Shown here: one piece after another, positions 1 to 64,000 of the stretch
How positions within the stretch are numbered: the stretch's first letter is position 1
How the letters are laid out: each line of letters begins with the position of its first letter
Assembly (NCBI GenBank): GCA_045648705.1
Contig: JAZROO010000060.1
Span: forward strand, 4,238 to 68,237
Direction: 5' to 3'
Source of the DNA: Eubacteriales bacterium
GTDB lineage: Bacteria; Bacillota; Clostridia; Oscillospirales; QAKW01
DNA length: 64,000 bases
Notes under the pieces: generated by a model
Database searches by the model: none
The model's input: only the letters and a program-made list of their open reading frames with translations
What the model was told of the DNA's origin: nothing
Made by a program: the position numbers and the translations under genes

Positions 1-2
1 GG

Positions 3-893
3 AACCGCTCAGCCGCATCTACACTGATAGTTGCCCTGATGTTGATTGCAACAGCATTTTTACTCGGCCTATTATCGACCACATTGTTTACCGAGGTCAA
101 AGGAGTCATCAGCAACATTGATTTATATCTCGACAAAACAGTAGCATACATCCAAGAATTGCCCAACAAATATGGTCATTTATTTAATGGTAAGTTGTCA
201 GGTGTAATCAACGAATGTATTAATTTTGCGAAAAATTACGACTATAGTAACCTGTTATCCGGTTCACTCGGAAGCGGTGCAATAAAATACGCAGGATCCC
301 TGATTTCATCACTCCCCTCTGCCCTTGTGTTTTTCATTGTAACAATTGTGGCAACATTTTTCATGTCCGCCTCTTTCCCGCAAATCAAAGGATTTATTTT
401 ACGTCAATTCAACGACAGCACCAGAGAATTAATTTTAGATGTTAAATATTATTTTATCAACACAGTTGTCAAATATTTAAAATCTTATTTTATTCTTTGG
501 ATGATTACATTTGCTGAATTATCCGTTGCTTTTTTAATTTTTGGATTCAAACCGCCTGTCACATTGGCATTTGTAATTTCTTTGGTAGATATTCTGCCGA
601 TTTTTGGCGTTGGAACCATCTTGATTCCTTGGTTTGTTATCGAATTAATTTTAGGCAACCCGATCACCGCACTCATTATTATTGGAATTTATCTTGTAAT
701 CACAATCGTAAGACAAACATTAGAACCTAAAATCATTGGTGACCACGTCGGTTTGCTGCCAATCGTAACCCTTTTCTGTATTTATATCGGTTTGCAGTTA
801 TTTGGTGTTCTGGGTATGTTTATGCTCCCCATTACTGTTACAATCATCAAAAATTTACAGGATAATCAAAAAATTAAAATTTGGAAAGAATAA
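3..893 (+). CDS. AI-2E family transporter / YtvI-like sporulation integral membrane protein (5' end lies outside the window)
   Basis: The frame is open from the window edge with no stop from nt 3. It is a polytopic membrane protein ending in ...LEPKIIGDHVGLLPIVTLF..., which is typical of AI-2E/UPF0118 permeases. A terminator follows. Confidence 0.7.
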   Translation, partial: NRSAASTLIVALMLIATAFLLGLLSTTLFTEVKGVISNIDLYLDKTVAYIQELPNKYGHLFNGKLSGVINECINFAKNYDYSNLLSGSLGSGAIKYAGSLISSLPSALVFFIVTIVATFFMSASFPQIKGFILRQFNDSTRELILDVKYYFINTVVKYLKSYFILWMITFAELSVAFLIFGFKPPVTLAFVISLVDILPIFGVGTILIPWFVIELILGNPITALIIIGIYLVITIVRQTLEPKIIGDHVGLLPIVTLFCIYIGLQLFGVLGMFMLPITVTIIKNLQDNQKIKIWKE

Positions 894-902
894 TTATATG
901 AA

Positions 903-945
903 AAGATTGAGTTTAGCACAACCGCTAAGCTCAATCTTTTTATTA
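903..945 (+). terminator. Intrinsic terminator after the ytvI-like gene
   Basis: Stem AAGATTGAGTTTAGC / GCTAAGCTCAATCTT (one G-U pair) followed by TTTTTATT. Confidence 0.7.
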
Positions 946-947
946 GA

Positions 948-985
948 TAAAAAATGCACCTTAAAGCCATAACTTTAAGGTGCAT
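948..985 (-). terminator. Intrinsic terminator after the ABC ATPase gene
   Basis: Stem TGCACCTTAAAG / CTTTAAGGTGCA. On the minus strand it is followed by TTTTTTATC. Confidence 0.7.
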
Positions 986-1005
986 TAATTTATATAATGT
1001 TTAAT

Positions 1006-2115
1006 TTAGTTTACCAAAGTAGTTTCGGTTTCTTTATCAAACAGGTGGATCTTTTCCAGATCCAGAGTAACAACAATCTTGTCGTCAGCTTTTGCAGTAG
1101 TGGTGGGAGCAACACGAGCAGTGAATTTAGAACCTGCAACATCCAAATACAGATATGTTTCAGCACCCATCAGCTCAGCAACTTCAACGTCAGCATTGAT
1201 AACGGATTCAGACATTTCTTCAAGGTATCTCTTTTCATCATGAACATGCTCAGGACGAATACCCAAAACAACAGTCTTACCAACATGCTCTTTTACTGCA
1301 TCATTGATTTTGTTTTCAGGCAATTTCAAGCTGTTGCCTGCAAACTCAATATAAAGTTCACCTGCTTTGTCAACCAATTCAACATCAACAAAGTTCATCT
1401 GAGGAGAACCGATGAATCCGGCAACAAACATGTTGCAGGGATACAGATACAGGTTCTGAGGAGTATCAACCTGTTGAATGAAGCCGTCTTTCATAACAAC
1501 GATACGTGTAGCCATTGTCATAGCTTCAGTCTGGTCATGGGTAACATAAATGAAAGTGGTTGCCAAATTATGATGGATCTTGGACAACTCTGTTCTCATC
1601 TGTGCTCTCAACTTAGCGTCCAAGTTGGACAACGGTTCGTCAAGCAAGAATACCTTGGGCTCACGAACGATAGCACGTCCAAGCGCAACACGCTGACGCT
1701 GACCACCGGACATAGCCTTGGGCTTTCTGTCAAGCAAATGAGTCAGATCCAAAATCTTAGCAGCTTCTTCTACACGACGCTTGATTTCATCCTTAGGAGT
1801 TTTTCTAAGTTTCAAACCAAATGCCATATTGTCAAAAACGGTCATATGAGGATACAGAGCATAGTTCTGGAATACCATTGCGATGTCTCTGTCCTTAGGA
1901 GCAACGTCGTTGACCAACTTATCACCGATGTAAAGTTCACCTTCTGTGATTTCTTCCAAACCGGCAATCATTCTCAGTGTGGTGGATTTACCGCAACCGG
2001 AAGGACCAACCAAAACCAAAAACTCTTTGTCCTCAATTTCAAGATTGAAATTGGATACGGCGATAACACCGCCTTGATATCTCTTATAGATATTCTTCAA
2101 TAATACGCTTGCCAT
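1006..2115 (-). CDS. Sugar ABC transporter ATP-binding protein (MsmX/MsmK/UgpC/MalK type), monocistronic
   Basis: Walker A GPSGCGKST, signature LSGGQRQRVALGRA, Walker B FLLDEPLSNLD and a MalK-like C-terminal regulatory domain. The ATG at 2115 (MASVLLKNIYKRY) sits behind a GGAGG. The ORF-track start at 2169 is an over-extension. Confidence 0.9.
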   Translation of the reverse strand: MASVLLKNIYKRYQGGVIAVSNFNLEIEDKEFLVLVGPSGCGKSTTLRMIAGLEEITEGELYIGDKLVNDVAPKDRDIAMVFQNYALYPHMTVFDNMAFGLKLRKTPKDEIKRRVEEAAKILDLTHLLDRKPKAMSGGQRQRVALGRAIVREPKVFLLDEPLSNLDAKLRAQMRTELSKIHHNLATTFIYVTHDQTEAMTMATRIVVMKDGFIQQVDTPQNLYLYPCNMFVAGFIGSPQMNFVDVELVDKAGELYIEFAGNSLKLPENKINDAVKEHVGKTVVLGIRPEHVHDEKRYLEEMSESVINADVEVAELMGAETYLYLDVAGSKFTARVAPTTTAKADDKIVVTLDLEKIHLFDKETETTLVN

Positions 2116-2157
2116 ATGGCATTGTACCTCCTCTAAAGATTGTACTTGATTATATAT

Positions 2158-2186
2158 AATATAACACAATTATTTTCAAAATGCAA
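2158..2186 (-). promoter_or_regulatory. SigA-type promoter for the ABC ATPase gene
   Basis: On the minus strand: TTGCAT, a 17-nt spacer, then TGtTATATT (extended -10). Confidence 0.5.
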
Positions 2187-2278
2187 TTTAATTTTTATAC
2201 AAAAAAGCAGATATTTTTTTGGTAATATTGCACAGAAATAGCAACGATTTTAAAATCAGACGCGATTTTTGTTCATTT

Positions 2279-4408
2279 TTACTCACGCATCGTTAGTGAT
2301 ATTCGTTTTGTTTTGGCATCAACAGAAAGAATCTTAACGCTCACAACATCACCGATATGAACAACATCTAACGGATGTTTAACAAATTTATTGCTAAGTT
2401 GCGAAATATGAACCAGCCCATCTTGATGTACACCAATATCAACAAACGCGCCAAAATCCGTGATGTTTCTAACTGTGCCTTGAAAGACCATTCCTTCTTT
2501 TATATCATTTATATCTAAAACATCGCTTCGAAGCAAGGGTTTGGAAAGATCATCTCGAGGATCTCTTGCAGGTTTTGCAAGTTCCGCAAGAATGTCTTGC
2601 AGGGTCAAAAGCCCTACCCCTATTTTATCAGCAAGTTGCTGACCCGATTTTTCAAAAAGTTTTTGAATAGAGGCCACCGCCGACGTTCCAACATCGCTTA
2701 AATTCAGACCGCACTCAGCCAAAACAAGTTCAGCCGCCCCGTAGCTTTCGGGATGCACCGACGAATTATCAAGCGGATTGTTAGACTCCTTGATTCTCAA
2801 AAATCCCGCGCACTGTTCAAAAGCCTTGGCACCCAATTTAGGCACCTTTAGCAACATTTTTCTGGAAGTAAACAAGCCATTTTCTTCACGGTATTTCACA
2901 ATGTTTTGCGCTATTGTAGAAGAAATACCTGCAATTCGTTTCAAAAGCGGAACAGAAGCGGTGTTCAAATCTGCACCAACATTATTAACGCACTCTTCTA
3001 CTACACCATCCAAAACCTCACCAAGCCTCTTTTGTCTCATATCATGTTGATATTGCCCAACACCGATTGACTTAGGATCGATTTTCACCAACTCCGGAAG
3101 AGGATCTTGCAAACGTCTTGCTATAGAAACTGCGCTTCTGAGCGAAACGTCGTATTCCGGAAATTCCTCCGCAGCAAGTGACGACGCCGAATAAACCGAC
3201 GCACCCGCCTCACTCACCATAATATATCCAACGCCTTTGAGATCAGAAATCATATCTGAAACAAAGATTTCGCTTTCTTTCGAAGCAGTTCCGTTACCAA
3301 CAGCAATTGCCGTTACATTGTACTTTTTAATCCAATTGCGCAGCAATGCTGACGCGCCCTCTTTATCATTTTTGGGCGGAGTGGGATAAACCACACCCAC
3401 GTCTAAAACCTTGCCACTTTCATCAATTACGCATACTTTGCATCCCGTACGATATCCCGGATCAAAGCCGATAATACAGCTCCCCTTCAGCGGCGGTTGC
3501 AATAACAGTTGTTTCAAATTTTGACGAAAAATCACCAACGCTTGCTCTTCAGCATTATCTCGCAACTCTGTTCTGATCTCACGTTCAATAGCCGGAAACA
3601 GCAATCGCTTGTAACTATCGGAAATACAGGCCAAAATTTCCTTTTGAAAACTACCTTTAGGATTACCGATTTTACCATATAAATACTGTTCTGCCAGATT
3701 CTCGGGCAGTTTCATAGATACCTTAAGGCACTTTTCTTTTTCACCGCGGTTAATTGCCAAAACTTGATGCGATTTAAGCTTTGAGATAACGGAAGAAAAT
3801 TCATAGTACTGACGATAAACACTATCTTCTTCTACGGCTCGCTCACTACTCAACAATGCGTTTTGCCAAGCCAATCGGCGAAGATCTTTTCGGTATTCAG
3901 CGTTTTCCGCTATGTCCTCTGCCAAAATAAAAAGAGCACCTTCAATAGCCGCTTCTATACTTAAAACATTATCACTAATATATTCAGCGGCAATATCATT
4001 CAAAGGACGAGCATCCTGTTGTTTTAAAATAATCTCAGCAAGAGGTTCAAGCCCGTTTTCTCTGGCAACACTTGCCTTGGTTTTTCGCTTGGGACGATAC
4101 GGCAAATAAATATCATCTACTTCTGTCAAAGTCGAAGCTTTATCCAAAGCAACCGCAAGACCTTCATCCCACTTCCCCTGCTCACTTATCAATCGTTTAA
4201 CTTCCGCTTTTCTCTCGTTCAATGAGCGAAAATATAACAATTTCTCTTGCAACAAGCGCAAAGACTGATCATCCATAGCACCCGTTTTTTCTTTACGATA
4301 ACGAGCAATAAACGGTATTGTGCAACCTTCATCAATAAGGGCTACAGCAGCCTCAATTCTTCCCGGTGCAATATTTAATTCTTTTGATAAATACTGAATC
4401 TCATTCAT
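2279..4408 (-). CDS. tex: Tex-like transcription accessory protein (YqgF/RuvC-like, HhH and S1 domains)
   Basis: The N-terminus IAPGRIEAAVALIDEGCTIPFIARYRKE, the internal GxDPGxRTGCK motif and the C-terminal S1 domain (GTVRNITDFGAFVDIG) are diagnostic. The ATG at 4408 is preferred over the GTG at 4420. Confidence 0.9.
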   Translation of the reverse strand: MNEIQYLSKELNIAPGRIEAAVALIDEGCTIPFIARYRKEKTGAMDDQSLRLLQEKLLYFRSLNERKAEVKRLISEQGKWDEGLAVALDKASTLTEVDDIYLPYRPKRKTKASVARENGLEPLAEIILKQQDARPLNDIAAEYISDNVLSIEAAIEGALFILAEDIAENAEYRKDLRRLAWQNALLSSERAVEEDSVYRQYYEFSSVISKLKSHQVLAINRGEKEKCLKVSMKLPENLAEQYLYGKIGNPKGSFQKEILACISDSYKRLLFPAIEREIRTELRDNAEEQALVIFRQNLKQLLLQPPLKGSCIIGFDPGYRTGCKVCVIDESGKVLDVGVVYPTPPKNDKEGASALLRNWIKKYNVTAIAVGNGTASKESEIFVSDMISDLKGVGYIMVSEAGASVYSASSLAAEEFPEYDVSLRSAVSIARRLQDPLPELVKIDPKSIGVGQYQHDMRQKRLGEVLDGVVEECVNNVGADLNTASVPLLKRIAGISSTIAQNIVKYREENGLFTSRKMLLKVPKLGAKAFEQCAGFLRIKESNNPLDNSSVHPESYGAAELVLAECGLNLSDVGTSAVASIQKLFEKSGQQLADKIGVGLLTLQDILAELAKPARDPRDDLSKPLLRSDVLDINDIKEGMVFQGTVRNITDFGAFVDIGVHQDGLVHISQLSNKFVKHPLDVVHIGDVVSVKILSVDAKTKRISLTMRE

Positions 4409-5117
4409 CACTTTTTCCACCCTTTAAAAGTTTTAACTCATCATCTGTGATATATCGTGCATCCCCGTATTCAAGTCTCGGGTCAAGCGGCAAATCACCC
4501 ATACAACAGCGATGCAATTTCACAACTTCATTTTCTATCGCAGCAAACATGCGCTTAATTTGATGAAATTTTCCTTCTGTTATTTTAACCTTTGCCAGTC
4601 GCAAATCAAGTATCTCAAGCTCTGCCGGCTTGCAAGTAAAATCAGAAAGTTCTATTCCCCCAGCAAATCTATCAATCGCGCTTGGGTCAATATCGTCCCG
4701 TAATTCTACAATATAGGTTTTTTGCACATGCTTTTTAGGAGAAAGAATATTGTGAGCAAAATCACCATCATTTGTAATAAGTAAAAATCCTGTGGTATTC
4801 TTATCCAAACGGCCGGCAACAAACAAATCTCTCTGCCGCATGTCTGGCGGCAGCAAATCGAGCGCCGTTTTGGCATGCCGATCTTGTGTTGCCGAAAGAA
4901 CACCCTCAGGTTTATTCATCATTATATAAACATATTTTTGATATTTTCCCAAAACGCCAAAGCGTTTGATCTGATCCGTTGTCGAAAAGTGTTCGGAACA
5001 TTTTCGTACAACCATTCCATTAACCGAGATATTACCCGCCAAAATGTCGCTTTTCGCTTGCTTTCTGGTCACTTTAAAAAGATCACACACAAGTTTGTCC
5101 AGTCGAAACTGCTCCAT
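4401..5117 (-). CDS. Pseudouridine synthase, RsuA/RluB family, with an S4 domain
   Basis: N-terminal S4 domain (RLDKLV...SRKQAK....G.I.VNG) and catalytic motif AGRLDKNTTGFLLITNDG. Its stop overlaps the tex start (ATGAATGA). Confidence 0.85.
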   Translation of the reverse strand: MEQFRLDKLVCDLFKVTRKQAKSDILAGNISVNGMVVRKCSEHFSTTDQIKRFGVLGKYQKYVYIMMNKPEGVLSATQDRHAKTALDLLPPDMRQRDLFVAGRLDKNTTGFLLITNDGDFAHNILSPKKHVQKTYIVELRDDIDPSAIDRFAGGIELSDFTCKPAELEILDLRLAKVKITEGKFHQIKRMFAAIENEVVKLHRCCMGDLPLDPRLEYGDARYITDDELKLLKGGKSDE

Positions 5118-5174
5118 AATCTCTCCTTTAAATATGATGATATTAAATTATAACAGAATACAATTATTATGTCA

Positions 5175-5203
5175 AAGAATAAACACCGCAAAAATGCGGT
5201 GTT
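5175..5203 (-). terminator. Intrinsic terminator after the dCMP deaminase gene
   Basis: Stem AACACCGCA / TGCGGTGTT with a T-rich tail on the minus strand. Confidence 0.5.
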
Positions 5204-5208
5204 TTTCA

Positions 5209-5694
5209 TTAATAACCAAAAGTTTCGGTCAAAGAATCGTCATTTTCTATCCAATCCGATACCAAAATCTTTCTATATTCTGTTTTAGTGTCACGAATGT
5301 AAACAGCGGTTATTCCTGCATTAATGATCATACGCTTACACATAGCGCAGGAATTGGCATCTTTGATATAGCAGCCATCATCTGCGTTTTTACCTACTAA
5401 AAACATTTCTGCACCCAAAGTATCATTTCTGGAAGCCGCAATAATGCAATTTTGTTCTGCATGGATAGAGCGACACAATTCATACCGTTCACCCCTGGGA
5501 ACGTTTAATTTTTCACGCATGCAAAAGCCAAGATCGTTGCAGTTCTTTCTTCCTCTCGGGGCACCGTTATATCCTGTTGAAATAATTTGATCATTCTTCA
5601 CAACTATTGCGCCGAAATTACGACGAATGCATGTGCTTCGTTCGATTACGGTTTCGGCAATATCAAGATAATAATTGATTTTATCAATACGCAT
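5209..5694 (-). CDS. comEB: Deoxycytidylate (dCMP) deaminase, ComEB type
   Basis: Zinc-binding motifs HAEQNCI and CAMCKRMIINAGI; length 161 aa. Confidence 0.85.
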   Translation of the reverse strand: MRIDKINYYLDIAETVIERSTCIRRNFGAIVVKNDQIISTGYNGAPRGRKNCNDLGFCMREKLNVPRGERYELCRSIHAEQNCIIAASRNDTLGAEMFLVGKNADDGCYIKDANSCAMCKRMIINAGITAVYIRDTKTEYRKILVSDWIENDDSLTETFGY

Positions 5695-5706
5695 TTTTTA
5701 ACCTCT

Positions 5707-5739
5707 TACAAAAGCGGATGCCCAATGGACATCCGCTTT
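5707..5739 (-). terminator. Hairpin terminator after the small P-loop gene
   Basis: Stem AAAGCGGATG / CATCCGCTTT with T-runs on both sides. Confidence 0.45.
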
Positions 5740-5754
5740 TAATTTTATAGTTTA

Positions 5755-6162
5755 TTACACAAATTTAAGTACACTCTCAGGAGCATCATCAGCACTGGCA
5801 GAAACCATCACAGTAACATTTGTCTTAGATGTTTCTGTAAATTTCTCCAGGTTCTCAAGCAATTTGCCCAGAGCCTCTAAATCCTCGCCAACGATCTTCA
5901 AAATAGAATCAACATAAACAGATGTAATATCGTAGTTGCCTGCGAACAAGCCGAGAATAAAGCCTTCCAATGCGGCAATACCGTCAATTTTGTAGCTCTT
6001 AATATCAATCAATCTGGCCTTGGATGAAATATCAAGTTTCAATTTGTCACCGTATTCGATGCAAACAACGTTTCCGGCAGATTCTTTGGTTTCTTGATTT
6101 ACCATTTCAATCAAAGCCTTGGTTTTTCCAGTTCCTTTTTTTCCAATAATAACTTTAATCAT
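5755..6162 (-). CDS. Small P-loop NTPase-like protein of unknown function
   Basis: Walker A GKKGTGKT at residues 7-14 and a Walker-B-like VYVDSI. It is only 135 aa and has a good RBS (AGGAGGTAATCTC ATG). Confidence 0.6.
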   Translation of the reverse strand: MIKVIIGKKGTGKTKALIEMVNQETKESAGNVVCIEYGDKLKLDISSKARLIDIKSYKIDGIAALEGFILGLFAGNYDITSVYVDSILKIVGEDLEALGKLLENLEKFTETSKTNVTVMVSASADDAPESVLKFV

Positions 6163-6179
6163 GAGATTACCTCCTAGAT

Positions 6180-7520
6180 TTATTTATTTAAACCGGCAAT
6201 TTTTTGTTTAATTGCTTCGGTTTCCTGCTCATATCCGGGTTTGCCAAGTAAGGCAAACATATTTTTCTTGTAAGCTTCGACGCCCGGTTGATCAAACGGG
6301 TTAACACCCAACAAATAACCGGAAATTGCACACGCTTTTTCGAAGAAGTAAACAAGATATCCAAAATGATATGCATCATATGCATCAAATTCCAACACAA
6401 CGTTTGGTACGCCACCATCCGTATGTGCCAAAACTGTTCCTAAAAATGCATTATCGTTTACATACTGTACCGTTTTGCCGCTCAAGAAATTCAAACCATC
6501 AAGATTTCCTTCAACCTCACCGATGATGATCTCTTTTTCAACATTCGTAGCCTTCATAACGGTTTCAAAAATATTGCGGCTGCCGCTTTGAATAAATTGA
6601 CCCAAAGAATGAAGATCAGTTGAAAACGTTGCGCCGGCAGGAAAGATTCCCTTATTGTCCTTTCCTTCACTTTCACCATACAGTTGCTTAAACCACTCGA
6701 TAAAGTAAGTGGCACGAGGTTCATAAGTAACCAGCATTTCAATTCCTTTTCCTTTACGGAACAAGATATTACGATCAACCACGTACTTATAGCACTCATT
6801 GTCAGAGGACAGGAAATCAAGTCTGGCGTCCGCAGCACCCTGCATTATAGCATCCAAATCGATACCTGCTGCTGCTATGGGCAATAAACCAACTGCTGTT
6901 AAAACTGAAAATCTACCGCCAACATCGTCCGGTACAACAAAACTCTCATACCCTTCGTCCGTTGCCAATTGCTTCAAAGTACCACGAGCTTTATCGGTCG
7001 TAACATAAATTCTTTCCTTTGCCCCGTCTTTTCCGTATTTCTTTTCTAACATTTCCTTGAAAATGCGAAAAGCAATAGCGGGCTCAGTTGTCGTTCCGGA
7101 CTTGGAGATAACGTTTACACTAAAATCACTATTCTCGCAAATCTCTATTATTTCACTTAAATAATCAGAAGAAATATTATTTCCTGCAAAATAAATATCA
7201 GGTGTTTCTTTCTTCTTAGAATTATACAATGGCGAATTAATAAATTCAATTGCCGCTCTCGCTCCAAGATAGGAACCGCCAATACCGATAACAACCAAAA
7301 CCGAAGACTGTTTTGAAATTTTATTCGCCGCCGCCTTTATACGAGTATACTCTTCTTTATCATAATTCAGCGGAAGGTCAACCCAGCCCAAGAAGTCATT
7401 ACCTGCACCTTTTTTTGAATGCAACAGGTCGTGAGCAACATCGATGTAAGGAAGCAAATATTCACGTTCATGACTTTCGATAAATGACTGTAAATATTGC
7501 TCATTAACTCTAACTGACAT
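6180..7520 (-). CDS. pgi: Glucose-6-phosphate isomerase
   Basis: 446-aa Firmicute-type PGI with [25 protein letters not shown] and YGESEGK motifs. Confidence 0.95.
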
Positions 7521-7574
7521 CTAAAAACCTCCTTGTTTTATTTATCATAACATTTTTTGTTGCTATATTCAAGT

Positions 7575-8714
7575 CTAAACTGTTAAAAAAACATGGATTA
7601 TCTGCAAAAAAACATCCCAATACGTCGCTTTTTCTACTTTTTCAGACAAAACGATTGGATAATTCTCTAAAATCTCCTCTCCTGCCACCAAATTAACCTC
7701 ACCTACCTGCGTCCCTTTGTCAGCAGGCGCAGTGATTGCCTCCTCCATTTTAATTTCGATATTAATTTTAGAAGACGTGCCTTTTTCTAAAAGTAAATTT
7801 ATATCTTTTATGCCCGTAACAGGTGCAGACTCATTTTTTGAGCCAATGGATTTTATTGTTGAGGGTATGGTAATTTGTTTACTATAAATTTCATATCCCG
7901 CAAACCCAAAATTTAGCAATTTTTTTGCATCTTCAAACCGCTTTGGTGATGTGGGTGATGCCAGTACAACCGCAATTAACTCCATACCGTTCCGCATTGC
8001 AGAAGCGGACATACAATACAATGCCTTAGATGTCGAACCGGTTTTCAATCCGGTGCACCCTTCATAAAATCGCACCAATTTATTTGTGTTTGACAATCCA
8101 AATGAGCCATCGCGTAACGTATCCATCCAGATAGTTGTATAGTTCCGAATCAGATCATGCTTTAAAAGTTCGGTAGACATAATAGCTATATCACGTGCGC
8201 TTGAATAATGACCGTCAGCATCCAATCCGGTGCAATTCACAAAGTTTGTATGTTTCATTCCTAGTTCATCAGCACGCTTATTCATCAGCGTTACGAAAGC
8301 GGTATCACTCCCTGCTATATGCTCCCCCATTGCAACAGCCGCATCATTTGCCGAGGAAACCGTAATTGCTTTAAGCATATCATTAACGGATAAAGTTTCC
8401 CCCTCTTTCAAATAGACTTGTGATCCGCCCATTGATACAGCATGTTCCGAACAGGTCACCATCGTTTCAAGTGTAATTTTGCCTTCTTTTAGCGCTTCCA
8501 TAATTAAAAGTAATGTCATGATTTTCGTTACAGAAGCTATGGGGCGCTCCACATCCGCCTCTTTTTCATAAAGAATTTTTTGCGTCGATCTCTCAATCAA
8601 AATAGCAGACGGACAATCCAGATCAATCACCGGCTTTTCCTCCGCATAACATAACGGCAGACATAAATTAAAAAATAAAACTATTGCTAATAAGACACTC
8701 ACTACTTTTTTCAT
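7575..8714 (-). CDS. D-alanyl-D-alanine carboxypeptidase (serine-type, PBP5/DacB-like)
   Basis: Signal peptide, active-site SVTK, SSAND (SxN) and KTGS (KTG) motifs. The ATG at 8714 sits behind GAGGTG; the ORF-track start at 8786 is an over-extension. Confidence 0.85.
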   Translation of the reverse strand: MKKVVSVLLAIVLFFNLCLPLCYAEEKPVIDLDCPSAILIERSTQKILYEKEADVERPIASVTKIMTLLLIMEALKEGKITLETMVTCSEHAVSMGGSQVYLKEGETLSVNDMLKAITVSSANDAAVAMGEHIAGSDTAFVTLMNKRADELGMKHTNFVNCTGLDADGHYSSARDIAIMSTELLKHDLIRNYTTIWMDTLRDGSFGLSNTNKLVRFYEGCTGLKTGSTSKALYCMSASAMRNGMELIAVVLASPTSPKRFEDAKKLLNFGFAGYEIYSKQITIPSTIKSIGSKNESAPVTGIKDINLLLEKGTSSKINIEIKMEEAITAPADKGTQVGEVNLVAGEEILENYPIVLSEKVEKATYWDVFLQIIHVFLTV

Positions 8715-8791
8715 ATTTTTCACCTCAAAAAAATGATATGAAAAAAGCAAAAGAAAAATGCAGGCAATCATAACGACTGCCTGCATCGGTA

Positions 8792-9730
8792 TTATTTTTT
8801 AAGGGATATGGCTTTTTGTGCAGATGCAACGATATTATCCGCATTCAAGCCAAAGGCATCCAATACCTTAAGTGCCGGACCGGATTTACCAAACACATCC
8901 TGCACGCCGTGACGAACCACAGCGCAAGGTGCTTCGTCTGCAATTGCTTCGCAAACTGCACTTCCAAGACCACCGATAACGCTATGCTCCTCTGTTGTAA
9001 CAATAGCGCCGGTCTTTTTTGAATATTCAACCAACAAATCCTTGTCAATAGGCTTAATGGTAGGCATATTGATTACAGCCGCAGAAACGCCTTTTTCAGC
9101 AAGGATTTCACGAGCTTTCAATGCCTCTCCAACCATCAGACCGGTTGCCACAATAGTAACATCGCTACCATCATGCAAAACAACACCTTTTCCGATTTCA
9201 AATTTATAATCATCACCAAAAATGGTATCAACTGCCATACGACCAAAGCGAAGATAAACAGGACCGTCATGTTGAATAGCTGCCTCAACAGCGGCACGAG
9301 TTTCTACAGGGTCAGCCGGATTGATGATAACTATGCCGGGAATTGTGCGCATCAAAGCAATATCTTCATTACATTGATGTGTTGCACCGTCTTCACCAAC
9401 GGACAAACCGGCATGAGTAGCACCGATTTTAACATTTAAGTGAGGATAACCGATTGAATTTCTGACCTGTTCAAACGCACGACCTGCAGCGAACATCGCA
9501 AAAGAACTCGCAAATACGGTTTTACCTGCCGCAGCCATACCGGCAGCAACACCCATCATATTTCCCTCGGCGATACCGCAATCAAAAAAGCGTTCGGGAT
9601 ATGCATCTTTTAAAACGCCGGTTTTGGTTGCCGCCGCCAAATCCGCATCAAATACATAGAGATCATATTTTTGTGCCAACTCTGCAAGCGCCTTGCCGTA
9701 AGCATCTCTGGTTGCCATTTTATTACTCAT
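8792..9730 (-). CDS. Transketolase, C-terminal (pyrimidine-binding) subunit
   Basis: 312 aa with DCGIAEGNMMGVAAGMA and a transketolase C-terminal domain. It lies directly downstream of the N-terminal subunit gene. Confidence 0.9.
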   Translation of the reverse strand: MSNKMATRDAYGKALAELAQKYDLYVFDADLAAATKTGVLKDAYPERFFDCGIAEGNMMGVAAGMAAAGKTVFASSFAMFAAGRAFEQVRNSIGYPHLNVKIGATHAGLSVGEDGATHQCNEDIALMRTIPGIVIINPADPVETRAAVEAAIQHDGPVYLRFGRMAVDTIFGDDYKFEIGKGVVLHDGSDVTIVATGLMVGEALKAREILAEKGVSAAVINMPTIKPIDKDLLVEYSKKTGAIVTTEEHSVIGGLGSAVCEAIADEAPCAVVRHGVQDVFGKSGPALKVLDAFGLNADNIVASAQKAISLKK

Positions 9731-9740
9731 AATTTACCTC

Positions 9741-10571
9741 CTATGCTTCTTGGGCGGCAAGTTCCGCCATTGCAATATTGTACTGTTCTTCGGCAGGAGC
9801 CTTACCGTGCCAACCTACCTGATTTTCCATAAAGGAAACGCCCTTACCTTTGATGGTATTAAAAATAATAGCAACAGGCTTATCAGCAATCGTCTTTGCT
9901 TCTTCAAAAGCAGACTCAATTGCATCAAAATCATGTCCATCAGCCACGATTACGTGGAAGCCAAATGATTCAAACTTTGAATCAATAGGATGAGGAGACA
10001 TAACCTCTTTAACAGGTCCGTCAATTTGCAAACCGTTTGAGTCAACAATTACGCAAAGATTGCCAAGTTTATAGTGCGCAGCAAACATAGCCGCTTCCCA
10101 AACTTGACCTTCTTCAATTTCACCGTCACCAAGTACCGTATATACTCGATAATCCTTATTATCAATTTTTCCGGCAAGTGCCATACCGACCGCAGCAGAT
10201 ATACCTTGACCCAAAGAGCCACTAGACATATCAACACCGGGGATTTTCTTCATATCAGGATGACCCTGCAACATAGAACCGAGTTGACGGAAGTTCTTTA
10301 ATTCCGCAGCATCAAAATAACCCTTTTGAGCAAGACAAGAATAAAGCGCCGGACATGTATGACCCTTGGAAAGCACAAAGCGATCACGATCACACCACTG
10401 CGGATTTTTAGGATCAATATTCAATTCATTAAAATACAAATATGCCATTACATCCGCAATAGACAAAGAGCCGCCGGGATGACCGGATTGAGCACTAAAA
10501 ACTTGGGTTACAACGTCTTTACGAATCGTAAGAGCATGTTGTTGCAATTTACTTTTAAGTTGAGTATCCAT
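9741..10571 (-). CDS. Transketolase, N-terminal (TPP-binding) subunit
   Basis: 276 aa with SGHPGGSLS, GDGEIEEGQVWEA and DSNGLQIDG motifs. Confidence 0.9.
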   Translation of the reverse strand: MDTQLKSKLQQHALTIRKDVVTQVFSAQSGHPGGSLSIADVMAYLYFNELNIDPKNPQWCDRDRFVLSKGHTCPALYSCLAQKGYFDAAELKNFRQLGSMLQGHPDMKKIPGVDMSSGSLGQGISAAVGMALAGKIDNKDYRVYTVLGDGEIEEGQVWEAAMFAAHYKLGNLCVIVDSNGLQIDGPVKEVMSPHPIDSKFESFGFHVIVADGHDFDAIESAFEEAKTIADKPVAIIFNTIKGKGVSFMENQVGWHGKAPAEEQYNIAMAELAAQEA

Positions 10572-10644
10572 TTACTTCCTCCAAAATTATTTTTTACATA
10601 ACTATTCTAATTTGTTCTTAACACTTTGTCAAGTAATAAAAATA

Positions 10645-10673
10645 TTGATTATTTGATATTTGTTTGTTATACT
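10645..10673 (+). promoter_or_regulatory. SigA-type promoter for glyA
   Basis: TTGATT, a 17-nt spacer, then TGtTATACT (extended -10), 23 nt upstream of the ATG. Confidence 0.5.
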
Positions 10674-10695
10674 TTTATACAAAGGAGTGAAAAAA

Positions 10696-11937
10696 ATGAG
10701 ATATTTAGACGAATTGAAAAAATATGATCCGGAAATCTTTGATGCTTGCAGTAAAGAATTAAAGCGTCAGCAAGAAAACATTGAATTAATTGCTTCAGAA
10801 AACATCGTTTCACCTGCCGTACTATATGCAGCAGGCTCAATTCTTACCAACAAATATGCTGAAGGATATCCCGGCAAACGCTATTACGGTGGTTGTCAAT
10901 GCGTTGATATCGCCGAGGAAATTGCGCGTAAAAGAGCGTGTGAACTTTTTGGTGCCGATCACGCCAACGTACAACCTCACAGCGGTGCAAGCGCCAACCT
11001 CGCAGTATTCTTTGCACTTCTTCAACCCGGTGATACCGTTATGGGTATGAATCTTTCCCAAGGCGGTCACCTTTCCCACGGCTCACCCGTTAATATTTCA
11101 GGAAAATATTTTAATATCGTTCCTTATGGTGTTGATAAAGAAACACAGTACATTGATTATGACGAAGTGCGCCGAATCGCACTTGAATGCAAACCCAAAA
11201 TGATTATCGCAGGTGCCAGTGCTTATCCTCGCGTTATCGATTTTGAAAAATTCAGCGCAATTGCCAAAGAAGTCGGCGCTTATCTTATGGTTGATATGGC
11301 ACATATTGCAGGTCTTGTTGCTGCAGGTGTGCATCCCAACCCCGTCCCCTACGCTGGCGTAGTAACAACAACTACTCACAAAACCTTGCGCGGTCCCAGA
11401 GGCGGCTTGATTTTGTGCAAAGAAGAACTCGCAAAGCAGATCGACAAAGCCATTTTCCCCGGTGTACAAGGCGGTCCTTTAATGCATATTATTGCCGCAA
11501 AAGCCGTGGCTTTTGGCGAAGCATTAAAAGATGACTTTAAAGCATATCAAAAGAACATTGTTTCCAATGCCGCCATTTTGGCAGAGGAGTTGCAACGCCG
11601 CGGCATTGATTTGGTTTCCGGCGGAACAGATAATCATTTGATGCTGCTTAACCTAAGAAGCTGTGATATCACAGGCAAAGAACTGGAGCACCGCTTGGAC
11701 GAAGTTCATATTACAGCAAACAAAAACACTATTCCTGATGACCCGCAAAGTCCCTTTGTCACCAGCGGTTTACGTATTGGCACACCTGCTGTTACCTCCA
11801 GAGGTTTCGGCAAAGACGAGATGGTAACGATTGCAGAGTTGATTTATCAAACCATTCACAATTTCTCCGACAAGAAAGATTATATCACCGCCTGCGTTGC
11901 CGATATGTGCAAAAAATTCCCAATCTATCAAGACTAA
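10696..11937 (+). CDS. glyA: Serine hydroxymethyltransferase
   Basis: [22 protein letters not shown] and the PLP-lysine motif [14 protein letters not shown]. The ATG at 10696 sits behind AAAGGAG. Confidence 0.95.
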
Positions 11938-11962
11938 TATCCCATTAAGGATGTGAAAAAAC

Positions 11963-13228
11963 ATGCGTCCATTACCTGACATTTTGCGCCCTGACAGCCT
12001 TGAAAATGTAGTGGGTCAACCGCATTTATTGGGCGAAGGAGCTCTCCTTCGTAATATAATAAACTCGGGAAAAATCCCAAATATGATTTTCTACGGGCCA
12101 AGTGGCTGCGGCAAAACAACGATTGCTAAAATCATTTCCAAAAACAGTAATCAAAAACTATATCAACTAAACGCCACCACTGCATCACTCTCGGATATTA
12201 AAGATATTATTCGAGATATCAACCCCTTCACAAGTCCCAATGGCATTCTTTTGTATTTGGATGAAATTCAATATTTCAATAAACGGCAGCAGCAAAGTTT
12301 GCTTGAATTTATTGAAAATGGCTCCATTACGTTAATTGCATCCACTACAGAAAATCCATACTTCTATATTTATAACGCCATTCTCAGTCGATGCACGGTT
12401 TTTGAATTCAAGCCTGTTTCACCCGAAGAAATCAAACCGTTCATTGAACGCGGCATCAAATATATGGAAAACGAACTTGGGTTTGAAATTTCAATTGATG
12501 AAGATGTGCTTGGGCACATATGCTCTGCTTGCGGTGGTGATGTCAGAAAGGCAGCCAACAGTTTGGAGGTACTATGTCGCGGTTTGAGTGCCGAGCAAAA
12601 CATTATTACCTCAGAACTTGCTGCACAGGCAACGCAAAAAAGTGCCCTGCGTTATGACAGAGATGGAGATAGTCACTATGACATTTTATCTGCATTTCAA
12701 AAATCAATCAGAGGATCCGACGAAAACGCCGCTCTACATTACCTTGCCCGATTGATTGAAGCAAAAGATTTGCCATCAATTTGTCGCAGATTGCTTGTAA
12801 TTGCAAGTGAGGACATTGGACTTGCATATCCAAGTGCCATCAGCATCACCAAAGCTTGTGTTGATTCGGCAATGATGCTTGGATTTCCTGAAGCGCGTAT
12901 TCCGTTGGCACAGGCAGTCATTCTTCTTTCCACCGCGCCCAAATCAAATTCTGCCATATGCGCCATCGATGACGCCCTTTCCGACGTTCGCCAAGGGAAA
13001 GCATACTCTATCCCCTCTTCCTTGCAAGACACCCATTATTACGGTGCCGCTGAACTTGAACGCGGCGAAGGATATAAATATTCACACAATTATCCAAACC
13101 ACTATGTAAGTCAACAATTTTTGCCTGATGAACTCAAAGACAGAGTTTACTATCATTTCGGTAACAACAAAACCGAAAGCGCAAGTAAAGTGTATTGGCA
13201 AAAAGTCAAAGGTAAAACTGATGAATAA
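11963..13228 (+). CDS. rarA: Replication-associated recombination protein A (AAA+ ATPase)
   Basis: LRPDSLENVVGQPHLLG, Walker A GPSGCGKTT, and the MgsA C-terminal region including DAHYD-like SHYDILSAFQKSIRGSD. Confidence 0.9.
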   Translation: MRPLPDILRPDSLENVVGQPHLLGEGALLRNIINSGKIPNMIFYGPSGCGKTTIAKIISKNSNQKLYQLNATTASLSDIKDIIRDINPFTSPNGILLYLDEIQYFNKRQQQSLLEFIENGSITLIASTTENPYFYIYNAILSRCTVFEFKPVSPEEIKPFIERGIKYMENELGFEISIDEDVLGHICSACGGDVRKAANSLEVLCRGLSAEQNIITSELAAQATQKSALRYDRDGDSHYDILSAFQKSIRGSDENAALHYLARLIEAKDLPSICRRLLVIASEDIGLAYPSAISITKACVDSAMMLGFPEARIPLAQAVILLSTAPKSNSAICAIDDALSDVRQGKAYSIPSSLQDTHYYGAAELERGEGYKYSHNYPNHYVSQQFLPDELKDRVYYHFGNNKTESASKVYWQKVKGKTDE

Positions 13229-13856
13229 AAAAGAAAAAATTCATTTTATAATCGATCAACTCAATCAGCGATATCCCCAAGCACATTGTTGTTTGAATTA
13301 CACTAAACCATATGAATTACTGATTGCAACAAGGCTTTCGGCACAATGCACAGATGCAAGAGTCAACCTTGTAACACCAAAACTTTTTGAAAAGTATCCT
13401 ACAATGGAAAGTTTTGCAAATGCCGACTACGAAGATATATGTGAAATCATCCATTCCTGTGGTTTCTATCGCGGAAAAGCAAAAAGCATCATTGAAATGT
13501 GCCAAACCATGCTTGAAAAGCATAACGGACAAGTTCCCGATACAATGGAAGAATTGACCGCGCTTTCCGGCATCGGAAGAAAAACAGCAAACTTGATATT
13601 GGGCGATATTTACGGAAAACCGGCAATCATTGCCGATACCCACTGCATTCGAATCAGCAATCGACTGGGACTTGCAAAAAGTGACCGACCTGAAATTGTT
13701 GAAAAACAACTCAAATCTTGTATTCCTGCGGAACATCAAACAAAGTTGTGCCACAACCTTGTGTTTTTTGGCAGAGAAATCTGTTCTGCCCGTAACCCAA
13801 AATGTGATGAATGCCAACTGAATGCTGTCTGTGCATTTTTTAAAAAAAGATCATAA
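13221..13856 (+). CDS. nth: Endonuclease III
   Basis: HhH-GPD motif (LSGIGRKTANL), catalytic-region DTH and a C-terminal 4Fe-4S cluster CX6CX2CX5C. The ATG at 13221 overlaps the rarA stop; the ORF-track start at 13128 lies inside rarA. Confidence 0.9.
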   Translation: MNKKEKIHFIIDQLNQRYPQAHCCLNYTKPYELLIATRLSAQCTDARVNLVTPKLFEKYPTMESFANADYEDICEIIHSCGFYRGKAKSIIEMCQTMLEKHNGQVPDTMEELTALSGIGRKTANLILGDIYGKPAIIADTHCIRISNRLGLAKSDRPEIVEKQLKSCIPAEHQTKLCHNLVFFGREICSARNPKCDECQLNAVCAFFKKRS

Positions 13857-13867
13857 ATATTTAAAAA

Positions 13868-13896
13868 GGACAGAGAAAATTCTCTGTCCTTTTTTC
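13868..13896 (+). terminator. Intrinsic terminator after nth
   Basis: Stem GGACAGAGA / TCTCTGTCC followed by TTTTTTCTG. Confidence 0.75.
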
Positions 13897-14029
13897 TGTT
13901 AATTTATATTTTAGATGTTTTTTGTTTTTTGGCCTTTATAAATCATAGTAACCATCCACAAAATTTCTCATCACAATTTTATCGCGAAAAACTTACCGTG
14001 TCAACTTACACGTAACTTTTTTGTCGCAA

Positions 14030-14068
14030 ATTAAAACAACACGGCATATCCTCAAGATATACCGTGTT
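14030..14068 (-). terminator. Hairpin terminator after the DUF368 gene
   Basis: 13-bp stem AACACGGCATATC / GATATACCGTGTT with one mismatch; T-rich tail on the minus strand. Confidence 0.5.
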
Positions 14069-14076
14069 TAACAAAA

Positions 14077-14898
14077 TCACTCTCTTCTTCTTTTTAAAAA
14101 CACTGCTAATACAAACGAAATCGATATTCCCAATACCATAAAAACAAGACTGCAGTATAATTGATTGCCCCTCGGAATTCCCGGAAACATTTCACCAAGC
14201 GAAGCAATTACAAATCCAATAATCATGCTTTGACACCCATCGGGATATTTATTAAGGCAATTTGACAAAAGTTTAGATAAAACAATCGTGCCAAATAAAG
14301 TTGCAAAGATGATGGGCAGAAGAATATGAATATTAAACTCATTCACCGCTTTCAAAAATGTTTCATAAAGCCCAAGTGTCATTAGCGTCATAGAAAAGCT
14401 GATACCGGGCAATATCAATGCGCCGCCTAACATCAATCCTGCTATAATCATAATTGCAAATCGTAACAACAGCGGCACTTCCCCGTATGCAATCAAATCA
14501 TTTGGAATAAACCTTACCAATATTACAATCATTGCGCCAAAAATCAACATTGGTAATTTAATGCTACTTATAGTCGATTTATTATTAAAAGTCGTAACAA
14601 ATACACTGCTGACAATAACACCCATAAAGAAAAATATAATCGGAAATTTTGCTGTATCTAAAAGCACCCTGACAACACCGGCCATGGAAATAAACCCTAG
14701 CACACCGCCTATTGCGACCGCGGACAAAAAAGCAAGACTTTCCTTAAATTGCTTGAATATATCGGCAACCGAGGATAATAAATCATCATAAATCCCCAAA
14801 ACGACCGCAATCGTCCCTCCGCTTACACCGGGTATCAGCATCGCAACACCTATCAAAAACCCATAAAATACATTTTGAAAATATTTTTTTATTTTCAT
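14077..14898 (-). CDS. DUF368 family polytopic membrane protein (family recently linked to undecaprenyl-phosphate recycling)
   Basis: N-terminal LIGVAMLIPGVSGGTIAVVLGIYD and a second PGISFS repeat are characteristic of DUF368. ATG at 14898. Confidence 0.75.
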   Translation of the reverse strand: MKIKKYFQNVFYGFLIGVAMLIPGVSGGTIAVVLGIYDDLLSSVADIFKQFKESLAFLSAVAIGGVLGFISMAGVVRVLLDTAKFPIIFFFMGVIVSSVFVTTFNNKSTISSIKLPMLIFGAMIVILVRFIPNDLIAYGEVPLLLRFAIMIIAGLMLGGALILPGISFSMTLMTLGLYETFLKAVNEFNIHILLPIIFATLFGTIVLSKLLSNCLNKYPDGCQSMIIGFVIASLGEMFPGIPRGNQLYCSLVFMVLGISISFVLAVFLKRRRE

Positions 14899-14962
14899 AG
14901 AGCACCTCATTACTACAATATGGATTCCACGGTAAAAATATCATCTTTTTTTCTAATATTGA

Positions 14963-14991
14963 TTGACACTTAATAAATAAAAATATATAAT
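14963..14991 (+). promoter_or_regulatory. Consensus SigA promoter for secDF
   Basis: TTGACA, a 17-nt spacer, then TATAAT, 32 nt upstream of the secD ATG. Confidence 0.65.
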
Positions 14992-15022
14992 ATTAAAGTA
15001 TATTAAAATCAAGGAGGACATT

Positions 15023-16378
15023 ATGAGAAAACGTAAAGTTTCCACAGCAAGAAAATCAGCTTTCTTTATCATTCTTGCTGTCACAGCCTGCGTTGTAACA
15101 TTAGCAGCTGTCGGCCTTTCCGTAGGCGGCACAGACTATGTAAAATCCGCATATGATATCAGAACAGGTATTGACATTCGCGGTGGCGTCAACGCAACTT
15201 TTGTACCCGCAGATGAATCTGTAACCCCTACTGCAGAGGAACTTGAATCTGCCAGAGCAATTTTTGAAACAAGATTGGATGGCGAAGGTATTTTAGACTA
15301 TACCATCACCACAGATAGTGCCAACAATGCAGTAATCGTTGAATTTCCTTGGAAAGCCGATGAAAAGGATTTTGACGCACAAGCTGCCATTGACGAACTC
15401 GGTGCTACCGCCAACCTCACCTTCTGCTCTTTGAAGAAGGACAAAGACGGTGATCTGATTGATGCTGACGGTAAGAAAGTAAACGAAACCGGCAAAGATC
15501 CCGTTCCGGACAAAGTGCTTCTTTCCGGTAAAGATATCAAAAACAGTACATCCGCTTACCAAGAAGGTAAATATGTAGTTGCATTAGAGTTTACCAAAGA
15601 AGGAACCAAAACCTTTGCTGACGCTACCACAAAATACATCAATGATTATATTGGTATTTTCTTGGATGAAACAGCAATCAGCTGGCCGCAAGTTAATTCT
15701 ACCATCAGTGATGGTCAAGCCATTATTGAAGGCGGTTTCACCTTGGACAGTGCCAAAGATCTTGCCACCAAAATCAACGCCGGTGCGCTTCCCTATGCAA
15801 TGACTTCCTCAAATTACAGCTCTATCAGCGCTACCATGGGAACCAAAGCTTTGAGCGTTATGTTGCAAGCAGGTCTTATTACCGCCCTTATCATTTTGGT
15901 ATTTATGCTTCTTTTCTATCGTTTACCCGGATTTGTAGCATGTATCAATTTGATTTTGCAACTTACCATTCAACTTCTTTTATTCTCCAACCTTGGTTTA
16001 ACAATCACCCTGCCCGGTATTGCCGGCGTTATCCTCTCTATTGGAATGAGTGTTGACTCCAATGTTATTATTGCCGAAAGAATCAAAGAAGAAATGGCAA
16101 AAGGCAAAAGTGTTGTTGGTGCGATTGATACCGGCTATGGCAGAGCATTGACCGCCATTGTTGACTGTAACCTGACCACATTGATCGTTTCTTTGTTGTT
16201 GATCTTCCTCGGAACAGGTTCAGTTCTTTCCTTTGGATACACATTGCTGATCGGTATTATCCTCAACTTCTTAGTCAGCGTATTAGCATCTAAATGGATG
16301 CTCCGTTCCTTGAGCTCATACAACTTCCTCAAGAACCCCAAACTCTACGGCTATAAGGAGGTTCAAAACAATGATTAA
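15023..16378 (+). CDS. secD: Protein translocase subunit SecD
   Basis: N-terminal membrane anchor, periplasmic-type P1 domain and a C-terminal six-helix bundle (GIAGVILSIGMSVDSNVIIAERIKEE). Confidence 0.9.
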   Translation: MRKRKVSTARKSAFFIILAVTACVVTLAAVGLSVGGTDYVKSAYDIRTGIDIRGGVNATFVPADESVTPTAEELESARAIFETRLDGEGILDYTITTDSANNAVIVEFPWKADEKDFDAQAAIDELGATANLTFCSLKKDKDGDLIDADGKKVNETGKDPVPDKVLLSGKDIKNSTSAYQEGKYVVALEFTKEGTKTFADATTKYINDYIGIFLDETAISWPQVNSTISDGQAIIEGGFTLDSAKDLATKINAGALPYAMTSSNYSSISATMGTKALSVMLQAGLITALIILVFMLLFYRLPGFVACINLILQLTIQLLLFSNLGLTITLPGIAGVILSIGMSVDSNVIIAERIKEEMAKGKSVVGAIDTGYGRALTAIVDCNLTTLIVSLLLIFLGTGSVLSFGYTLLIGIILNFLVSVLASKWMLRSLSSYNFLKNPKLYGYKEVQNND

Positions 16379-17291
16379 TTTCTACAAAAACAGAAAATGG
16401 TATTTTCTGCTCTCTCTTGTGATTTTTGTTGTTGGTATTTCGTTTATCTTCATTAATGGTGTACAACTTGATATTCAGTTCACAGGTGGTACTAAAATTA
16501 CATATAACTATTCAGGCGAAATCGACACAGATGCTGCCGCTAAAGTAATTCAAAACAGCACCGACAGAATTGTGAGCACTCAGAAATCCACCGGTTCTGT
16601 TGACGGCACCAATTCTTTGGTCGTTAGCCTTGCAGGTAAAGAAAGCTTAAGCACAGAAGAGTTGGATGCAATTGATGCTATCATCTTGAAAGAGTATAAA
16701 GATAACGAAATTGCACGTCAATCAACAACCAATGTTGAGCCCTATATCGGAAACAGATTTTTAAGAAATGGTATTCTCGCCATTTCCTTGGCAGTTATAT
16801 TGATTATACTCTTTGTAACCGTTCGTTTTAAGATTATTTCCGGTTTTTCCGCTTCGGTTTGCGCTTTGATTGCTTTGTTCCACGATGTTTTTGTTGTTTT
16901 CTTCGTATTTGTTATTTTAGGCATTCCGCTCAATGACGGTTTTATTGCCGTAACACTTACCATTCTGGGTTACTCCATTAACGACACTTTGGTTGTATAT
17001 GACAGAATTCGCGAAAACAAAAAGTTGTATATGAACAAAAAACCGTTGGAAGAAATCGTAAATATGTCTATCAATCAATGTTTCCGTCGTTGTATTATTA
17101 CATCGGCCCTCACATTTACCGCAATGTTCCTCGTATTTTTGTTTGCGTTGATTAATGATATTACATCCGTTGTAAACTTTGCATTCCCCTTAATGATCGG
17201 TATTCTTTCCGGTTTCTATTCCAGTATTTGCCTTGCCACTCCCATTTGGGTCACCTGGCAAAATGCTAAAATCAAAAAGATAACAAAATAG
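16371..17291 (+). CDS. secF: Protein translocase subunit SecF
   Basis: DIQFTGGT and GYSINDTLVVYDRIREN motifs. It overlaps the secD stop by 8 nt. Confidence 0.9.
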   Translation: MINFYKNRKWYFLLSLVIFVVGISFIFINGVQLDIQFTGGTKITYNYSGEIDTDAAAKVIQNSTDRIVSTQKSTGSVDGTNSLVVSLAGKESLSTEELDAIDAIILKEYKDNEIARQSTTNVEPYIGNRFLRNGILAISLAVILIILFVTVRFKIISGFSASVCALIALFHDVFVVFFVFVILGIPLNDGFIAVTLTILGYSINDTLVVYDRIRENKKLYMNKKPLEEIVNMSINQCFRRCIITSALTFTAMFLVFLFALINDITSVVNFAFPLMIGILSGFYSSICLATPIWVTWQNAKIKKITK

Positions 17292-17301
17292 TGCATAAAT
17301 T

Positions 17302-17346
17302 AACCTCTATGGTATTTGGAAACATTTACCATAGAGGTTTTTATTT
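17302..17346 (+). terminator. Intrinsic terminator after secF
   Basis: Stem AACCTCTATGGTA / TACCATAGAGGTT followed by TTTTTATTT. Confidence 0.8.
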
Positions 17347-17384
17347 AAAACAAAAGCCTTCAAAACCATTGGTTTTGAAGGCTT
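17347..17384 (-). terminator. Intrinsic terminator ending the rnf-pncC transcription unit
   Basis: Stem AAGCCTTCAAAACC / GGTTTTGAAGGCTT followed by a T-run on the minus strand. Confidence 0.75.
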
Positions 17385-17389
17385 TATAT

Positions 17390-17875
17390 TCATCTTAAAA
17401 ATTCAATGATTTTCTTAAAAACAAAGGTTGCTGTTTGTTTTCTGCGTTCATCGCGACTCATCTCATCATATAACTCCAGTTTATACACATGAGTGTTTTG
17501 CTCATAAAAAACAGCCACATAAATTAACCCGACTTTTTTATCTTTTGTTGCTCCTGTGGGTCCTGCAATTCCCGTAACCCCCACACCAAAGTCAGCAGAG
17601 CCAACACGTGCTATGCCACGCGCCATTTCTGCCGCTGTTTCGGCGCTTACTTCACCGTGAGTATCCAACGTCGTTTGCTGAACGTCAAGCAGTTTTGACT
17701 TGATTTTTCCGCTATAAGACACCACGCCGCATTCAAACACATCAGAAGCACCGCTATGGTCGGTGATACTTTTAGCAATTAAGCCACCGGTACAACTCTC
17801 GGCAAGTGCAATTGTTTTTTGGTTGTCTTTTAATAAAGCAAGACATTGAAGTGAAATATCATAAAGTTCATTCAT
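17390..17875 (-). CDS. pncC: Nicotinamide-nucleotide amidohydrolase (CinA C-terminal domain, PncC)
   Basis: ESCTGGLIA and GVTGIAGP motifs. The ATG at 17875 overlaps the rnfB stop (TGATG); the ORF-track start at 17938 lies inside rnfB. Confidence 0.85.
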   Translation of the reverse strand: MNELYDISLQCLALLKDNQKTIALAESCTGGLIAKSITDHSGASDVFECGVVSYSGKIKSKLLDVQQTTLDTHGEVSAETAAEMARGIARVGSADFGVGVTGIAGPTGATKDKKVGLIYVAVFYEQNTHVYKLELYDEMSRDERRKQTATFVFKKIIEFLR

Positions 17876-18678
17876 CAAAAAACACTCCTGATAATACCAA
17901 TCGGACATTTTTGGGCGCAAACGCCGCAAGAAGTACATTTTTCATAATCAATATGTGCCAAATTATCCGTTACAGTAATTGCTTGTGACGGACAATTTTT
18001 TTCGCAAAGTTTACAACCAATGCATCCGGTAAGACAAGCTTTTTTAGTCTTTGCGCCCTTATCTTTCGAAGAGCACGCAACTATATATTTTGCCCTTTCG
18101 GGAACCAAATCAATGATGTGTTTGGGACAAGCGTCAACACACTCACCACATCCACCACAAAGAGCGGCGTCAACAAAAGCAATACCATCTGAAATTTTAA
18201 TGGCACCATTTGTACAAGCAGAAGCGCACGACCCAAGTCCAAGGCAACCAAAACGGCACTGCATTTGCCCGTCTAAAAGTCTTGCCGCCGCAACACAATC
18301 AGCAATACCCTGATACTGATATTTTGTATGCGCCAATCCATTAGAGCCGCTACAACGAATACGAGCATATTTTCGGTCAACGGCTCCTGCTTCGACACCT
18401 AAAACCTGTGCTATAGCATCAGCTGTTTGTTGTCCCCCTGCATTGCAAAGGTTTGCCGGAGTTTGACCCGAAAGCATTGCATCTGTGTACGCGGCACAAC
18501 CTGCAAATCCGCAGCCTCCGCAATTTGCCCCCGGTAAGCATTCAAGAATCTTTTCTTTTCGTTCATCCTCATGAACAAAAAAGACTTTTGAAGCCAACGT
18601 GAGCAAAATTCCAAAAACCAATCCCAAGATTCCCAAAACGCCTGCGGCGCTGAGAATTGCGCTTAATAATCCCTGCAT
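17875..18678 (-). CDS. rnfB: Rnf electron-transport complex subunit B (polyferredoxin)
   Basis: N-terminal membrane helix, CGGCGFAGC motif, then several CxxCxxCxxxCP ferredoxin motifs. Confidence 0.9.
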   Translation of the reverse strand: MQGLLSAILSAAGVLGILGLVFGILLTLASKVFFVHEDERKEKILECLPGANCGGCGFAGCAAYTDAMLSGQTPANLCNAGGQQTADAIAQVLGVEAGAVDRKYARIRCSGSNGLAHTKYQYQGIADCVAAARLLDGQMQCRFGCLGLGSCASACTNGAIKISDGIAFVDAALCGGCGECVDACPKHIIDLVPERAKYIVACSSKDKGAKTKKACLTGCIGCKLCEKNCPSQAITVTDNLAHIDYEKCTSCGVCAQKCPIGIIRSVF

Positions 18679-18688
18679 ACTATTCCCC

Positions 18689-19273
18689 CTAAAAACTCAG
18701 TCCATTAAAGCCCATAAACGCAAAGGATAACAATGCAGCAGTGATCAAGGCGATCGGAAACCCTTGAAATGGCTTAGGAACATCACAGTAAACAATTCTT
18801 TCTCTTACACAAGCAAACATCCAGATCGCGAGTGTAAATCCAATTGCACTGAAAAACGAACAAACAAGTGATTCAATCAAATTGAATCCATCACGAATGT
18901 TGCTGAGTGCAACACCGAGAACCGCGCAATTGGTAGTAATCAGCGGCAAATAAATACCCAGTGCCTGATACAAGGCGGAAATCATCTTTTTAAGCATCAT
19001 CTCAACCAATTGCACCAACGTAGCAATCACTAAAATGAAAGCGACTGTCTGCATATATTCCAGGCGAAGCGGAACAAGCAAAAATTGATTTACAATCCAA
19101 GTAACCAACGACGAAACCGTCATAATAAAAGTTACAGCCAGACCCATACCAAGTGCCGTATCTCTTTTTTGTGAAACACCCAAAAAAGGACAAATCCCAA
19201 GAAACTGCACCAAAACCAAATTTTCAATAAAAACGCAACTGATTGCTAAAATCATAAGAGAAGCAAAAGACAT
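18689..19273 (-). CDS. rnfA: Rnf complex subunit A
   Basis: 194-aa six-helix protein starting ENLVLVQFLGICPFLGVS. Confidence 0.9.
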   Translation of the reverse strand: MSFASLMILAISCVFIENLVLVQFLGICPFLGVSQKRDTALGMGLAVTFIMTVSSLVTWIVNQFLLVPLRLEYMQTVAFILVIATLVQLVEMMLKKMISALYQALGIYLPLITTNCAVLGVALSNIRDGFNLIESLVCSFFSAIGFTLAIWMFACVRERIVYCDVPKPFQGFPIALITAALLSFAFMGFNGLSF

Positions 19274-19887
19274 TAGTCATTCCCCTCCTTATTTTGATTT
19301 TTGTTTTTGAGATATTGTACCAATGCGATCAAAAATCCCAATGTTAAAAATCCACCTGCAGGCAAAGCCAAAACAGGTATCGGTGCAACACCGCCAAAAA
19401 GTTTCAGTCCAAACACTGTACCTGCGCCCAAAATTTCACGTATCGTTGCCATTGCAACCAATGAACAAGTGAATCCAAGACCCATTGCCAAGCCATCCAA
19501 CGCTGAAGGCAAGGGCTTATTTTTAGAAGCAAAGCTTTCGGCTCGTGCTAAAATAATACAGTTTACAACAATCAACGGAATAAACAAGCCAAGAGATGTC
19601 GAAAGTACCGGCACAAAAGCTTGAATCAACATATCTACTATTGTTACAAAACCAGCAATAATAACTATGTATGCCGCTATTCGAATTTTATTTGAAATAA
19701 CTTTTCTGAGTAAAGATATTACCAAATTTGAACAAATCAACACAAACGTAGCAGCAAGTCCCATACCAAAAGCATTGGAAAGTGAAGTCGAAGTAGCAAG
19801 AGTGGGACACATACCAAGAAGTTGAACTAAATTTGGATTGTTAACGATAATACCATCTTTTAAGGTGGCAATCAAACGATCTTTCAT
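19273..19887 (-). CDS. rnfE: Rnf complex subunit E
   Basis: NPNLVQLLGMCPTLATSTS motif. Stop/start overlaps with both neighbours. Confidence 0.9.
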   Translation of the reverse strand: MKDRLIATLKDGIIVNNPNLVQLLGMCPTLATSTSLSNAFGMGLAATFVLICSNLVISLLRKVISNKIRIAAYIVIIAGFVTIVDMLIQAFVPVLSTSLGLFIPLIVVNCIILARAESFASKNKPLPSALDGLAMGLGFTCSLVAMATIREILGAGTVFGLKLFGGVAPIPVLALPAGGFLTLGFLIALVQYLKNKNQNKEGND

Positions 19888-20492
19888 TTCGTCTCCTCCT
19901 CAGTGAAAATTTTATATGCATGTAACGCGGCATTCACGCCATCAGTAAATCCACCCGACGAATAAGAGGCGCCTGAAATCAAAGCAACTTCCCCTGCTCC
20001 GTTTGCCGCACCCTTCACTGCAGTCAAAATTCCACTTTTTCCAATAAACTGTTTTTGATAGGCTTCGTCCTCAATTTGAGTTCCGATACCGGGAGTATCA
20101 GATAAGGAAATGATTGAAACATTGGTTATCTCGCCATCTTGATTGATTCCTACTATCATATCAATCTCGTCAGAATAACCCTTGGCAGCCACCTCAACAC
20201 AAAGCCCTATAATATCGCCTTTTTCATTTTTTGCTTGTTGCACACCAAGAAGGGTTGTTTTTTCATCCCATTCATTATTCACCGTTTCAAAAACATCCTC
20301 AAACGATGCAGCATCAGGCAAAACATACATCATGGCCTGCTCTAACTTTTCTTGCTTTATGGCCTCAATTTTACCCGATGTAAAAAAATTAACACCTGAC
20401 AACAAAATGGCTACGATGGCAGTAATAGCAAAAAGTGTTACAGATAAATTAAGATATTCATTTGGTTTTCTTTTTGATGAATTTAAATGCAA
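19884..20492 (-). CDS. rnfG: Rnf complex subunit G (FMN-binding)
   Basis: Membrane anchor plus an FMN_bind domain (DTPGIG, ISGASYSS). I prefer the TTG at 20492, 8 nt after GGAGG. The ORF-track ATG at 20546 would overlap rnfD by 89 nt. The start remains uncertain. Confidence 0.8.
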   Translation of the reverse strand: MHLNSSKRKPNEYLNLSVTLFAITAIVAILLSGVNFFTSGKIEAIKQEKLEQAMMYVLPDAASFEDVFETVNNEWDEKTTLLGVQQAKNEKGDIIGLCVEVAAKGYSDEIDMIVGINQDGEITNVSIISLSDTPGIGTQIEDEAYQKQFIGKSGILTAVKGAANGAGEVALISGASYSSGGFTDGVNAALHAYKIFTEEETK

Positions 20493-21492
20493 ACTTTTCA
20501 CCTCCGAATTTTTTGGGGAATGTACACTGATCGATGTACCAGGCAAAGAAATTCATAATTAATATCGCAAAAGATACACCTTCCGGATAACCGCCGAAAT
20601 AACGAATCACAACTGTTAAAACGCCGCAACCGCATCCATAAATCAACCGTCCAACCCTGGTGGTCGGTGACGTTGCAAAATCAGTAGCCATAAAAAATGC
20701 AGCAAACAACAAGCCACCACTCAGCAGATGGTACAGCATAAAATCAACTCTGGGAATCGTTGTGTATTTCGGAAACAAAAAAGTAAGCAGCGCCACCGTT
20801 CCGACAAAAGAAACAGGAATATGCCAGGTGATAACCTTACGTGCAAGTAAGAAAATACCACCCAAAATCAGCAGTATCGAGCAAGTCTCGCCAATACTAC
20901 CACCAACATTGCCCGTAAACAAATCCATTATCGAAAAACGTCCCATTACAGAAGCGATTTGTTTTGCATCTTTAAGATATGTAAGCGGAGTTGCGGATGA
21001 AACAATATCTACGTTTGAAAATAACGGCAAAGAAGCCGCATTTTTTCCCATCGCAGTAATTGGCTCAACCCAAGTTGCCATTGATTTAGAATAACAAATA
21101 AACAAGAAAACACGTGCTGCAGCAGCAGGGTTAACAATATTCTTTCCCAATCCGCCATATAACATTTTCACAACGATAATAGCAAATGCGGAACCGATCA
21201 CAGGCAAGTAAATCGGAACAGTAACCGGTAAATTCAGACCCAAAATTAATCCCGTAACTACCGCAGACCAATCTTTGATGGTAGATGGTTTATTCATCAA
21301 TTTAGTGTAAAGCGCCTCGAAAAATACGCAAGAAAGCACACTTGCCAAGACAATCAACAGTGCTCTAAAAGAAAAATAAACAACTCCCATGATCAACACG
21401 GGTATTAACGCCAAAACAACGTCTTGCATAAAAAACGGTGTGGTTCTTTGACTTTTAATATGCGGAGAGGATGAAACAATCAACTTTTCCAT
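20458..21492 (-). CDS. rnfD: Rnf complex subunit D
   Basis: SSPHI N-terminus, polytopic, with NqrB/RnfD motifs including the MATDFATSP flavinylation region. Confidence 0.9.
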   Translation of the reverse strand: MEKLIVSSSPHIKSQRTTPFFMQDVVLALIPVLIMGVVYFSFRALLIVLASVLSCVFFEALYTKLMNKPSTIKDWSAVVTGLILGLNLPVTVPIYLPVIGSAFAIIVVKMLYGGLGKNIVNPAAAARVFLFICYSKSMATWVEPITAMGKNAASLPLFSNVDIVSSATPLTYLKDAKQIASVMGRFSIMDLFTGNVGGSIGETCSILLILGGIFLLARKVITWHIPVSFVGTVALLTFLFPKYTTIPRVDFMLYHLLSGGLLFAAFFMATDFATSPTTRVGRLIYGCGCGVLTVVIRYFGGYPEGVSFAILIMNFFAWYIDQCTFPKKFGGEKFAFKFIKKKTK

Positions 21493-21494
21493 AA

Positions 21495-23369
21495 TTAATT
21501 CCCTGCTTTCTTAGATGCCTGTTCCCTGATTTTCTGCTTTGCAACACGAATATTTTGCAGAAGCGGAAGTTTTGCAGGACAAGTATATGAACAACATCCG
21601 CACTCAATACAATCCATAACACCTAATTCATCACAACGCTCAACTTCACCCGAACGTGCATACAAACTAATGTAATTGGGCGCAAGACGCATAGGACATA
21701 CAGTAATACAACGTCCGCAACGGATACAAGAATTGTTTTCATTTTCCGTAACGAGTTGCTCTTCACCCAAACACAAAAGTCCCGAGGTACCTTTAATAAC
21801 CGGTGCGTTCAAGTGGCAAATAGCGTTTCCCATCATTGGGCCGCCCATTACCAATTTTTTAAGCAATTGTTCGTTCAGTCCGTATTTTTCAAGAACAAAA
21901 CCAATGGGTGTGCCTAATCTGATATTGGCATTTCCAATTTTTTCCACAGCTTCACCGGCAATGGTAACAATACGACGCATCAACGGATAGCCTTTGACTA
22001 CCGCTCGGTAGATCGCAATTGCGGTATCGACATTAAACACACAACAACCAACGTCTGCCGGTAATTTACCCGAAGGCACTTCTCTGCCGGTGATGGCTTT
22101 AATGAGTTGTTTTTCACCGCCTTGCGGATATTTAGTAGCCAAAACGACCACACGAATTCTGGTCTTTTTAAACGCTCTGTGCAATTTAAAGATCGCATCA
22201 GGTTTATTGGATTCAACGCCGACATATACACGACGTACGCCCAATGCCTGACGAATGATTTTAACACCCTCAACAAATTCAGCGGTATTCTCAAGCATAA
22301 CACGATGGTCGCTGGAAAGATAAGGTTCGCATTCTGCAGCATTGATAATGATGGTATCCACCTTGTTGAGTGCAGACTTCATTTTTACGTGTGTCGGGAA
22401 AGCCGCACCACCCATACCAACAATGCCGGCTTCTCTTATGTAACCGATAATCTCATCAGGCAACATAGACGTATAATCTCTTTGAACATCCGCCAGCGAA
22501 CCATCCATCTGATCCAAAAAATCGTTTTCGACAACAATTGCCATAGTTTCGTTCATTGTCGGATGTTCACAAACATCAATTTTTACAACATGACCCGAAA
22601 CCGTTGAATGAATCGGAGCCGAAACGAAGGCATCACTGTCCGCAATTTTCTGACCAATTCTGACATATTCTCCAACAGAAACCACAGGATTACAAGGAGC
22701 ACCAATATGTTGAGAAAGCGGATAAATCATAAACTTGTCCGGCTCTATGGTTTCAACAGCCTTATCTTTTGTAACCTTATTATACGAAGGATGAATTCCG
22801 CCTTTAAAGCGATTTGAAAAATGAGAAGAAATCGTATACCAAACTGCATTTAAATCGAAACCATATGAAATATATGCACTGACAGTATAGCAACAAGACA
22901 GCAAAAAATACAAATAGACTCCAATCGGTATGTTGGAAAAAACTTGTATTTTCCGTCCAATTTCACCGGTATGTGCAGACAAAATTTGTGTGTTCAAATC
23001 TGAAAAATTCAAAAACATCACAAAATATACAATGCTCACAACCAAACCAAAAAAGAAACCTATTTTAATAGCAGGTCTACTGTTTTCAGTTTGTTTGATG
23101 GTCAAAATAGTTGTCATTACCACAAAGAGTAACGACACCATAATAACCAAAACCAAAACAAATAAGGTATTATTGAGTGACAGGGCGTTTACTTTTTGTT
23201 CAGCAAAATACGAGCCCACTTCCCCCGTATATTTCAGCATTGCTATCAGTGGAATTTTACTCGCATTTCCAAACCCAAAGGGGTTAAAAAAAGGAATAAA
23301 AGCCATGATGAGTTGCAATAATACCGTAATTTGCAAAGTCAAAAGACTTTTTGCTTTAGTATCTTTCAT
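21495..23369 (-). CDS. rnfC: Rnf complex subunit C with an in-frame N-terminal four-helix membrane extension
   Basis: From FKGGIHP onward it is a canonical RnfC: NADH/FMN-binding GMGGAAFPT and two 4Fe-4S motifs, CIRCGRCITVCP and CIECGCCSYTCP. About 185 hydrophobic residues precede this in the same frame. The ATG at 23369 is taken as the start; a TTG lies two codons upstream. Confidence 0.85.
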   Translation of the reverse strand: MKDTKAKSLLTLQITVLLQLIMAFIPFFNPFGFGNASKIPLIAMLKYTGEVGSYFAEQKVNALSLNNTLFVLVLVIMVSLLFVVMTTILTIKQTENSRPAIKIGFFFGLVVSIVYFVMFLNFSDLNTQILSAHTGEIGRKIQVFSNIPIGVYLYFLLSCCYTVSAYISYGFDLNAVWYTISSHFSNRFKGGIHPSYNKVTKDKAVETIEPDKFMIYPLSQHIGAPCNPVVSVGEYVRIGQKIADSDAFVSAPIHSTVSGHVVKIDVCEHPTMNETMAIVVENDFLDQMDGSLADVQRDYTSMLPDEIIGYIREAGIVGMGGAAFPTHVKMKSALNKVDTIIINAAECEPYLSSDHRVMLENTAEFVEGVKIIRQALGVRRVYVGVESNKPDAIFKLHRAFKKTRIRVVVLATKYPQGGEKQLIKAITGREVPSGKLPADVGCCVFNVDTAIAIYRAVVKGYPLMRRIVTIAGEAVEKIGNANIRLGTPIGFVLEKYGLNEQLLKKLVMGGPMMGNAICHLNAPVIKGTSGLLCLGEEQLVTENENNSCIRCGRCITVCPMRLAPNYISLYARSGEVERCDELGVMDCIECGCCSYTCPAKLPLLQNIRVAKQKIREQASKKAGN

Positions 23370-23393
23370 TATCAATCTTCTTTCACTTAAAAT

Positions 23394-24002
23394 TTAAGCT
23401 TTATCCGCGCCAATCTTTCGTTCTGTTCCTTTACAAAGGGCAATAATGTTATTTTTATGCCTGTATAAAACCATAGAGGTAGTCAAGGCCGCTACAATAA
23501 CGACCGAAATATCAAAGCCACAAATTAACATTCCGACCGGGTATGTCAAAGCGCCAATTGCAGATCCTAAGGAAACGTATTTTGTAAAGACTACAAACAG
23601 TACAAACAAGCCAATTGCAACCAAAAATACTCGCCAATCCAACATTAAAATACATGCCGAACCGGAAGCAATGCCCTTACCGCCTTGGAATTTAAAAAAT
23701 ACAGGAAAACAATGACCGATAACGCAAGCAAGTCCCATAATTGCTTTAATGAGTTGAACTTGCTCGGCATTTGAATAAACAATCCATGCTATGCCAACCG
23801 CAATTACTACCTTAAGCACATCGCCCAAAAATGTGATAGCAGCACTCATTTTACCGAAACTGCGTAACATATTGGTAGCGCCCGCATTGCCGCTTCCTTG
23901 CGTACGGATATCCTTATTATAATTCAGTTTTGAATAAAGAATAGAGGTATTTAAACATCCGATCAGATAAGATAATACCAACAAAAGAACAAACAAAATC
24001 AT
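23394..24002 (-). CDS. plsY: Glycerol-3-phosphate acyltransferase PlsY
   Basis: SGNAGATN and FKGGKG motifs; 202 aa. The start overlaps the der stop (ATGA). Confidence 0.9.
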   Translation of the reverse strand: MILFVLLLVLSYLIGCLNTSILYSKLNYNKDIRTQGSGNAGATNMLRSFGKMSAAITFLGDVLKVVIAVGIAWIVYSNAEQVQLIKAIMGLACVIGHCFPVFFKFQGGKGIASGSACILMLDWRVFLVAIGLFVLFVVFTKYVSLGSAIGALTYPVGMLICGFDISVVIVAALTTSMVLYRHKNNIIALCKGTERKIGADKA

Positions 24003-25327
24003 GTTTCTTTCTCTCCTTTTTCGCGAACAATAAACCTGATAGGTGATCCCTCAAAACCAAATGTATTTCTCAACTGGTTTTCTAAATAACGCTGATATGA
24101 AAAGTGAAATAAATCTTTTTTATTAACAAAGAAAACAAAAGTCGGCGGTGCCACAGAGGCTTGTGTCATATAATATATGCGCAATCTCTTACCCTTGTCA
24201 GACGGAGGCTGCACACGCGTTGTAGCATCAGTCAACATATCATTGAGTTGTCCTGTCGTCACGCGATTAATATTATTCTGATGTGTTGTACAAATCAAAT
24301 CAAACAGTTTGTCAACACGTTGACCGGTCTTGGCGGAAATGAATTGAATGGGAGCAAAAGAAATAAAAGCAAACTCATTTAAGATTGCCTTACGCATCGT
24401 TTCCATCGTGTTTGTCTCTTTTTCAATGGTATCCCACTTATTTACCACAACCACCAATGCCTTGCCTTGATCATTGGCATAGCCTGCAATCTTTGTGTCT
24501 TGCTCTGTTACACCCTCATTGGCATCCAGCATAATTACACAAACATCAGATCTGTCAACTGCCATATATGAACGAATCACGCTATATTTTTCAATAGTAT
24601 CATTTACTTTTTTCTTTTTTCGAATACCGGCAGTATCAATAATACAAAATTTACCATATTCATTTTCAACCGGTGAATCTACTGCATCACGCGTGGTTCC
24701 GGGAATGTCAGAAACAATAGAACGCTCTTCACCAATAATATAATTTAATAATGAAGATTTGCCAACATTGGGCTTACCGATCAAAGCCACTTTAATAATG
24801 TCGTCCTCTTCATTCTCATAGGAATCAAAATCGATGTGGCTATATACCTCATCCATAAGATCACCTGTTCCTAAGCCATGCAGTGAAGATACAGCAACCG
24901 GATCACCAAGACCCAAAGTGTAAAACTCATAAAACTCCGAGGGAACATCACCAACAGAGTCCATCTTATTAACGCAAAGTACGATCGGTTTGCCGGAGCG
25001 ATGCAGCATAGATGCAATTTCTCTGTCCGCCGCCGTTACACCGGTATGAATCTCAGCCATCATAATAATAACATCCGCTGTATCGATCGCGATTTGCGCC
25101 TGCGCACGCATTTGTTTTAAGATTATATCATCCGTATTCGGCTCAATACCGCCGGTATCAATTAATGTTACTTTCTTGCCAACCCACTCGACCGTTGCAT
25201 ATAAACGGTCACGAGTAACACCGGGTGTATCTTCAACAATGGACAAACGTTGTCCGCTGAGTTTATTAAATAATGCAGACTTGCCAACGTTGGGTCTGCC
25301 CACAATTGCAACAATAGGTTGTGCCAT
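23999..25327 (-). CDS. der: Ribosome-associated GTPase Der/EngA (tandem GTPase domains)
   Basis: Two G domains (GRPNVGKS...DTGG and GKPNVGKS...DTAG) and a KH-like C-terminus. The ATG at 25327 sits behind AAAGGAG. Confidence 0.95.
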   Translation of the reverse strand: MAQPIVAIVGRPNVGKSALFNKLSGQRLSIVEDTPGVTRDRLYATVEWVGKKVTLIDTGGIEPNTDDIILKQMRAQAQIAIDTADVIIMMAEIHTGVTAADREIASMLHRSGKPIVLCVNKMDSVGDVPSEFYEFYTLGLGDPVAVSSLHGLGTGDLMDEVYSHIDFDSYENEEDDIIKVALIGKPNVGKSSLLNYIIGEERSIVSDIPGTTRDAVDSPVENEYGKFCIIDTAGIRKKKKVNDTIEKYSVIRSYMAVDRSDVCVIMLDANEGVTEQDTKIAGYANDQGKALVVVVNKWDTIEKETNTMETMRKAILNEFAFISFAPIQFISAKTGQRVDKLFDLICTTHQNNINRVTTGQLNDMLTDATTRVQPPSDKGKRLRIYYMTQASVAPPTFVFFVNKKDLFHFSYQRYLENQLRNTFGFEGSPIRFIVREKGEKET

Positions 25328-25356
25328 TATAATTCTCCTTTCAAAAAAGGTAATTA

Positions 25357-25388
25357 TGAAAAATAGAGAAGGCATCAGCCTTCTCTAT
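25357..25388 (-). terminator. Intrinsic terminator after rpmF
   Basis: On the minus strand: ATAGAGAAGGC tgat GCCTTCTCTAT followed by TTTTTCAT. Confidence 0.75.
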
Positions 25389-25442
25389 CATCTACATAGT
25401 AGTTTTGAGCGAAATTTCGCAGCTGGCTGTTGCTGCAGCAAC

Positions 25443-25676
25443 TTAGTTTTCTGCAACGGGCTCAGCAGTTTCAGCGGTTTTTTCAACGGGCTTTGCAGCA
25501 GCGGTGTTAACCACTTGTTTACCATCATAATAACCGCAGCTTTTGCAAACTCTATGAGAGAGCTTCATTTCGTGACACTGAGGACACTCAACCATGCCGG
25601 GAAGTTTCAACTTCCATACGCTTGATCTTCTCTTATCTCTTCTTGCTTTAGATACTTTTCTCTTCGGAACTGCCAT
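25443..25676 (-). CDS. rpmF: 50S ribosomal protein L32 (zinc-ribbon form, with an extended C-terminus)
   Basis: [17 protein letters not shown] and CPQC...CKSCG motifs. It is 77 aa because of an Ala/Glu/Pro-rich tail. Confidence 0.9.
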
Positions 25677-25710
25677 TATCTGTTACCTCCTTATATTTAA
25701 GCAGACATTT

Positions 25711-26211
25711 TTACCACTTTAAATTTCTAAGAACCTCTAACCGAGGATCCGGTACTTTTTTATCGCAAGAACATTCATGTTCATTAAGATTGCATCCACA
25801 AACAGGACAAAGCCCTTTACAATCTTCAACACATAAATGTTTTGCAGGGAAAGAAAGCAAAACCTCTGTTACAACCTCCTGCTCATAATCAAAGGACTCA
25901 TCTGCAGAAAGTATGATACCGTCAAAATCCTCATCATCACAATTTCTTTTTACATCTTTAGTATAATCAAATACAAGCGATTGCGCCATAGCGGTTAAAC
26001 AACGGTCGCATTCCGTCTTATACTTAATTTCACCAAAGAAGCGAACCGTCACAATATCAGCAGAATTGCGAATCTCCATGGTCGCATCTCCCTTTGCATC
26101 AAGGATGCTACGCTCTGACAAAAGCTCTTGATCCGATAAATCCAAAGGAAAAGAAATTGTTTTAATATAGCCGGGGGTTATGAGGGCTTCATGTAATCTG
26201 ATCTTCTTCAT
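25711..26211 (-). CDS. yceD: YceD/DUF177 family protein (large-subunit rRNA accumulation)
   Basis: Conserved position upstream of rpmF, and a C-terminal CxxxCxGxCxxCGxNLN motif. Confidence 0.8.
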   Translation of the reverse strand: MKKIRLHEALITPGYIKTISFPLDLSDQELLSERSILDAKGDATMEIRNSADIVTVRFFGEIKYKTECDRCLTAMAQSLVFDYTKDVKRNCDDEDFDGIILSADESFDYEQEVVTEVLLSFPAKHLCVEDCKGLCPVCGCNLNEHECSCDKKVPDPRLEVLRNLKW

Positions 26212-26242
26212 AGTTCATCCTCACAGAATAGTTGCAGCCTAT

Positions 26243-26271
26243 ATTATACCGATTTTATAGCAACTTGTCAA
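26243..26271 (-). promoter_or_regulatory. Consensus SigA promoter for yceD-rpmF
   Basis: On the minus strand: TTGACA, a 17-nt spacer, then TATAAT. Confidence 0.65.
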
Positions 26272-26310
26272 TAAGTAAAGCACAAATTTTCAAAAAATAG
26301 AAAATCTATA

Positions 26311-26339
26311 TTGACAAATTGATTTGCTTGTTGTATAAT
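26311..26339 (+). promoter_or_regulatory. Consensus SigA promoter for ylxM-ffh
   Basis: TTGACA, a 17-nt spacer, then TATAAT; divergent from the yceD promoter 40 nt away. Confidence 0.65.
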
Positions 26340-26381
26340 TGTAAAGCATTATGCTTTACAGCATCATTTGGAGGGTATGTT

Positions 26382-26768
26382 ATGGCAATGAAAAATTTAA
26401 AAATATCATTATTATTAGACTTTTACGGTGCCATTCTTACCGAAAAGCAAAGAGAGTCTTTGGAGTTATATTATAATGAAGATTTATCTTTAGCTGAAAT
26501 TGCTGAAATTGCACACATCAGTCGTCAAGGCGTTCGCGATAACATCAAGCGTGGAGAAAACATTCTTATCGAAATGGAAACCAAGCTTGGCTTTTTTGAA
26601 AAATATGCCAATCTTGACGAAGTGATGGAACAAATCACCAATTTGACAGAAAACATCAAAGATATCAATTCTATTCATTATAAATCACGTGAATTGAATG
26701 AATTCTGTAACGATATCATTGCTATCACCAAGAATCATTCCCCCAGAGGTGAAACAGATGGCATTTGA
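26382..26768 (+). CDS. ylxM: YlxM/UPF0122 putative DNA-binding protein (sigma-70 region-4-like HTH)
   Basis: LLLDFYGAILTEKQRESLELYYNEDLSLAEIAE... and its conserved position just upstream of ffh. ATG at 26382. Confidence 0.85.
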   Translation: MAMKNLKISLLLDFYGAILTEKQRESLELYYNEDLSLAEIAEIAHISRQGVRDNIKRGENILIEMETKLGFFEKYANLDEVMEQITNLTENIKDINSIHYKSRELNEFCNDIIAITKNHSPRGETDGI

Positions 26769-28086
26769 AAGCTTGACTGAAAAACTCTCAGCGGCATTTA
26801 AAAATCTACGCAACAAAGGAAAACTAACCGAAACAGATGTCAAATCCGCTATGCGAGAGATTAAGCTTGCCCTTTTGGAAGCTGACGTCAACTTCAAAGT
26901 TGTTAAAGAATTTATCCGTTCTGTCTCTGAACGTTGTGTCGGAAGCGAAGTTTTAGAAAGTCTTACCCCAGCACAGCAAGTAATTAAAATAGTAAATGAA
27001 GAAATGACGAATTTAATGGGTTCGAAAATCTCGAAAATCCAAATTTCGTCAGCCCCTCCCACCATTGTTATGATGGTTGGTTTACAAGGTACCGGTAAAA
27101 CCACACATAGTGGTAAGTTATCATCATATTTTAAGAAACAAGGAAAACGACCGTTACTCATCGCATGCGACATTTATCGTCCTGCCGCCATCGAACAGCT
27201 CAAAGTTGTGGGCGCAACGGTAGAGGTACCGGTATTCTCTATTGATGGAGAAAAAGACGCGGTTAAAATTGCACGACTGGGCATTGAACACGCAAAAAAA
27301 CATGGTAATGATTTTGTTATAATCGATACAGCCGGCCGACTCCATTTGGATGAAGTTCTGATGAAAGAATTGGCTGACATCAAAGCTGCAGTATCCCCCA
27401 CCGAAATTTTATTGGTTGTTGACGCGATGACGGGTCAGGATGCCGTCAACGTAGCTCAAAATTTTAATGAAGTTTTGGACATTACGGGTGTTTTGCTCAC
27501 CAAAATGGATGGCGATACTCGTGGCGGTGCGGCTCTTTCTGTAAAACACGTTACCGGCAAACCCATCAAATTCATCGGAACAGGCGAAAAGTTTGATGCT
27601 CTCGAACCTTTCTACCCCGACCGAATGGCTTCAAGAATTTTGGGCATGGGTGACGTACTGACTTTAATTGACAAAGCGCAACAAAATTTTGACGAAAAAC
27701 AAGCTCGCATATTAGAAGAAAAACTCAGAAAAAATGCATTTACCCTATCTGACTTTTTAATTCAAATGCGACAGGTCAAACAAATGGGACCGCTTGACAG
27801 TTTGTTGGGTATGATGCCCGGCATGAATCAAAAAGCTTTACAAAATACACAAATTGATGAAAAACAGTTGGATCGCATTGAAGCAATCATTTTATCAATG
27901 ACTCCGGAAGAAAGAGAAAATCCGTCAATCATCAATGCAAAGAGAAAAATCAGAATTGCAAACGGCAGCGGCACAAAAGTTGAGGCAGTCAATCGCCTTC
28001 TGAAACAATTCTCTCAAATGAATCAGTTATTTAAGCAAATGAACTCAAAACAGGGCAGAAAAATGTTCCGTGGGTTCGGCTTATAA
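26758..28086 (+). CDS. ffh: Signal recognition particle protein Ffh
   Basis: [11 protein letters not shown]-terminus, [28 protein letters not shown] and a Met-rich M domain. The ATG at 26758 overlaps the end of ylxM. Confidence 0.95.
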
Positions 28087-28127
28087 TAAATCAATTTTAT
28101 AAACAATTCTTGAAAGAGGTGAAAAAT

Positions 28128-28370
28128 ATGGCAGTAAAAATCAGACTTAGAAGACTTGGTGCTAAAAAAGCTCCTACCTATCGTATTGTTGTTGCTGACT
28201 CCAGATATCCCAGAGATGGTAGATTCATCGAAGAAATCGGCACATACAATCCCTTGACTGATCCCGCAAGTGTTGAAATCGACGCTGATAAGGCACAATC
28301 TTGGATCAAAAATGGTGCTCAACCCACCGACACTGTTAAGGCAATTCTGAAGAAACAGGGTATTCTGTAA
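28128..28370 (+). CDS. rpsP: 30S ribosomal protein S16
   Basis: [26 protein letters not shown]. The ATG at 28128 sits behind AGAGGTG. Confidence 0.95.
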
Positions 28371-28426
28371 ACTGTTGACCGCGGAGGAGCAATCCTCCGC
28401 GTCACAATGGACAAAAAGGAGTCAAA

Positions 28427-28654
28427 ATGAAAGACTTAATTCTTTATCTGGCAAAGTCGCTGGTTGACAATCCGGATCAAGTCCAGGTTACAGAAACAGA
28501 AAATGAGTCCGCCATTGTTTACGAACTCACTGTTGATCCAGATGACATGGGAAGAGTAATCGGCAAACACGGCAAAATTGCCAAAGCAATTCGTGCTATT
28601 GTCAAATCTGCTTCCTATAAATTGCCCAAAAAAGTAATTGTAGAAATCAAATAA
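28427..28654 (+). CDS. khpA: KH-domain RNA-binding protein (KhpA/YlqC)
   Basis: 75 aa with VIGKHGKIAKAIRAIV; conserved position between rpsP and rimM. Confidence 0.9.
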   Translation: MKDLILYLAKSLVDNPDQVQVTETENESAIVYELTVDPDDMGRVIGKHGKIAKAIRAIVKSASYKLPKKVIVEIK

Positions 28655-28657
28655 TCT

Positions 28658-28685
28658 CAGGAAGGTTTTATGCCTTCCTGTTTTT
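28658..28685 (+). terminator. Terminator-like hairpin inside the operon, between khpA and rimM
   Basis: Stem CAGGAAGG, loop ttttatg, stem CCTTCCTG, followed by TTTTTAT. The rimM RBS starts 3 nt later. Confidence 0.5.
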
Positions 28686-28703
28686 ATAAGGAGCATTCTT
28701 TTT

Positions 28704-29201
28704 ATGAAAAACAAGTATCTTGATGCAGGAAAAATCGTGAATACTCACGGTATTCGTGGCGAACTTAAAATCTATCCCCTGTGTGATTCACCCGAGTTTC
28801 TTTTGGAATTTGATCGTTTTTTTATAGACGGTGAAGAAATCCGGGTTGTTTCCTCTCGCGTTCATAAAAACGTCACTTTGATGCGCCTGGAGAACATTGA
28901 TCATATCGACAAAGCAGAAACTATGATCGGAAAAATCCTCAAAATCGATAGTGATGATGTTGAACTTGATGAGGGACAATATTTCATAGAAGATTTAATC
29001 GGGATGCGTGTAATCGATGTTGATACAGGAAAAGAATACGGAAAACTCAAAAGCGTAATTCAAACCGGCGCAAATGATGTTTTTGAAGTACAAGGAGACA
29101 GACTCTATCTTGTACCAAAAATTGATGATGTCGTTATCAACACCGATCTTGAAAAAGGTGAAATCACAATTCGACCATTGAAAGGATTGTTTGACAATTG
29201 A
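28704..29201 (+). CDS. rimM: 16S rRNA processing protein RimM
   Basis: GKIVNTHGIRGELKI N-terminal beta-barrel, PRC barrel C-terminus; 165 aa. Confidence 0.9.
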   Translation: MKNKYLDAGKIVNTHGIRGELKIYPLCDSPEFLLEFDRFFIDGEEIRVVSSRVHKNVTLMRLENIDHIDKAETMIGKILKIDSDDVELDEGQYFIEDLIGMRVIDVDTGKEYGKLKSVIQTGANDVFEVQGDRLYLVPKIDDVVINTDLEKGEITIRPLKGLFDN

Positions 29202-29881
29202 AATTTACCATAATGACACTATTCCCCGATATGATCCACGCAGTGCTTGATCAAAGCATTATTGGCCGTGCTCAAAAAAAGGGCGCTGTTGAAATAGAGG
29301 CATTTAATATTCGGGATTATACAAAAAACAAACAAAAGCAAGTAGATGACTACCCTTACGGCGGCGGTAGCGGCATGATTATGCAGTGCCAACCGATTTA
29401 CGATTGCTATCAAGAAATCATCAAAAATTTGCCCCAAAAACCACACACAATATTTATGTCACCGCAAGGCAAGGTGCTGACACAAAAGAAAGTCAAACAA
29501 CTTGCTGAGAATGAGCACATCGTCATACTATGCGGACATTATGAAGGTGTTGATGAGCGGGTTTTGGAAGAAATTGTTGATGAGGAAATTTCAATCGGCG
29601 ATTATGTGTTAACCGGAGGAGAAATGCCTGCTTGTATCTTGGTTGACAGTGTTGCCCGTATGGTCGACGGTGTTCTTTCCAGTTCAGAAGCCTATGAGGG
29701 AGAAAGCCATTATAATGGATTGCTTGAATATCCCCAATATAGTCGTCCTGAAGAATGGAATGGAAGAAAAGTACCTGAGGTTTTGCTTTCCGGCCATCAT
29801 GCCAACATAAAAAAGTGGCGCGAGGAAATGTCACTCAAGCGCACAAAAGAAAAGCGCCCCGATTTACTTATAAAAGATTAA
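29198..29881 (+). CDS. trmD: tRNA (guanine37-N1)-methyltransferase TrmD
   Basis: The TTG start overlaps the rimM stop (TTGA). The N-terminus MKFTIMTLFPDM matches the TrmD consensus, as do the GHYEGVDERV and SIGDYVLTGGE motifs. Confidence 0.95.
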   Translation: MKFTIMTLFPDMIHAVLDQSIIGRAQKKGAVEIEAFNIRDYTKNKQKQVDDYPYGGGSGMIMQCQPIYDCYQEIIKNLPQKPHTIFMSPQGKVLTQKKVKQLAENEHIVILCGHYEGVDERVLEEIVDEEISIGDYVLTGGEMPACILVDSVARMVDGVLSSSEAYEGESHYNGLLEYPQYSRPEEWNGRKVPEVLLSGHHANIKKWREEMSLKRTKEKRPDLLIKD

Positions 29882-29885
29882 AAAA

Positions 29886-29914
29886 GTGCAGTACATTTTG
29901 TACTGCACTTTTAT
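29886..29914. terminator. Bidirectional terminator between trmD and nnr
   Basis: Stem GTGCAGTACA / TGTACTGCAC flanked by AAAAA on one side and TTTTAT on the other. Confidence 0.8.
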
Positions 29915-29933
29915 ATTTATTGTGTTACAAACT

Positions 29934-31412
29934 TTATCTTAAAACAAACGGCAATTGAGAAATCACATCACTTGGAAGCATAGCGTATTCACCATACAAT
30001 TCGTTTGCTCTCTTCCCTGCTGCCGAGTGAAACCAAACTCCAGCTCTTGCCGCACAAGCAGCATCAAGCCCCTGCGCCAAGAATGATGCAATCAATCCTG
30101 CTAAAACATCACCGCTTCCCCCTTTGGCCATACCGGCATTCGGTGCAGACAACACCCATTGCTTTCCATCAGGCAAAGTGATAATCGTAATGAAATCTTT
30201 AAGCACCAGAATACACTGATTATTTTCAGAATACGCTTTGCAAAGGGCAAATCTGTTGTTGAGTACGTTAGATATGTCGGTTTCTAACATTGCAGCAAAT
30301 TCAGCAACGTGCGGTGTTAATATAGTTTCGCCTTCTCGATTTTGAAGCATCTCATCGGTCAAATACCGAAGACCGTCGCCATCGACGACACAGTTTACTT
30401 TTTGTCGCAAAACAAAATCAACAATTTTTTTAGAAGTAGTCTGATTACCAATGCCGCTACCAACCAAAATGGCATCAGGAACGCGTTTTTTGATTTCAGC
30501 ATCTATCTTGTCCAAAGCTTTTACAGAAAACATTCCAAGCTTATTTTCGAAACAAGAATGAATCACTGCACTATCCACCTTACTTGCAATCGGCAAGTAT
30601 GCAGATTGCGGCACAAAAACATTCACAATGCCACAACCGCCTCGCAAGGCAGCTTTGGTAGAAAGAGTTGCCGCACCTTGATACTGTTTACAGCCGACAA
30701 CACTGAATAAGCAACCATTACTTCCCTTATGCAACGTAGCGCTTTTTTTCGGAAGTCTGCATCCGTCCAATAATTGTACATCAATGCCCACTTCCTGAAT
30801 TGCCCCGTCTGCCAAGCCAATATCTTTTATCTCGATTTCTCCGCAAAAAGCATTACTTTTGGGCAGAATATGTGCATATTTCAGTATCTCAAAAGTCACG
30901 GTTATATCAGCTTGAAAAGCATCCTCGGAACACACACCTGTATCCGCATTCACTCCGGAGGGAATATCAATTGCTATCTTCAAAGAAGAACTCTGACTTA
31001 CCTTTTGAAAAACAGATGAAACGTTTTCCGGTAACTCTCCCGTAAAGCCGGTACCGAACACGGCATCAACATAAATATCCGCTTCAACAAAAGTATCGCG
31101 ATATATCTTTATCGATGCAGGAAGTCTTTTAAAATAGTATTCTGCATCTTCAGAAAATTGTTCACCGCATAGCAGAACAAGTGTAACGTTTTCTGCCACA
31201 GGTTGTAACATCGAAGCCAATGCAAAGCCGTCCCCTGCATTATTTCCCTTGCCGCACAAAATGCAAATGTCGGCTTTTTCCAAATCCTGCTTTTTCAAAA
31301 CCTCAAAGACCGCACGTGCAGCACCCAACATCAGTTCCACAGAACTTTTGCCGTACTTTTCAACCGACAGTCGATCAACTTTGGCTATTTGTTTTGAAAG
31401 CCCTATTAACAT
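29934..31412 (-). CDS. nnr: Bifunctional NAD(P)H-hydrate repair enzyme Nnr (epimerase plus ADP-dependent dehydratase)
   Basis: YjeF-N motif GKGNNAGDGFALA and a C-terminal kinase-fold motif GGSGDVLAGLIA. Confidence 0.9.
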   Translation of the reverse strand: MLIGLSKQIAKVDRLSVEKYGKSSVELMLGAARAVFEVLKKQDLEKADICILCGKGNNAGDGFALASMLQPVAENVTLVLLCGEQFSEDAEYYFKRLPASIKIYRDTFVEADIYVDAVFGTGFTGELPENVSSVFQKVSQSSSLKIAIDIPSGVNADTGVCSEDAFQADITVTFEILKYAHILPKSNAFCGEIEIKDIGLADGAIQEVGIDVQLLDGCRLPKKSATLHKGSNGCLFSVVGCKQYQGAATLSTKAALRGGCGIVNVFVPQSAYLPIASKVDSAVIHSCFENKLGMFSVKALDKIDAEIKKRVPDAILVGSGIGNQTTSKKIVDFVLRQKVNCVVDGDGLRYLTDEMLQNREGETILTPHVAEFAAMLETDISNVLNNRFALCKAYSENNQCILVLKDFITIITLPDGKQWVLSAPNAGMAKGGSGDVLAGLIASFLAQGLDAACAARAGVWFHSAAGKRANELYGEYAMLPSDVISQLPFVLR

Positions 31413-31432
31413 AGTTTCTTCCTCTTGCTTTT

Positions 31433-31945
31433 TTAAAGAAAAACTTTGTTTCTGGCAAGTGTTTTCATGCTATCAAGCATCTTATCGTCGGGCTCAAAGT
31501 AAATGCACACTGTTTTTCCTTTTTGGTCTTTTGTAATCCAAATGTAATAATCAACACCTGTGCCGGAAAGAAAATTGTATTTTTTAGCATCCTTAGGTAC
31601 AGCGGCAGCGTGCTCTTTATCGGTGTTTTTAAACATAATCACGGTATCTTTCAACTGACAAGTCAAAATATCTTTACGCTTACTTTGATTCATTATCTTG
31701 GAAAATGAGACCTCATTGGTAACAAACACATATTCCCACTCAACATAAAAATTCATAAACATACGGTATGCAAGATACACCAGTACCAATACCGCCAAAT
31801 AAATAACAACTCGCAAAATTTGACTGGCAGGAAATCTTATTAACATAATAGCAATCATTAACGGCAATACCGTCAAAATAAATCGCTTAACCTGCACATC
31901 AAATGTCATTTTTTTCTTAATAACAACTTCAACTAATCCTTCCAT
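31433..31945 (-). CDS. Hypothetical membrane protein (two helices plus a soluble C-terminal domain)
   Basis: 170-aa ORF with an ATG start and two hydrophobic helices (residues ~22-60). I recognise no motif. Confidence 0.5.
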   Translation of the reverse strand: MEGLVEVVIKKKMTFDVQVKRFILTVLPLMIAIMLIRFPASQILRVVIYLAVLVLVYLAYRMFMNFYVEWEYVFVTNEVSFSKIMNQSKRKDILTCQLKDTVIMFKNTDKEHAAAVPKDAKKYNFLSGTGVDYYIWITKDQKGKTVCIYFEPDDKMLDSMKTLARNKVFL

Positions 31946-31976
31946 CTACGATCCTCCCTGCTCTAATTTAAGCAAA

Positions 31977-32849
31977 TTATAATTCAATTATATTACTCCA
32001 AGCTCGATTACCGAAACAATCGGTGATCTCTACTCGAATCCATTTTTCAAAATCATTAATTTCGTACTCAGCATAGTGTAGTTGATCGGCGCGCAACATT
32101 CTGTCCGGCGCGTAGGAGCAATTTGACATAAACGCAATCTTTTGGCAAGGAGAACATTCACAAATTATTTTGTTACCCTCGCGTCTGACCTCAAGATGCG
32201 GCCCTTGCGATGAATAGTATTTCCCTGCTTTAAGCGCTTGTAAAATATCAGAAATTTCACCACTGTCAGCCTTAACACGTACAAACGATCTGGCATCATC
32301 TTGTCCGATATAAAAATGAGCATCATCGGTAGCGATGAGTGGTAAAATAACGCCATCGTTTGCAAGTGAATCAATCAAATATGAAGAATCGGGACGATTG
32401 CTCATATTCACATCAGAAACCGAATTATAAATTTCCACAAAGGAAAAGCCGCTCAGTTCTTTCACATCTTTTTTATCGTTTAAAGACCAGTGCGGATGCG
32501 CAAGAACTGCAAATCCACCATTTTGGTTTATACCATCAATCACCTGTTGTCTTGACACTTCACCCTTATTCATTTTGGGATCAGTTTTCATACCAAACCC
32601 TACAATGTGCATTGTGTCCCCAATTGTATTCCGCGAACCAACATTGTATTCACAACCGGAAATGATTTTAAGACCCCCAATTTCATCCGTATCATGATAC
32701 ATCCAATGATCTGTGATTGCGACTGCGTCAAAACCGGCATTTTTATATATTCTTGCCATTTCTTCAGGCGTTTTTTTGCCATCGCTAATGGTTGTATGTA
32801 TGTGAAGTCCAACCTGATACCAAATATCACCTTTTGCGTCTTTAAACAT
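31977..32849 (-). CDS. PHP-domain metal-dependent phosphoesterase (CehA/McbA-like)
   Basis: GLHIHTTISDG, AVAITDHW and AHPHW histidine motifs of the PHP fold. Confidence 0.75.
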   Translation of the reverse strand: MFKDAKGDIWYQVGLHIHTTISDGKKTPEEMARIYKNAGFDAVAITDHWMYHDTDEIGGLKIISGCEYNVGSRNTIGDTMHIVGFGMKTDPKMNKGEVSRQQVIDGINQNGGFAVLAHPHWSLNDKKDVKELSGFSFVEIYNSVSDVNMSNRPDSSYLIDSLANDGVILPLIATDDAHFYIGQDDARSFVRVKADSGEISDILQALKAGKYYSSQGPHLEVRREGNKIICECSPCQKIAFMSNCSYAPDRMLRADQLHYAEYEINDFEKWIRVEITDCFGNRAWSNIIEL

Positions 32850-32903
32850 TTAACATTTCCTTTCAAAGCACGTATTTCTGTCTACCAAATGAAAGTTCCT
32901 CGC

Positions 32904-33542
32904 TTAAAACAAACCCAACAACTCCGAAAAATCATAAATATAAAAGTCTGCTACTGATTTAATTTCATCTTGATACTCCTTTGAGGAGTCATCATAAACT
33001 CCGCAAACCTTCATACCTGCTGTTTTTGCCACTTGGTCTGCATTTAAATTATCATCAAGAAACAAAATTTCATCAATGTTTTTTCCTAAAACCGTTGCAA
33101 CCTTCTTATAAATATTAGGGTCCGACTTAGTGGTTTCAAAATCGCTGCAAGACCAAACATTATCAAACCAATGATAAATCCCAAGCCGTTTAAGACAAGC
33201 ATCCAACGTAATATGAGGACTTGCAGTTAAAACATTCAAACTGGCTCCCCTATCTTTTAATTCTTTGAGAACGTTTATAACATTGCTTTTTGCCTGAATG
33301 GTATGCAAATAGGCATCTTTCATATGCTCTTTCATTAAGAAAACAATTTTATCCTTGGGTAAATTCAGTCCCATTTTTATGTAATATTCAGCAGTTGCAT
33401 CAACACCAAGCGGAGTGATAACCTTCACAATATCACTATCATATTTAATGTTATTATCGTCCAACAAAGAAAGCATTGCCGCTATATAAGTCGGCATGGA
33501 ATCCACTAATGTTCCATCAAAATCAAATAAATACGTTTTCAT
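32904..33542 (-). CDS. HAD-superfamily hydrolase (phosphatase, subfamily IA-like)
   Basis: YLFDFDGTLVDS nucleophile motif, LTAS, and a DD motif near the C-terminus (FLDDNLN). The ATG at 33542 sits behind GAGGA; the ORF-track GTG at 33557 is less likely. Confidence 0.8.
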   Translation of the reverse strand: MKTYLFDFDGTLVDSMPTYIAAMLSLLDDNNIKYDSDIVKVITPLGVDATAEYYIKMGLNLPKDKIVFLMKEHMKDAYLHTIQAKSNVINVLKELKDRGASLNVLTASPHITLDACLKRLGIYHWFDNVWSCSDFETTKSDPNIYKKVATVLGKNIDEILFLDDNLNADQVAKTAGMKVCGVYDDSSKEYQDEIKSVADFYIYDFSELLGLF

Positions 33543-33620
33543 ATCTCTTTTCCTCACATTCTACATGGATTATATCATATAATCACTCAAAGCGCAATAT
33601 AGTTAATTTATTGCTTTGCC

Positions 33621-33649
33621 TTGATTTTAAAATCAAAATGCTATATAAT
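33621..33649 (+). promoter_or_regulatory. SigA-type promoter for the GH43 gene, with an overlapping 16-bp palindrome
   Basis: TTGATT, a 17-nt spacer, then TATAAT. The -35 element is part of the perfect palindrome TTGATTTTAAAATCAA (33621-33636). Confidence 0.5.
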
Positions 33650-33677
33650 GTATATAAAGTTTTCAGGAGGTGCTTTT

Positions 33678-34553
33678 ATGAACAACCCTATTTCAAACCG
33701 ATGGTATGCCGATCCCGAAGCACGAGTTTATGATGACACACTGTATCTGTATGTCACCAATTCCCTACCATTTGATGAACAAATTAACATTGATGTGGTG
33801 ACCACGTGCGATCTTAAAACATTTCAAGAGCATCGCGGCATTCTGGACATGCCGTCCTTTAAAGGTGCAACATTTGCGATTTGGGCACCGACTGTTATTG
33901 ATAAAAACGGAAAGTATTACATTATTTTTGCCGCTAACAACATTCAAGACGAATCTGAAGTGGGCGGTTTGTATATCGGAGTTGCCGATAATCCGCTCGG
34001 TCCATTCACAAATGTTTTTTCAGACGGAAAACCGCTGATCAACCGTATTTATAATCAAGCTCAGCCCATCGATGCTCATTTATTTAAAGACGATGACGGT
34101 ACCATCTACCTCTACTATGGCGGTTGGCGTCATATGATGGTATGTATAATGAATGACACTATGGATGGCTTTTTACCAATGCCCGAGCCTTCAATAGACG
34201 GTTTTTTGCGCGAAGTGACACCTGATGATTACGTGGAAGCCCCATACATCGAGAAAATTGGCGGAAAATATCACTTGATGTATTCAACAGGTAATTGGAC
34301 ACGTGGATCCTACTGTGTTAAAGCAGCAGTAGCTGACACACCGTGCGGAGAATTCAAATACTATGGCGATATTCTCTTTTCTACCGAACTCGCCGCCGGA
34401 CCGGGACACAATAGTGCCTTTTTCTTTAAAGGAAAACATTACACTGCCTATCATCGCCGCATAGTAGGAGATCAATATGCGCACAATCGCCTATTGTGCA
34501 TTGACGAGCAGTCTTTAGATGGTGACAAATTTAATCCGGTCGATATGACATAA
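33678..34553 (+). CDS. Glycoside hydrolase family 43 (beta-xylosidase/alpha-L-arabinofuranosidase type), cytoplasmic
   Basis: WYADPEARVY (catalytic Asp), IWAPTVI, IDAHLFKDDDG and VEAPYIEK (catalytic Glu). No signal peptide. The ATG at 33678 sits behind AGGAGG. Confidence 0.85.
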   Translation: MNNPISNRWYADPEARVYDDTLYLYVTNSLPFDEQINIDVVTTCDLKTFQEHRGILDMPSFKGATFAIWAPTVIDKNGKYYIIFAANNIQDESEVGGLYIGVADNPLGPFTNVFSDGKPLINRIYNQAQPIDAHLFKDDDGTIYLYYGGWRHMMVCIMNDTMDGFLPMPEPSIDGFLREVTPDDYVEAPYIEKIGGKYHLMYSTGNWTRGSYCVKAAVADTPCGEFKYYGDILFSTELAAGPGHNSAFFFKGKHYTAYHRRIVGDQYAHNRLLCIDEQSLDGDKFNPVDMT

Positions 34554-34604
34554 CTAATCTCAATCTTGCTTTGCTTTTGTCCAGACTAAAATAGAGGTGA
34601 TCTT

Positions 34605-35345
34605 ATGAATCAAACACTTCACGAACTATTTAATCGCAAATCAGTACGCGCCTTTACCGACGAGCCCGTTTCCCAAAAAGACAAAGATTTGATTTTAGAA
34701 GCTGCGCTGCAGGCACCCACAGCAGGCAATATGACTCTATATACTATTCTTGACATCACCAATCCGACTCTTAAAGAACGTTTGTCAGAAACATGCGATC
34801 ATCAGCCATTTATTGCAAAAGCTCCACTTGTCTTAATATTTTGCGCCGACTATAAAAGATGGTATGATGTTTTTTGTAATTATCAAGAAAACGTACGCAG
34901 GGTCGACAAAGGAGATTTGTTTTTGGCAATGAGTGACGCGCTGATTGCGGCGCAGAACACCGTTGTTGCCGCAGAAAGTTTAGGAATCGGCTCCTGTTAT
35001 ATCGGAGACATATTGGAAAATTTTGAGGAACACCGCAAACTACTGCAACTTCCGCCACACGTTGTTCCCGTTGCAATGATAGTCTACGGCCATCCCACCC
35101 AACAGCAACGCACTCGCATCAAGCCACCACGCTTTAACACCAAAGATATTGTTTATGAAAATACATACGATTGCAAAAAAGCTGAACAAATGGCACAAAT
35201 GCTCAGTGCTCGTCAAAATTTGTCTGAGCAATCGTTTTCTGACTGGATCGGCAAGTTTTGCTCACGTAAATGGAACTCGGATTTCAGCGTCGAAATGAGC
35301 CGTTCAGTAAATAAAATCATAGAATTCTGGTGTAATGAAAAATAA
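34605..35345 (+). CDS. Nitroreductase family protein (NfsA-like NAD(P)H flavin oxidoreductase)
   Basis: LFNRKSVRAFTDEPV and APTAGNM motifs; 246 aa. Confidence 0.8.
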   Translation: MNQTLHELFNRKSVRAFTDEPVSQKDKDLILEAALQAPTAGNMTLYTILDITNPTLKERLSETCDHQPFIAKAPLVLIFCADYKRWYDVFCNYQENVRRVDKGDLFLAMSDALIAAQNTVVAAESLGIGSCYIGDILENFEEHRKLLQLPPHVVPVAMIVYGHPTQQQRTRIKPPRFNTKDIVYENTYDCKKAEQMAQMLSARQNLSEQSFSDWIGKFCSRKWNSDFSVEMSRSVNKIIEFWCNEK

Positions 35346-35370
35346 ATCTTTTAAATATGGGGAAATTATA

Positions 35371-36234
35371 ATGAACTATCAAATTTCTTGTATGGGATTT
35401 AATGTCTTATCTTATGGCACAAATGGTGCAGAAACGCCCACGGAACGTTATCCCTATGTTATGGCAACCATCACAGATGAAATGCCCGATTTAATTGGTA
35501 TACAGGAAGCATGCGAAAAAAACAGTTCCTCTTCAAAGAATCCGGAAAACACTTTGGATTGGGTCATCGAACTAAGCCAAGATCTTGGAAATCTCGGCTA
35601 CGATTATTTAGCCATTAAAGACCAAAAAGAGTTTAAACTTCCAAAGCAAAACATTGCTGCCGGTCTTTTGATTTTTTATAAAAAAGACCGTTTTAAATTG
35701 ATTGATGATGGGGCTGTAAATTATACTCCTGATCCAAAACGTTATTTTCAATGGGCAAAACTCTATGACACAAAATTTGACAGAAATATTCTCTTTACTA
35801 ACACTCACTTTTCCACTGCACCCAAAGTTTGCGGCGCGGCAAACGCCCTTGTTGGCGAAGCATACCGAACAGTTGCAGCGGCAGAACTCGTTGAATTTTG
35901 GAAAAACAACTGCGATGAAAACACTGCACTTTTTGCTACGGGCGACTATAATAGCGAACCCATCACGATCGCTCAGCAGATTCTTCGTTCGCAAGCATTC
36001 AAACCAAGCTATTTGATTTCTAAAATTCCTAACGATCAAGGCACAGTGAATGTTCGCGCCGGTCACAATCCGCTTGTCCCCCATTTGATTGATTTCTGTT
36101 TTGTTAATCAAGATGCACAAACAGTTGAGAACTACTATCCTATTGTCCGCCGATTTGAAACCAACAACGACGGTCTTTTTGCGGGATACGCCAGTGATCA
36201 CCGCGCTATTATGACTTTTTGTAATTATAAATAA
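35371..36234 (+). CDS. Endonuclease/exonuclease/phosphatase (EEP) family protein
   Basis: The motifs FNVLSYG...IGIQEA...TNTHF...GDYN...SDHRAI match the EEP catalytic pattern. ATG at 35371. Confidence 0.75.
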   Translation: MNYQISCMGFNVLSYGTNGAETPTERYPYVMATITDEMPDLIGIQEACEKNSSSSKNPENTLDWVIELSQDLGNLGYDYLAIKDQKEFKLPKQNIAAGLLIFYKKDRFKLIDDGAVNYTPDPKRYFQWAKLYDTKFDRNILFTNTHFSTAPKVCGAANALVGEAYRTVAAAELVEFWKNNCDENTALFATGDYNSEPITIAQQILRSQAFKPSYLISKIPNDQGTVNVRAGHNPLVPHLIDFCFVNQDAQTVENYYPIVRRFETNNDGLFAGYASDHRAIMTFCNYK

Positions 36235-36244
36235 GCAAAAATAA

Positions 36245-36270
36245 AAGCACACCAATTGGTGTCCTTTTAT
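36245..36270. terminator. Bidirectional hairpin between the EEP gene and tRNA-Thr
   Basis: AAAAGCACACC aatt GGTGTCCTTTT (one mismatch), with A-run and T-run flanks. Confidence 0.55.
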
Positions 36271-36273
36271 TTT

Positions 36274-36349
36274 TGGAGCTGCTGATGAGAGTTGAACTGA
36301 CGACCTCATCCTTACCAAGGATGCACTCTACCTACTGAGCTACAGCAGC
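36274..36349 (-). tRNA. tRNA-Thr (anticodon GGU) with encoded CCA
   Basis: The minus-strand sequence is GCTGCTGTAGCTCAGTAGGTAGAGTGCATCCTTGGTAAGGATGAGGTCGTCAGTTCAACTCTCATCAGCAGCTCCA. It folds into a cloverleaf with a 7-bp acceptor stem, anticodon stem CATCC/GGATG, anticodon loop TTGGTAA and T-loop TTCAACT. There is one C-C mismatch in the T-stem. Confidence 0.85.
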
Positions 36350-36361
36350 AGAACGATATAT

Positions 36362-36390
36362 ATTATACAGAATAAAGAAGTGATTGTCAA
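36362..36390 (-). promoter_or_regulatory. Consensus SigA promoter for tRNA-Thr
   Basis: On the minus strand: TTGACA, a 17-nt spacer, then TATAAT, ending 12 nt before the tRNA 5' end. Confidence 0.7.
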
Positions 36391-36484
36391 TAACTTTTTT
36401 GCTTTTTTTGTCATATATTTTATAGCATTAAATGCGTCAGTATGTAAATACTATTATCGAAATTAAAAAAGGAGGTCAACTTAT

Positions 36485-36667
36485 ATGGAAAACCATAAGG
36501 CAAACAAATCTATCGGTTGCAGCGTTACTCAGTGCGCTTACCACTGCTCCGGAGAAAATTATTGTTCTTTGGAAAAAATCAATGTTGGTACACACGAGAC
36601 CAATCCTACAATGGTAGAATGTACCGATTGTAATTCCTTCAAACCCAAAAGTTCCTGCTGCAATTAA
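36485..36667 (+). CDS. DUF1540 domain protein (small Cys-rich, spore-associated family)
   Basis: 60 aa with a duplicated motif, C.V..C.YH and VEC..C. Strong RBS (AGGAGG followed by 8 nt). Confidence 0.7.
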   Translation: MENHKANKSIGCSVTQCAYHCSGENYCSLEKINVGTHETNPTMVECTDCNSFKPKSSCCN

Positions 36668-36687
36668 TTTCAACGGGCAGCCCAACT

Positions 36688-36724
36688 AAAAAGCAGAATG
36701 CTTGAAGCATTCTGCTTTTTATAT
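36688..36724. terminator. Bidirectional terminator between the DUF1540 gene and ldh
   Basis: Perfect 15-bp stem AAAAAGCAGAATGCT / AGCATTCTGCTTTTT, overlapping the ldh stop codon. Confidence 0.8.
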
Positions 36725-37666
36725 TTTTAGATTCTTTAAAACGTCATCCAATGTTTTTGCCGACTGACTTAAATATTTTTCCTCAGTCTCAGAAAGCGGA
36801 ATATCCAGTATTTTTTCCACACCGTTTTTACCGATAATACATGGAATCCCCATACAAACATCACGTATTCCATAATGGCCGTCTACCAACGATGAAACCG
36901 TCAATACAGAATGTTCATTTCTTGTAATTGCCTTAACAATCCTATAGACACTCATCGCAATTGCGTAATACGTGGCTCCTTTTCCATCAATGATTTTGTA
37001 GGCCGCGTTTTTAACCTCATCATATATTTGGTAAAAATTTTCTTTCTTGCCATTTGTTTGACAAATTTGCAAATATTCATCTAAATCAATTCCGGAAACA
37101 TTGGCACTGCTCCAAACAGCAAGTTCGCTATCACCGTGTTCTCCAATGATAAAAGCGTGAATATTGCGCATATCAACACCAAGATGTTCCCCTAACAAAT
37201 ACTTAAATCTTGCAGTATCAAGCACCGTTCCGGAGCCTATTACTTTTGAGGAAGAAAAACCGGACAATTTTAAGGTAACATACGTCAAAATATCAACCGG
37301 ATTTGATAATACAAGCAAAATACATTCTCGGTTTATCTCTGTAATCTGCGGAATGATCTCCTTGAAAATCGCAACATTCTTTTCCGCAAGATCCAGTCGG
37401 GTTTCCCCTTCTTTTTGCCCTGCTCCCGCAGCAATAATGATAAGCGCACAATCAGAAAGATCACTATAATTCCCGGCATACACCTTCACCGGATGAGCAA
37501 ACGGCAAACCGTGAACTATGTCCATCGCCTCGCCCTCTGCTTTTTTCTGATTGACGTCTAACAAAACAATCTCTGAAAAAGCTCCGTGAATTGCCATCGT
37601 ATATGCTGTTGCGGCACCAACAAAGCCGCAACCGATCACAGCGCATTTCTGTTCATTTATCAACAT
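36719..37666 (-). CDS. ldh: L-lactate dehydrogenase
   Basis: GCGFVGAATAY Rossmann motif, active-site IGEHGDS, and DTARF. The ATG at 37666 lies 6 nt after AAGGAG; the upstream ATG at 37672 abuts the RBS. Confidence 0.9.
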   Translation of the reverse strand: MLINEQKCAVIGCGFVGAATAYTMAIHGAFSEIVLLDVNQKKAEGEAMDIVHGLPFAHPVKVYAGNYSDLSDCALIIIAAGAGQKEGETRLDLAEKNVAIFKEIIPQITEINRECILLVLSNPVDILTYVTLKLSGFSSSKVIGSGTVLDTARFKYLLGEHLGVDMRNIHAFIIGEHGDSELAVWSSANVSGIDLDEYLQICQTNGKKENFYQIYDEVKNAAYKIIDGKGATYYAIAMSVYRIVKAITRNEHSVLTVSSLVDGHYGIRDVCMGIPCIIGKNGVEKILDIPLSETEEKYLSQSAKTLDDVLKNLKI

Positions 37667-37703
37667 AATCATCTCCTTTGAGATTATTATGTTGCAAAGT
37701 TAA

Positions 37704-38075
37704 CTATTTATGTTGGCAAGAACAGCAAAAATATCCTTCCAGGTTTACTTCGTAATGATCATCAGCCAATTGAAACTTCAATTTTCGGGCAAGGGTTTCA
37801 TAATTTAGTGGCAAAGTCACTTTCTTGACACCACGAATTTCCATTATACTTAAAATCGATCTTGCCAATCCATCTGCAAGATCAACGTCCTCCCCCATAT
37901 CAAGCCACAATATTTCACCAAAATCATTTTGATATTTAAAAATTGCTCCCATTCCAATAACGTCGGCATCGTCATGTATCGCAATAATATGATGATCCTC
38001 GCTACAAGTCAAACCTGCTTTTTGGCATAGTTTGGCTCTTTCCAACGGGCTTTTAACAGTTAAAATCTGTATCAC
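37704..38075 (-). CDS. Hypothetical 123-aa protein (possibly acyl-CoA N-acyltransferase-like) with a C-terminal CCSCQH tail
   Basis: The GTG start overlaps the stop of the upstream radical SAM gene (TAGTG), and GGAGGG lies 5 nt upstream. No diagnostic motif is recognised. Confidence 0.55.
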   Translation of the reverse strand: MIQILTVKSPLERAKLCQKAGLTCSEDHHIIAIHDDADVIGMGAIFKYQNDFGEILWLDMGEDVDLADGLARSILSIMEIRGVKKVTLPLNYETLARKLKFQLADDHYEVNLEGYFCCSCQHK

Positions 38076-38968
38076 TAAAATCCCTCCCCATTGAATTTTG
38101 GAATAAAACTTTCTTTTTGGGTTTCCCCGTCTTGAATATACGCATTTTTTATCCCAATTTGTAATGCGAAATTGATTATATCATCATATTCCTTTTCAGT
38201 CAACGTTCTATTCAGTTGCGCAACAGGCAACTCACCAATTGGCGTATATTGATTCATAATACTGATTATAATATCATCACCAAATGTATGATAAATCTTT
38301 TGCAAAACTTTCTTTGAATTTTCAAGATAGCCCGGCAAAACCAAATGCCTTACTATAACCCCACGCTTTAACATATCATTTTGGTCATATTTCGGTTTAC
38401 CAACCTGCTCAACCATTGCTTTTAAAGCATTAAAAGCAACGTAATCATAGTCAGTAACAAACGAAAGTTGTTTTCCTAGAGCCTCATCAGCATATTTGTA
38501 GTCAGTTAAATAAACCGAAACTGTATCTGAAAGTTCTTGAATTGCCTCAACTCTTTCATATCCCGATGTGTTATATACTATAGGTAAATGTAAACCATTG
38601 TTTCTGGCTAATGCAACAGCCTGTTTTAAGTGTAACCAATAGTGTGTCGGTGTAACAAAATTAATGTTATGGGCGCCTTGATCCTGTAAACGAATCATTG
38701 CATCACTCAGTTCAGATATAGTCACGTCTTTTCCAAGACAATTGCGGCTCAAAACAGCGTTTTGACAATATAGGCACCCAAGACTGCATCCAGAGAAAAA
38801 GATAGTACCCGAGCCATTTTCGCCCGAAATACAGGGCTCTTCCCACATATGCAAAGCCGCTCTGGCGACTTTGATATTATCACCAGATACACCACAAGCC
38901 CCCGACGCAATTGTTCGATCAACCCCACAACAACGAGGACACAAATTGCATTTATTTATCGAAAACAT
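38075..38968 (-). CDS. Radical SAM protein, PflX-type (homologue of pyruvate formate-lyase activase; COG1313-like)
   Basis: N-terminal CNLCPRCCGVDR cluster and the radical SAM motif CSLGCLYCQN; 297 aa. Confidence 0.8.
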   Translation of the reverse strand: MFSINKCNLCPRCCGVDRTIASGACGVSGDNIKVARAALHMWEEPCISGENGSGTIFFSGCSLGCLYCQNAVLSRNCLGKDVTISELSDAMIRLQDQGAHNINFVTPTHYWLHLKQAVALARNNGLHLPIVYNTSGYERVEAIQELSDTVSVYLTDYKYADEALGKQLSFVTDYDYVAFNALKAMVEQVGKPKYDQNDMLKRGVIVRHLVLPGYLENSKKVLQKIYHTFGDDIIISIMNQYTPIGELPVAQLNRTLTEKEYDDIINFALQIGIKNAYIQDGETQKESFIPKFNGEGF

Positions 38969-38995
38969 ATTTTTTCCTTAAACATAAGTAATTGA

Positions 38996-39032
38996 TTATA
39001 AAGAGACGACGAACAATGTTCGTCGTCTCTTT
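38996..39032 (-). terminator. Terminator of the eight-gene ABC-associated operon
   Basis: Perfect 15-bp stem AAAGAGACGACGAAC / GTTCGTCGTCTCTTT starting 9 nt after the last stop codon. Confidence 0.65.
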
Positions 39033-39040
39033 GCAAATTA

Positions 39041-40051
39041 TTAACCAACGATACCGGCACGAGTAATAGACTCTGTAAATTTCTTTTGCAATGTAATAAA
39101 CAAAATAAACAACGGAGCTATGTACAGCACCAAGCCCGCACGCCAAATCGGGAACAATTCGTTTTTATTCGTTCCGGCATAAGGACTATCAGATGCCGTA
39201 AGTTGTGAACGCATATTGTCCATAACAAACGGAAGCGTATCGAGTTCAGGCATGAACAGCGGAATGGTATAGAAGTCGTTCCAATACCATACCAAACAGA
39301 ACAAAAATACTGTGGTAAATGCGGGACCCGCATTAGGTACCAGTATTTTAACAAAGGTTCCGATTGCACCGCATCCGTCAATACAAGCAGCCTCTTCCAG
39401 TTCCTTGGGGAAACCGCTAAAGAATTGACGATAAATGAATACGAACAAGCCACTGCGGATACCGGCAGCAAACAAAGCCGGCAATATAACAGCCCAAAGA
39501 GTGCTAGTTAAATCAACATACGGCTCACTCATGATTCCGATACTGTTCAAACCGGTAAACATTGCCAAGGGATCAAAATAGCGGAAGCTAACATACATGG
39601 TAATATTAACGGTTTGAGGCGGAACAATCATCGTAAATACGAGCAGTGCAAACAGCAGGCCTTTTCCGGGGAATTTAAATCTAGAAAGACCATAACCTGC
39701 CATAGAACATACAACTACTTGAAGAATGGTGGGCCAAACAGCTGTGTTAAAGGTATTAACCAAAGCAGAACCATAATCCATAAATTCCCAAGCTTCAAAG
39801 AAGTTATTAATGGTAAAATGCTTGGGTATCAGAATAATGGTTGAATCATATACATCCATAGGATCTCTGATTGCGAATGATACGCAATAAATCAACGGAT
39901 ATAAAATGATATAACTCAAACCTACCAAGATCAGTGCGATTACAAGACTTACCAACAATTTTGACAGGATGTAGACAATCGAACGACGATCGGTGGTCTT
40001 GCCGGTTTCACTCTTTTTAAATTGATTTTTAATTGATTTAAAAATACTCAT
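39041..40051 (-). CDS. Carbohydrate ABC transporter permease (MalG/CUT1 type), second pair
   Basis: Six predicted membrane helices and an EAA loop LEEAACIDGCGAIGTFVKILVPNAGP. RBS GGGAGGG. Confidence 0.85.
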   Translation of the reverse strand: MSIFKSIKNQFKKSETGKTTDRRSIVYILSKLLVSLVIALILVGLSYIILYPLIYCVSFAIRDPMDVYDSTIILIPKHFTINNFFEAWEFMDYGSALVNTFNTAVWPTILQVVVCSMAGYGLSRFKFPGKGLLFALLVFTMIVPPQTVNITMYVSFRYFDPLAMFTGLNSIGIMSEPYVDLTSTLWAVILPALFAAGIRSGLFVFIYRQFFSGFPKELEEAACIDGCGAIGTFVKILVPNAGPAFTTVFLFCLVWYWNDFYTIPLFMPELDTLPFVMDNMRSQLTASDSPYAGTNKNELFPIWRAGLVLYIAPLFILFITLQKKFTESITRAGIVG

Positions 40052-40069
40052 TTTAGCAATCCCTCCCGT

Positions 40070-41197
40070 CTAATCCTTAATAAGCAACTTCTGCAGTGCA
40101 ATATAGACCAAACCAATAATAATAAAGATCAGGACAAAATACATCCACGACATAGCAGAAGCAGTTGCAAAGTCAAAGTTGCCGATCTTATTTTCAATCA
40201 AAATAAGCAAAACGTTATCATTGCTTGAGAATGAATCGATGATGGTATAAACAACGTTAACGATAATAATGGGAGAAACACTGGGGAAAGTAATCAACCA
40301 GAAAGTTTCCCAACCCGTTGCACCCTCAACGTCAGAAGCCTCATACAACGAAGGAGAAATACCTTGTAATGCTGCCAAGAACAACAAAATCTGAATACCA
40401 GATTGCCAAATGATATTGAAAATCTTATCAGATACCTTGGTCATGTATTCCAATACGCCCTCCGGCAAACCGGTATTATTAAGAATTTCTGTGGCATCAG
40501 TTACTGCAAACAATGTTCCCTTTGCAGCCTCACCCTGCATAACGGTTGCTGCATCTGATTCAGCGTTAAACGCTTTCATAACAACACCCGTAGTTACAAT
40601 AACGGGAAGGAAGAAAATTGCTCTTACCAGACCTCTGCCAATAAATTTTCTATTCAAAAGAACTGCAACAAACAAGCTAAAAACAATAATGACAGGCACA
40701 TTAACCAGCAAGTCGCCAAGCGTTGTGGTTAATTTTTGCACAAAGTCTGCATTTTTCAATGCATTCAAGTAGTTTTCAGCACCTGCCCAAGTAGTTGCAT
40801 AGTTATCAAACATAGAAATGTGTGAAAACGAGAAATTCAAAGACATCAGCAACGGCTGTAAAAAGAAGAACAGAAAGCCCATAAACCAAGGCAAAACAAA
40901 CATAAATCCAACAAAGCCCTGACGTTGTTCATATGAAATACCGCCACGCTTTTTCTTGAATTTAGGCAATGTGGGGTCGACTTTTTTGGTCTTTTTCTTT
41001 TCTTCGGTCGTTACAACTTTTTTCTTGGACAATTTGATTTTAATTTTTTGTACTTTTTTTGCGAGTTTTAAACGTTTCTTTCTGAGAGCTTTCGCCTGAC
41101 GTGAAGTTGGTGACAATGTAGCTAATTTCTCATCAATTTCAGCAAAGACTTTATCTCTTGCAGCTTCGATCTCAGCAATATTAATTTTTTCAGCCAT
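40070..41197 (-). CDS. Sugar ABC transporter permease (MalF/CUT1 type), second pair, with an ~88-aa Lys-rich N-terminal extension
   Basis: EAA loop LYEASDVEGATGWETFWLITFPSVSP. The N-terminus is ...AKALRKKRLKLAKKVQKIKIKLSKKKVVTTEEKKKTKKV.... The start overlaps the upstream stop (TAATG). Confidence 0.85.
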   Translation of the reverse strand: MAEKINIAEIEAARDKVFAEIDEKLATLSPTSRQAKALRKKRLKLAKKVQKIKIKLSKKKVVTTEEKKKTKKVDPTLPKFKKKRGGISYEQRQGFVGFMFVLPWFMGFLFFFLQPLLMSLNFSFSHISMFDNYATTWAGAENYLNALKNADFVQKLTTTLGDLLVNVPVIIVFSLFVAVLLNRKFIGRGLVRAIFFLPVIVTTGVVMKAFNAESDAATVMQGEAAKGTLFAVTDATEILNNTGLPEGVLEYMTKVSDKIFNIIWQSGIQILLFLAALQGISPSLYEASDVEGATGWETFWLITFPSVSPIIIVNVVYTIIDSFSSNDNVLLILIENKIGNFDFATASAMSWMYFVLIFIIIGLVYIALQKLLIKD

Positions 41198-43506
41198 TAT
41201 TTGTCACCTCCTACTACAACAAAATCAGTAGCGGGGATTTTTACACCATTGTAGGATACATCAGTATCACCATAATTAACGTATACCTTAGCGCCGTTTT
41301 CAAATGTTGTGATTTTCAAATTTTCAGTAACAACGGTATAATCAGTGATCGTAGAAATGCCTACGGCATCATAAACAACCTTCAAACGCTTATAAGCATT
41401 TGCCATATCCTCTCCGAGCAAAGCATACTCGGTAGAATAATAATAATTATAGGATGTATCCTTCAAGTTGTTTGAAGACTCGTAAGAAAGAACAGTGTAC
41501 AAACCTACACCAAACTGTGCGGAACGTAAGATTACATCATCAGTTTCTGCACTCAAGTTCAGTGCGGGACCGGAAATTCGTGTCAATCCACGGAGCGCCA
41601 CATGATAGAAAGGAACGTCATCTCTTGCAAAATAAAGTTCACTGCTATAAATAGGGGCTTCAACTACATTGTTTACCGCAGGAAATACATAAGCATTACC
41701 TTTGGAGGTAGTAATAATGCCATCAGTTTTCTCGGCAGCATTATTCAAAATAGATGTAACAGAATTGGTCATTGCATCTCTTGTATACTCATCATCTGCA
41801 TTGTATGCAGGATAAGGATCATAACCAATTGTTGAGAAAGAATAGTTCTCAATTCCGGCATTTGAAGCTTCATCAACAAATTTAGAAGCAATTTCCATCA
41901 TTGCTGCCGGACGGAAGAGATAATGCGGAGTACGTGTCTTATCAACACGATTTAATGAAATAATGAATGGGAACAGCGCTACAGGCGACAAATCCAATCC
42001 ATAAACAGTAGAATTGATTTTAGTATATGAGCCGGACGGTCCAAAGAAATTAACCAAATCCACGTCAAATTGAAGCGGAACATTCAGTTCATCTGCAGTT
42101 CCCATCAATTGCTGAACGCCTTTTTTGCCGCCAAGCTTTGACTCGGGAACAACCTTGGTGCTTACGGAAGACTCCAAGCCGCCGCTATTCCAACCAATCA
42201 TACCGCAAATCATATTATCTACGCCCAAATCTGACAGGTCAGTTAAAATTTCTTCTGCTTGTTCAAAAGTGGTCATAGAATCAACACCAACATATGGGAA
42301 ACCAAGAAAATGCTTTGTGCGTTTATATGCGCCAATCAAAGTCACGTTCATAGGTGTGCCGTCATCTTTTTCTAAAGAATTCATTCCCAAGTCTTCTGTT
42401 AAGTATTGACGGTATTTTTGAGCCATTCCAATGTAATCCGCATCGTCGCCGGCCAAAGGATACACTCTCATTTTGAAGTTAGAGGGCAAAGTGTCTGAAT
42501 AATAAACACCGGCACCTGTTGTACCTGCACCGGTACGACGGGTTTGCGAATCACGGAGTTTAATTATCGGATAAGCAAAATTATAACTGTTAAGCATACC
42601 GGAACAATATGCCTTTAAAGTTACGTTGGCTTCACTCTGTGTCATAACAGAAATAAAAGCACTGTCATTCTTTTTGATGCCATAAACGGGCAAATGAATG
42701 TTTTCGGTTAAATCAATACCATAAAAGTTTTCGTTAATTGATCCAACATCCGTCGGGTCTTTTGCATAAACGTAGCCGTCATAAACGTTAACGTTATGGA
42801 AAGATTGATTGAACTTCATCAAAGAGCCCATACCATCGGGCAACAGAATATATCCTTCATCTTTAGGATTACCTGCGCCGAACATCTGCATCATACCGAT
42901 GCTTAAAATTCTGTTTTCCGCCATCTCGTTAATGGAATCGATAAGCAACTCAATTTCAAGATAATCATCTTTCAGAGTCAGCATCACAGGAATAATAAAT
43001 CCTGTTTCATTGCTATCGAAAAAATATGAGATGATCTGGCTATCGCCATAGGTTTCTGTAAAAACATTTGCCTCAGTAGAATTAATTTCGTATGTTTGGA
43101 AGTTTTCTGTTATGTAACTAACAGACAATTGCATTTGAGAAAGTTTTTTCGTTTCAGCATTTGCAACATTATCACGATCACTGTCGAGCGGATTTGAGAA
43201 GAAAACTGAAGAATCTTTTTTGTTCTCCAAAGCATATTCGCCGGTTATATAATCGAGATACAAAGCAAGATTTTTGTTTTCAGATACCTTTTCATAGCTC
43301 TCAGGTATTGTATAGTTAGCAGAACTTTCAAATAAACTGGGATCTACCTTTTGCGAAATTACGTTTTCGGAACCATTTTCTGCAGATTCTGTAGATTCAG
43401 CATCTGTGACAGCCTCTTCTTCATCTGCAAAAGCACAAACAGAAAATAACGAAATAAGCATAAGGACTGCAAGGAGCAGCGATATTATTTTTTTAGTTTT
43501 AAACAT
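41197..43506 (-). CDS. Secreted 769-aa protein of unknown function (from memory it resembles the DUF5696 family)
   Basis: Signal peptide MFKTKKIISLLLAVLMLISLFSVCAFA. No catalytic motif recognised. RBS GGAGGGGAG. The family call is unverified. Confidence 0.6.
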   Translation of the reverse strand: MFKTKKIISLLLAVLMLISLFSVCAFADEEEAVTDAESTESAENGSENVISQKVDPSLFESSANYTIPESYEKVSENKNLALYLDYITGEYALENKKDSSVFFSNPLDSDRDNVANAETKKLSQMQLSVSYITENFQTYEINSTEANVFTETYGDSQIISYFFDSNETGFIIPVMLTLKDDYLEIELLIDSINEMAENRILSIGMMQMFGAGNPKDEGYILLPDGMGSLMKFNQSFHNVNVYDGYVYAKDPTDVGSINENFYGIDLTENIHLPVYGIKKNDSAFISVMTQSEANVTLKAYCSGMLNSYNFAYPIIKLRDSQTRRTGAGTTGAGVYYSDTLPSNFKMRVYPLAGDDADYIGMAQKYRQYLTEDLGMNSLEKDDGTPMNVTLIGAYKRTKHFLGFPYVGVDSMTTFEQAEEILTDLSDLGVDNMICGMIGWNSGGLESSVSTKVVPESKLGGKKGVQQLMGTADELNVPLQFDVDLVNFFGPSGSYTKINSTVYGLDLSPVALFPFIISLNRVDKTRTPHYLFRPAAMMEIASKFVDEASNAGIENYSFSTIGYDPYPAYNADDEYTRDAMTNSVTSILNNAAEKTDGIITTSKGNAYVFPAVNNVVEAPIYSSELYFARDDVPFYHVALRGLTRISGPALNLSAETDDVILRSAQFGVGLYTVLSYESSNNLKDTSYNYYYSTEYALLGEDMANAYKRLKVVYDAVGISTITDYTVVTENLKITTFENGAKVYVNYGDTDVSYNGVKIPATDFVVVGGDK

Positions 43507-43519
43507 ATGTACTCCCCTC

Positions 43520-44191
43520 CTATCCTTGAGCTCTCAATGTAAGTTCGATATATATCGTCATTACGAAAGTGAATAATTGTTGCAACAAAATAACAAATAA
43601 ATATACCAAGAAGAATATAATTGCCATTGCTACAACGGATAACAACATACACCAGATTGTTTTACTCATGGAGTAGTTGTGCAAACGCTTCATAGAAAAT
43701 GTAAGCAACGATAAGAACCACAACCATGCGCAAACATTAACCATATTAATGAACACATATTCATCAGCGGTTACAACATTAGAAAAAATCGTGTCAAACA
43801 CTTTATAAATGGTTAACGGGGTCAGACAATAACATGTATAAATGTAAATGTCTATCATCTTGCCCTCGCCTTCCAGCAAAGTACAAAGCGCCCAGTTTCC
43901 GACAACAAAAAGCAAAACGATAACACAAGAACGAAGCAAAACATTGAACAAATTAAAGTCATCAGCTTTGGCTGTGTTAAACAAGAAGCCTTTTGCAACA
44001 GAAACCATAATTTCGGATATTGTGAATAAAATCAAAAGGATTGTTGCCCAAAATACAGAGCCATTTCCCTTTTCTTTCATGTCTTCAACAGTATCAATCG
44101 GATGCGTTAAAATCAATAACGGATTTTTCTTAGCCTTTTCACGATAAAATAAGGCAACGCAAAAATCTTTAATAGCGTTCAAAAATTTCAT
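43520..44191 (-). CDS. Yip1-domain-like polytopic membrane protein
   Basis: 223 aa with a short cytoplasmic N-terminus followed by five hydrophobic helices. The start overlaps the upstream stop (TAATG). Confidence 0.6.
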   Translation of the reverse strand: MKFLNAIKDFCVALFYREKAKKNPLLILTHPIDTVEDMKEKGNGSVFWATILLILFTISEIMVSVAKGFLFNTAKADDFNLFNVLLRSCVIVLLFVVGNWALCTLLEGEGKMIDIYIYTCYCLTPLTIYKVFDTIFSNVVTADEYVFINMVNVCAWLWFLSLLTFSMKRLHNYSMSKTIWCMLLSVVAMAIIFFLVYLFVILLQQLFTFVMTIYIELTLRAQG

Positions 44192-45741
44192 TATTGATCA
44201 CCGCCCTTCCGTGCTTTGATTTTTTTGATGATTTTTCGTCCATACTTTTTTGTAACAATCAAAGCAGCAAGGAGTAAAATCACAATTAAGATTACCCAAG
44301 TGAAGTTGGCTCTGATTACATCATCACGATAAAGCTTGTAAGTTCTGGAATAATTATTACGATCATTGCCGAGTTTAAATTCGTCCAATGCATCTTTATA
44401 ATTTCCACGCAAATAATGAACTTTACCAAGGCCGATATGCGCCAACTCAGAGTTAGCATCATATTTTAATACAGTTTCCCACGGGCCTTGTGCTTCGTCA
44501 TATTTACCCTGATTGTAATAACCAACCGCAGCGTGAAGGTCTTCACCAAAATCAGAAAGTTTGAAAATGGTAATTGCGCCGACACTGGAATCAATAACAA
44601 CAGTTTTATCACCTAATTTAATTGCAGCCGAAGGACTGGTGAGCAAACCTTCTTGGATTTGATTGATTTGGTTACCTTTGTTTCCGTAAACAAAAATCAA
44701 ATTGCCTTCTTTGTCGTACTCAAAAATTCTGCCAAGGTTGCTATCAAGCAAGGTGAAAAAGCCGTCATCATCCAAGCAAATATCAGCAAATACGTTACCT
44801 GCACCTTGGGTAGCACGTGTAATCAAATCGCCATAGTTTGAAGAAAGAGATGCATTTTGCTTACATGTACTTTTTTGCAACGGATCCAAAATATTCTTAC
44901 CTTGGAAGTTTAATTTATAAACCTCCTCAGTAGAAGATTCGTTAGAAGCAACCATTGTGAAGATAAAGCCATTGTCATCAACAGTCAAATTGGAAAATTC
45001 GCTGGGAACATAGGTAGCAAAATAATCATCAACTGAATCGCCGCCGATTACACGATAAATATTTCTCCAATAAATATTTAAGTAGTCAATAACAGAAAGT
45101 TGAACTTCAGGTGCGCCAAAAAATCTAACAAAGGATCCCTTGGTATCAAACTCCATGATACCATCGGTGCTACCTTTTGAAATAACAAAGATAGAGCCAT
45201 TGATACCGATACCGAGCTTTTGAGGACGGTATGTAAAGGATTCGTTAACATATTGTTGCGGCGGTGCGCCGAATACCAATACAACTTGACCATTCGAATC
45301 CATTTTTAAAACACGGAAGGAGTCAGGATCGCAAAGATATATATATCCCTTGTTATCCATACAAATGCCGCTTGCATTGATGACCTCAAGTTCTTCCCCA
45401 TTCAAACCAATAAATTTATCAATTACTTTAACAAGTTTGAAGTTTTTGTCCAGAATTATGATTCTGCTTCGTGAACCTTCAGCACCACCATCTACGATAT
45501 AAATATTTCCATCTTTTGAAAGATACATATCTGATGGATTGACAAATTCGTCAATTCCTACATCTGCGCCAAACAAAACCTTTTCAGGAATGTAACCGGC
45601 AGGACCATTAACAATTTCACCATAGTAGTCAAAGTTATATGCTGTATAAGGAATGTAGGCAAAAGCCGTGGTAGATACGAGCATAGCAATGACAATCATC
45701 GAAATAACGAGAGAAATAATTTTATTGATTTTTCTATTCAT
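44191..45741 (-). CDS. Doubly anchored extracytoplasmic protein with a six-bladed NHL-type beta-propeller and a TPR segment
   Basis: N-terminal signal/anchor and C-terminal helix WVILIVILLLAALIV followed by KKYGRKIIKKIKARK. Six repeats of the type DxxGxIYVxD (for example DGNIYIVD, KGYIYLCD, NGSIFVIS, NGFIFTMV, DGFFTLLD, DKTVVIDS). TPR-like segment GKYDEAQGPWETVLKYDANSELAHIGLGKVHYLRGNYKDALDEF. Confidence 0.7.
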   Translation of the reverse strand: MNRKINKIISLVISMIVIAMLVSTTAFAYIPYTAYNFDYYGEIVNGPAGYIPEKVLFGADVGIDEFVNPSDMYLSKDGNIYIVDGGAEGSRSRIIILDKNFKLVKVIDKFIGLNGEELEVINASGICMDNKGYIYLCDPDSFRVLKMDSNGQVVLVFGAPPQQYVNESFTYRPQKLGIGINGSIFVISKGSTDGIMEFDTKGSFVRFFGAPEVQLSVIDYLNIYWRNIYRVIGGDSVDDYFATYVPSEFSNLTVDDNGFIFTMVASNESSTEEVYKLNFQGKNILDPLQKSTCKQNASLSSNYGDLITRATQGAGNVFADICLDDDGFFTLLDSNLGRIFEYDKEGNLIFVYGNKGNQINQIQEGLLTSPSAAIKLGDKTVVIDSSVGAITIFKLSDFGEDLHAAVGYYNQGKYDEAQGPWETVLKYDANSELAHIGLGKVHYLRGNYKDALDEFKLGNDRNNYSRTYKLYRDDVIRANFTWVILIVILLLAALIVTKKYGRKIIKKIKARKGGDQ

Positions 45742-45753
45742 ATCATTTCCCTC

Positions 45754-46608
45754 CTAACCCTTAATACCGGCATGTGACATTGTCTTAACGGTACTACTTT
45801 GTGCAAATATAAAGAATATAATTGCCGGAACCATCATTATGATCGAAGCAGCATACGCTTCACCGGCACGGCTTACGCTACCTGCCGCAGTAATCTGGCT
45901 GAGTGCTGCAGGAAGTGTTTTCAGTGTTTCGGTGTAAATGTAAGACGATGATGTTGCGTTCCAGTTACGTTGGAATGCGAAGATTGCCAAAGTCATCCAA
46001 GCAGGCTTAACACAAGGCATTACGATATTCCAAAGAATTGTCCACTCGGAAGCACCATCAATTTTACATGCTTCAATCATTGCCATAGGTATGGAATCCA
46101 TATTCTGTTTCAAAAGGAATACGCCCATTGTAGCACCAATTTCAGGCAACCAATAAGCCAAATAAGAATCGATGATTCCCAAATAAGACATTACCAGATA
46201 TGCCGGAACCTCCAATACTGCAGAATGGAACAACAAAGCCCATACAACAATATTAAAGATTAATTTTTTGCCCGGAAACTTATTTTTTGCCAAAGGATAT
46301 GCACACATGGCAGCAGCCAAAATGTGAATAATGGTACCAACAATTGTATTTAATATGGAGTTAAATACGTATCTGGAGAAAGGTACCCAGGAAGACGATG
46401 TTAAATCAAACAACTGTGAGAAGTTCGCAAGTGTCGGATTTTTAACAAAGAAGCGAGGCGGAAAGATGAACAATTCGTTATACGGCTTGAAAGCCTGTAA
46501 AACCGCATAAATTAACGGCAACGCCATGATGGCACCATACAACAACAATAAAAGATATGTAGTAATGTCGCCCATAATGGCAATCTTATTTTTTCTAAGC
46601 TTTGACAT
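45754..46608 (-). CDS. Carbohydrate ABC transporter permease (MalG/CUT1 type), first pair
   Basis: EAA loop MIEACKIDGASEWTILWNIVMPCVKP; 284 aa. Confidence 0.9.
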   Translation of the reverse strand: MSKLRKNKIAIMGDITTYLLLLLYGAIMALPLIYAVLQAFKPYNELFIFPPRFFVKNPTLANFSQLFDLTSSSWVPFSRYVFNSILNTIVGTIIHILAAAMCAYPLAKNKFPGKKLIFNIVVWALLFHSAVLEVPAYLVMSYLGIIDSYLAYWLPEIGATMGVFLLKQNMDSIPMAMIEACKIDGASEWTILWNIVMPCVKPAWMTLAIFAFQRNWNATSSSYIYTETLKTLPAALSQITAAGSVSRAGEAYAASIIMMVPAIIFFIFAQSSTVKTMSHAGIKG

Positions 46609-46625
46609 AGTTCTATTCCACCTCC

Positions 46626-47594
46626 TTATTCATCAGAATATCTCTTGAGCAAGAGATTAACTACATACTTAAATCCAAGCATCATAACAAACAACACAAC
46701 CGACAGCGCTGCCGAATAACCCATTTCAAAACGCGTATGTGCGAAGTCTGAAACGTGCAAAACAATGGTATGCGCTGCATAATCGACTGACGGGAAACCA
46801 ACCAATGCCGATGAAATAGCACCAACAGAAAATGCTGTGGAAATCTGCATAACTGCACTAAACATCAAAGAGGGACCCATCTGCGGCAATGTGATATAGA
46901 TAAGTTCTTGGAATCTATTTCTTACACCATCGATGGCACCGGCCTCATTAAGTGCGGGATCCAAGTTTTGAAGACCGGCGACCAAAGCAAGGAAGCCTGT
47001 TCCCAAACTACACCACAACTGAACAATAATAACTATAGTAAGCATATAGTTCTTATCGGCCAACCATTGAATCGGCTCTGAAATAACATTAAGTTGCATC
47101 AATGTTGAATTAAGCAAACCGTACATATCACCGGAAAACACATACTGGAAAATAAAATAAATGTTAGCAAGTGTAGGTGCGTAAAAAAGTACGGTAAAGA
47201 ATGCACGACCAACCGGCGGCAAATCGTTAATAAACCATGCAAAGATAAAGCATAAGATATAACCAACCGGACCGGTAATAATAGCAAACTGAATGGTGTT
47301 CTTAAGAGCGATCAAAAAGACGTCATCCTCAAGAAACATTCTAAGATAGTTGTCCCAACCAATAAAAAGCGGGGCGTTGATAATGTCATATCTTGTGAAA
47401 GAAAGCACAAAACAGGACACAACCGGTATTATTGTGAACAGCGTAAAGAAAATCAAAAACGGTGCCATCAGAATATAGTTCCAATAGCCTTCCTTCGCCT
47501 GACGCCAAGTAAGAGAACACTTCTCAGAGAAGGTAAGTTTCTGCTTTTTCAGAAGTTCAAGTTCTTTTTGTTTTGAATTCAAAGCAACTGCCAT
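46626..47594 (-). CDS. Sugar ABC transporter permease (MalF/CUT1 type), first pair
   Basis: EAA loop LNEAGAIDGVRNRFQELIYITLPQMGP. The start overlaps the solute-binding protein stop (TAATG). Confidence 0.9.
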   Translation of the reverse strand: MAVALNSKQKELELLKKQKLTFSEKCSLTWRQAKEGYWNYILMAPFLIFFTLFTIIPVVSCFVLSFTRYDIINAPLFIGWDNYLRMFLEDDVFLIALKNTIQFAIITGPVGYILCFIFAWFINDLPPVGRAFFTVLFYAPTLANIYFIFQYVFSGDMYGLLNSTLMQLNVISEPIQWLADKNYMLTIVIIVQLWCSLGTGFLALVAGLQNLDPALNEAGAIDGVRNRFQELIYITLPQMGPSLMFSAVMQISTAFSVGAISSALVGFPSVDYAAHTIVLHVSDFAHTRFEMGYSAALSVVLFVMMLGFKYVVNLLLKRYSDE

Positions 47595-50500
47595 TAAATA
47601 TCAGCCTCCTCCGGAATTGAGAAATGGTACTCAGAACGTTTTCTCCAAATCTCATTGTTAATTTGATCGTCATAATAGAATAACATTTCGCGCTGATTGC
47701 TATACTCATTTGTTACGGCACGGAATGCGTTGGTTACCATACGGCTGACATAGTAACCGCCGATAACTTCACCGATTTCCTTGACACTCTTTCTTTGCTC
47801 TTTAATCATTACAGCATGATCATGATCCCAACCGATCATATCGAATGCCTCAAGGTTTGCCGTGGTGTATCTGGCAACAGAACCAATTGCCATTTCTACA
47901 CGTCTACCATACTGAGCAGCAATATCAGCGGATGTCCACCAATTAATGAATGTCCAGGAATCCTTTTCTTTTTGTTCTTTAACTTTTTTAGATTTCGCTA
48001 CACTTTTGATTACGATACTGGCAGTAAGACCGGAAGACTCTTCCGTTCTGTTAATCTTGCCTGTTTTCTCATCAACGGTTCCGGGAATAGGAGCCATAGC
48101 CCACAATCCACGAAGCTCAGGAGCGGAATTATCAATAAATGTTGCCTGAGAATACGGTTGGAATGCCAAAGGCATCTCGCCGCTTCTGAAACGAGCATAA
48201 AAACTATATGTAATCGGGAAACTATACATTCTATAGTAATCAGTCCACTTTGTAAAGGCGTCAACCGCGTATTGCTCTGTAAAGCAAGTGCGAGAGCCAT
48301 CTGCAGAATAGACAGATCCATCTCTCTGCTGAATCAGAGTAAAGAAGAGACCGCCACCGGTATTTTGGTTCAAACCAACCGTCATGTTATTGGACTGAAT
48401 AACCGGAAGAATGGCATCAAATTCATCCCATGTATTCGGTGCTTTAATGCCCAACTCAGCAAATACGTCAGTACGATAGAACATCATTTCAAAGTTCTGA
48501 GTTTCAGGTAAACCAAAAGTCTTAACGTATTTAGAGCCATCCTCTGTGGTAGTATTTACAGTATACGGAGCCATTGCATAGGTTGAAAAACGAGAAACAA
48601 CTTCGTCGTATCCTTCCATATCCTGCAGTTCAACCAGAGCGCCACGAACACCAAGGTTGATGGGCTCAGTTCTGGAAACGTGAAGCGCAACGTTGGGACC
48701 TTTACCGGCAATAATTGCCTTAGACAAAATTCCAAGAGGAACCAGTGAAATATTAACACCAATGCCTGTTTGCGGAGTAAAGTAGTTATCAGTCAAGGTT
48801 TTCAAAGCGATTGCTTGGTCACGACCTGTACCTACCCAAACGTCAATTGCGCGTTCGCCTTCTTCAGCGTCACCGCCAACACCGGTGTAATCGTCTACGA
48901 AAGAAGACCAGAAAGAACGAATTTCATGGCTAAGACCCTGAATAAAGGTAGCCTTTTGTGAGGGAAGATTTGCACCGCTTCCTGCGATATAAATTTTATC
49001 CAAGCTCAAAGGTTGATCACGGATGTCCAACAACCAGTTACCCAGAGAACTGATATTGTCTTTAAATCCGGAAAGACGTTCCGGAATAGAATAGGGCTTT
49101 TGGATAAAATCTTCCATCTGAACAACAAGAGTGTTCAAAATTTCAGAATCACCGCCGCCTTTGCCATCATTTAAAGAATCAACATAAGCCTTTGTTTCTC
49201 TCATTGATTCGATTGCAGAAGACATCATTTCCTCAAGATCAGAAATTCTGGTAAACAATTGATAGTCGCGATTGGTATCCGGAGTAATACCGGTGATCAA
49301 CACGATTTTTCTATATATATAATTTAATTGGTAGACAATGTTCTCAACATCGCGGTATGTACTGGACAATTCACCAATACATGCTTCCAAAGAAAGCGTG
49401 TGAGTGCCCGCTGTCAAATAAAACTTATAGTTTTCATTTTGGCCGTCCGCAGTTTTGCGACCGGCAACGGTATATTGATATCCTGTTTTGTAATCAAATT
49501 TAATACTATAAGCCTCTTTAAAAGGAATCTCATTGTCAATATACAATGTTCTGTAAGAGGCTTTGCCGCGCTGATATGACTGTCTATAGCGGAACGAGAT
49601 TTCATAAAGACCATCTTCAGGAACCTCAATTGTCCAGTTTACACGATTTCCGCTCTTAGCCCAGTTTGTGCCGCCCAAGGTGTTATATACAGTTGTGCTG
49701 ACACTATAAGGTGTAATTTTAGCATCACTGCGGTCAAAAACCATTTGGATAAGAGCATCACTCTTATCAGTAAATTGTTCGGCCTCAATGTAAGCATCAC
49801 CTGCAGCATTGGTAATCATTTCTGTAGATTCTTGTGCACCTGCAGAAAGAGCATTTCCCAAATACTCATCATATGTAATCTTACTACCGGCGTTGTGCAA
49901 CTTAATGTAGTCCAAGCCAAAAGCGCCGTTTTCCAAATTGATCGTAAGCGTATGAGTACCTGCGGTCAAGTAGTATCTGTATGAATCCAGATATCTTCCC
50001 TCTGCATCACTCACATCTTTTGTGATCCAGTCAGGAGCTTGAATCTGATTGGGAAGCAATTCATTGCCAACTTTGTCGTGAGAAATCTTTCCATCAGTCA
50101 GCTCGTTAATCCAAACGCGCTTTAAATTCAAAATTCCGGACTCTTCAAAGGGATATTTTCCATCAATCATCAAACCGGTTTCGATGTCGTTACCGTTTTC
50201 ATTTTTGATGGGAAAATATTTGAGCTCTACGGCATACATACCGGTTTCAGGAACCTCAACGGTATATACAACATTGCCGGTGTTTTTGATAACAGCAACA
50301 CTTTCTTCACCCTCAAAGGTTGCTTTGTTCTCCACGTCAGCAGTGGCAGACGTGTAAGCAACACCATCAACTTCGATGGTCGGCAAAGATACGTCATAAG
50401 CCGCATATTTGTCATAATAATCAGCGTAGAGATTATCTCTGACAAAACCCGTTAAATAACTTTCAGTTTCATTAGGGTTTGCTGAATTCAAAAATTGATC

Positions 50501-50668
50501 CGCATTATAACCACCATCTGTCGCAGTGGATTGATCTGCGGTAGCTTCAGTCTCAACAGTCTCGCCCTCGGCAAATGCAATGACACTAAATGAAAGTGTC
50601 AATACAAAAACAAGAAGAAGACATATAGAAGACCGAAACAGCTTCTTTAGTGTACATCTGTTTGACAT
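47594..50668 (-). CDS. Giant (1024-aa) extracellular solute-binding protein with two N-terminal CBM-like beta-sandwich modules
   Basis: Signal peptide ending VIAFA|EGE with no lipobox Cys. Two related modules (YTVEVPETGMYAVELKY...YYLTAGTHTLTINLENG and WTIEVPEDGLYEISFRY...FYLTAGTHTLSLEACIG). The C-terminal half resembles family-1 carbohydrate solute-binding proteins. The ATG at 50668 lies 7 nt after GGAGG; the ORF-track TTG at 50770 is an over-extension. Confidence 0.8.
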   Translation of the reverse strand: MSNRCTLKKLFRSSICLLLVFVLTLSFSVIAFAEGETVETEATADQSTATDGGYNADQFLNSANPNETESYLTGFVRDNLYADYYDKYAAYDVSLPTIEVDGVAYTSATADVENKATFEGEESVAVIKNTGNVVYTVEVPETGMYAVELKYFPIKNENGNDIETGLMIDGKYPFEESGILNLKRVWINELTDGKISHDKVGNELLPNQIQAPDWITKDVSDAEGRYLDSYRYYLTAGTHTLTINLENGAFGLDYIKLHNAGSKITYDEYLGNALSAGAQESTEMITNAAGDAYIEAEQFTDKSDALIQMVFDRSDAKITPYSVSTTVYNTLGGTNWAKSGNRVNWTIEVPEDGLYEISFRYRQSYQRGKASYRTLYIDNEIPFKEAYSIKFDYKTGYQYTVAGRKTADGQNENYKFYLTAGTHTLSLEACIGELSSTYRDVENIVYQLNYIYRKIVLITGITPDTNRDYQLFTRISDLEEMMSSAIESMRETKAYVDSLNDGKGGGDSEILNTLVVQMEDFIQKPYSIPERLSGFKDNISSLGNWLLDIRDQPLSLDKIYIAGSGANLPSQKATFIQGLSHEIRSFWSSFVDDYTGVGGDAEEGERAIDVWVGTGRDQAIALKTLTDNYFTPQTGIGVNISLVPLGILSKAIIAGKGPNVALHVSRTEPINLGVRGALVELQDMEGYDEVVSRFSTYAMAPYTVNTTTEDGSKYVKTFGLPETQNFEMMFYRTDVFAELGIKAPNTWDEFDAILPVIQSNNMTVGLNQNTGGGLFFTLIQQRDGSVYSADGSRTCFTEQYAVDAFTKWTDYYRMYSFPITYSFYARFRSGEMPLAFQPYSQATFIDNSAPELRGLWAMAPIPGTVDEKTGKINRTEESSGLTASIVIKSVAKSKKVKEQKEKDSWTFINWWTSADIAAQYGRRVEMAIGSVARYTTANLEAFDMIGWDHDHAVMIKEQRKSVKEIGEVIGGYYVSRMVTNAFRAVTNEYSNQREMLFYYDDQINNEIWRKRSEYHFSIPEEADI

Positions 50669-50929
50669 TGCGTTACCTCCAACATTTTGATTACAAAACA
50701 AGATGGTTATATTTTGTGTTTTGACATAAAGGTTTTTATGCAAATTGAATAAATAATGACAAAAGTACAAAATAAGGCATCTTATATATGTTTTAGTTTA
50801 TCATATTATATAAACAAATTCAACAATAAATTAGTAAAAATAATAGTTTTTTTAAATTTTTTCGAATATTTTTGATAGCTTTTTTGATTTAATTTATTTT
50901 CAGACAGATTTCATTTTGTTCATAGTGCA

Positions 50930-50963
50930 CAAAAAATCGAGCGTTTGAAAACAAACGCCCGAT
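50930..50963 (-). terminator. Intrinsic terminator after pncB
   Basis: Stem ATCGGGCGTTTG / CAAACGCTCGAT (one mismatch) followed by TTTTTTGTG on the minus strand. Confidence 0.7.
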
Positions 50964-50990
50964 TTTTGTATATTTTGTACAAATGACATT

Positions 50991-52433
50991 TTATCGAGAA
51001 TTCAAAAGTCCCTGCTTGATATCCCACAACTTTTTAGAAAGATCAACATAATAAGTATGGGGATTTTCAAATCGTTTTACCTCATCCCAAAGCTTGTCAA
51101 TTTGTTCAGCGCAAAAAGCTCTCGAATCTTCAATTTTGGGGATATCATACACCAGTTTTCCTTTGTCAAAAATCCTTTTACAAAGCGGAACAGCGGTAAA
51201 ATTTTCCACCCATTTTTTCTTCCAAACATGAATGGGATCAAACAACAAATACGGCTTACTTTCATCTATTGTTTCATCATGCAGCGCTATGACATCAGCA
51301 ATAGCCTTACCGGTTTCGTTTGAATATAATCGATACACCTTTTTAAAATGGGGATTGGTGATTTTTTCAGGGTTTTCAGAGATTTTTATTCTCGGAATAA
51401 TCTCCCCTTCCTTTTCAACCGCAGCAAGTTTGTATACACCGCCAAACACAGGCTCACTCTTAGAGGTAATCAAACGTTCTCCCACGCCAAACATATCAAC
51501 CTGCGCACCTTGAAGAATCATTTCTCTGATAATATATTCATCAAGTGAATTCGATGCCATGATCTTACAATCAGGATATCCTGCCGCATCCAATACCTTT
51601 CTGATTTTTTTAGAAAGATAGGTAATATCGCCCGAATCAATTCTAACCGCAACAGGTCTGCAACCCTTGGGCGCCAACACTTCGTCAAAAACTTTTATCG
51701 CGTTCGGCAATCCGGAATGAAGAACATTATAAGTATCAATCAAGAGCACACAATTGTTAGGATACGTTTCAGCATACGCGGCAAAAGCTTCGTATTCAGT
51801 ATCAAATGTTTGCACCCAACTATGCGCCATGGTTCCACCGCTGGGAACACCATACAACATATCTGTCAGCACGTTTGAGGAACCGGAACATCCTGCAATA
51901 TAAGCAGATCTTGCACCCAGCACAGCACCGGCATATCCTTGCGCACGACGAGCACCAAACTCTGAAACCGTTCTTCCCTGCGCCGCACGAACAATTCGAT
52001 TGGCCTTGGTGGCAATCAAGGACTGATGATTAATGGTTAACAGAATCATGGTTTCAACAAGCTGCGCTTGAATTGCAGGACCACGCACCGTCAAAATCGG
52101 CTCACCGGGAAAAATCGGCATTCCTTCCGGCACCGCCCACACATCACACGCAAACTCAAAATTAGATAAATAATTTAAGAATTTTTCATCAAAAATCTTT
52201 TTCGATCGCAAAAACGCAATATCTTCCTCAGAAAAATTCAAAGTTTTCATATATTCAATAATCTGTTGAAGACCTGCTGCAATTGCAAAGCCACCACCAT
52301 CAGGTACGTTTCTAAAAAACATATCAAAATAAACTATTTGGTCACCCTTGCCTTTTAGCAAATAACCATTACTCATAGTAAATTCATAAAAATCATTCAA
52401 CATACTCATGCTGAATTTTTTATCAAAAAACAT
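50991..52433 (-). CDS. pncB: Nicotinate phosphoribosyltransferase
   Basis: 480 aa with TDFYEFTM-like DFYEFTMSNGY, GTMAHSWVQ, LLIDTYN and SNSLDE motifs. Confidence 0.9.
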   Translation of the reverse strand: MFFDKKFSMSMLNDFYEFTMSNGYLLKGKGDQIVYFDMFFRNVPDGGGFAIAAGLQQIIEYMKTLNFSEEDIAFLRSKKIFDEKFLNYLSNFEFACDVWAVPEGMPIFPGEPILTVRGPAIQAQLVETMILLTINHQSLIATKANRIVRAAQGRTVSEFGARRAQGYAGAVLGARSAYIAGCSGSSNVLTDMLYGVPSGGTMAHSWVQTFDTEYEAFAAYAETYPNNCVLLIDTYNVLHSGLPNAIKVFDEVLAPKGCRPVAVRIDSGDITYLSKKIRKVLDAAGYPDCKIMASNSLDEYIIREMILQGAQVDMFGVGERLITSKSEPVFGGVYKLAAVEKEGEIIPRIKISENPEKITNPHFKKVYRLYSNETGKAIADVIALHDETIDESKPYLLFDPIHVWKKKWVENFTAVPLCKRIFDKGKLVYDIPKIEDSRAFCAEQIDKLWDEVKRFENPHTYYVDLSKKLWDIKQGLLNSR

Positions 52434-52462
52434 ATTTCTTCCTCCGTTTTAGCTTTTTTATA

Positions 52463-52492
52463 ATTATACATTATTAAAAATGAAAATGTCAA
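52463..52492 (-). promoter_or_regulatory. SigA-type promoter for pncB
   Basis: On the minus strand: TTGACA, an 18-nt spacer, then TATAAT. Confidence 0.55.
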
Positions 52493-52560
52493 CAAATCTA
52501 CAAAGCAAATGTTTGAAATTTATATTTTAAAAAAGCAATAGCAACATTCGCTCTTATCTC

Positions 52561-52589
52561 TTGAAATGTAATATTTAGTATGTTAAAAT
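52561..52589 (+). promoter_or_regulatory. SigA-type promoter for the sigma factor / large membrane protein pair
   Basis: TTGAAA, a 17-nt spacer, then TGtTAAAAT (extended -10). Confidence 0.5.
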
Positions 52590-52620
52590 CTAATTAGTAT
52601 ATAAAAAAGAGGAGAATTAT

Positions 52621-53184
52621 ATGAAACGTATACTGGTTGAAAATATATTTGATGAACTCTATAAACAAACATTCAATGAGGCATACGGCTATATTTTAGC
52701 AAAAACGGGTGACCCCATTGTTTCTCTTGATGTTTTAAAAAAGTCATATACTGATCTTTTTAATTTCCTATTAAAACAAAAGAAAGACAACATAAAAAAC
52801 AAACGAATCCATCTCTTCAAAATCATTCAAAATAACTTAATTGCTGACAAAGAAACAAGTCAGCCCATTGATGACAAAAGCAACATTACAGACGATATTT
52901 TTTCCTCTTTGCAGCAAGAGCTTGACATTGAAATATCTCAACCCAAAACCCAAGAAGAATTAGAAGCAATGTTGGATGAACTTTTAAACCTCATTGCAAA
53001 GCAACCTGAAGCCCTACGACGCGCCTTCATTCTATATTTCTTATTTGATTTCAAAACAAGCCAAGTTGCAAGCGAACTTTGCATAAGCGAAAAAGAGGCA
53101 GAAAAGTACATTTTAGATTTAACAAAACAAGTACGTTCACTTTTTAGCCCCATCACTGAAGAACAACCGGAGGAAACCAAATGA
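52621..53184 (+). CDS. Divergent ECF-like RNA polymerase sigma factor
   Basis: Region-2-like N-terminus (YGYILAKTGDPIVSLDVLKKSY) and a region-4 HTH (LRRAFILYFLFDFKTSQVASELCISEKEAEKYILDL). The linker is long and acidic. Confidence 0.7.
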   Translation: MKRILVENIFDELYKQTFNEAYGYILAKTGDPIVSLDVLKKSYTDLFNFLLKQKKDNIKNKRIHLFKIIQNNLIADKETSQPIDDKSNITDDIFSSLQQELDIEISQPKTQEELEAMLDELLNLIAKQPEALRRAFILYFLFDFKTSQVASELCISEKEAEKYILDLTKQVRSLFSPITEEQPEETK

Positions 53185-56100
53185 AAGTAAGCGATTTACT
53201 CAATCAATTAAAACGCTACATTGCGCCAAACCCCGAAGCAATACAGGCGGAAATTTATGCCGAGATTCGCGCCACACAACGAGCAAAAAAATCTTTTTAT
53301 TTTAAGTTAATCGGCGGTTGTGTCTCTATCTTTTTAATCGTAACGGGGATCAGTTTTTATTTATGGAACTACTTCACCTTTGATTCTTCCACCAATATTA
53401 CCGGAGACGTTGCAAACCTCAGCCCCATAGTTTACGTTGCACCCAAATACGAAAAAAATAACGCCGCTCTCACCAATGCTTCAATCAACATTGTAACCAA
53501 GAACAGCATGAGCGTCAAAGAAGTAGAAAAATGTATATCTTTCACGCCCGAAGCATCGTATACAATAAAGAAAAAAGGGATCAATCGTTTTGAACTTAAC
53601 CTCAATGATCAATTAAAAAGCAATACATCTTATACTCTAAGTTCAAAAATTGAAAACAAAACCATCTATCGTTGGTCTTTGCAGACCGAATCCCCTTTTC
53701 AGATCACAAATGCCTATCCTGTCGGCGAACATGAAATTGATATCAACACTGCTATCGAAGTCAGTTTTTCCGAAAGCGGCGTTAATGCATTTGAAGAATA
53801 TTTTAATATCGTTCCAAAAGTACCGGGCACGTTCAAACACAATGGTAGAAATTGGCTCTTTCTGCCTTCCGAGCCTCTGCAACCATACACCGTTTATACT
53901 GTCAGCATTTCTTCCGATATCGCCAACACCGACGGTGAAACGCTGAATGAAGATTATGTTTTTTCATTCACAACCGGCCCCTCTGACGACAAATGGGCTT
54001 ACGTCGACAATAACACCTTTGATATTGCAGATATTTTTTCCACGAACACCGTTCCGTATGTGTCAGTTTATGCCAAAGGAATGACCTCGGCAACAGCAGA
54101 CATTACGATTTATAAACTTCCTGACAGTCAGTCTTATCAGGACCTTCACTCAAAATACAACAAAGATGCCATCATTTCCGCAAACATCATTAATGATGTC
54201 AACGCACTGCAATGTCCGATACAATCGCAATTTTCCGTTTCTGCCATCAAGTCTCCCGACAACGACCAATTGTATTATTTCAATTATCCCAAAGAGATGG
54301 AAGCCGGCTACTATGTAACACAAATCAACTGGAATGGCATAAAGTTATATCAGTTATTGCAAATCAATGATTTGATAGTATATGCCGCTGCTCACGATGG
54401 TTCATATGTCGTTTGGGTCAACAACGCTCAAACTGCCCTTCCTGCAGATAATGTTGTTGTAAAAATAGGTGATCAAACCGAAAAAACCGATCAAAACGGC
54501 ATTGCCACAATAAAGAAAACCGATGACGACGCTGAAAGTACCTATATTTCAATTTCCGCAGACACAATTCTCCCCTACATTCTTCACGCTCAAAATTCTA
54601 CCGACGAAACACCCAACGCTATCAGCGACTACTACACCTTCCTCTATACAAACAGCACGATTTATCACGAAAATGACACATTAAAGGTTTGGGGAACGGT
54701 AATAAAAAGATTTCAAAATTCTAAGGAACCGACAGTCACATTATACGCCCATTGGAACGACACAGAGTATGCTGTAAAATTAGACTCAAACGGTGCTTTT
54801 AATTTTGAGATACCAATTAAAAATTACAAACTTGATCAATACAGCGAACTGGCTTTGCGCATTAACGGTTATGACTGTAACAGTAAATATTTTGCTGTTG
54901 TTGACTACGAGTTGCCTGCCTATTCGCTTTCAATGCAAGCTGATAAAAATGCATATTTTGCAGGCAATGAAATTCATTACAATATTAACGCTTCCTATTT
55001 TGACGGAACACCTGTCGGCAACCTGTCACTGAATGATAACAACAACGCAACATTGGTTACCGACCATCTTGGAACCGCACAATATTCAAAAGCAGCAAAA
55101 ATTGATCCGGAAGTTTACGAGTATACCTTAAGCAGTTGCAAACCGCAAATCAACTGGCAATATTTTGAAACAAATTCAAGCATTGGTGCAACTGCTTTTG
55201 CAGAAACTCCGACATTGGTTTTTGAAAACAATGAATTTTTAGGCGCGGAACTCAAAAAAGAAACCAACGGATATACCATAGATATTAAAACCAACAAAAT
55301 AACCCTCGATAAAATCAACCAAATGTCTGCTTCCGAGTTTTCAGACATTTATGAGGATACCCCGACAGAGTATTTTTTAGGTGATGCTGTAGACAAAAAA
55401 ATCACACTCGAAATACACGAGATCACTTATGACCGCAATAAAATCGATAGTTATTACGACCCGATTCAAAAAAAATTACAGTTTAAATACGAATACATTC
55501 CCAAAGATTCAGTCATTAAATCAGACACTTTCACCACAAAGGATGGCTTGGCGACATTAGAAAATTACGTCATTCCTTCCTCCGAAGGAATTCGTTATTT
55601 AAAACTTTCTATGAAAGATGCGGCAGGAAAAAATTGCTTTGTTACAATTTATATTGACCACCAAGTTGAAGAAGATAGAGATCAATACGAATTTTCCGGC
55701 ATCGACCATAACGCTGATAAAAACGAAAAATTGCTGTTCAACGTTTACGATCCTAATACCAAGCAAAAATTGATCGGCTCATTTGTTTACTTGGTTGTAG
55801 GTGACGACTACTTCAAAGCAGGTATCTCGGAAAGCGGTAGTGCCTCATTTGTGTTTGACGAAAAGTGTTTGCCGGACGTAACGTTGTTTGGCGCTTATTT
55901 TGATGGAAAATTTTTACATCCTGTCACACCGCACAACATTACAGCGGATATTTCCGAGAAGAAGTTAAACATCCAGATTGTCTCCGACAAGAAAGAATAC
56001 GCTCCCGGTGATACCGTAACACTTGACGTTGTTACAACAAATCCTGAAGGAGCCCCTGTTAATGCTTCTTTCAATATTAACGTAATGGATCAAGCCCTCT

Positions 56101-58121
56101 TGACAATTGCAGACAATAATGGTGATATTTTATCCGAACTTTATTCACCCAGAGCACCCATGGATATTTATTCCTCACTTTATATTCAGCAATACGGTGA
56201 AGGAGGCGGAGGCGGAGAATCAACACGCTCGGATTTTGAAGACACTCCCGCATTCATCAATGGACAAACAGGTGCAGACGGCAAAGCAAAAGTTTCCTTC
56301 AATTTGCCGGATAGTTTGACTCGTTGGACAATCAGTGCACGCGCCATCACCAAAAATGCTGCTGCTAACGATACGCAAATTGAAATTGTCTGCACTAAAG
56401 ATATGTTTATTTCAGCGAAAGCCCCTGTCGGCGCTAAACCGCTTGACGATATCGTTATTCCCTACCGTTGTGATGGTTCGAAAATCTCAAAAGATAGCAC
56501 CATCAACATAACCGCAACGCTCTTGAAAGACGAGGCCGTCATCGGCACACAAAATGCTCAATATGACGCTACTAAATTACAATATTTTAATTTTGGTAAG
56601 CTAAAAGAAGGAAGTTACTCTATTCAAATAGATGCAACCTCCAAAACCGCTACCGACAGCATAAAAATACCTTTTGAGATTGTTTCAAGTAATCTCACTG
56701 TGAATACCATTAGTCAGCTGAATGAGCAATCCGATAGTGTCAGCGAACTGATACTAACGGATATACAATACGAACAATATACAAAACTGCTAAACCAATT
56801 ATTGATTAGTGGAAGCAGACGTATTGACCACGCCATTGCCGAACAATATGCACTGGCAATCAGCGAACACTTTGACCCCCTTGCCTACACAGATGTTGAT
56901 TGGGAATTTTTGAACGATTTCTGCATCAACGGTGGATACGCTCCTTATGTTGCCAGTGGCGAAAGCGACCTATTTTTGACTGCACGCATCGCTTCCCTCT
57001 TCCCCGAGGAGATTGACAAAGAATTCGCTTTATGGTATTTCAACGGCATTTTAAGCAACAAAGACGCCACATTGGAGGATATACTCTGTGCGCTTTGGGG
57101 CAAGGCATCATTACATGAAGCAGTTGAAAAGGATCTTGCTTATTATTACGGTGAAGGCAATACGCTCAGCACCGAGCAACAATTGTATATCGCACTTGCC
57201 TATGCCTACAGTGGAAACCATACCGCCGCAAACGAAATTTATTTAAAGCACATTCAGCCAAAGCTGATAAGAAATTCATCCGGCGCTTATCTTGAAGACA
57301 AAGATCCTTATATCATGGATCGTTGCAACAGTATGCTTTCTTTCTTGACAAGTCGCATCTCTTCAAAAGACGCCGATGCCATTTTATCATATCTGCAACA
57401 GAACGATTCAGAGACCGTTTTGCTCAGTCTTGAAATAATCGCCTATCTCTTGGATTACACACCAAACCTGGAAGGCAAAAACAGTGCTAAAATCACATTT
57501 GCAAACGGCGACGAGACTATCGTTGAATATCCAAAAATCGCGCCTTTTACATTCAAAATGAATCCCGAGGATTCTGTCGGTCTTACAGTCGAGTCTTTGC
57601 AAGGCGAGTCTATCGTCCGATTTAACAGTTCCACAAGCAGCACATTTATTCAAAAGAACGGCAAAAAAATCGGTGCCATTCCTTGCTATATTCCGCAGGT
57701 TGTAAATCTCGGCGATGATATGCCGATCAACATATCGGTTAACACAGACCAATTGAAAAGTAATAAAATAAACATCGTTTTCCCAAGTGGCATCCGCTAT
57801 CTTCAAAAATACATTGCCACCAACGACAACGTGTTTATTGAAGCATCAAAAGATTCTCGCTTTTTAACCATAACAACTGCTGATGTTGGTAATGTCGACA
57901 TTACTCTCTACTGCAAAGCAGCTTTACCCGGTTCATTTGTTTTTGAACCAATGATTTGTGTTGAAGACGAAAATCTAAATTACTTGGCAACCGACCCCTG
58001 CGAAATAACAATTGTAGATATTTTAAATCCAATTGAAGAAATTTCTGATGAAGAAGTTGCTGATGAAGAAACTTCTGACGAACAACCCCCATATGAAGAA
58101 ATAACTCCGAACGAACCTTAA
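53181..58121 (+). CDS. 1646-aa single-pass membrane protein: short cytoplasmic N-terminus, one membrane helix, an SbsA/Big_5-type Ig domain, then an alpha-2-macroglobulin-like (MG domains plus a thioester-less TED-like region) exodomain. Putative anti-sigma factor.
   Basis: The start overlaps the sigma gene stop (ATGA), and GGAGG lies 8 nt upstream. Membrane helix FKLIGGCVSIFLIVTGISFYLW. A2M hallmark RSDFEDTPAF...FNLPDSLTRWTISARA. At the position of the GCGEQ thioester the sequence is HAIAEQ. Confidence 0.75.
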   Translation: MKVSDLLNQLKRYIAPNPEAIQAEIYAEIRATQRAKKSFYFKLIGGCVSIFLIVTGISFYLWNYFTFDSSTNITGDVANLSPIVYVAPKYEKNNAALTNASINIVTKNSMSVKEVEKCISFTPEASYTIKKKGINRFELNLNDQLKSNTSYTLSSKIENKTIYRWSLQTESPFQITNAYPVGEHEIDINTAIEVSFSESGVNAFEEYFNIVPKVPGTFKHNGRNWLFLPSEPLQPYTVYTVSISSDIANTDGETLNEDYVFSFTTGPSDDKWAYVDNNTFDIADIFSTNTVPYVSVYAKGMTSATADITIYKLPDSQSYQDLHSKYNKDAIISANIINDVNALQCPIQSQFSVSAIKSPDNDQLYYFNYPKEMEAGYYVTQINWNGIKLYQLLQINDLIVYAAAHDGSYVVWVNNAQTALPADNVVVKIGDQTEKTDQNGIATIKKTDDDAESTYISISADTILPYILHAQNSTDETPNAISDYYTFLYTNSTIYHENDTLKVWGTVIKRFQNSKEPTVTLYAHWNDTEYAVKLDSNGAFNFEIPIKNYKLDQYSELALRINGYDCNSKYFAVVDYELPAYSLSMQADKNAYFAGNEIHYNINASYFDGTPVGNLSLNDNNNATLVTDHLGTAQYSKAAKIDPEVYEYTLSSCKPQINWQYFETNSSIGATAFAETPTLVFENNEFLGAELKKETNGYTIDIKTNKITLDKINQMSASEFSDIYEDTPTEYFLGDAVDKKITLEIHEITYDRNKIDSYYDPIQKKLQFKYEYIPKDSVIKSDTFTTKDGLATLENYVIPSSEGIRYLKLSMKDAAGKNCFVTIYIDHQVEEDRDQYEFSGIDHNADKNEKLLFNVYDPNTKQKLIGSFVYLVVGDDYFKAGISESGSASFVFDEKCLPDVTLFGAYFDGKFLHPVTPHNITADISEKKLNIQIVSDKKEYAPGDTVTLDVVTTNPEGAPVNASFNINVMDQALLTIADNNGDILSELYSPRAPMDIYSSLYIQQYGEGGGGGESTRSDFEDTPAFINGQTGADGKAKVSFNLPDSLTRWTISARAITKNAAANDTQIEIVCTKDMFISAKAPVGAKPLDDIVIPYRCDGSKISKDSTINITATLLKDEAVIGTQNAQYDATKLQYFNFGKLKEGSYSIQIDATSKTATDSIKIPFEIVSSNLTVNTISQLNEQSDSVSELILTDIQYEQYTKLLNQLLISGSRRIDHAIAEQYALAISEHFDPLAYTDVDWEFLNDFCINGGYAPYVASGESDLFLTARIASLFPEEIDKEFALWYFNGILSNKDATLEDILCALWGKASLHEAVEKDLAYYYGEGNTLSTEQQLYIALAYAYSGNHTAANEIYLKHIQPKLIRNSSGAYLEDKDPYIMDRCNSMLSFLTSRISSKDADAILSYLQQNDSETVLLSLEIIAYLLDYTPNLEGKNSAKITFANGDETIVEYPKIAPFTFKMNPEDSVGLTVESLQGESIVRFNSSTSSTFIQKNGKKIGAIPCYIPQVVNLGDDMPINISVNTDQLKSNKINIVFPSGIRYLQKYIATNDNVFIEASKDSRFLTITTADVGNVDITLYCKAALPGSFVFEPMICVEDENLNYLATDPCEITIVDILNPIEEISDEEVADEETSDEQPPYEEITPNEP

Positions 58122-58135
58122 AACCACTAAATAAC

Positions 58136-58170
58136 TATCCCCCACGGGAGACGAGCTCCCGTGGGGGATA
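58136..58170 (+). terminator. GC-rich 15-bp hairpin after the large gene
   Basis: TATCCCCCACGGGAG / CTCCCGTGGGGGATA. There is no T-run directly after it on the plus strand, but a second hairpin with a T-run follows. Confidence 0.5.
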
Positions 58171-58179
58171 AAAAGAAAA

Positions 58180-58207
58180 AAGACGAACTGAAAAGTTCGT
58201 CTTTTTA
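58180..58207. terminator. Bidirectional intrinsic terminator (rplS on minus, large gene on plus)
   Basis: AAGACGAAC / GTTCGTCTT flanked by TTTTT on both strands. Confidence 0.75.
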
Positions 58208-58213
58208 ATTTTG

Positions 58214-58555
58214 TTAGATCTTTTGTTTAACTCTGGCAGCCTTACCAACGCGATCTCTAAGATAGAACAACTTGGCACGGCGAACCTTACCTTTACGTAC
58301 GATCTCAACCTTTTCAACATTGGGAGAGTTGACCAAAAATGTCTTCTCAACACCAACACCATAAGCGACTCTTCTAACCTTAAAGGTTTCAGCAATGCCG
58401 CTGCCACGCTTGGCAATAATGGTACCTTCGAAAACCTGAATTCTTTCACGGTTTCCCTCTTTGATCTTCGCATGAACCTTAACGGTGTCACCAACGTTGA
58501 GTTCAAAACGATTCTCTTTTACTTGCTCACCTGTTACAGCTTTGATATAATCCAT
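58214..58555 (-). CDS. rplS: 50S ribosomal protein L19
   Basis: [37 protein letters not shown] and RRAKLFYLR motifs. The ATG at 58555 sits behind AAGGAGG; the ORF-track start at 58624 is an over-extension. Confidence 0.95.
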
Positions 58556-58656
58556 TGTAACTTCCTCCTTAAAATTCGGACATTCGTACGAGCAATTGCA
58601 GAGGACTGTCCGTATAATCACCAAGATATCATAACATACTATTTTCGATTTTGCAA
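58556..58656 (-). promoter_or_regulatory. rplS promoter plus a structured 5' leader (candidate L19 autoregulatory leader)
   Basis: On the minus strand: TTGCAA (58651-58656), a 17-nt spacer, then TGtTATGAT (58628-58633). The ~70-nt leader contains the CGGACA...TGTCCG stem (58577-58612). Confidence 0.5.
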
Positions 58657-59259
58657 GTACTTTTTATAATTTGTATTTTCAGAAAATCCAAACGTGGTTT
58701 GTTTGGGTGAAATTCTGTATGCTAAAATTGCTATTATCCACGTTACAAAAGTATTTAAAACCGCATACGGCGCCACGGTTACAAGGGTCGCCTCAAAGCG
58801 TTGGTAACGAAGATGACGTCCCAAAACATCAAACATCTCAAGCCAACAGGTATTACCGAGAAACGCTCTTCCGATTAGCAAAGATATTAACATTATTAAA
58901 AAAGCATTTACAATTGCTGCCACGCTCATCGTCCCAAGGCTTGTAATCATTGTATCAAGCCAACCGTATGAAGTCGCCGCAGCAATTAACAAAATTACTA
59001 AAACGACAGGTATCAGCATCAGCACATTTGAAAAACCAAAATAAAACAACGAGTAAATCAATTGACTGATCACAGCCACCGTAACAGCAGGTCCAACGCC
59101 CAATGCAGCAGCGGCATAATAAGTTCCGACATGTTCCAGCCGCATCGGTAACCCGCAATAATAACATATGCCAAAACAAGCAAAATTAGCAATTAAACAA
59201 AAAATGACTTTGAAGGTCATATTTCCCTGTTTTCTATTCATAAACAACAATAAAAACAC
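58639..59259 (-). CDS. Hypothetical polytopic membrane protein
   Basis: Five to six hydrophobic helices. The start is uncertain (GTG at 59259, TTG at 59250, ATG at 59241 or ATG at 59220); GAGGTG at 59258-59263 favours TTG at 59250. Confidence 0.55.
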
Positions 59260-59262
59260 CTC

Positions 59263-59841
59263 TTATAAGCTTAATTCATCCAACGTAAGATAATAAGCCG
59301 ACAACATATTATCCATAAAATATTGCACACTTTTTAGTGGAATGGCACGAATTTTTGCCACCGTGCTTTCTTTAGCAGTTACGAAATCCTGATTTCCTGC
59401 TCTGATTTCTTGGATGCATTTTAAAAGTGCGCTGATGCGATCAGCTGCTTTAATAATTTGATACGACAGCTCGTCCGGTTGAAAATATTCACTATACTTT
59501 GCGCACAGTTGCGGTGGCAAAGTATTAAGCAAAGTTTGTTCTGCCTTCTTTTCTACTTCCTTATAGACATTGCTCATCTGAGAACTGATATATTTAACCG
59601 GAGTCGGCATGTCGCCGGTAATGATTTCAGACGCATCATGAAACAGCGCAGCCTGCGTAATTTGATCGACATTCAGTGTTCCGCCAAACATTTCATTTTC
59701 AATATTGGCAAGCGCGCCTGCAAGAACTGCGGTTTCAAAACTATGTTCCATTAAATTTTCCTCTCTGTCATTATGCATCAGACCCCAACGATTAATATAT
59801 TTCATTCTTGAAATCAGTGCAAAAAAAGCGTAATTTTCCAT
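59263..59841 (-). CDS. yfbR: HD-domain 5'-deoxynucleotidase (YfbR-like)
   Basis: LSRMKYINRWGLM...ENLMEHSF...LFHDASEIITGDMPTP motifs. Confidence 0.85.
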   Translation of the reverse strand: MENYAFFALISRMKYINRWGLMHNDREENLMEHSFETAVLAGALANIENEMFGGTLNVDQITQAALFHDASEIITGDMPTPVKYISSQMSNVYKEVEKKAEQTLLNTLPPQLCAKYSEYFQPDELSYQIIKAADRISALLKCIQEIRAGNQDFVTAKESTVAKIRAIPLKSVQYFMDNMLSAYYLTLDELSL

Positions 59842-59955
59842 AAAAAAATCCTTAATTTTACCAAAAAATCTTCAAAAGTATAATTTAATTATACCAAATA
59901 TCTTTTCTTTTGCAAGAAAATATGTTAAAATACTTTAAAAAGGAGGATGAACACC

Positions 59956-60498
59956 ATGGTTGAACAAGGCGGATTGCATACACTGGGTGATGTAAAAGCT
60001 TTAGTTTTATATATTTTACATGCTGCTTCCTGCTCACTGGAGAGAGAGCATTTAACCGAAATTATTCTGAACGACGGCTTAGTGGATTATTTTGATTTTT
60101 CACAAGCGCTTCAAGAATTATTGGAAGAAGGATTGATTGACATTGCTTCCTCGGATGAAATGAATACATTTGTTATTACGAACATTGGCATTCAAACTAA
60201 GGAATTATACGAAAAGAATCTTCCCTTCAACGTTAAAAAACACGCGTTGGCCGCGCTGACAAGAGTACTTGCAAAAATCAAACGCGACAGTAACACCCAT
60301 GCCGATATTGTTGCAACAGAAGGCGGCTTTCACGTCACTTGTGCTTTGACAGAAAATAACAAAATATTGCTTGAATACAAAGTTCTTGTACCCGATGAAA
60401 TGCAAGCTCATATTATTGCGGATCAATTTTTGAAAAATCCAACCGAAAAGTACCAAAGCATGATGGCTGCACTCATCGACGAAAACCTTTTTAACTAA
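59956..60498 (+). CDS. DUF4364 family protein (putative winged-helix regulator)
   Basis: The N-terminal pattern LGDVKALVLYILH...L.EIIL.DGLVDYFDFSQALQELLEEGLI matches my recollection of DUF4364. The ATG at 59956 lies 9 nt after AGGAGG; the ATG at 59947 abuts the RBS. Confidence 0.65.
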   Translation: MVEQGGLHTLGDVKALVLYILHAASCSLEREHLTEIILNDGLVDYFDFSQALQELLEEGLIDIASSDEMNTFVITNIGIQTKELYEKNLPFNVKKHALAALTRVLAKIKRDSNTHADIVATEGGFHVTCALTENNKILLEYKVLVPDEMQAHIIADQFLKNPTEKYQSMMAALIDENLFN

Positions 60499-60503
60499 CA
60501 CAT

Positions 60504-60530
60504 AGCAGGCGTTCGCAAAGAGCGCCTGCT
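60504..60530 (+). terminator. Hairpin after the DUF4364 gene
   Basis: AGCAGGCG / CGCCTGCT stem with a weak T-tail. Confidence 0.4.
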
Positions 60531-60571
60531 ACAATTATTTAACGGCTCATAGCACAACATGTGCCCATAAT

Positions 60572-60600
60572 TTGACATTTTATAAAGAGTATAGTACAAT
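60572..60600 (+). promoter_or_regulatory. SigA-type promoter for the topoisomerase pair
   Basis: TTGACA, a 17-nt spacer, then TACAAT. Confidence 0.55.
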
Positions 60601-60630
60601 ATAAAGTATATTTTTATAACGGAGGCCACT

Positions 60631-62616
60631 ATGGCAAAAAAGAAACAATATACAAATGACGATATCCGAAAATTAGTCGGTGCAGACCGCGTCCGTCTGC
60701 GCCCCGGCGTAATTTTCGGTTCTGATGGTTTAGAGGGATGCAAGCACGCAGTCTTTGAAATTCTTTCTAACTCAATTGATGAAGCCAGAGAAGGATATGG
60801 TAACGAAATCATCATCACCAGATACAAAGACCATTCCATCGAAATCGAGGACTTTGGTCGCGGTGTACCCGTTGATTTTAACAACAAAGAAAACTGCTAT
60901 AATTGGGAACTGGTTTACTGCGAATTGTATGCAGGCGGCAAGTACGAAAAGCATAGCGGTGCCAACTATGAATATTCCCTAGGTCTTAACGGTTTGGGCG
61001 CGTGTGCAACACAGTATGCTTCGCGGTACATGGATGTCACTGTTTATCGCGAAGGCAAAAAGTATTCCCTGCACTTTGAAAAAGGCAACAATGTTGGTGG
61101 ACTTACAAGTGAAGAGAGCACACGTAAAAAGACAGGTACCATCACACGTTGGCTTCCCGATTTAGATGTTTTTACCGACATCAATATTGAAAAAGAATAT
61201 TTTGAGGATGTTCTGAAAAAACAAGCAATCGTTAATGCAGGCCTGAAACTGACCTTCCGCAACGAAACCAATACCGGCTTTGAAACCGAGCAATACTATT
61301 ACGAGCACGGCATCGAAGACTATATTTCCGGCATCGCAGGCGAAAGCGCCATGTGCTCCCCTGTTTATTGGACGGATGAACGTGTCGGCAAAGATCGCGA
61401 CGATAAAGATCCCTATAAGGTTAAACTTTCTTGTTGCTTTACTTTTTCCAACAGCGCAACATTGCTTGAATATTATCACAACTCCAGTTTTCTTGAGCAC
61501 GGCGGTGCACCTGATAAAGCTTTAAAGTCTGCCTTTGTTGCAGAATTTGATGCATATCTCAAAACCAACGGAAAATATAACAAAGGCGAATCCAAAATCA
61601 CATTTGTGGATATTGCAGATTGCCTTGTCTATGTTTCCAACTGCTTTTCTACCAAAACGTCTTATGAAAACCAAACCAAGAAAAGCATCACCAACACCTT
61701 CATTCAAGAATGTACCACCGATTTTCTAAGACAGAATTTAAAAATATTCTTGATTGAAAACAGTCTTGCGGCGCAAAAGATTGCAGGGCAAATTCTTGTA
61801 AACAAACGTGCCAGAGAAAAATCCGAAAAAGAAAGAATCAACATTAAAAAAACACTGTCCGGCAGTATTGATATTACCAACAGAATTCAGAAATTTGTTG
61901 ATTGTCAGTCCAAAGATATTTCTCGCAGAGAAGTTTATATCGTTGAGGGTGATTCAGCACTCGGTGCTTGTAAACAAGGCAGAGATTCAGAATTTCAAGC
62001 CATCATTCCCGTACGCGGTAAAATCCTCAACTGCCTGAAAGCAGACTATGATAAAATTTTTAAAAGCGAAATCATTGTGGACTTACTGAAAGTGCTTGGT
62101 TGCGGTGTTGAAATTCCGCTTAAAAACGCAAAAAACTTCCAAAGTTTTAATTTAGAGAATTTACGCTGGAACAAAATCATCATCTGCACCGATGCCGATG
62201 TGGACGGATTTCAGATCCGCACCTTGATTTTAACCATGATTTATCGTTTGACTCCCACCCTTATCCGCGAAGGGTATGTTTATATTGCGGAGTCTCCGTT
62301 GTTTGAAATCATCAACAAAACCAAAAAGAAAACACATTTTGCCTATACCGACGCAGAACGCGACGCTTATATGAAAGAACACGAGAATGATAAGCTGATC
62401 ATCAAACGTTCCAAAGGTCTTGGTGAAAACGAACCGGATATGATGTGGCACACCACGATGAATCCGGAAACGAGAAGACTTGTTAAAATTATGCCTGATG
62501 ACGCCGAAGCAACAGCGGCTATGTTTGATATTTTGCTTGGCGATAATCTACAAGGCAGAAAAGACTATATTTCCGAAAATGGCTACAAATATATGGACGA
62601 TGTTGACCTGTCCTAA
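60631..62616 (+). CDS. Type IIA DNA topoisomerase subunit B (ParE/GyrB-like, divergent)
   Basis: GHKL motifs EILSNSIDEA, EDFGRGVPV and LGLNGLGA. Toprim motifs YIVEGDSALG and IICTDADVDGFQIRTL. Tail KGLGENEPDMMW. Confidence 0.85.
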   Translation: MAKKKQYTNDDIRKLVGADRVRLRPGVIFGSDGLEGCKHAVFEILSNSIDEAREGYGNEIIITRYKDHSIEIEDFGRGVPVDFNNKENCYNWELVYCELYAGGKYEKHSGANYEYSLGLNGLGACATQYASRYMDVTVYREGKKYSLHFEKGNNVGGLTSEESTRKKTGTITRWLPDLDVFTDINIEKEYFEDVLKKQAIVNAGLKLTFRNETNTGFETEQYYYEHGIEDYISGIAGESAMCSPVYWTDERVGKDRDDKDPYKVKLSCCFTFSNSATLLEYYHNSSFLEHGGAPDKALKSAFVAEFDAYLKTNGKYNKGESKITFVDIADCLVYVSNCFSTKTSYENQTKKSITNTFIQECTTDFLRQNLKIFLIENSLAAQKIAGQILVNKRAREKSEKERINIKKTLSGSIDITNRIQKFVDCQSKDISRREVYIVEGDSALGACKQGRDSEFQAIIPVRGKILNCLKADYDKIFKSEIIVDLLKVLGCGVEIPLKNAKNFQSFNLENLRWNKIIICTDADVDGFQIRTLILTMIYRLTPTLIREGYVYIAESPLFEIINKTKKKTHFAYTDAERDAYMKEHENDKLIIKRSKGLGENEPDMMWHTTMNPETRRLVKIMPDDAEATAAMFDILLGDNLQGRKDYISENGYKYMDDVDLS

Positions 62617-62638
62617 GGAGAAGTATTGATGAGTAAAA

Positions 62639-64000
62639 AAGCAAAAGCAGAACGAAAAGAATATAAAGAATCTCCGCCGATTCTGCAGAATATAACAAAA
62701 ACGCTGGAAGATAACTATATGCCCTATGCACTCAGCGTTATTCTTTCACGCGCCATTCCCGAAATCGACGGATTAAAGCCCTCCCACCGCAAATTACTGT
62801 ACACCATGTATCTCAAGGGACTATTAACGGGCGAAACCATCAAATCAGCCAACATCGTTGGTGAAACCATGAAACTCAATCCCCACGGTGATGCCGCCAT
62901 TTACGAAACCATGGTTCGTTTAACACGCGGTCACCAGGCATTGTTGCATCCTTTGGTAGAGTCCAAAGGTAACTTCGGTAAACATTATTCCCGAGATACC
63001 GCCTATGCGGCATCCCGTTATACCGAAGCAAAACTCGCCCCAATCTGTAAGGAACTGTTTGAAGACATCAATAAAGACACGGTAGAGTTTGTTCCCAACT
63101 ACGATAACACAATGAAGGAACCTACCCTCTTCCCCGTTTCTTTCCCAAGCATTCTGACCACGCCCAACCAAGGTATCGCCGTAGGTATGGCATCCAATAT
63201 TTGCTCATTCAATTTGGGTGAACTTTGCGACAGCGTAGTCGAATACATTAAAAATCCCGACCACGATTTCAAACTCACTATGCCTGCTCCCGATTTTTCT
63301 ACCGGAGCGCAAATCGTTTATAAGCAATCACAAATTGACGAGGTATATAACACAGGTAAAGGCTCTATCAAAATTCGCGCAAAATATCATTTTGAGCCCA
63401 AGCAAAATGCCATTATTGTTGACGAGATTCCTTATACTACAACGGTGGAAGCCATCAACGATAAGATTGTTGATTTGGTCAAAGCAGGCAAACTCAAAGA
63501 AGTTTCCGACGTTAAAGACTTGTCTGACAAACTGGGCCTTAAACTTTATATCGAGCTTAAACGCGGAACAAAACCCGAAGTTGTAATGGCCAAACTCTTT
63601 AAATCCACTCCGCTTGAAGATAACTTCAGTTGTAACTTCAACATTTTGTTGGGAGGTGTTCCGAGAGTTCTGGGTGTGCGTGATATCATTGAGGAATGGC
63701 TTGCCTTCCGCCGCGAATGCATTAAAAACCGCACCTACTTTAACCTGCAGAAAGCAAAAAAACAACTGCACCTGCTGCTTGGTATGAAAAAAATCCTGCT
63801 CGACATTGATAAGGCGGTTAAAATCGTTCGAGAAACCGAACGGGATGAAGAAGTTGTTCCCAATTTGATGATTGGCTTCGGCATCGATTTAACCCAAGCA
63901 GAATATATTGCCGATATCAAGTTGCGTCATCTCAACCGCGAATATATTCTTAAGCGTCTGGAAGATATCGAAAACCTGACCAACGAAATTGCAGAACTTG
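62639..64000 (+). CDS. Type IIA DNA topoisomerase subunit A (ParC/GyrA-like), 3' end outside the window
   Basis: Not in the ORF track because no stop occurs before the window edge. The ATG at 62639 lies 8 nt after AAGGAG. It translates as MSKKAKAERKEY...YMPYALSVILSRAIPEIDGLKPSHRKLLYTMY, and the catalytic-Tyr motif AASRYTEAKL lies near 63010. Confidence 0.85.

Follow-up and report, generated by a model that had tools for sequence, protein, structure and literature searches.

An ECF-type sigma factor gene overlapping a gene for a membrane-anchored alpha-2-macroglobulin-like protein: a probable sigma/anti-sigma pair in Clostridia

The window analyzed here is a stretch of 64,000 nucleotides, in which a gene for a 187-aa sigma factor overlaps a giant open reading frame (ORF) of 1,646 aa by an ATGA (Table 1), just as the first-pass annotation had read it. 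Each gene is preceded by a ribosome-binding site, which for the sigma gene is an AGGAG upstream of the ATG in our reading of the sequence. A consensus scan assigned the operon promoter to the housekeeping sigma-A type with an extended -10 element, and the coordinate at which the first-pass annotation began its segment, 52561, turned out to be the start of this conserved promoter. The same element lies 5' of the sigma gene in six related loci (L001, L003, L009, L077, L080, and L081), and its motif occurs only once within the window. No ECF autoregulatory motif was visible at the operon promoter, either in the consensus scan or in the upstream regions of the relatives, and no target promoter motif for the sigma factor could be identified.

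Two terminator-like hairpins between the giant ORF and the convergent rplS mark the end of the two-gene operon. The operon is bounded by its own promoter and terminator, leaves no space for another anti-sigma gene, and contains no other anti-sigma candidate. Its neighbors are pncB and rplS, and a Pfam scan of 14 large or neighboring ORFs of the window found ordinary housekeeping or transport genes and no PBP. Carbohydrate-uptake genes are abundant around the locus and are missing from two of the related loci (L002 and L082).

Table 1. Features of the two-gene operon (coordinates are nucleotide positions in the window; aa positions refer to the respective protein)
Feature	Coordinates	Strand	Details
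Operon promoter	52561..52589	+	TTGAAA, 17-nt spacer, TAAAAT, upstream TG (extended -10)
Sigma gene	52621..53184	+	187 aa; ORF list
Sigma-2-like three-helix domain	52627..52848	+	aa 3-76; model helices 3-29, 32-52, 61-76
Sigma-4 domain with helix-turn-helix	52951..53145	+	aa 111-175; Pfam aa 119-164
Ribosome-binding site GGAGGA	53169-53174	+	6 nt 5' of the giant-ORF ATG
Start/stop overlap ATGA	53181..53184	+	Sequence reading; translational coupling
Giant ORF	53181..58121	+	1,646 aa; ORF list
Single-pass membrane protein with A2M-fold ectodomain	53181..58121	+	1,646 aa; proposed anti-sigma; family P0001-P0015
Cytoplasmic N-terminal segment	53181..53294	+	aa 1-38; proposed sigma-binding module; family alignment
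Transmembrane helix	53295..53369	+	aa ~39-63; Kyte-Doolittle maximum aa 43-61; N terminus inside
Big_5 (SbsA-type) Ig-like domain	53691..53975	+	aa 171-265; Pfam 36.1 bits (cut-off, 23.6)
A2M bait-region domain A2M_BRD (PF07703)	55737..56105	+	aa 853-975; Pfam 25.9 bits (cut-off, 22.7)
Predicted-disordered Gly-rich loop (…YGEGGGGGEST…)	56175..56234	+	aa 999-1018, bait position; pLDDT 30-40
A2M family domain (PF00207)	56268..56462	+	aa 1030-1094; Pfam 37.3 bits (cut-off, 21)
All-helical TED-like domain	56763..57455	+	aa 1195-1425; helices at model residues 749-979
C-terminal beta-sandwich domains (CUB/MG8-like)	57477..58016	+	aa 1433-1612; strands at model residues 987-1166
Acidic disordered C-terminal tail	58029..58118	+	aa 1617-1646; pLDDT < 40
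Two terminator-like hairpins	58135..58206	.	Terminator scan; between convergent giant ORF and rplS

At 187 aa, the small protein is a divergent sigma factor of the ECF type; it has the domains sigma-2 and sigma-4 but lacks sigma-3, and its size and two-domain make-up fit the ECF (group 4) sigma-70 factors (~170 to 200 aa). The region-4 helix-turn-helix seen at first pass was recovered both in the helices of the structural model (residues 111-126, 130-140, 146-153, and 157-175) and by Pfam, where Sigma70_r4_2 scored just under its cut-off (24.5 bits; cut-off, 25.7; aa 119-164); Pfam gave no match to Sigma70_r2. TIGR02985 covers the protein end to end (E = 7.6e-10; aa 9-172) under the NCBIfam cut-off, TIGR02937 scores 32.9 (cut-off, 42.9), and every match to an NCBIfam ECF model lies far under cut-off; none of the curated sequence cut-offs for Sigma70_r2, Sigma70_r4_2, and TIGR02937 was reached. 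In comparisons with PDB sequences, sigma-4 was the only detectable part. The AlphaFold model (pLDDT 79.8) consists of a three-helix and a four-helix domain with a disordered linker between them. Its top Foldseek matches in the PDB are all ECF sigma factors (SigL, SigH, AlgU, SigW, and sigma-E), spanning ~175 columns, and residues 3-76 align with region 2 of ECF sigma factors in both Foldseek and hhalign. Aligned by hhalign with a bona fide ECF sigma factor of CPR type, the protein gave a probability of 83.6% over 158 columns. Among 61 sampled relatives, 53 had a Pfam match to Sigma70_r4_2 and 23 a match to region 2, and these relatives grade continuously into r2-positive ECF factors.

The giant protein is predicted to span the membrane once with its N terminus inside, because five K/R residues precede the helix and none follow it. 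Hydropathy gave no second transmembrane-like segment, and the ectodomain comprises ~1,580 residues. Hydropathy and the positive-inside pattern thus bear out the earlier description of ~38 cytoplasmic residues, one membrane helix, and a huge exodomain, and the same N-in single-pass topology was predicted for 15 of 15 family members. The cytoplasmic segment (aa 1-38) contains two amphipathic helix-like stretches split by Pro16 and then a basic stretch; mean pairwise identity in the family is 33% for this segment versus 38% for the whole protein. A Pfam search of aa 1-73 at E ≤ 10 returned no known anti-sigma domain (zf-HC2/ZAS, RskA, RsgI_N, DUF4179, FecR, and others). The matches under cut-off were CyanoTRADDas_TM (20.4 bits; cut-off, 24.3) and Sigma_reg_N (13.6; cut-off, 26.3), the latter mostly over the transmembrane helix.

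By its Pfam domains and overall fold, the giant protein belongs to the alpha-2-macroglobulin (A2M)/TEP superfamily, as had been suspected from the sequence. The A2M and A2M_BRD models score above the Pfam cut-off, and bMG3, MG2, and MG3 score under it. The A2M domain contains LPDSLTRWTISARA, and at this domain the family profile aligns to human A2M and TEP1. With an AlphaFold model of aa 447-1646 (pLDDT 79.6), Foldseek matched ECAM (5a42; E = 1.1e-38) and SaA2M (4u48; E = 1.6e-37) at a query TM-score of 0.48 to 0.49, with further matches to TEP1/TEP1r, CD109, and C5. The alignment with ECAM and SaA2M runs over the full length of the model and takes in the MG chain, the inserted helical TED, and the MG8-like C terminus. 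The helical TED-like region of the first-pass annotation is seen in this model, and Pfam TED models gave no match to it. The CxEQ thioester motif is absent from P0001-P0019, where the alignment reads GS(R/T)R(I/L)DH at its presumed place; distant YfaS-type matches carry CxEQ. Since it has no thioester, the giant protein resembles Type II and not ECAM, the bacterial A2M cited in the first-pass annotation.

Conservation is highest in the Big_5 domain and the juxtamembrane region (aa 64-170), at 50 to 55% identity. Pfam places Big_5 within the stretch named at first pass (nt ~53688-53975), and the juxtamembrane region reads as Ig-like by sequence, with two stretches matching Big_5. The loop at the bait position (~20 residues) stands directly before RSDFEDTPAF and varies across the family in length and composition; some members lack it or have other short loops. 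No sortase motif was found in the acidic C-terminal tail.

The sigma gene and the giant gene are adjacent at nine of nine Clostridial loci (the window, L001, L002, L003, L009, L077, L080, L081, and L082). Seven of these share synteny, so the adjacency partly reflects shared ancestry. In L002 and L082, the pair adjoins ruvABC instead of pncB/rplS. The nearby ABC operon had been named as a candidate target of the sigma factor; because the pair persists without this operon in L002 and L082 and the promoter motif is single in the window, this target is unsupported. Sigma identity across the paired Clostridial loci drops to ~20%, and searches seeded with the sigma homologs P0039 and P0075 reach A2M-like partners. 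All sigma-linked Clostridial proteins, including that of L082, carry the two-helix cytoplasmic module, and an HMM of the N-terminal segment finds the L082 partner at an E value of 1.6e-6 although the L082 sigma factor is only ~20% identical. The module is absent from a more distant, sigma-less Clostridial clade (L011-L014), in which the N terminus is only ~22 basic residues. The partner of a related sigma factor (P0130) is a single-pass protein of 239 aa, in which likewise ~36 residues are cytoplasmic; this indicates that partners of this sigma family typically have short N termini.

As the first-pass annotation had proposed to survey, the adjacency is not only kept in Clostridial relatives; it recurs in CPR-type metagenome contigs of unrelated lineage. 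A bona fide ECF sigma gene lies directly upstream on the same strand in 32 of the 58 evaluable CPR-type A2M-like loci, and the two genes overlap in 19 of these 32. The sigma factors concerned are canonical ECFs, and the sigma-linked proteins share a conserved cytoplasmic N-terminal domain of 60 to 110 residues that matches no known Pfam family. Half of the sigma-linked cytoplasmic domains were used to train an HMM, which detected all of the held-out sigma-linked proteins (15/15; E ≤ 1.6e-8) and none of the sigma-less ones (0/26). On a rough tree there were at least four independent changes, and the N-terminal domain was lost together with the sigma factor every time. In roughly two thirds of the CPR-type relatives, a Hint domain is inserted at the bait-loop point, and transmembrane-anchored A2M-like proteins without a sigma factor occur both in Clostridia and in CPR-type contigs. 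No significant homology links the N termini of the Clostridial and CPR-type proteins (hhalign probability, 2 to 11%; best HMM E value, 0.006), so the strict correlation seen in CPR-type contigs lends the window protein support by analogy only.

We consider it probable that the two genes form a sigma/anti-sigma signaling pair in which an A2M scaffold is the sensor and the trigger is most likely proteolytic. The proposal of an anti-sigma factor with an A2M sensor goes back to the first-pass annotation, and it stands in part: the fold, the pairing, and the co-occurrence of N-terminal domain and sigma factor in CPR-type contigs speak for it, and an N terminus that matches no known anti-sigma family speaks against it. 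On balance, the giant protein is likely to act as an anti-sigma factor. The same pairing in distant bacteria points to a kind of anti-sigma sensor that has not been described, and our literature search brought up no account of an A2M-type anti-sigma factor.

For sigma binding by the N terminus, the nature of the signal, and regulated proteolysis, we infer the following course. The ~38-residue cytoplasmic N terminus (helix, Pro, helix, basic stretch) would keep the sigma factor inactive at the membrane, and the thioester-less, Type II-like ectodomain would do the sensing. Signaling would most likely be triggered by a proteolytic attack on the exposed ectodomain, starting at the flexible loop, after which further shedding or trimming close to the membrane may follow; cleavage of the transmembrane helix by a site-2 protease would then free the sigma factor. 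Bait cleavage alone, as envisaged earlier, would not suffice. After such a cut, ~940 residues would still stand outside the membrane, a stub that is too large for RseP-type site-2 proteases and would not license intramembrane proteolysis, so that an extra step must be assumed. Sensing of proteases through the bait-position loop is plausible but a tentative part of this scheme. It is rather doubtful that the ectodomain is a receptor for a host or competitor protease that cuts the loop, with rearrangement or shedding then licensing intramembrane cleavage and release of the ECF sigma factor. If it were, the cell would gain a transcriptional protease alarm, and one design would be found in gut Clostridia and in CPR-type bacteria, where the cytoplasmic domain would be larger and the bait loop would often contain a self-cleaving Hint domain.

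An anti-sigma factor whose A2M scaffold senses a cue other than a protease, for example a ligand from the cell wall, a glycan, a mechanical force, or the state of the envelope, is possible but not likely. The macroglobulin fold would then be a large rigid or switchable stalk like the modular ectodomains of RsgI, and the RsgI anti-sigma factors set a precedent by combining autoproteolysis with polysaccharide or cell wall cues (PMC10328401; 10.1101/2023.06.27.546760). Such a cue would fit the lack of a thioester, a bait-position loop that is short and not conserved family-wide, conservation that peaks at the juxtamembrane region and Big_5 and not at the bait or TED, and the carbohydrate-uptake genes of the neighborhood. 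However, the latter are absent around the pair in L002 and L082, and the entire A2M architecture is kept (BRD, bait-position loop, TED-like domain, and C-terminal domains), which would be superfluous for a simple stalk. Moreover, the Type II A2M MagD has no thioester and a short bait sequence and still acts by bait cleavage, after which it traps the protease (PMC5764988).

MagD is also an inner-membrane-associated protease trap (PMC5764988), and the giant protein could likewise be a membrane-anchored surface trap or shield that the sigma factor controls or is merely co-expressed with, its N terminus being a signal-anchor and the sigma factor being neither bound nor regulated. The very short cytoplasmic segment, the lack of a recognized anti-sigma domain, the housekeeping-type promoter, and the sigma-less anchored A2M-like proteins of Clostridia and CPR-type contigs agree with such an arrangement. 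We nevertheless regard it as quite unlikely: a plain anchor would need no two-helix segment conserved even where sigma identity is ~20%, sigma-less relatives carry short basic N termini instead, gains and losses of the cytoplasmic domain go with those of the sigma gene in CPR-type contigs, and the operon holds no other anti-sigma candidate. Last, the missing Pfam region 2, the region-4 and NCBIfam ECF scores under cut-off, and the detection of sigma-4 alone against PDB sequences might suggest that the sigma-like fold of the small protein has degenerated and is nonfunctional as a sigma factor, serving for example in DNA binding or as an adaptor, and that the pair forms some other membrane complex. 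We regard this as very improbable, because the two domains, which are predicted with good confidence, match ECF factors over ~175 columns, the relatives grade into r2-positive ECFs, and the CPR-type counterparts are canonical ECFs.

Among known systems, the best structural matches to the ectodomain are the Type I A2Ms (E. coli ECAM/YfhM and Salmonella SaA2M), with which it shares the MG-domain chain, bait-region domain, TED, and C-terminal domains. E. coli YfhM is a lipoprotein; the window protein, unlike the Type I proteins, has a transmembrane helix instead of a lipobox and has neither CxEQ nor a PBP1c (pbpC) neighbor. In Type I bacterial A2Ms, the thioester motif CxEQ is present and a PBP1c gene accompanies the A2M gene (PMC5764988). 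Like MagD of Pseudomonas, the window protein has an A2M fold that lacks CxEQ, is associated with the cytoplasmic membrane, and is presumed to meet proteases from outside, and its bait-position loop would correspond to the short bait of MagD (PMC5764988, PMC3735191). MagD is a periplasmic protein of a Gram-negative bacterium, is encoded in the six-gene mag operon (with the partners MagA, MagB, and MagF), and is stabilized by MagB; the window protein, in contrast, has its own N-terminal transmembrane anchor and belongs to a Clostridial MAG lineage, in which it is encoded in a two-gene sigma operon.

Among signaling pairs, SigI/RsgI resembles the window pair in that RsgI is a Firmicute single-pass anti-sigma factor that binds its sigma factor through a short N-terminal segment and carries large extracellular modules that can be exchanged, and in that ectodomain cleavage is the first signaling step, as proposed for the window protein. 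RsgI anti-sigma factors undergo autoproteolysis in a juxtamembrane SEAL domain (PMC10328401, 10.1101/2023.06.27.546760). In the window, by contrast, the sigma factor is ECF-like (187 aa) and not SigI-like, the giant protein has no RsgI_N match, its juxtamembrane region reads as Ig-like and not SEAL-like, and its putative sensor is an A2M scaffold and not a CBM, GH, or PA14 module. Sigma-E/RseA, sigma-W/RsiW, and sigma-V/RsiV share with the window pair a small sigma-2/sigma-4 sigma factor and a translationally coupled +1 partner that is single-pass and N-in, its N-terminal segment lying in the cytoplasm and its sensor outside. The window pair departs from these regulated intramembrane proteolysis systems in its ~38-residue segment outside the known anti-sigma families, its ~1,580-residue A2M ectodomain, and its housekeeping promoter, and its proteolytic cascade is putative. 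The class II minimal anti-sigma domains CnrY and NepR are very short, mostly two-helix sigma-binding peptides, and the Foldseek matches of the sigma model include their complexes 4cxf and 5uxx. Unlike the window protein, CnrY and NepR have no large ectodomain, and no sequence similarity between them and the window N terminus was detected; they indicate that 30 to 45 residues can suffice to hold an ECF sigma factor.

The best-supported reading of the operon is a sigma/anti-sigma pair in which an alpha-2-macroglobulin (A2M) scaffold acts as the extracytoplasmic sensor. The two ORFs, encoding a 187-amino-acid (aa) protein (the sigma factor) and a 1646-aa protein (the giant protein, its proposed anti-sigma partner), are present as the first-pass annotation had described them, including the ATGA overlap, four bases common to both genes at 53181-53184. 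A GGAGGA ribosome-binding site, read from the sequence, stands 6 nt 5' of the giant ORF start. Because the pair has its own promoter and its own terminators, it forms a self-contained two-gene operon. Besides pncB, the neighboring genes encode a 1058-aa solute-binding-like protein with a CBM_35 match, RplS, a YfbR-like HD protein, a DUF4364 protein, and GyrB. The other large ORFs (Tex, PGI, RnfC, Der, Ffh, and SecDF) belong to the usual chromosomal repertoire, and the GC content is even along the whole window.

Positions of the operon, its neighbors, and the domains of the giant protein (nucleotides of the window unless marked aa)
Feature	Position	Strand	Remark
DUF5696 protein, 769 aa	41197-43506	-	E 4e-150
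Solute-binding-like protein, 1058 aa	47594-50770	-	CBM_35 match
pncB	50991..52433	-	neighbor of operon
Promoter, sigma-A-type, extended -10	52561-52589		TTGAAA, 17 nt, TG-n-TAAAAT; upstream of sigma gene
Sigma factor ORF	52621..53184	+	187 aa
Giant protein ORF	53181..58121	+	1646 aa
Two terminator-like hairpins	58135-58206		between giant ORF and convergent rplS
Multi-pass membrane protein, 206 aa	58639-59259	-	no Pfam match
Big_5	aa 171-265 of giant protein		Pfam above cut-off
A2M_BRD (bait-region domain)	aa 853-975 of giant protein		Pfam above cut-off
A2M	aa 1030-1094 of giant protein		Pfam above cut-off

The CBM_35-matching protein heads an ABC permease operon and, with pncB, is a conserved neighbor of the pair at five Clostridial loci (L001, L003, L077, L080, and L081), not at L002 or L082. 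The DUF5696 protein adjoins the ABC permease genes and is part of a carbohydrate-uptake cluster upstream of the pair. On the other side, several of the orthologous loci keep the 206-aa membrane protein next to the gene for the YfbR-like HD protein.

The housekeeping-type promoter of the operon was kept at all syntenic loci; it is the only promoter visible at the operon, and no ECF-type autoregulatory promoter was seen there. A motif search of the window returned no second occurrence, neither at the ABC operon nor elsewhere. The nearby ABC operon had been put forward as one candidate target of the sigma factor; because it is missing at L002 and L082, we found no evidence for that proposal.

Pfam recognized the sigma factor by region 4 only (Sigma70_r4_2, 24.5 bits, slightly below the 25.7 cut-off), with no region 2 match in the same scan. 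NCBIfam ECF models span the entire protein below their cut-offs (TIGR02985, aa 9-172, E 7.6e-10; TIGR02937, 32.9 bits). Searched against PDB sequences, its profile matched only sigma-4 of FliA and SigF; a further match, to a designed repeat protein, was spurious. In the AlphaFold model, built from a 15-sequence family alignment (pLDDT 79.8), three helices form the N-terminal domain (aa 3-76), which a disordered linker joins to a C-terminal domain of four helices (aa 111-175). The top Foldseek PDB matches of the model were all ECF sigma factors over ∼175 columns (SigL, SigH, AlgU, SigW, and sigma-E), followed by RpoE/NepR and CnrH. These matches and the model settle the question of identity: the 187-aa protein is, by predicted structure, a divergent sigma factor of the ECF type. 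Searching exhaustively with HMMER and the family profile, we obtained 19 representatives with E <= 1e-30, 239 with E <= 1e-10, and 7,493 with E <= 1e-3, all of 170 to 190 aa. Since these relatives match end-to-end, and those sampled carry Sigma70_r4_2 in 53/61 cases and Sigma70_r2 in 23/61, the window sigma factor is a fast-evolving branch grading into ordinary ECFs.

The proposed architecture of the giant protein, one membrane helix and a huge exodomain, held up, as hydropathy finds a single transmembrane (TM) helix with its core at aa 43-61 and no second. In 15/15 family members the residues N-terminal of this helix are basic and those C-terminal of it acidic; we therefore predict an N-in, single-pass topology. 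The family models likewise bear out the assignment to A2M, with Big_5, A2M_BRD, and A2M all passing Pfam cut-offs; bMG3, MG2, and MG3 matches were weaker. An AlphaFold model of aa 447-1646 (pLDDT 79.6, pTM 0.58) shows beta-sandwich domains arranged in a chain, a disordered loop (aa 999-1018, …YGEGGGGGEST…) immediately N-terminal of the RSDFEDTPAF motif, and an all-helical domain of ∼230 residues (aa 1195-1425), which is the helical thioester-domain (TED)-like region noted earlier, followed by more beta-sandwiches and a disordered acidic tail. Foldseek matched this model to Escherichia coli ECAM (E 1.1e-38) and Salmonella A2M (1.6e-37), and also to TEP1, A2ML1, CD109, and C5. The CxEQ motif is absent from the giant protein and all 18 of its closest relatives, although it is present in distant YfaS-type matches; the putative thioester site, as we place it, reads GS(R/T)R(I/L)DH across the family. 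The giant protein is thus a membrane-anchored, thioester-less A2M-fold protein.

The best-conserved parts of the ectodomain are Big_5 and the juxtamembrane region (aa 64-170; window 53370-53690) rather than bait or TED, with a mean pairwise identity of 50% in the juxtamembrane region versus 38% for the whole protein. The juxtamembrane region could contain a shedding site or a partner-binding site. One relative from a Logan assembly (P0019, 1368 aa) has 28% identity to the giant protein over 31% of the query, and its N terminus resembles a lipoprotein signal (…LSSC) in place of the cytoplasmic segment and TM helix. If that reading holds, the clade would have a third way of anchoring.

The giant protein alone retrieved no relatives in the genome scan, and a family alignment was required as query. 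The family is small: 15 full-length relatives of 29 to 64% identity, every one of which stems from MAGs or metagenomes of uncultured gut-type Eubacteriales. A sigma homolog lies directly upstream of the giant gene in every contig that could be read, in the pncB…rplS context (L001/L010, L003/L008, L009, L080, and L081) and in a different context, beside ruvABC (L002). Approached from the sigma side, the gene of one homolog (P0039, 46% identity) overlaps by 4 nt the A2M-like gene of 1660 aa that comes next, and that of another (P0075, ∼20% identity, E 1e-25) precedes a 1426-aa A2M-like gene beside ruvABC. The sigma-A2M adjacency first seen in the window therefore recurs in relatives from either side of the pair. 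A remoter sigma homolog (P0130, E 3e-17) is overlapped by the gene for a 239-aa single-pass protein that is not A2M-like and has ∼36 cytoplasmic residues ahead of its TM helix. No sigma gene was found upstream in a remoter Clostridial A2M-like clade (Ruminiclostridium and Thermoclostridium MAGs, 23 to 24% identity), whose members have only ∼22 basic, low-complexity residues before the TM helix.

Two of these loci differ locally. At L003 (11061-13361), three additional genes, whose products are an IS200-type Y1 transposase and two proteins of 307 aa (fn3-containing) and 207 aa, separate the A2M-like gene from rplS, an arrangement suggestive of a local insertion. At L002, the sigma gene (5450-5992) overlaps the 3' end of an inositol-monophosphatase-family gene (4671-5453), and so the pair there may belong to a longer operon.

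The cytoplasmic segment of the window family follows the pattern MKLKDLLxxLKxxIxPDxExIxxxIxxxV…KK, two amphipathic helix-like stretches split by Pro, with a basic stretch next and then the TM helix. Mean pairwise identity is similar for the segment (33%) and for the entire giant protein (38%). Among 1,108 N termini, an HMM of this segment found the L082 partner at E 1.6e-6, against a noise floor for the 38-residue model of ∼E 2e-3 (a transketolase match). Short two-helix anti-sigma peptides such as CnrY and NepR exist, and the length of the segment is therefore not disqualifying.

Next in similarity to the giant protein are P0016 and P0018 (23 to 26% identity), which come from groundwater-type metagenomes of a lineage unrelated to Clostridia (CPR-type; the one named record is Candidatus Uhrbacteria) and whose genes are overlapped by upstream canonical ECF sigma genes (r2, 56 to 62 bits; r4_2, 39 to 48 bits). 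We scanned metagenomes with a CPR-only alignment, a mixed Clostridial/CPR alignment being too divergent to yield search patterns, and obtained 62 CPR-type loci, 58 with sufficient upstream DNA. An ECF sigma gene lies directly upstream on the same strand in 32/58 (gaps of -20 to +147 nt), overlapping the A2M-like gene in 19 of the 32; for the remaining 26/58, no sigma gene was found in ±3 kb. In every sigma-linked protein the first TM helix begins within residues 63-114, and in every sigma-less one within residues 1-60. An HMM trained on half of the sigma-linked cytoplasmic N termini detected 15/15 held-out ones (E 1.6e-8 to 3e-28) and 0/26 sigma-less proteins (best E, 0.12). A rough neighbor-joining tree of the ectodomains requires at least 4 state changes, and in the sigma-less lineages nested within the sigma-linked clade (L020; L021/23/34/62; L042) the N-terminal domain is gone too. 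This gain and loss of a cytoplasmic domain together with the ECF sigma gene beside it is the pattern by which an anti-sigma domain can be recognized in genomes.

The 38-residue Clostridial segment can be aligned co-linearly with the last two helices of the CPR-type domain, though without statistical significance (hhalign P 0.003-0.007, probability 2-11%; HMM best E 0.006). The CPR result thus supports the window protein by analogy and is not proof of homology. Known anti-sigma Pfam families matched neither N terminus.

In about two-thirds of the CPR-type relatives, a Hint/intein-like domain of 129 residues sits precisely within the Gly-rich loop that occupies the A2M bait position (L004/L015, P0016 aa 1107-1235; L006, P0018 aa ∼1113-1245; and 20 more loci). 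With Cys first, His-Asn last, and Asp as the following residue, splicing is unlikely and self-cleavage possible. The insert does not mark sigma linkage (with/without, 10/5 in sigma-linked versus 12/6 in sigma-less loci). At some CPR-type loci (L004/L005, 11594-12358; L007, 8054-9787), with and without sigma alike, the gene immediately downstream of the A2M-like one is of the Memo family, and its product may function there together with the macroglobulin-like protein.

As to the signal, the A2M architecture is kept with a flexible bait-position loop, and the thioester-less MagD, whose bait sequence is short, still traps protease after bait cleavage (PMC5764988); protease attack on the ectodomain at that loop would therefore be the most natural trigger. 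The loop is short, and other short loops stand in for it in part of the family. After a cut at aa ∼1000, a stub of ∼940 residues would remain outside, too large a substrate for site-2 proteases, so that the scheme needs either another shedding step close to the membrane or a conformational relay. Multi-step schemes do exist, since RsgI anti-sigmas use juxtamembrane autoproteolysis (PMC10328401; 10.1101/2023.06.27.546760). On balance, we consider an anti-sigma role of the giant protein probable and regard protease sensing by it as a tentative, rather doubtful proposal.

Anti-sigma factors carry many different sensor modules, and the macroglobulin scaffold is a classic protease trap that changes shape upon cleavage. 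In the literature searched, we found no report linking A2M/macroglobulin-type proteins to anti-sigma factors, and such partners go unmentioned in the main text of the ECF reclassification paper; the public records looked up for relatives of the giant protein are all labeled hypothetical or uncharacterized. If correct, our reading would tie protease attack at the surface directly to gene expression and give thioester-less bacterial macroglobulins a testable function beyond Gram-negatives. One signaling module would be common to human-gut Clostridia and CPR-type bacteria, which have small genomes and few understood regulators, and two compact cytoplasmic candidate sigma-binding modules would have been missed by current domain libraries.

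Family models and fold place the giant ectodomain in the A2M/TEP superfamily. Among the window ORFs examined, there was neither a PBP1c partner (Type I) nor a mag-operon partner (Type II). The giant protein, unlike ECAM, is not a Type I A2M, since tests for the thioester and for the PBP1c partner found neither; by the published division (PMC5764988) it is Type II-like, resembling MagD in the missing thioester only. In its operation, the pair would resemble a classical ECF sigma/anti-sigma pair and the modular RsgI sensors.
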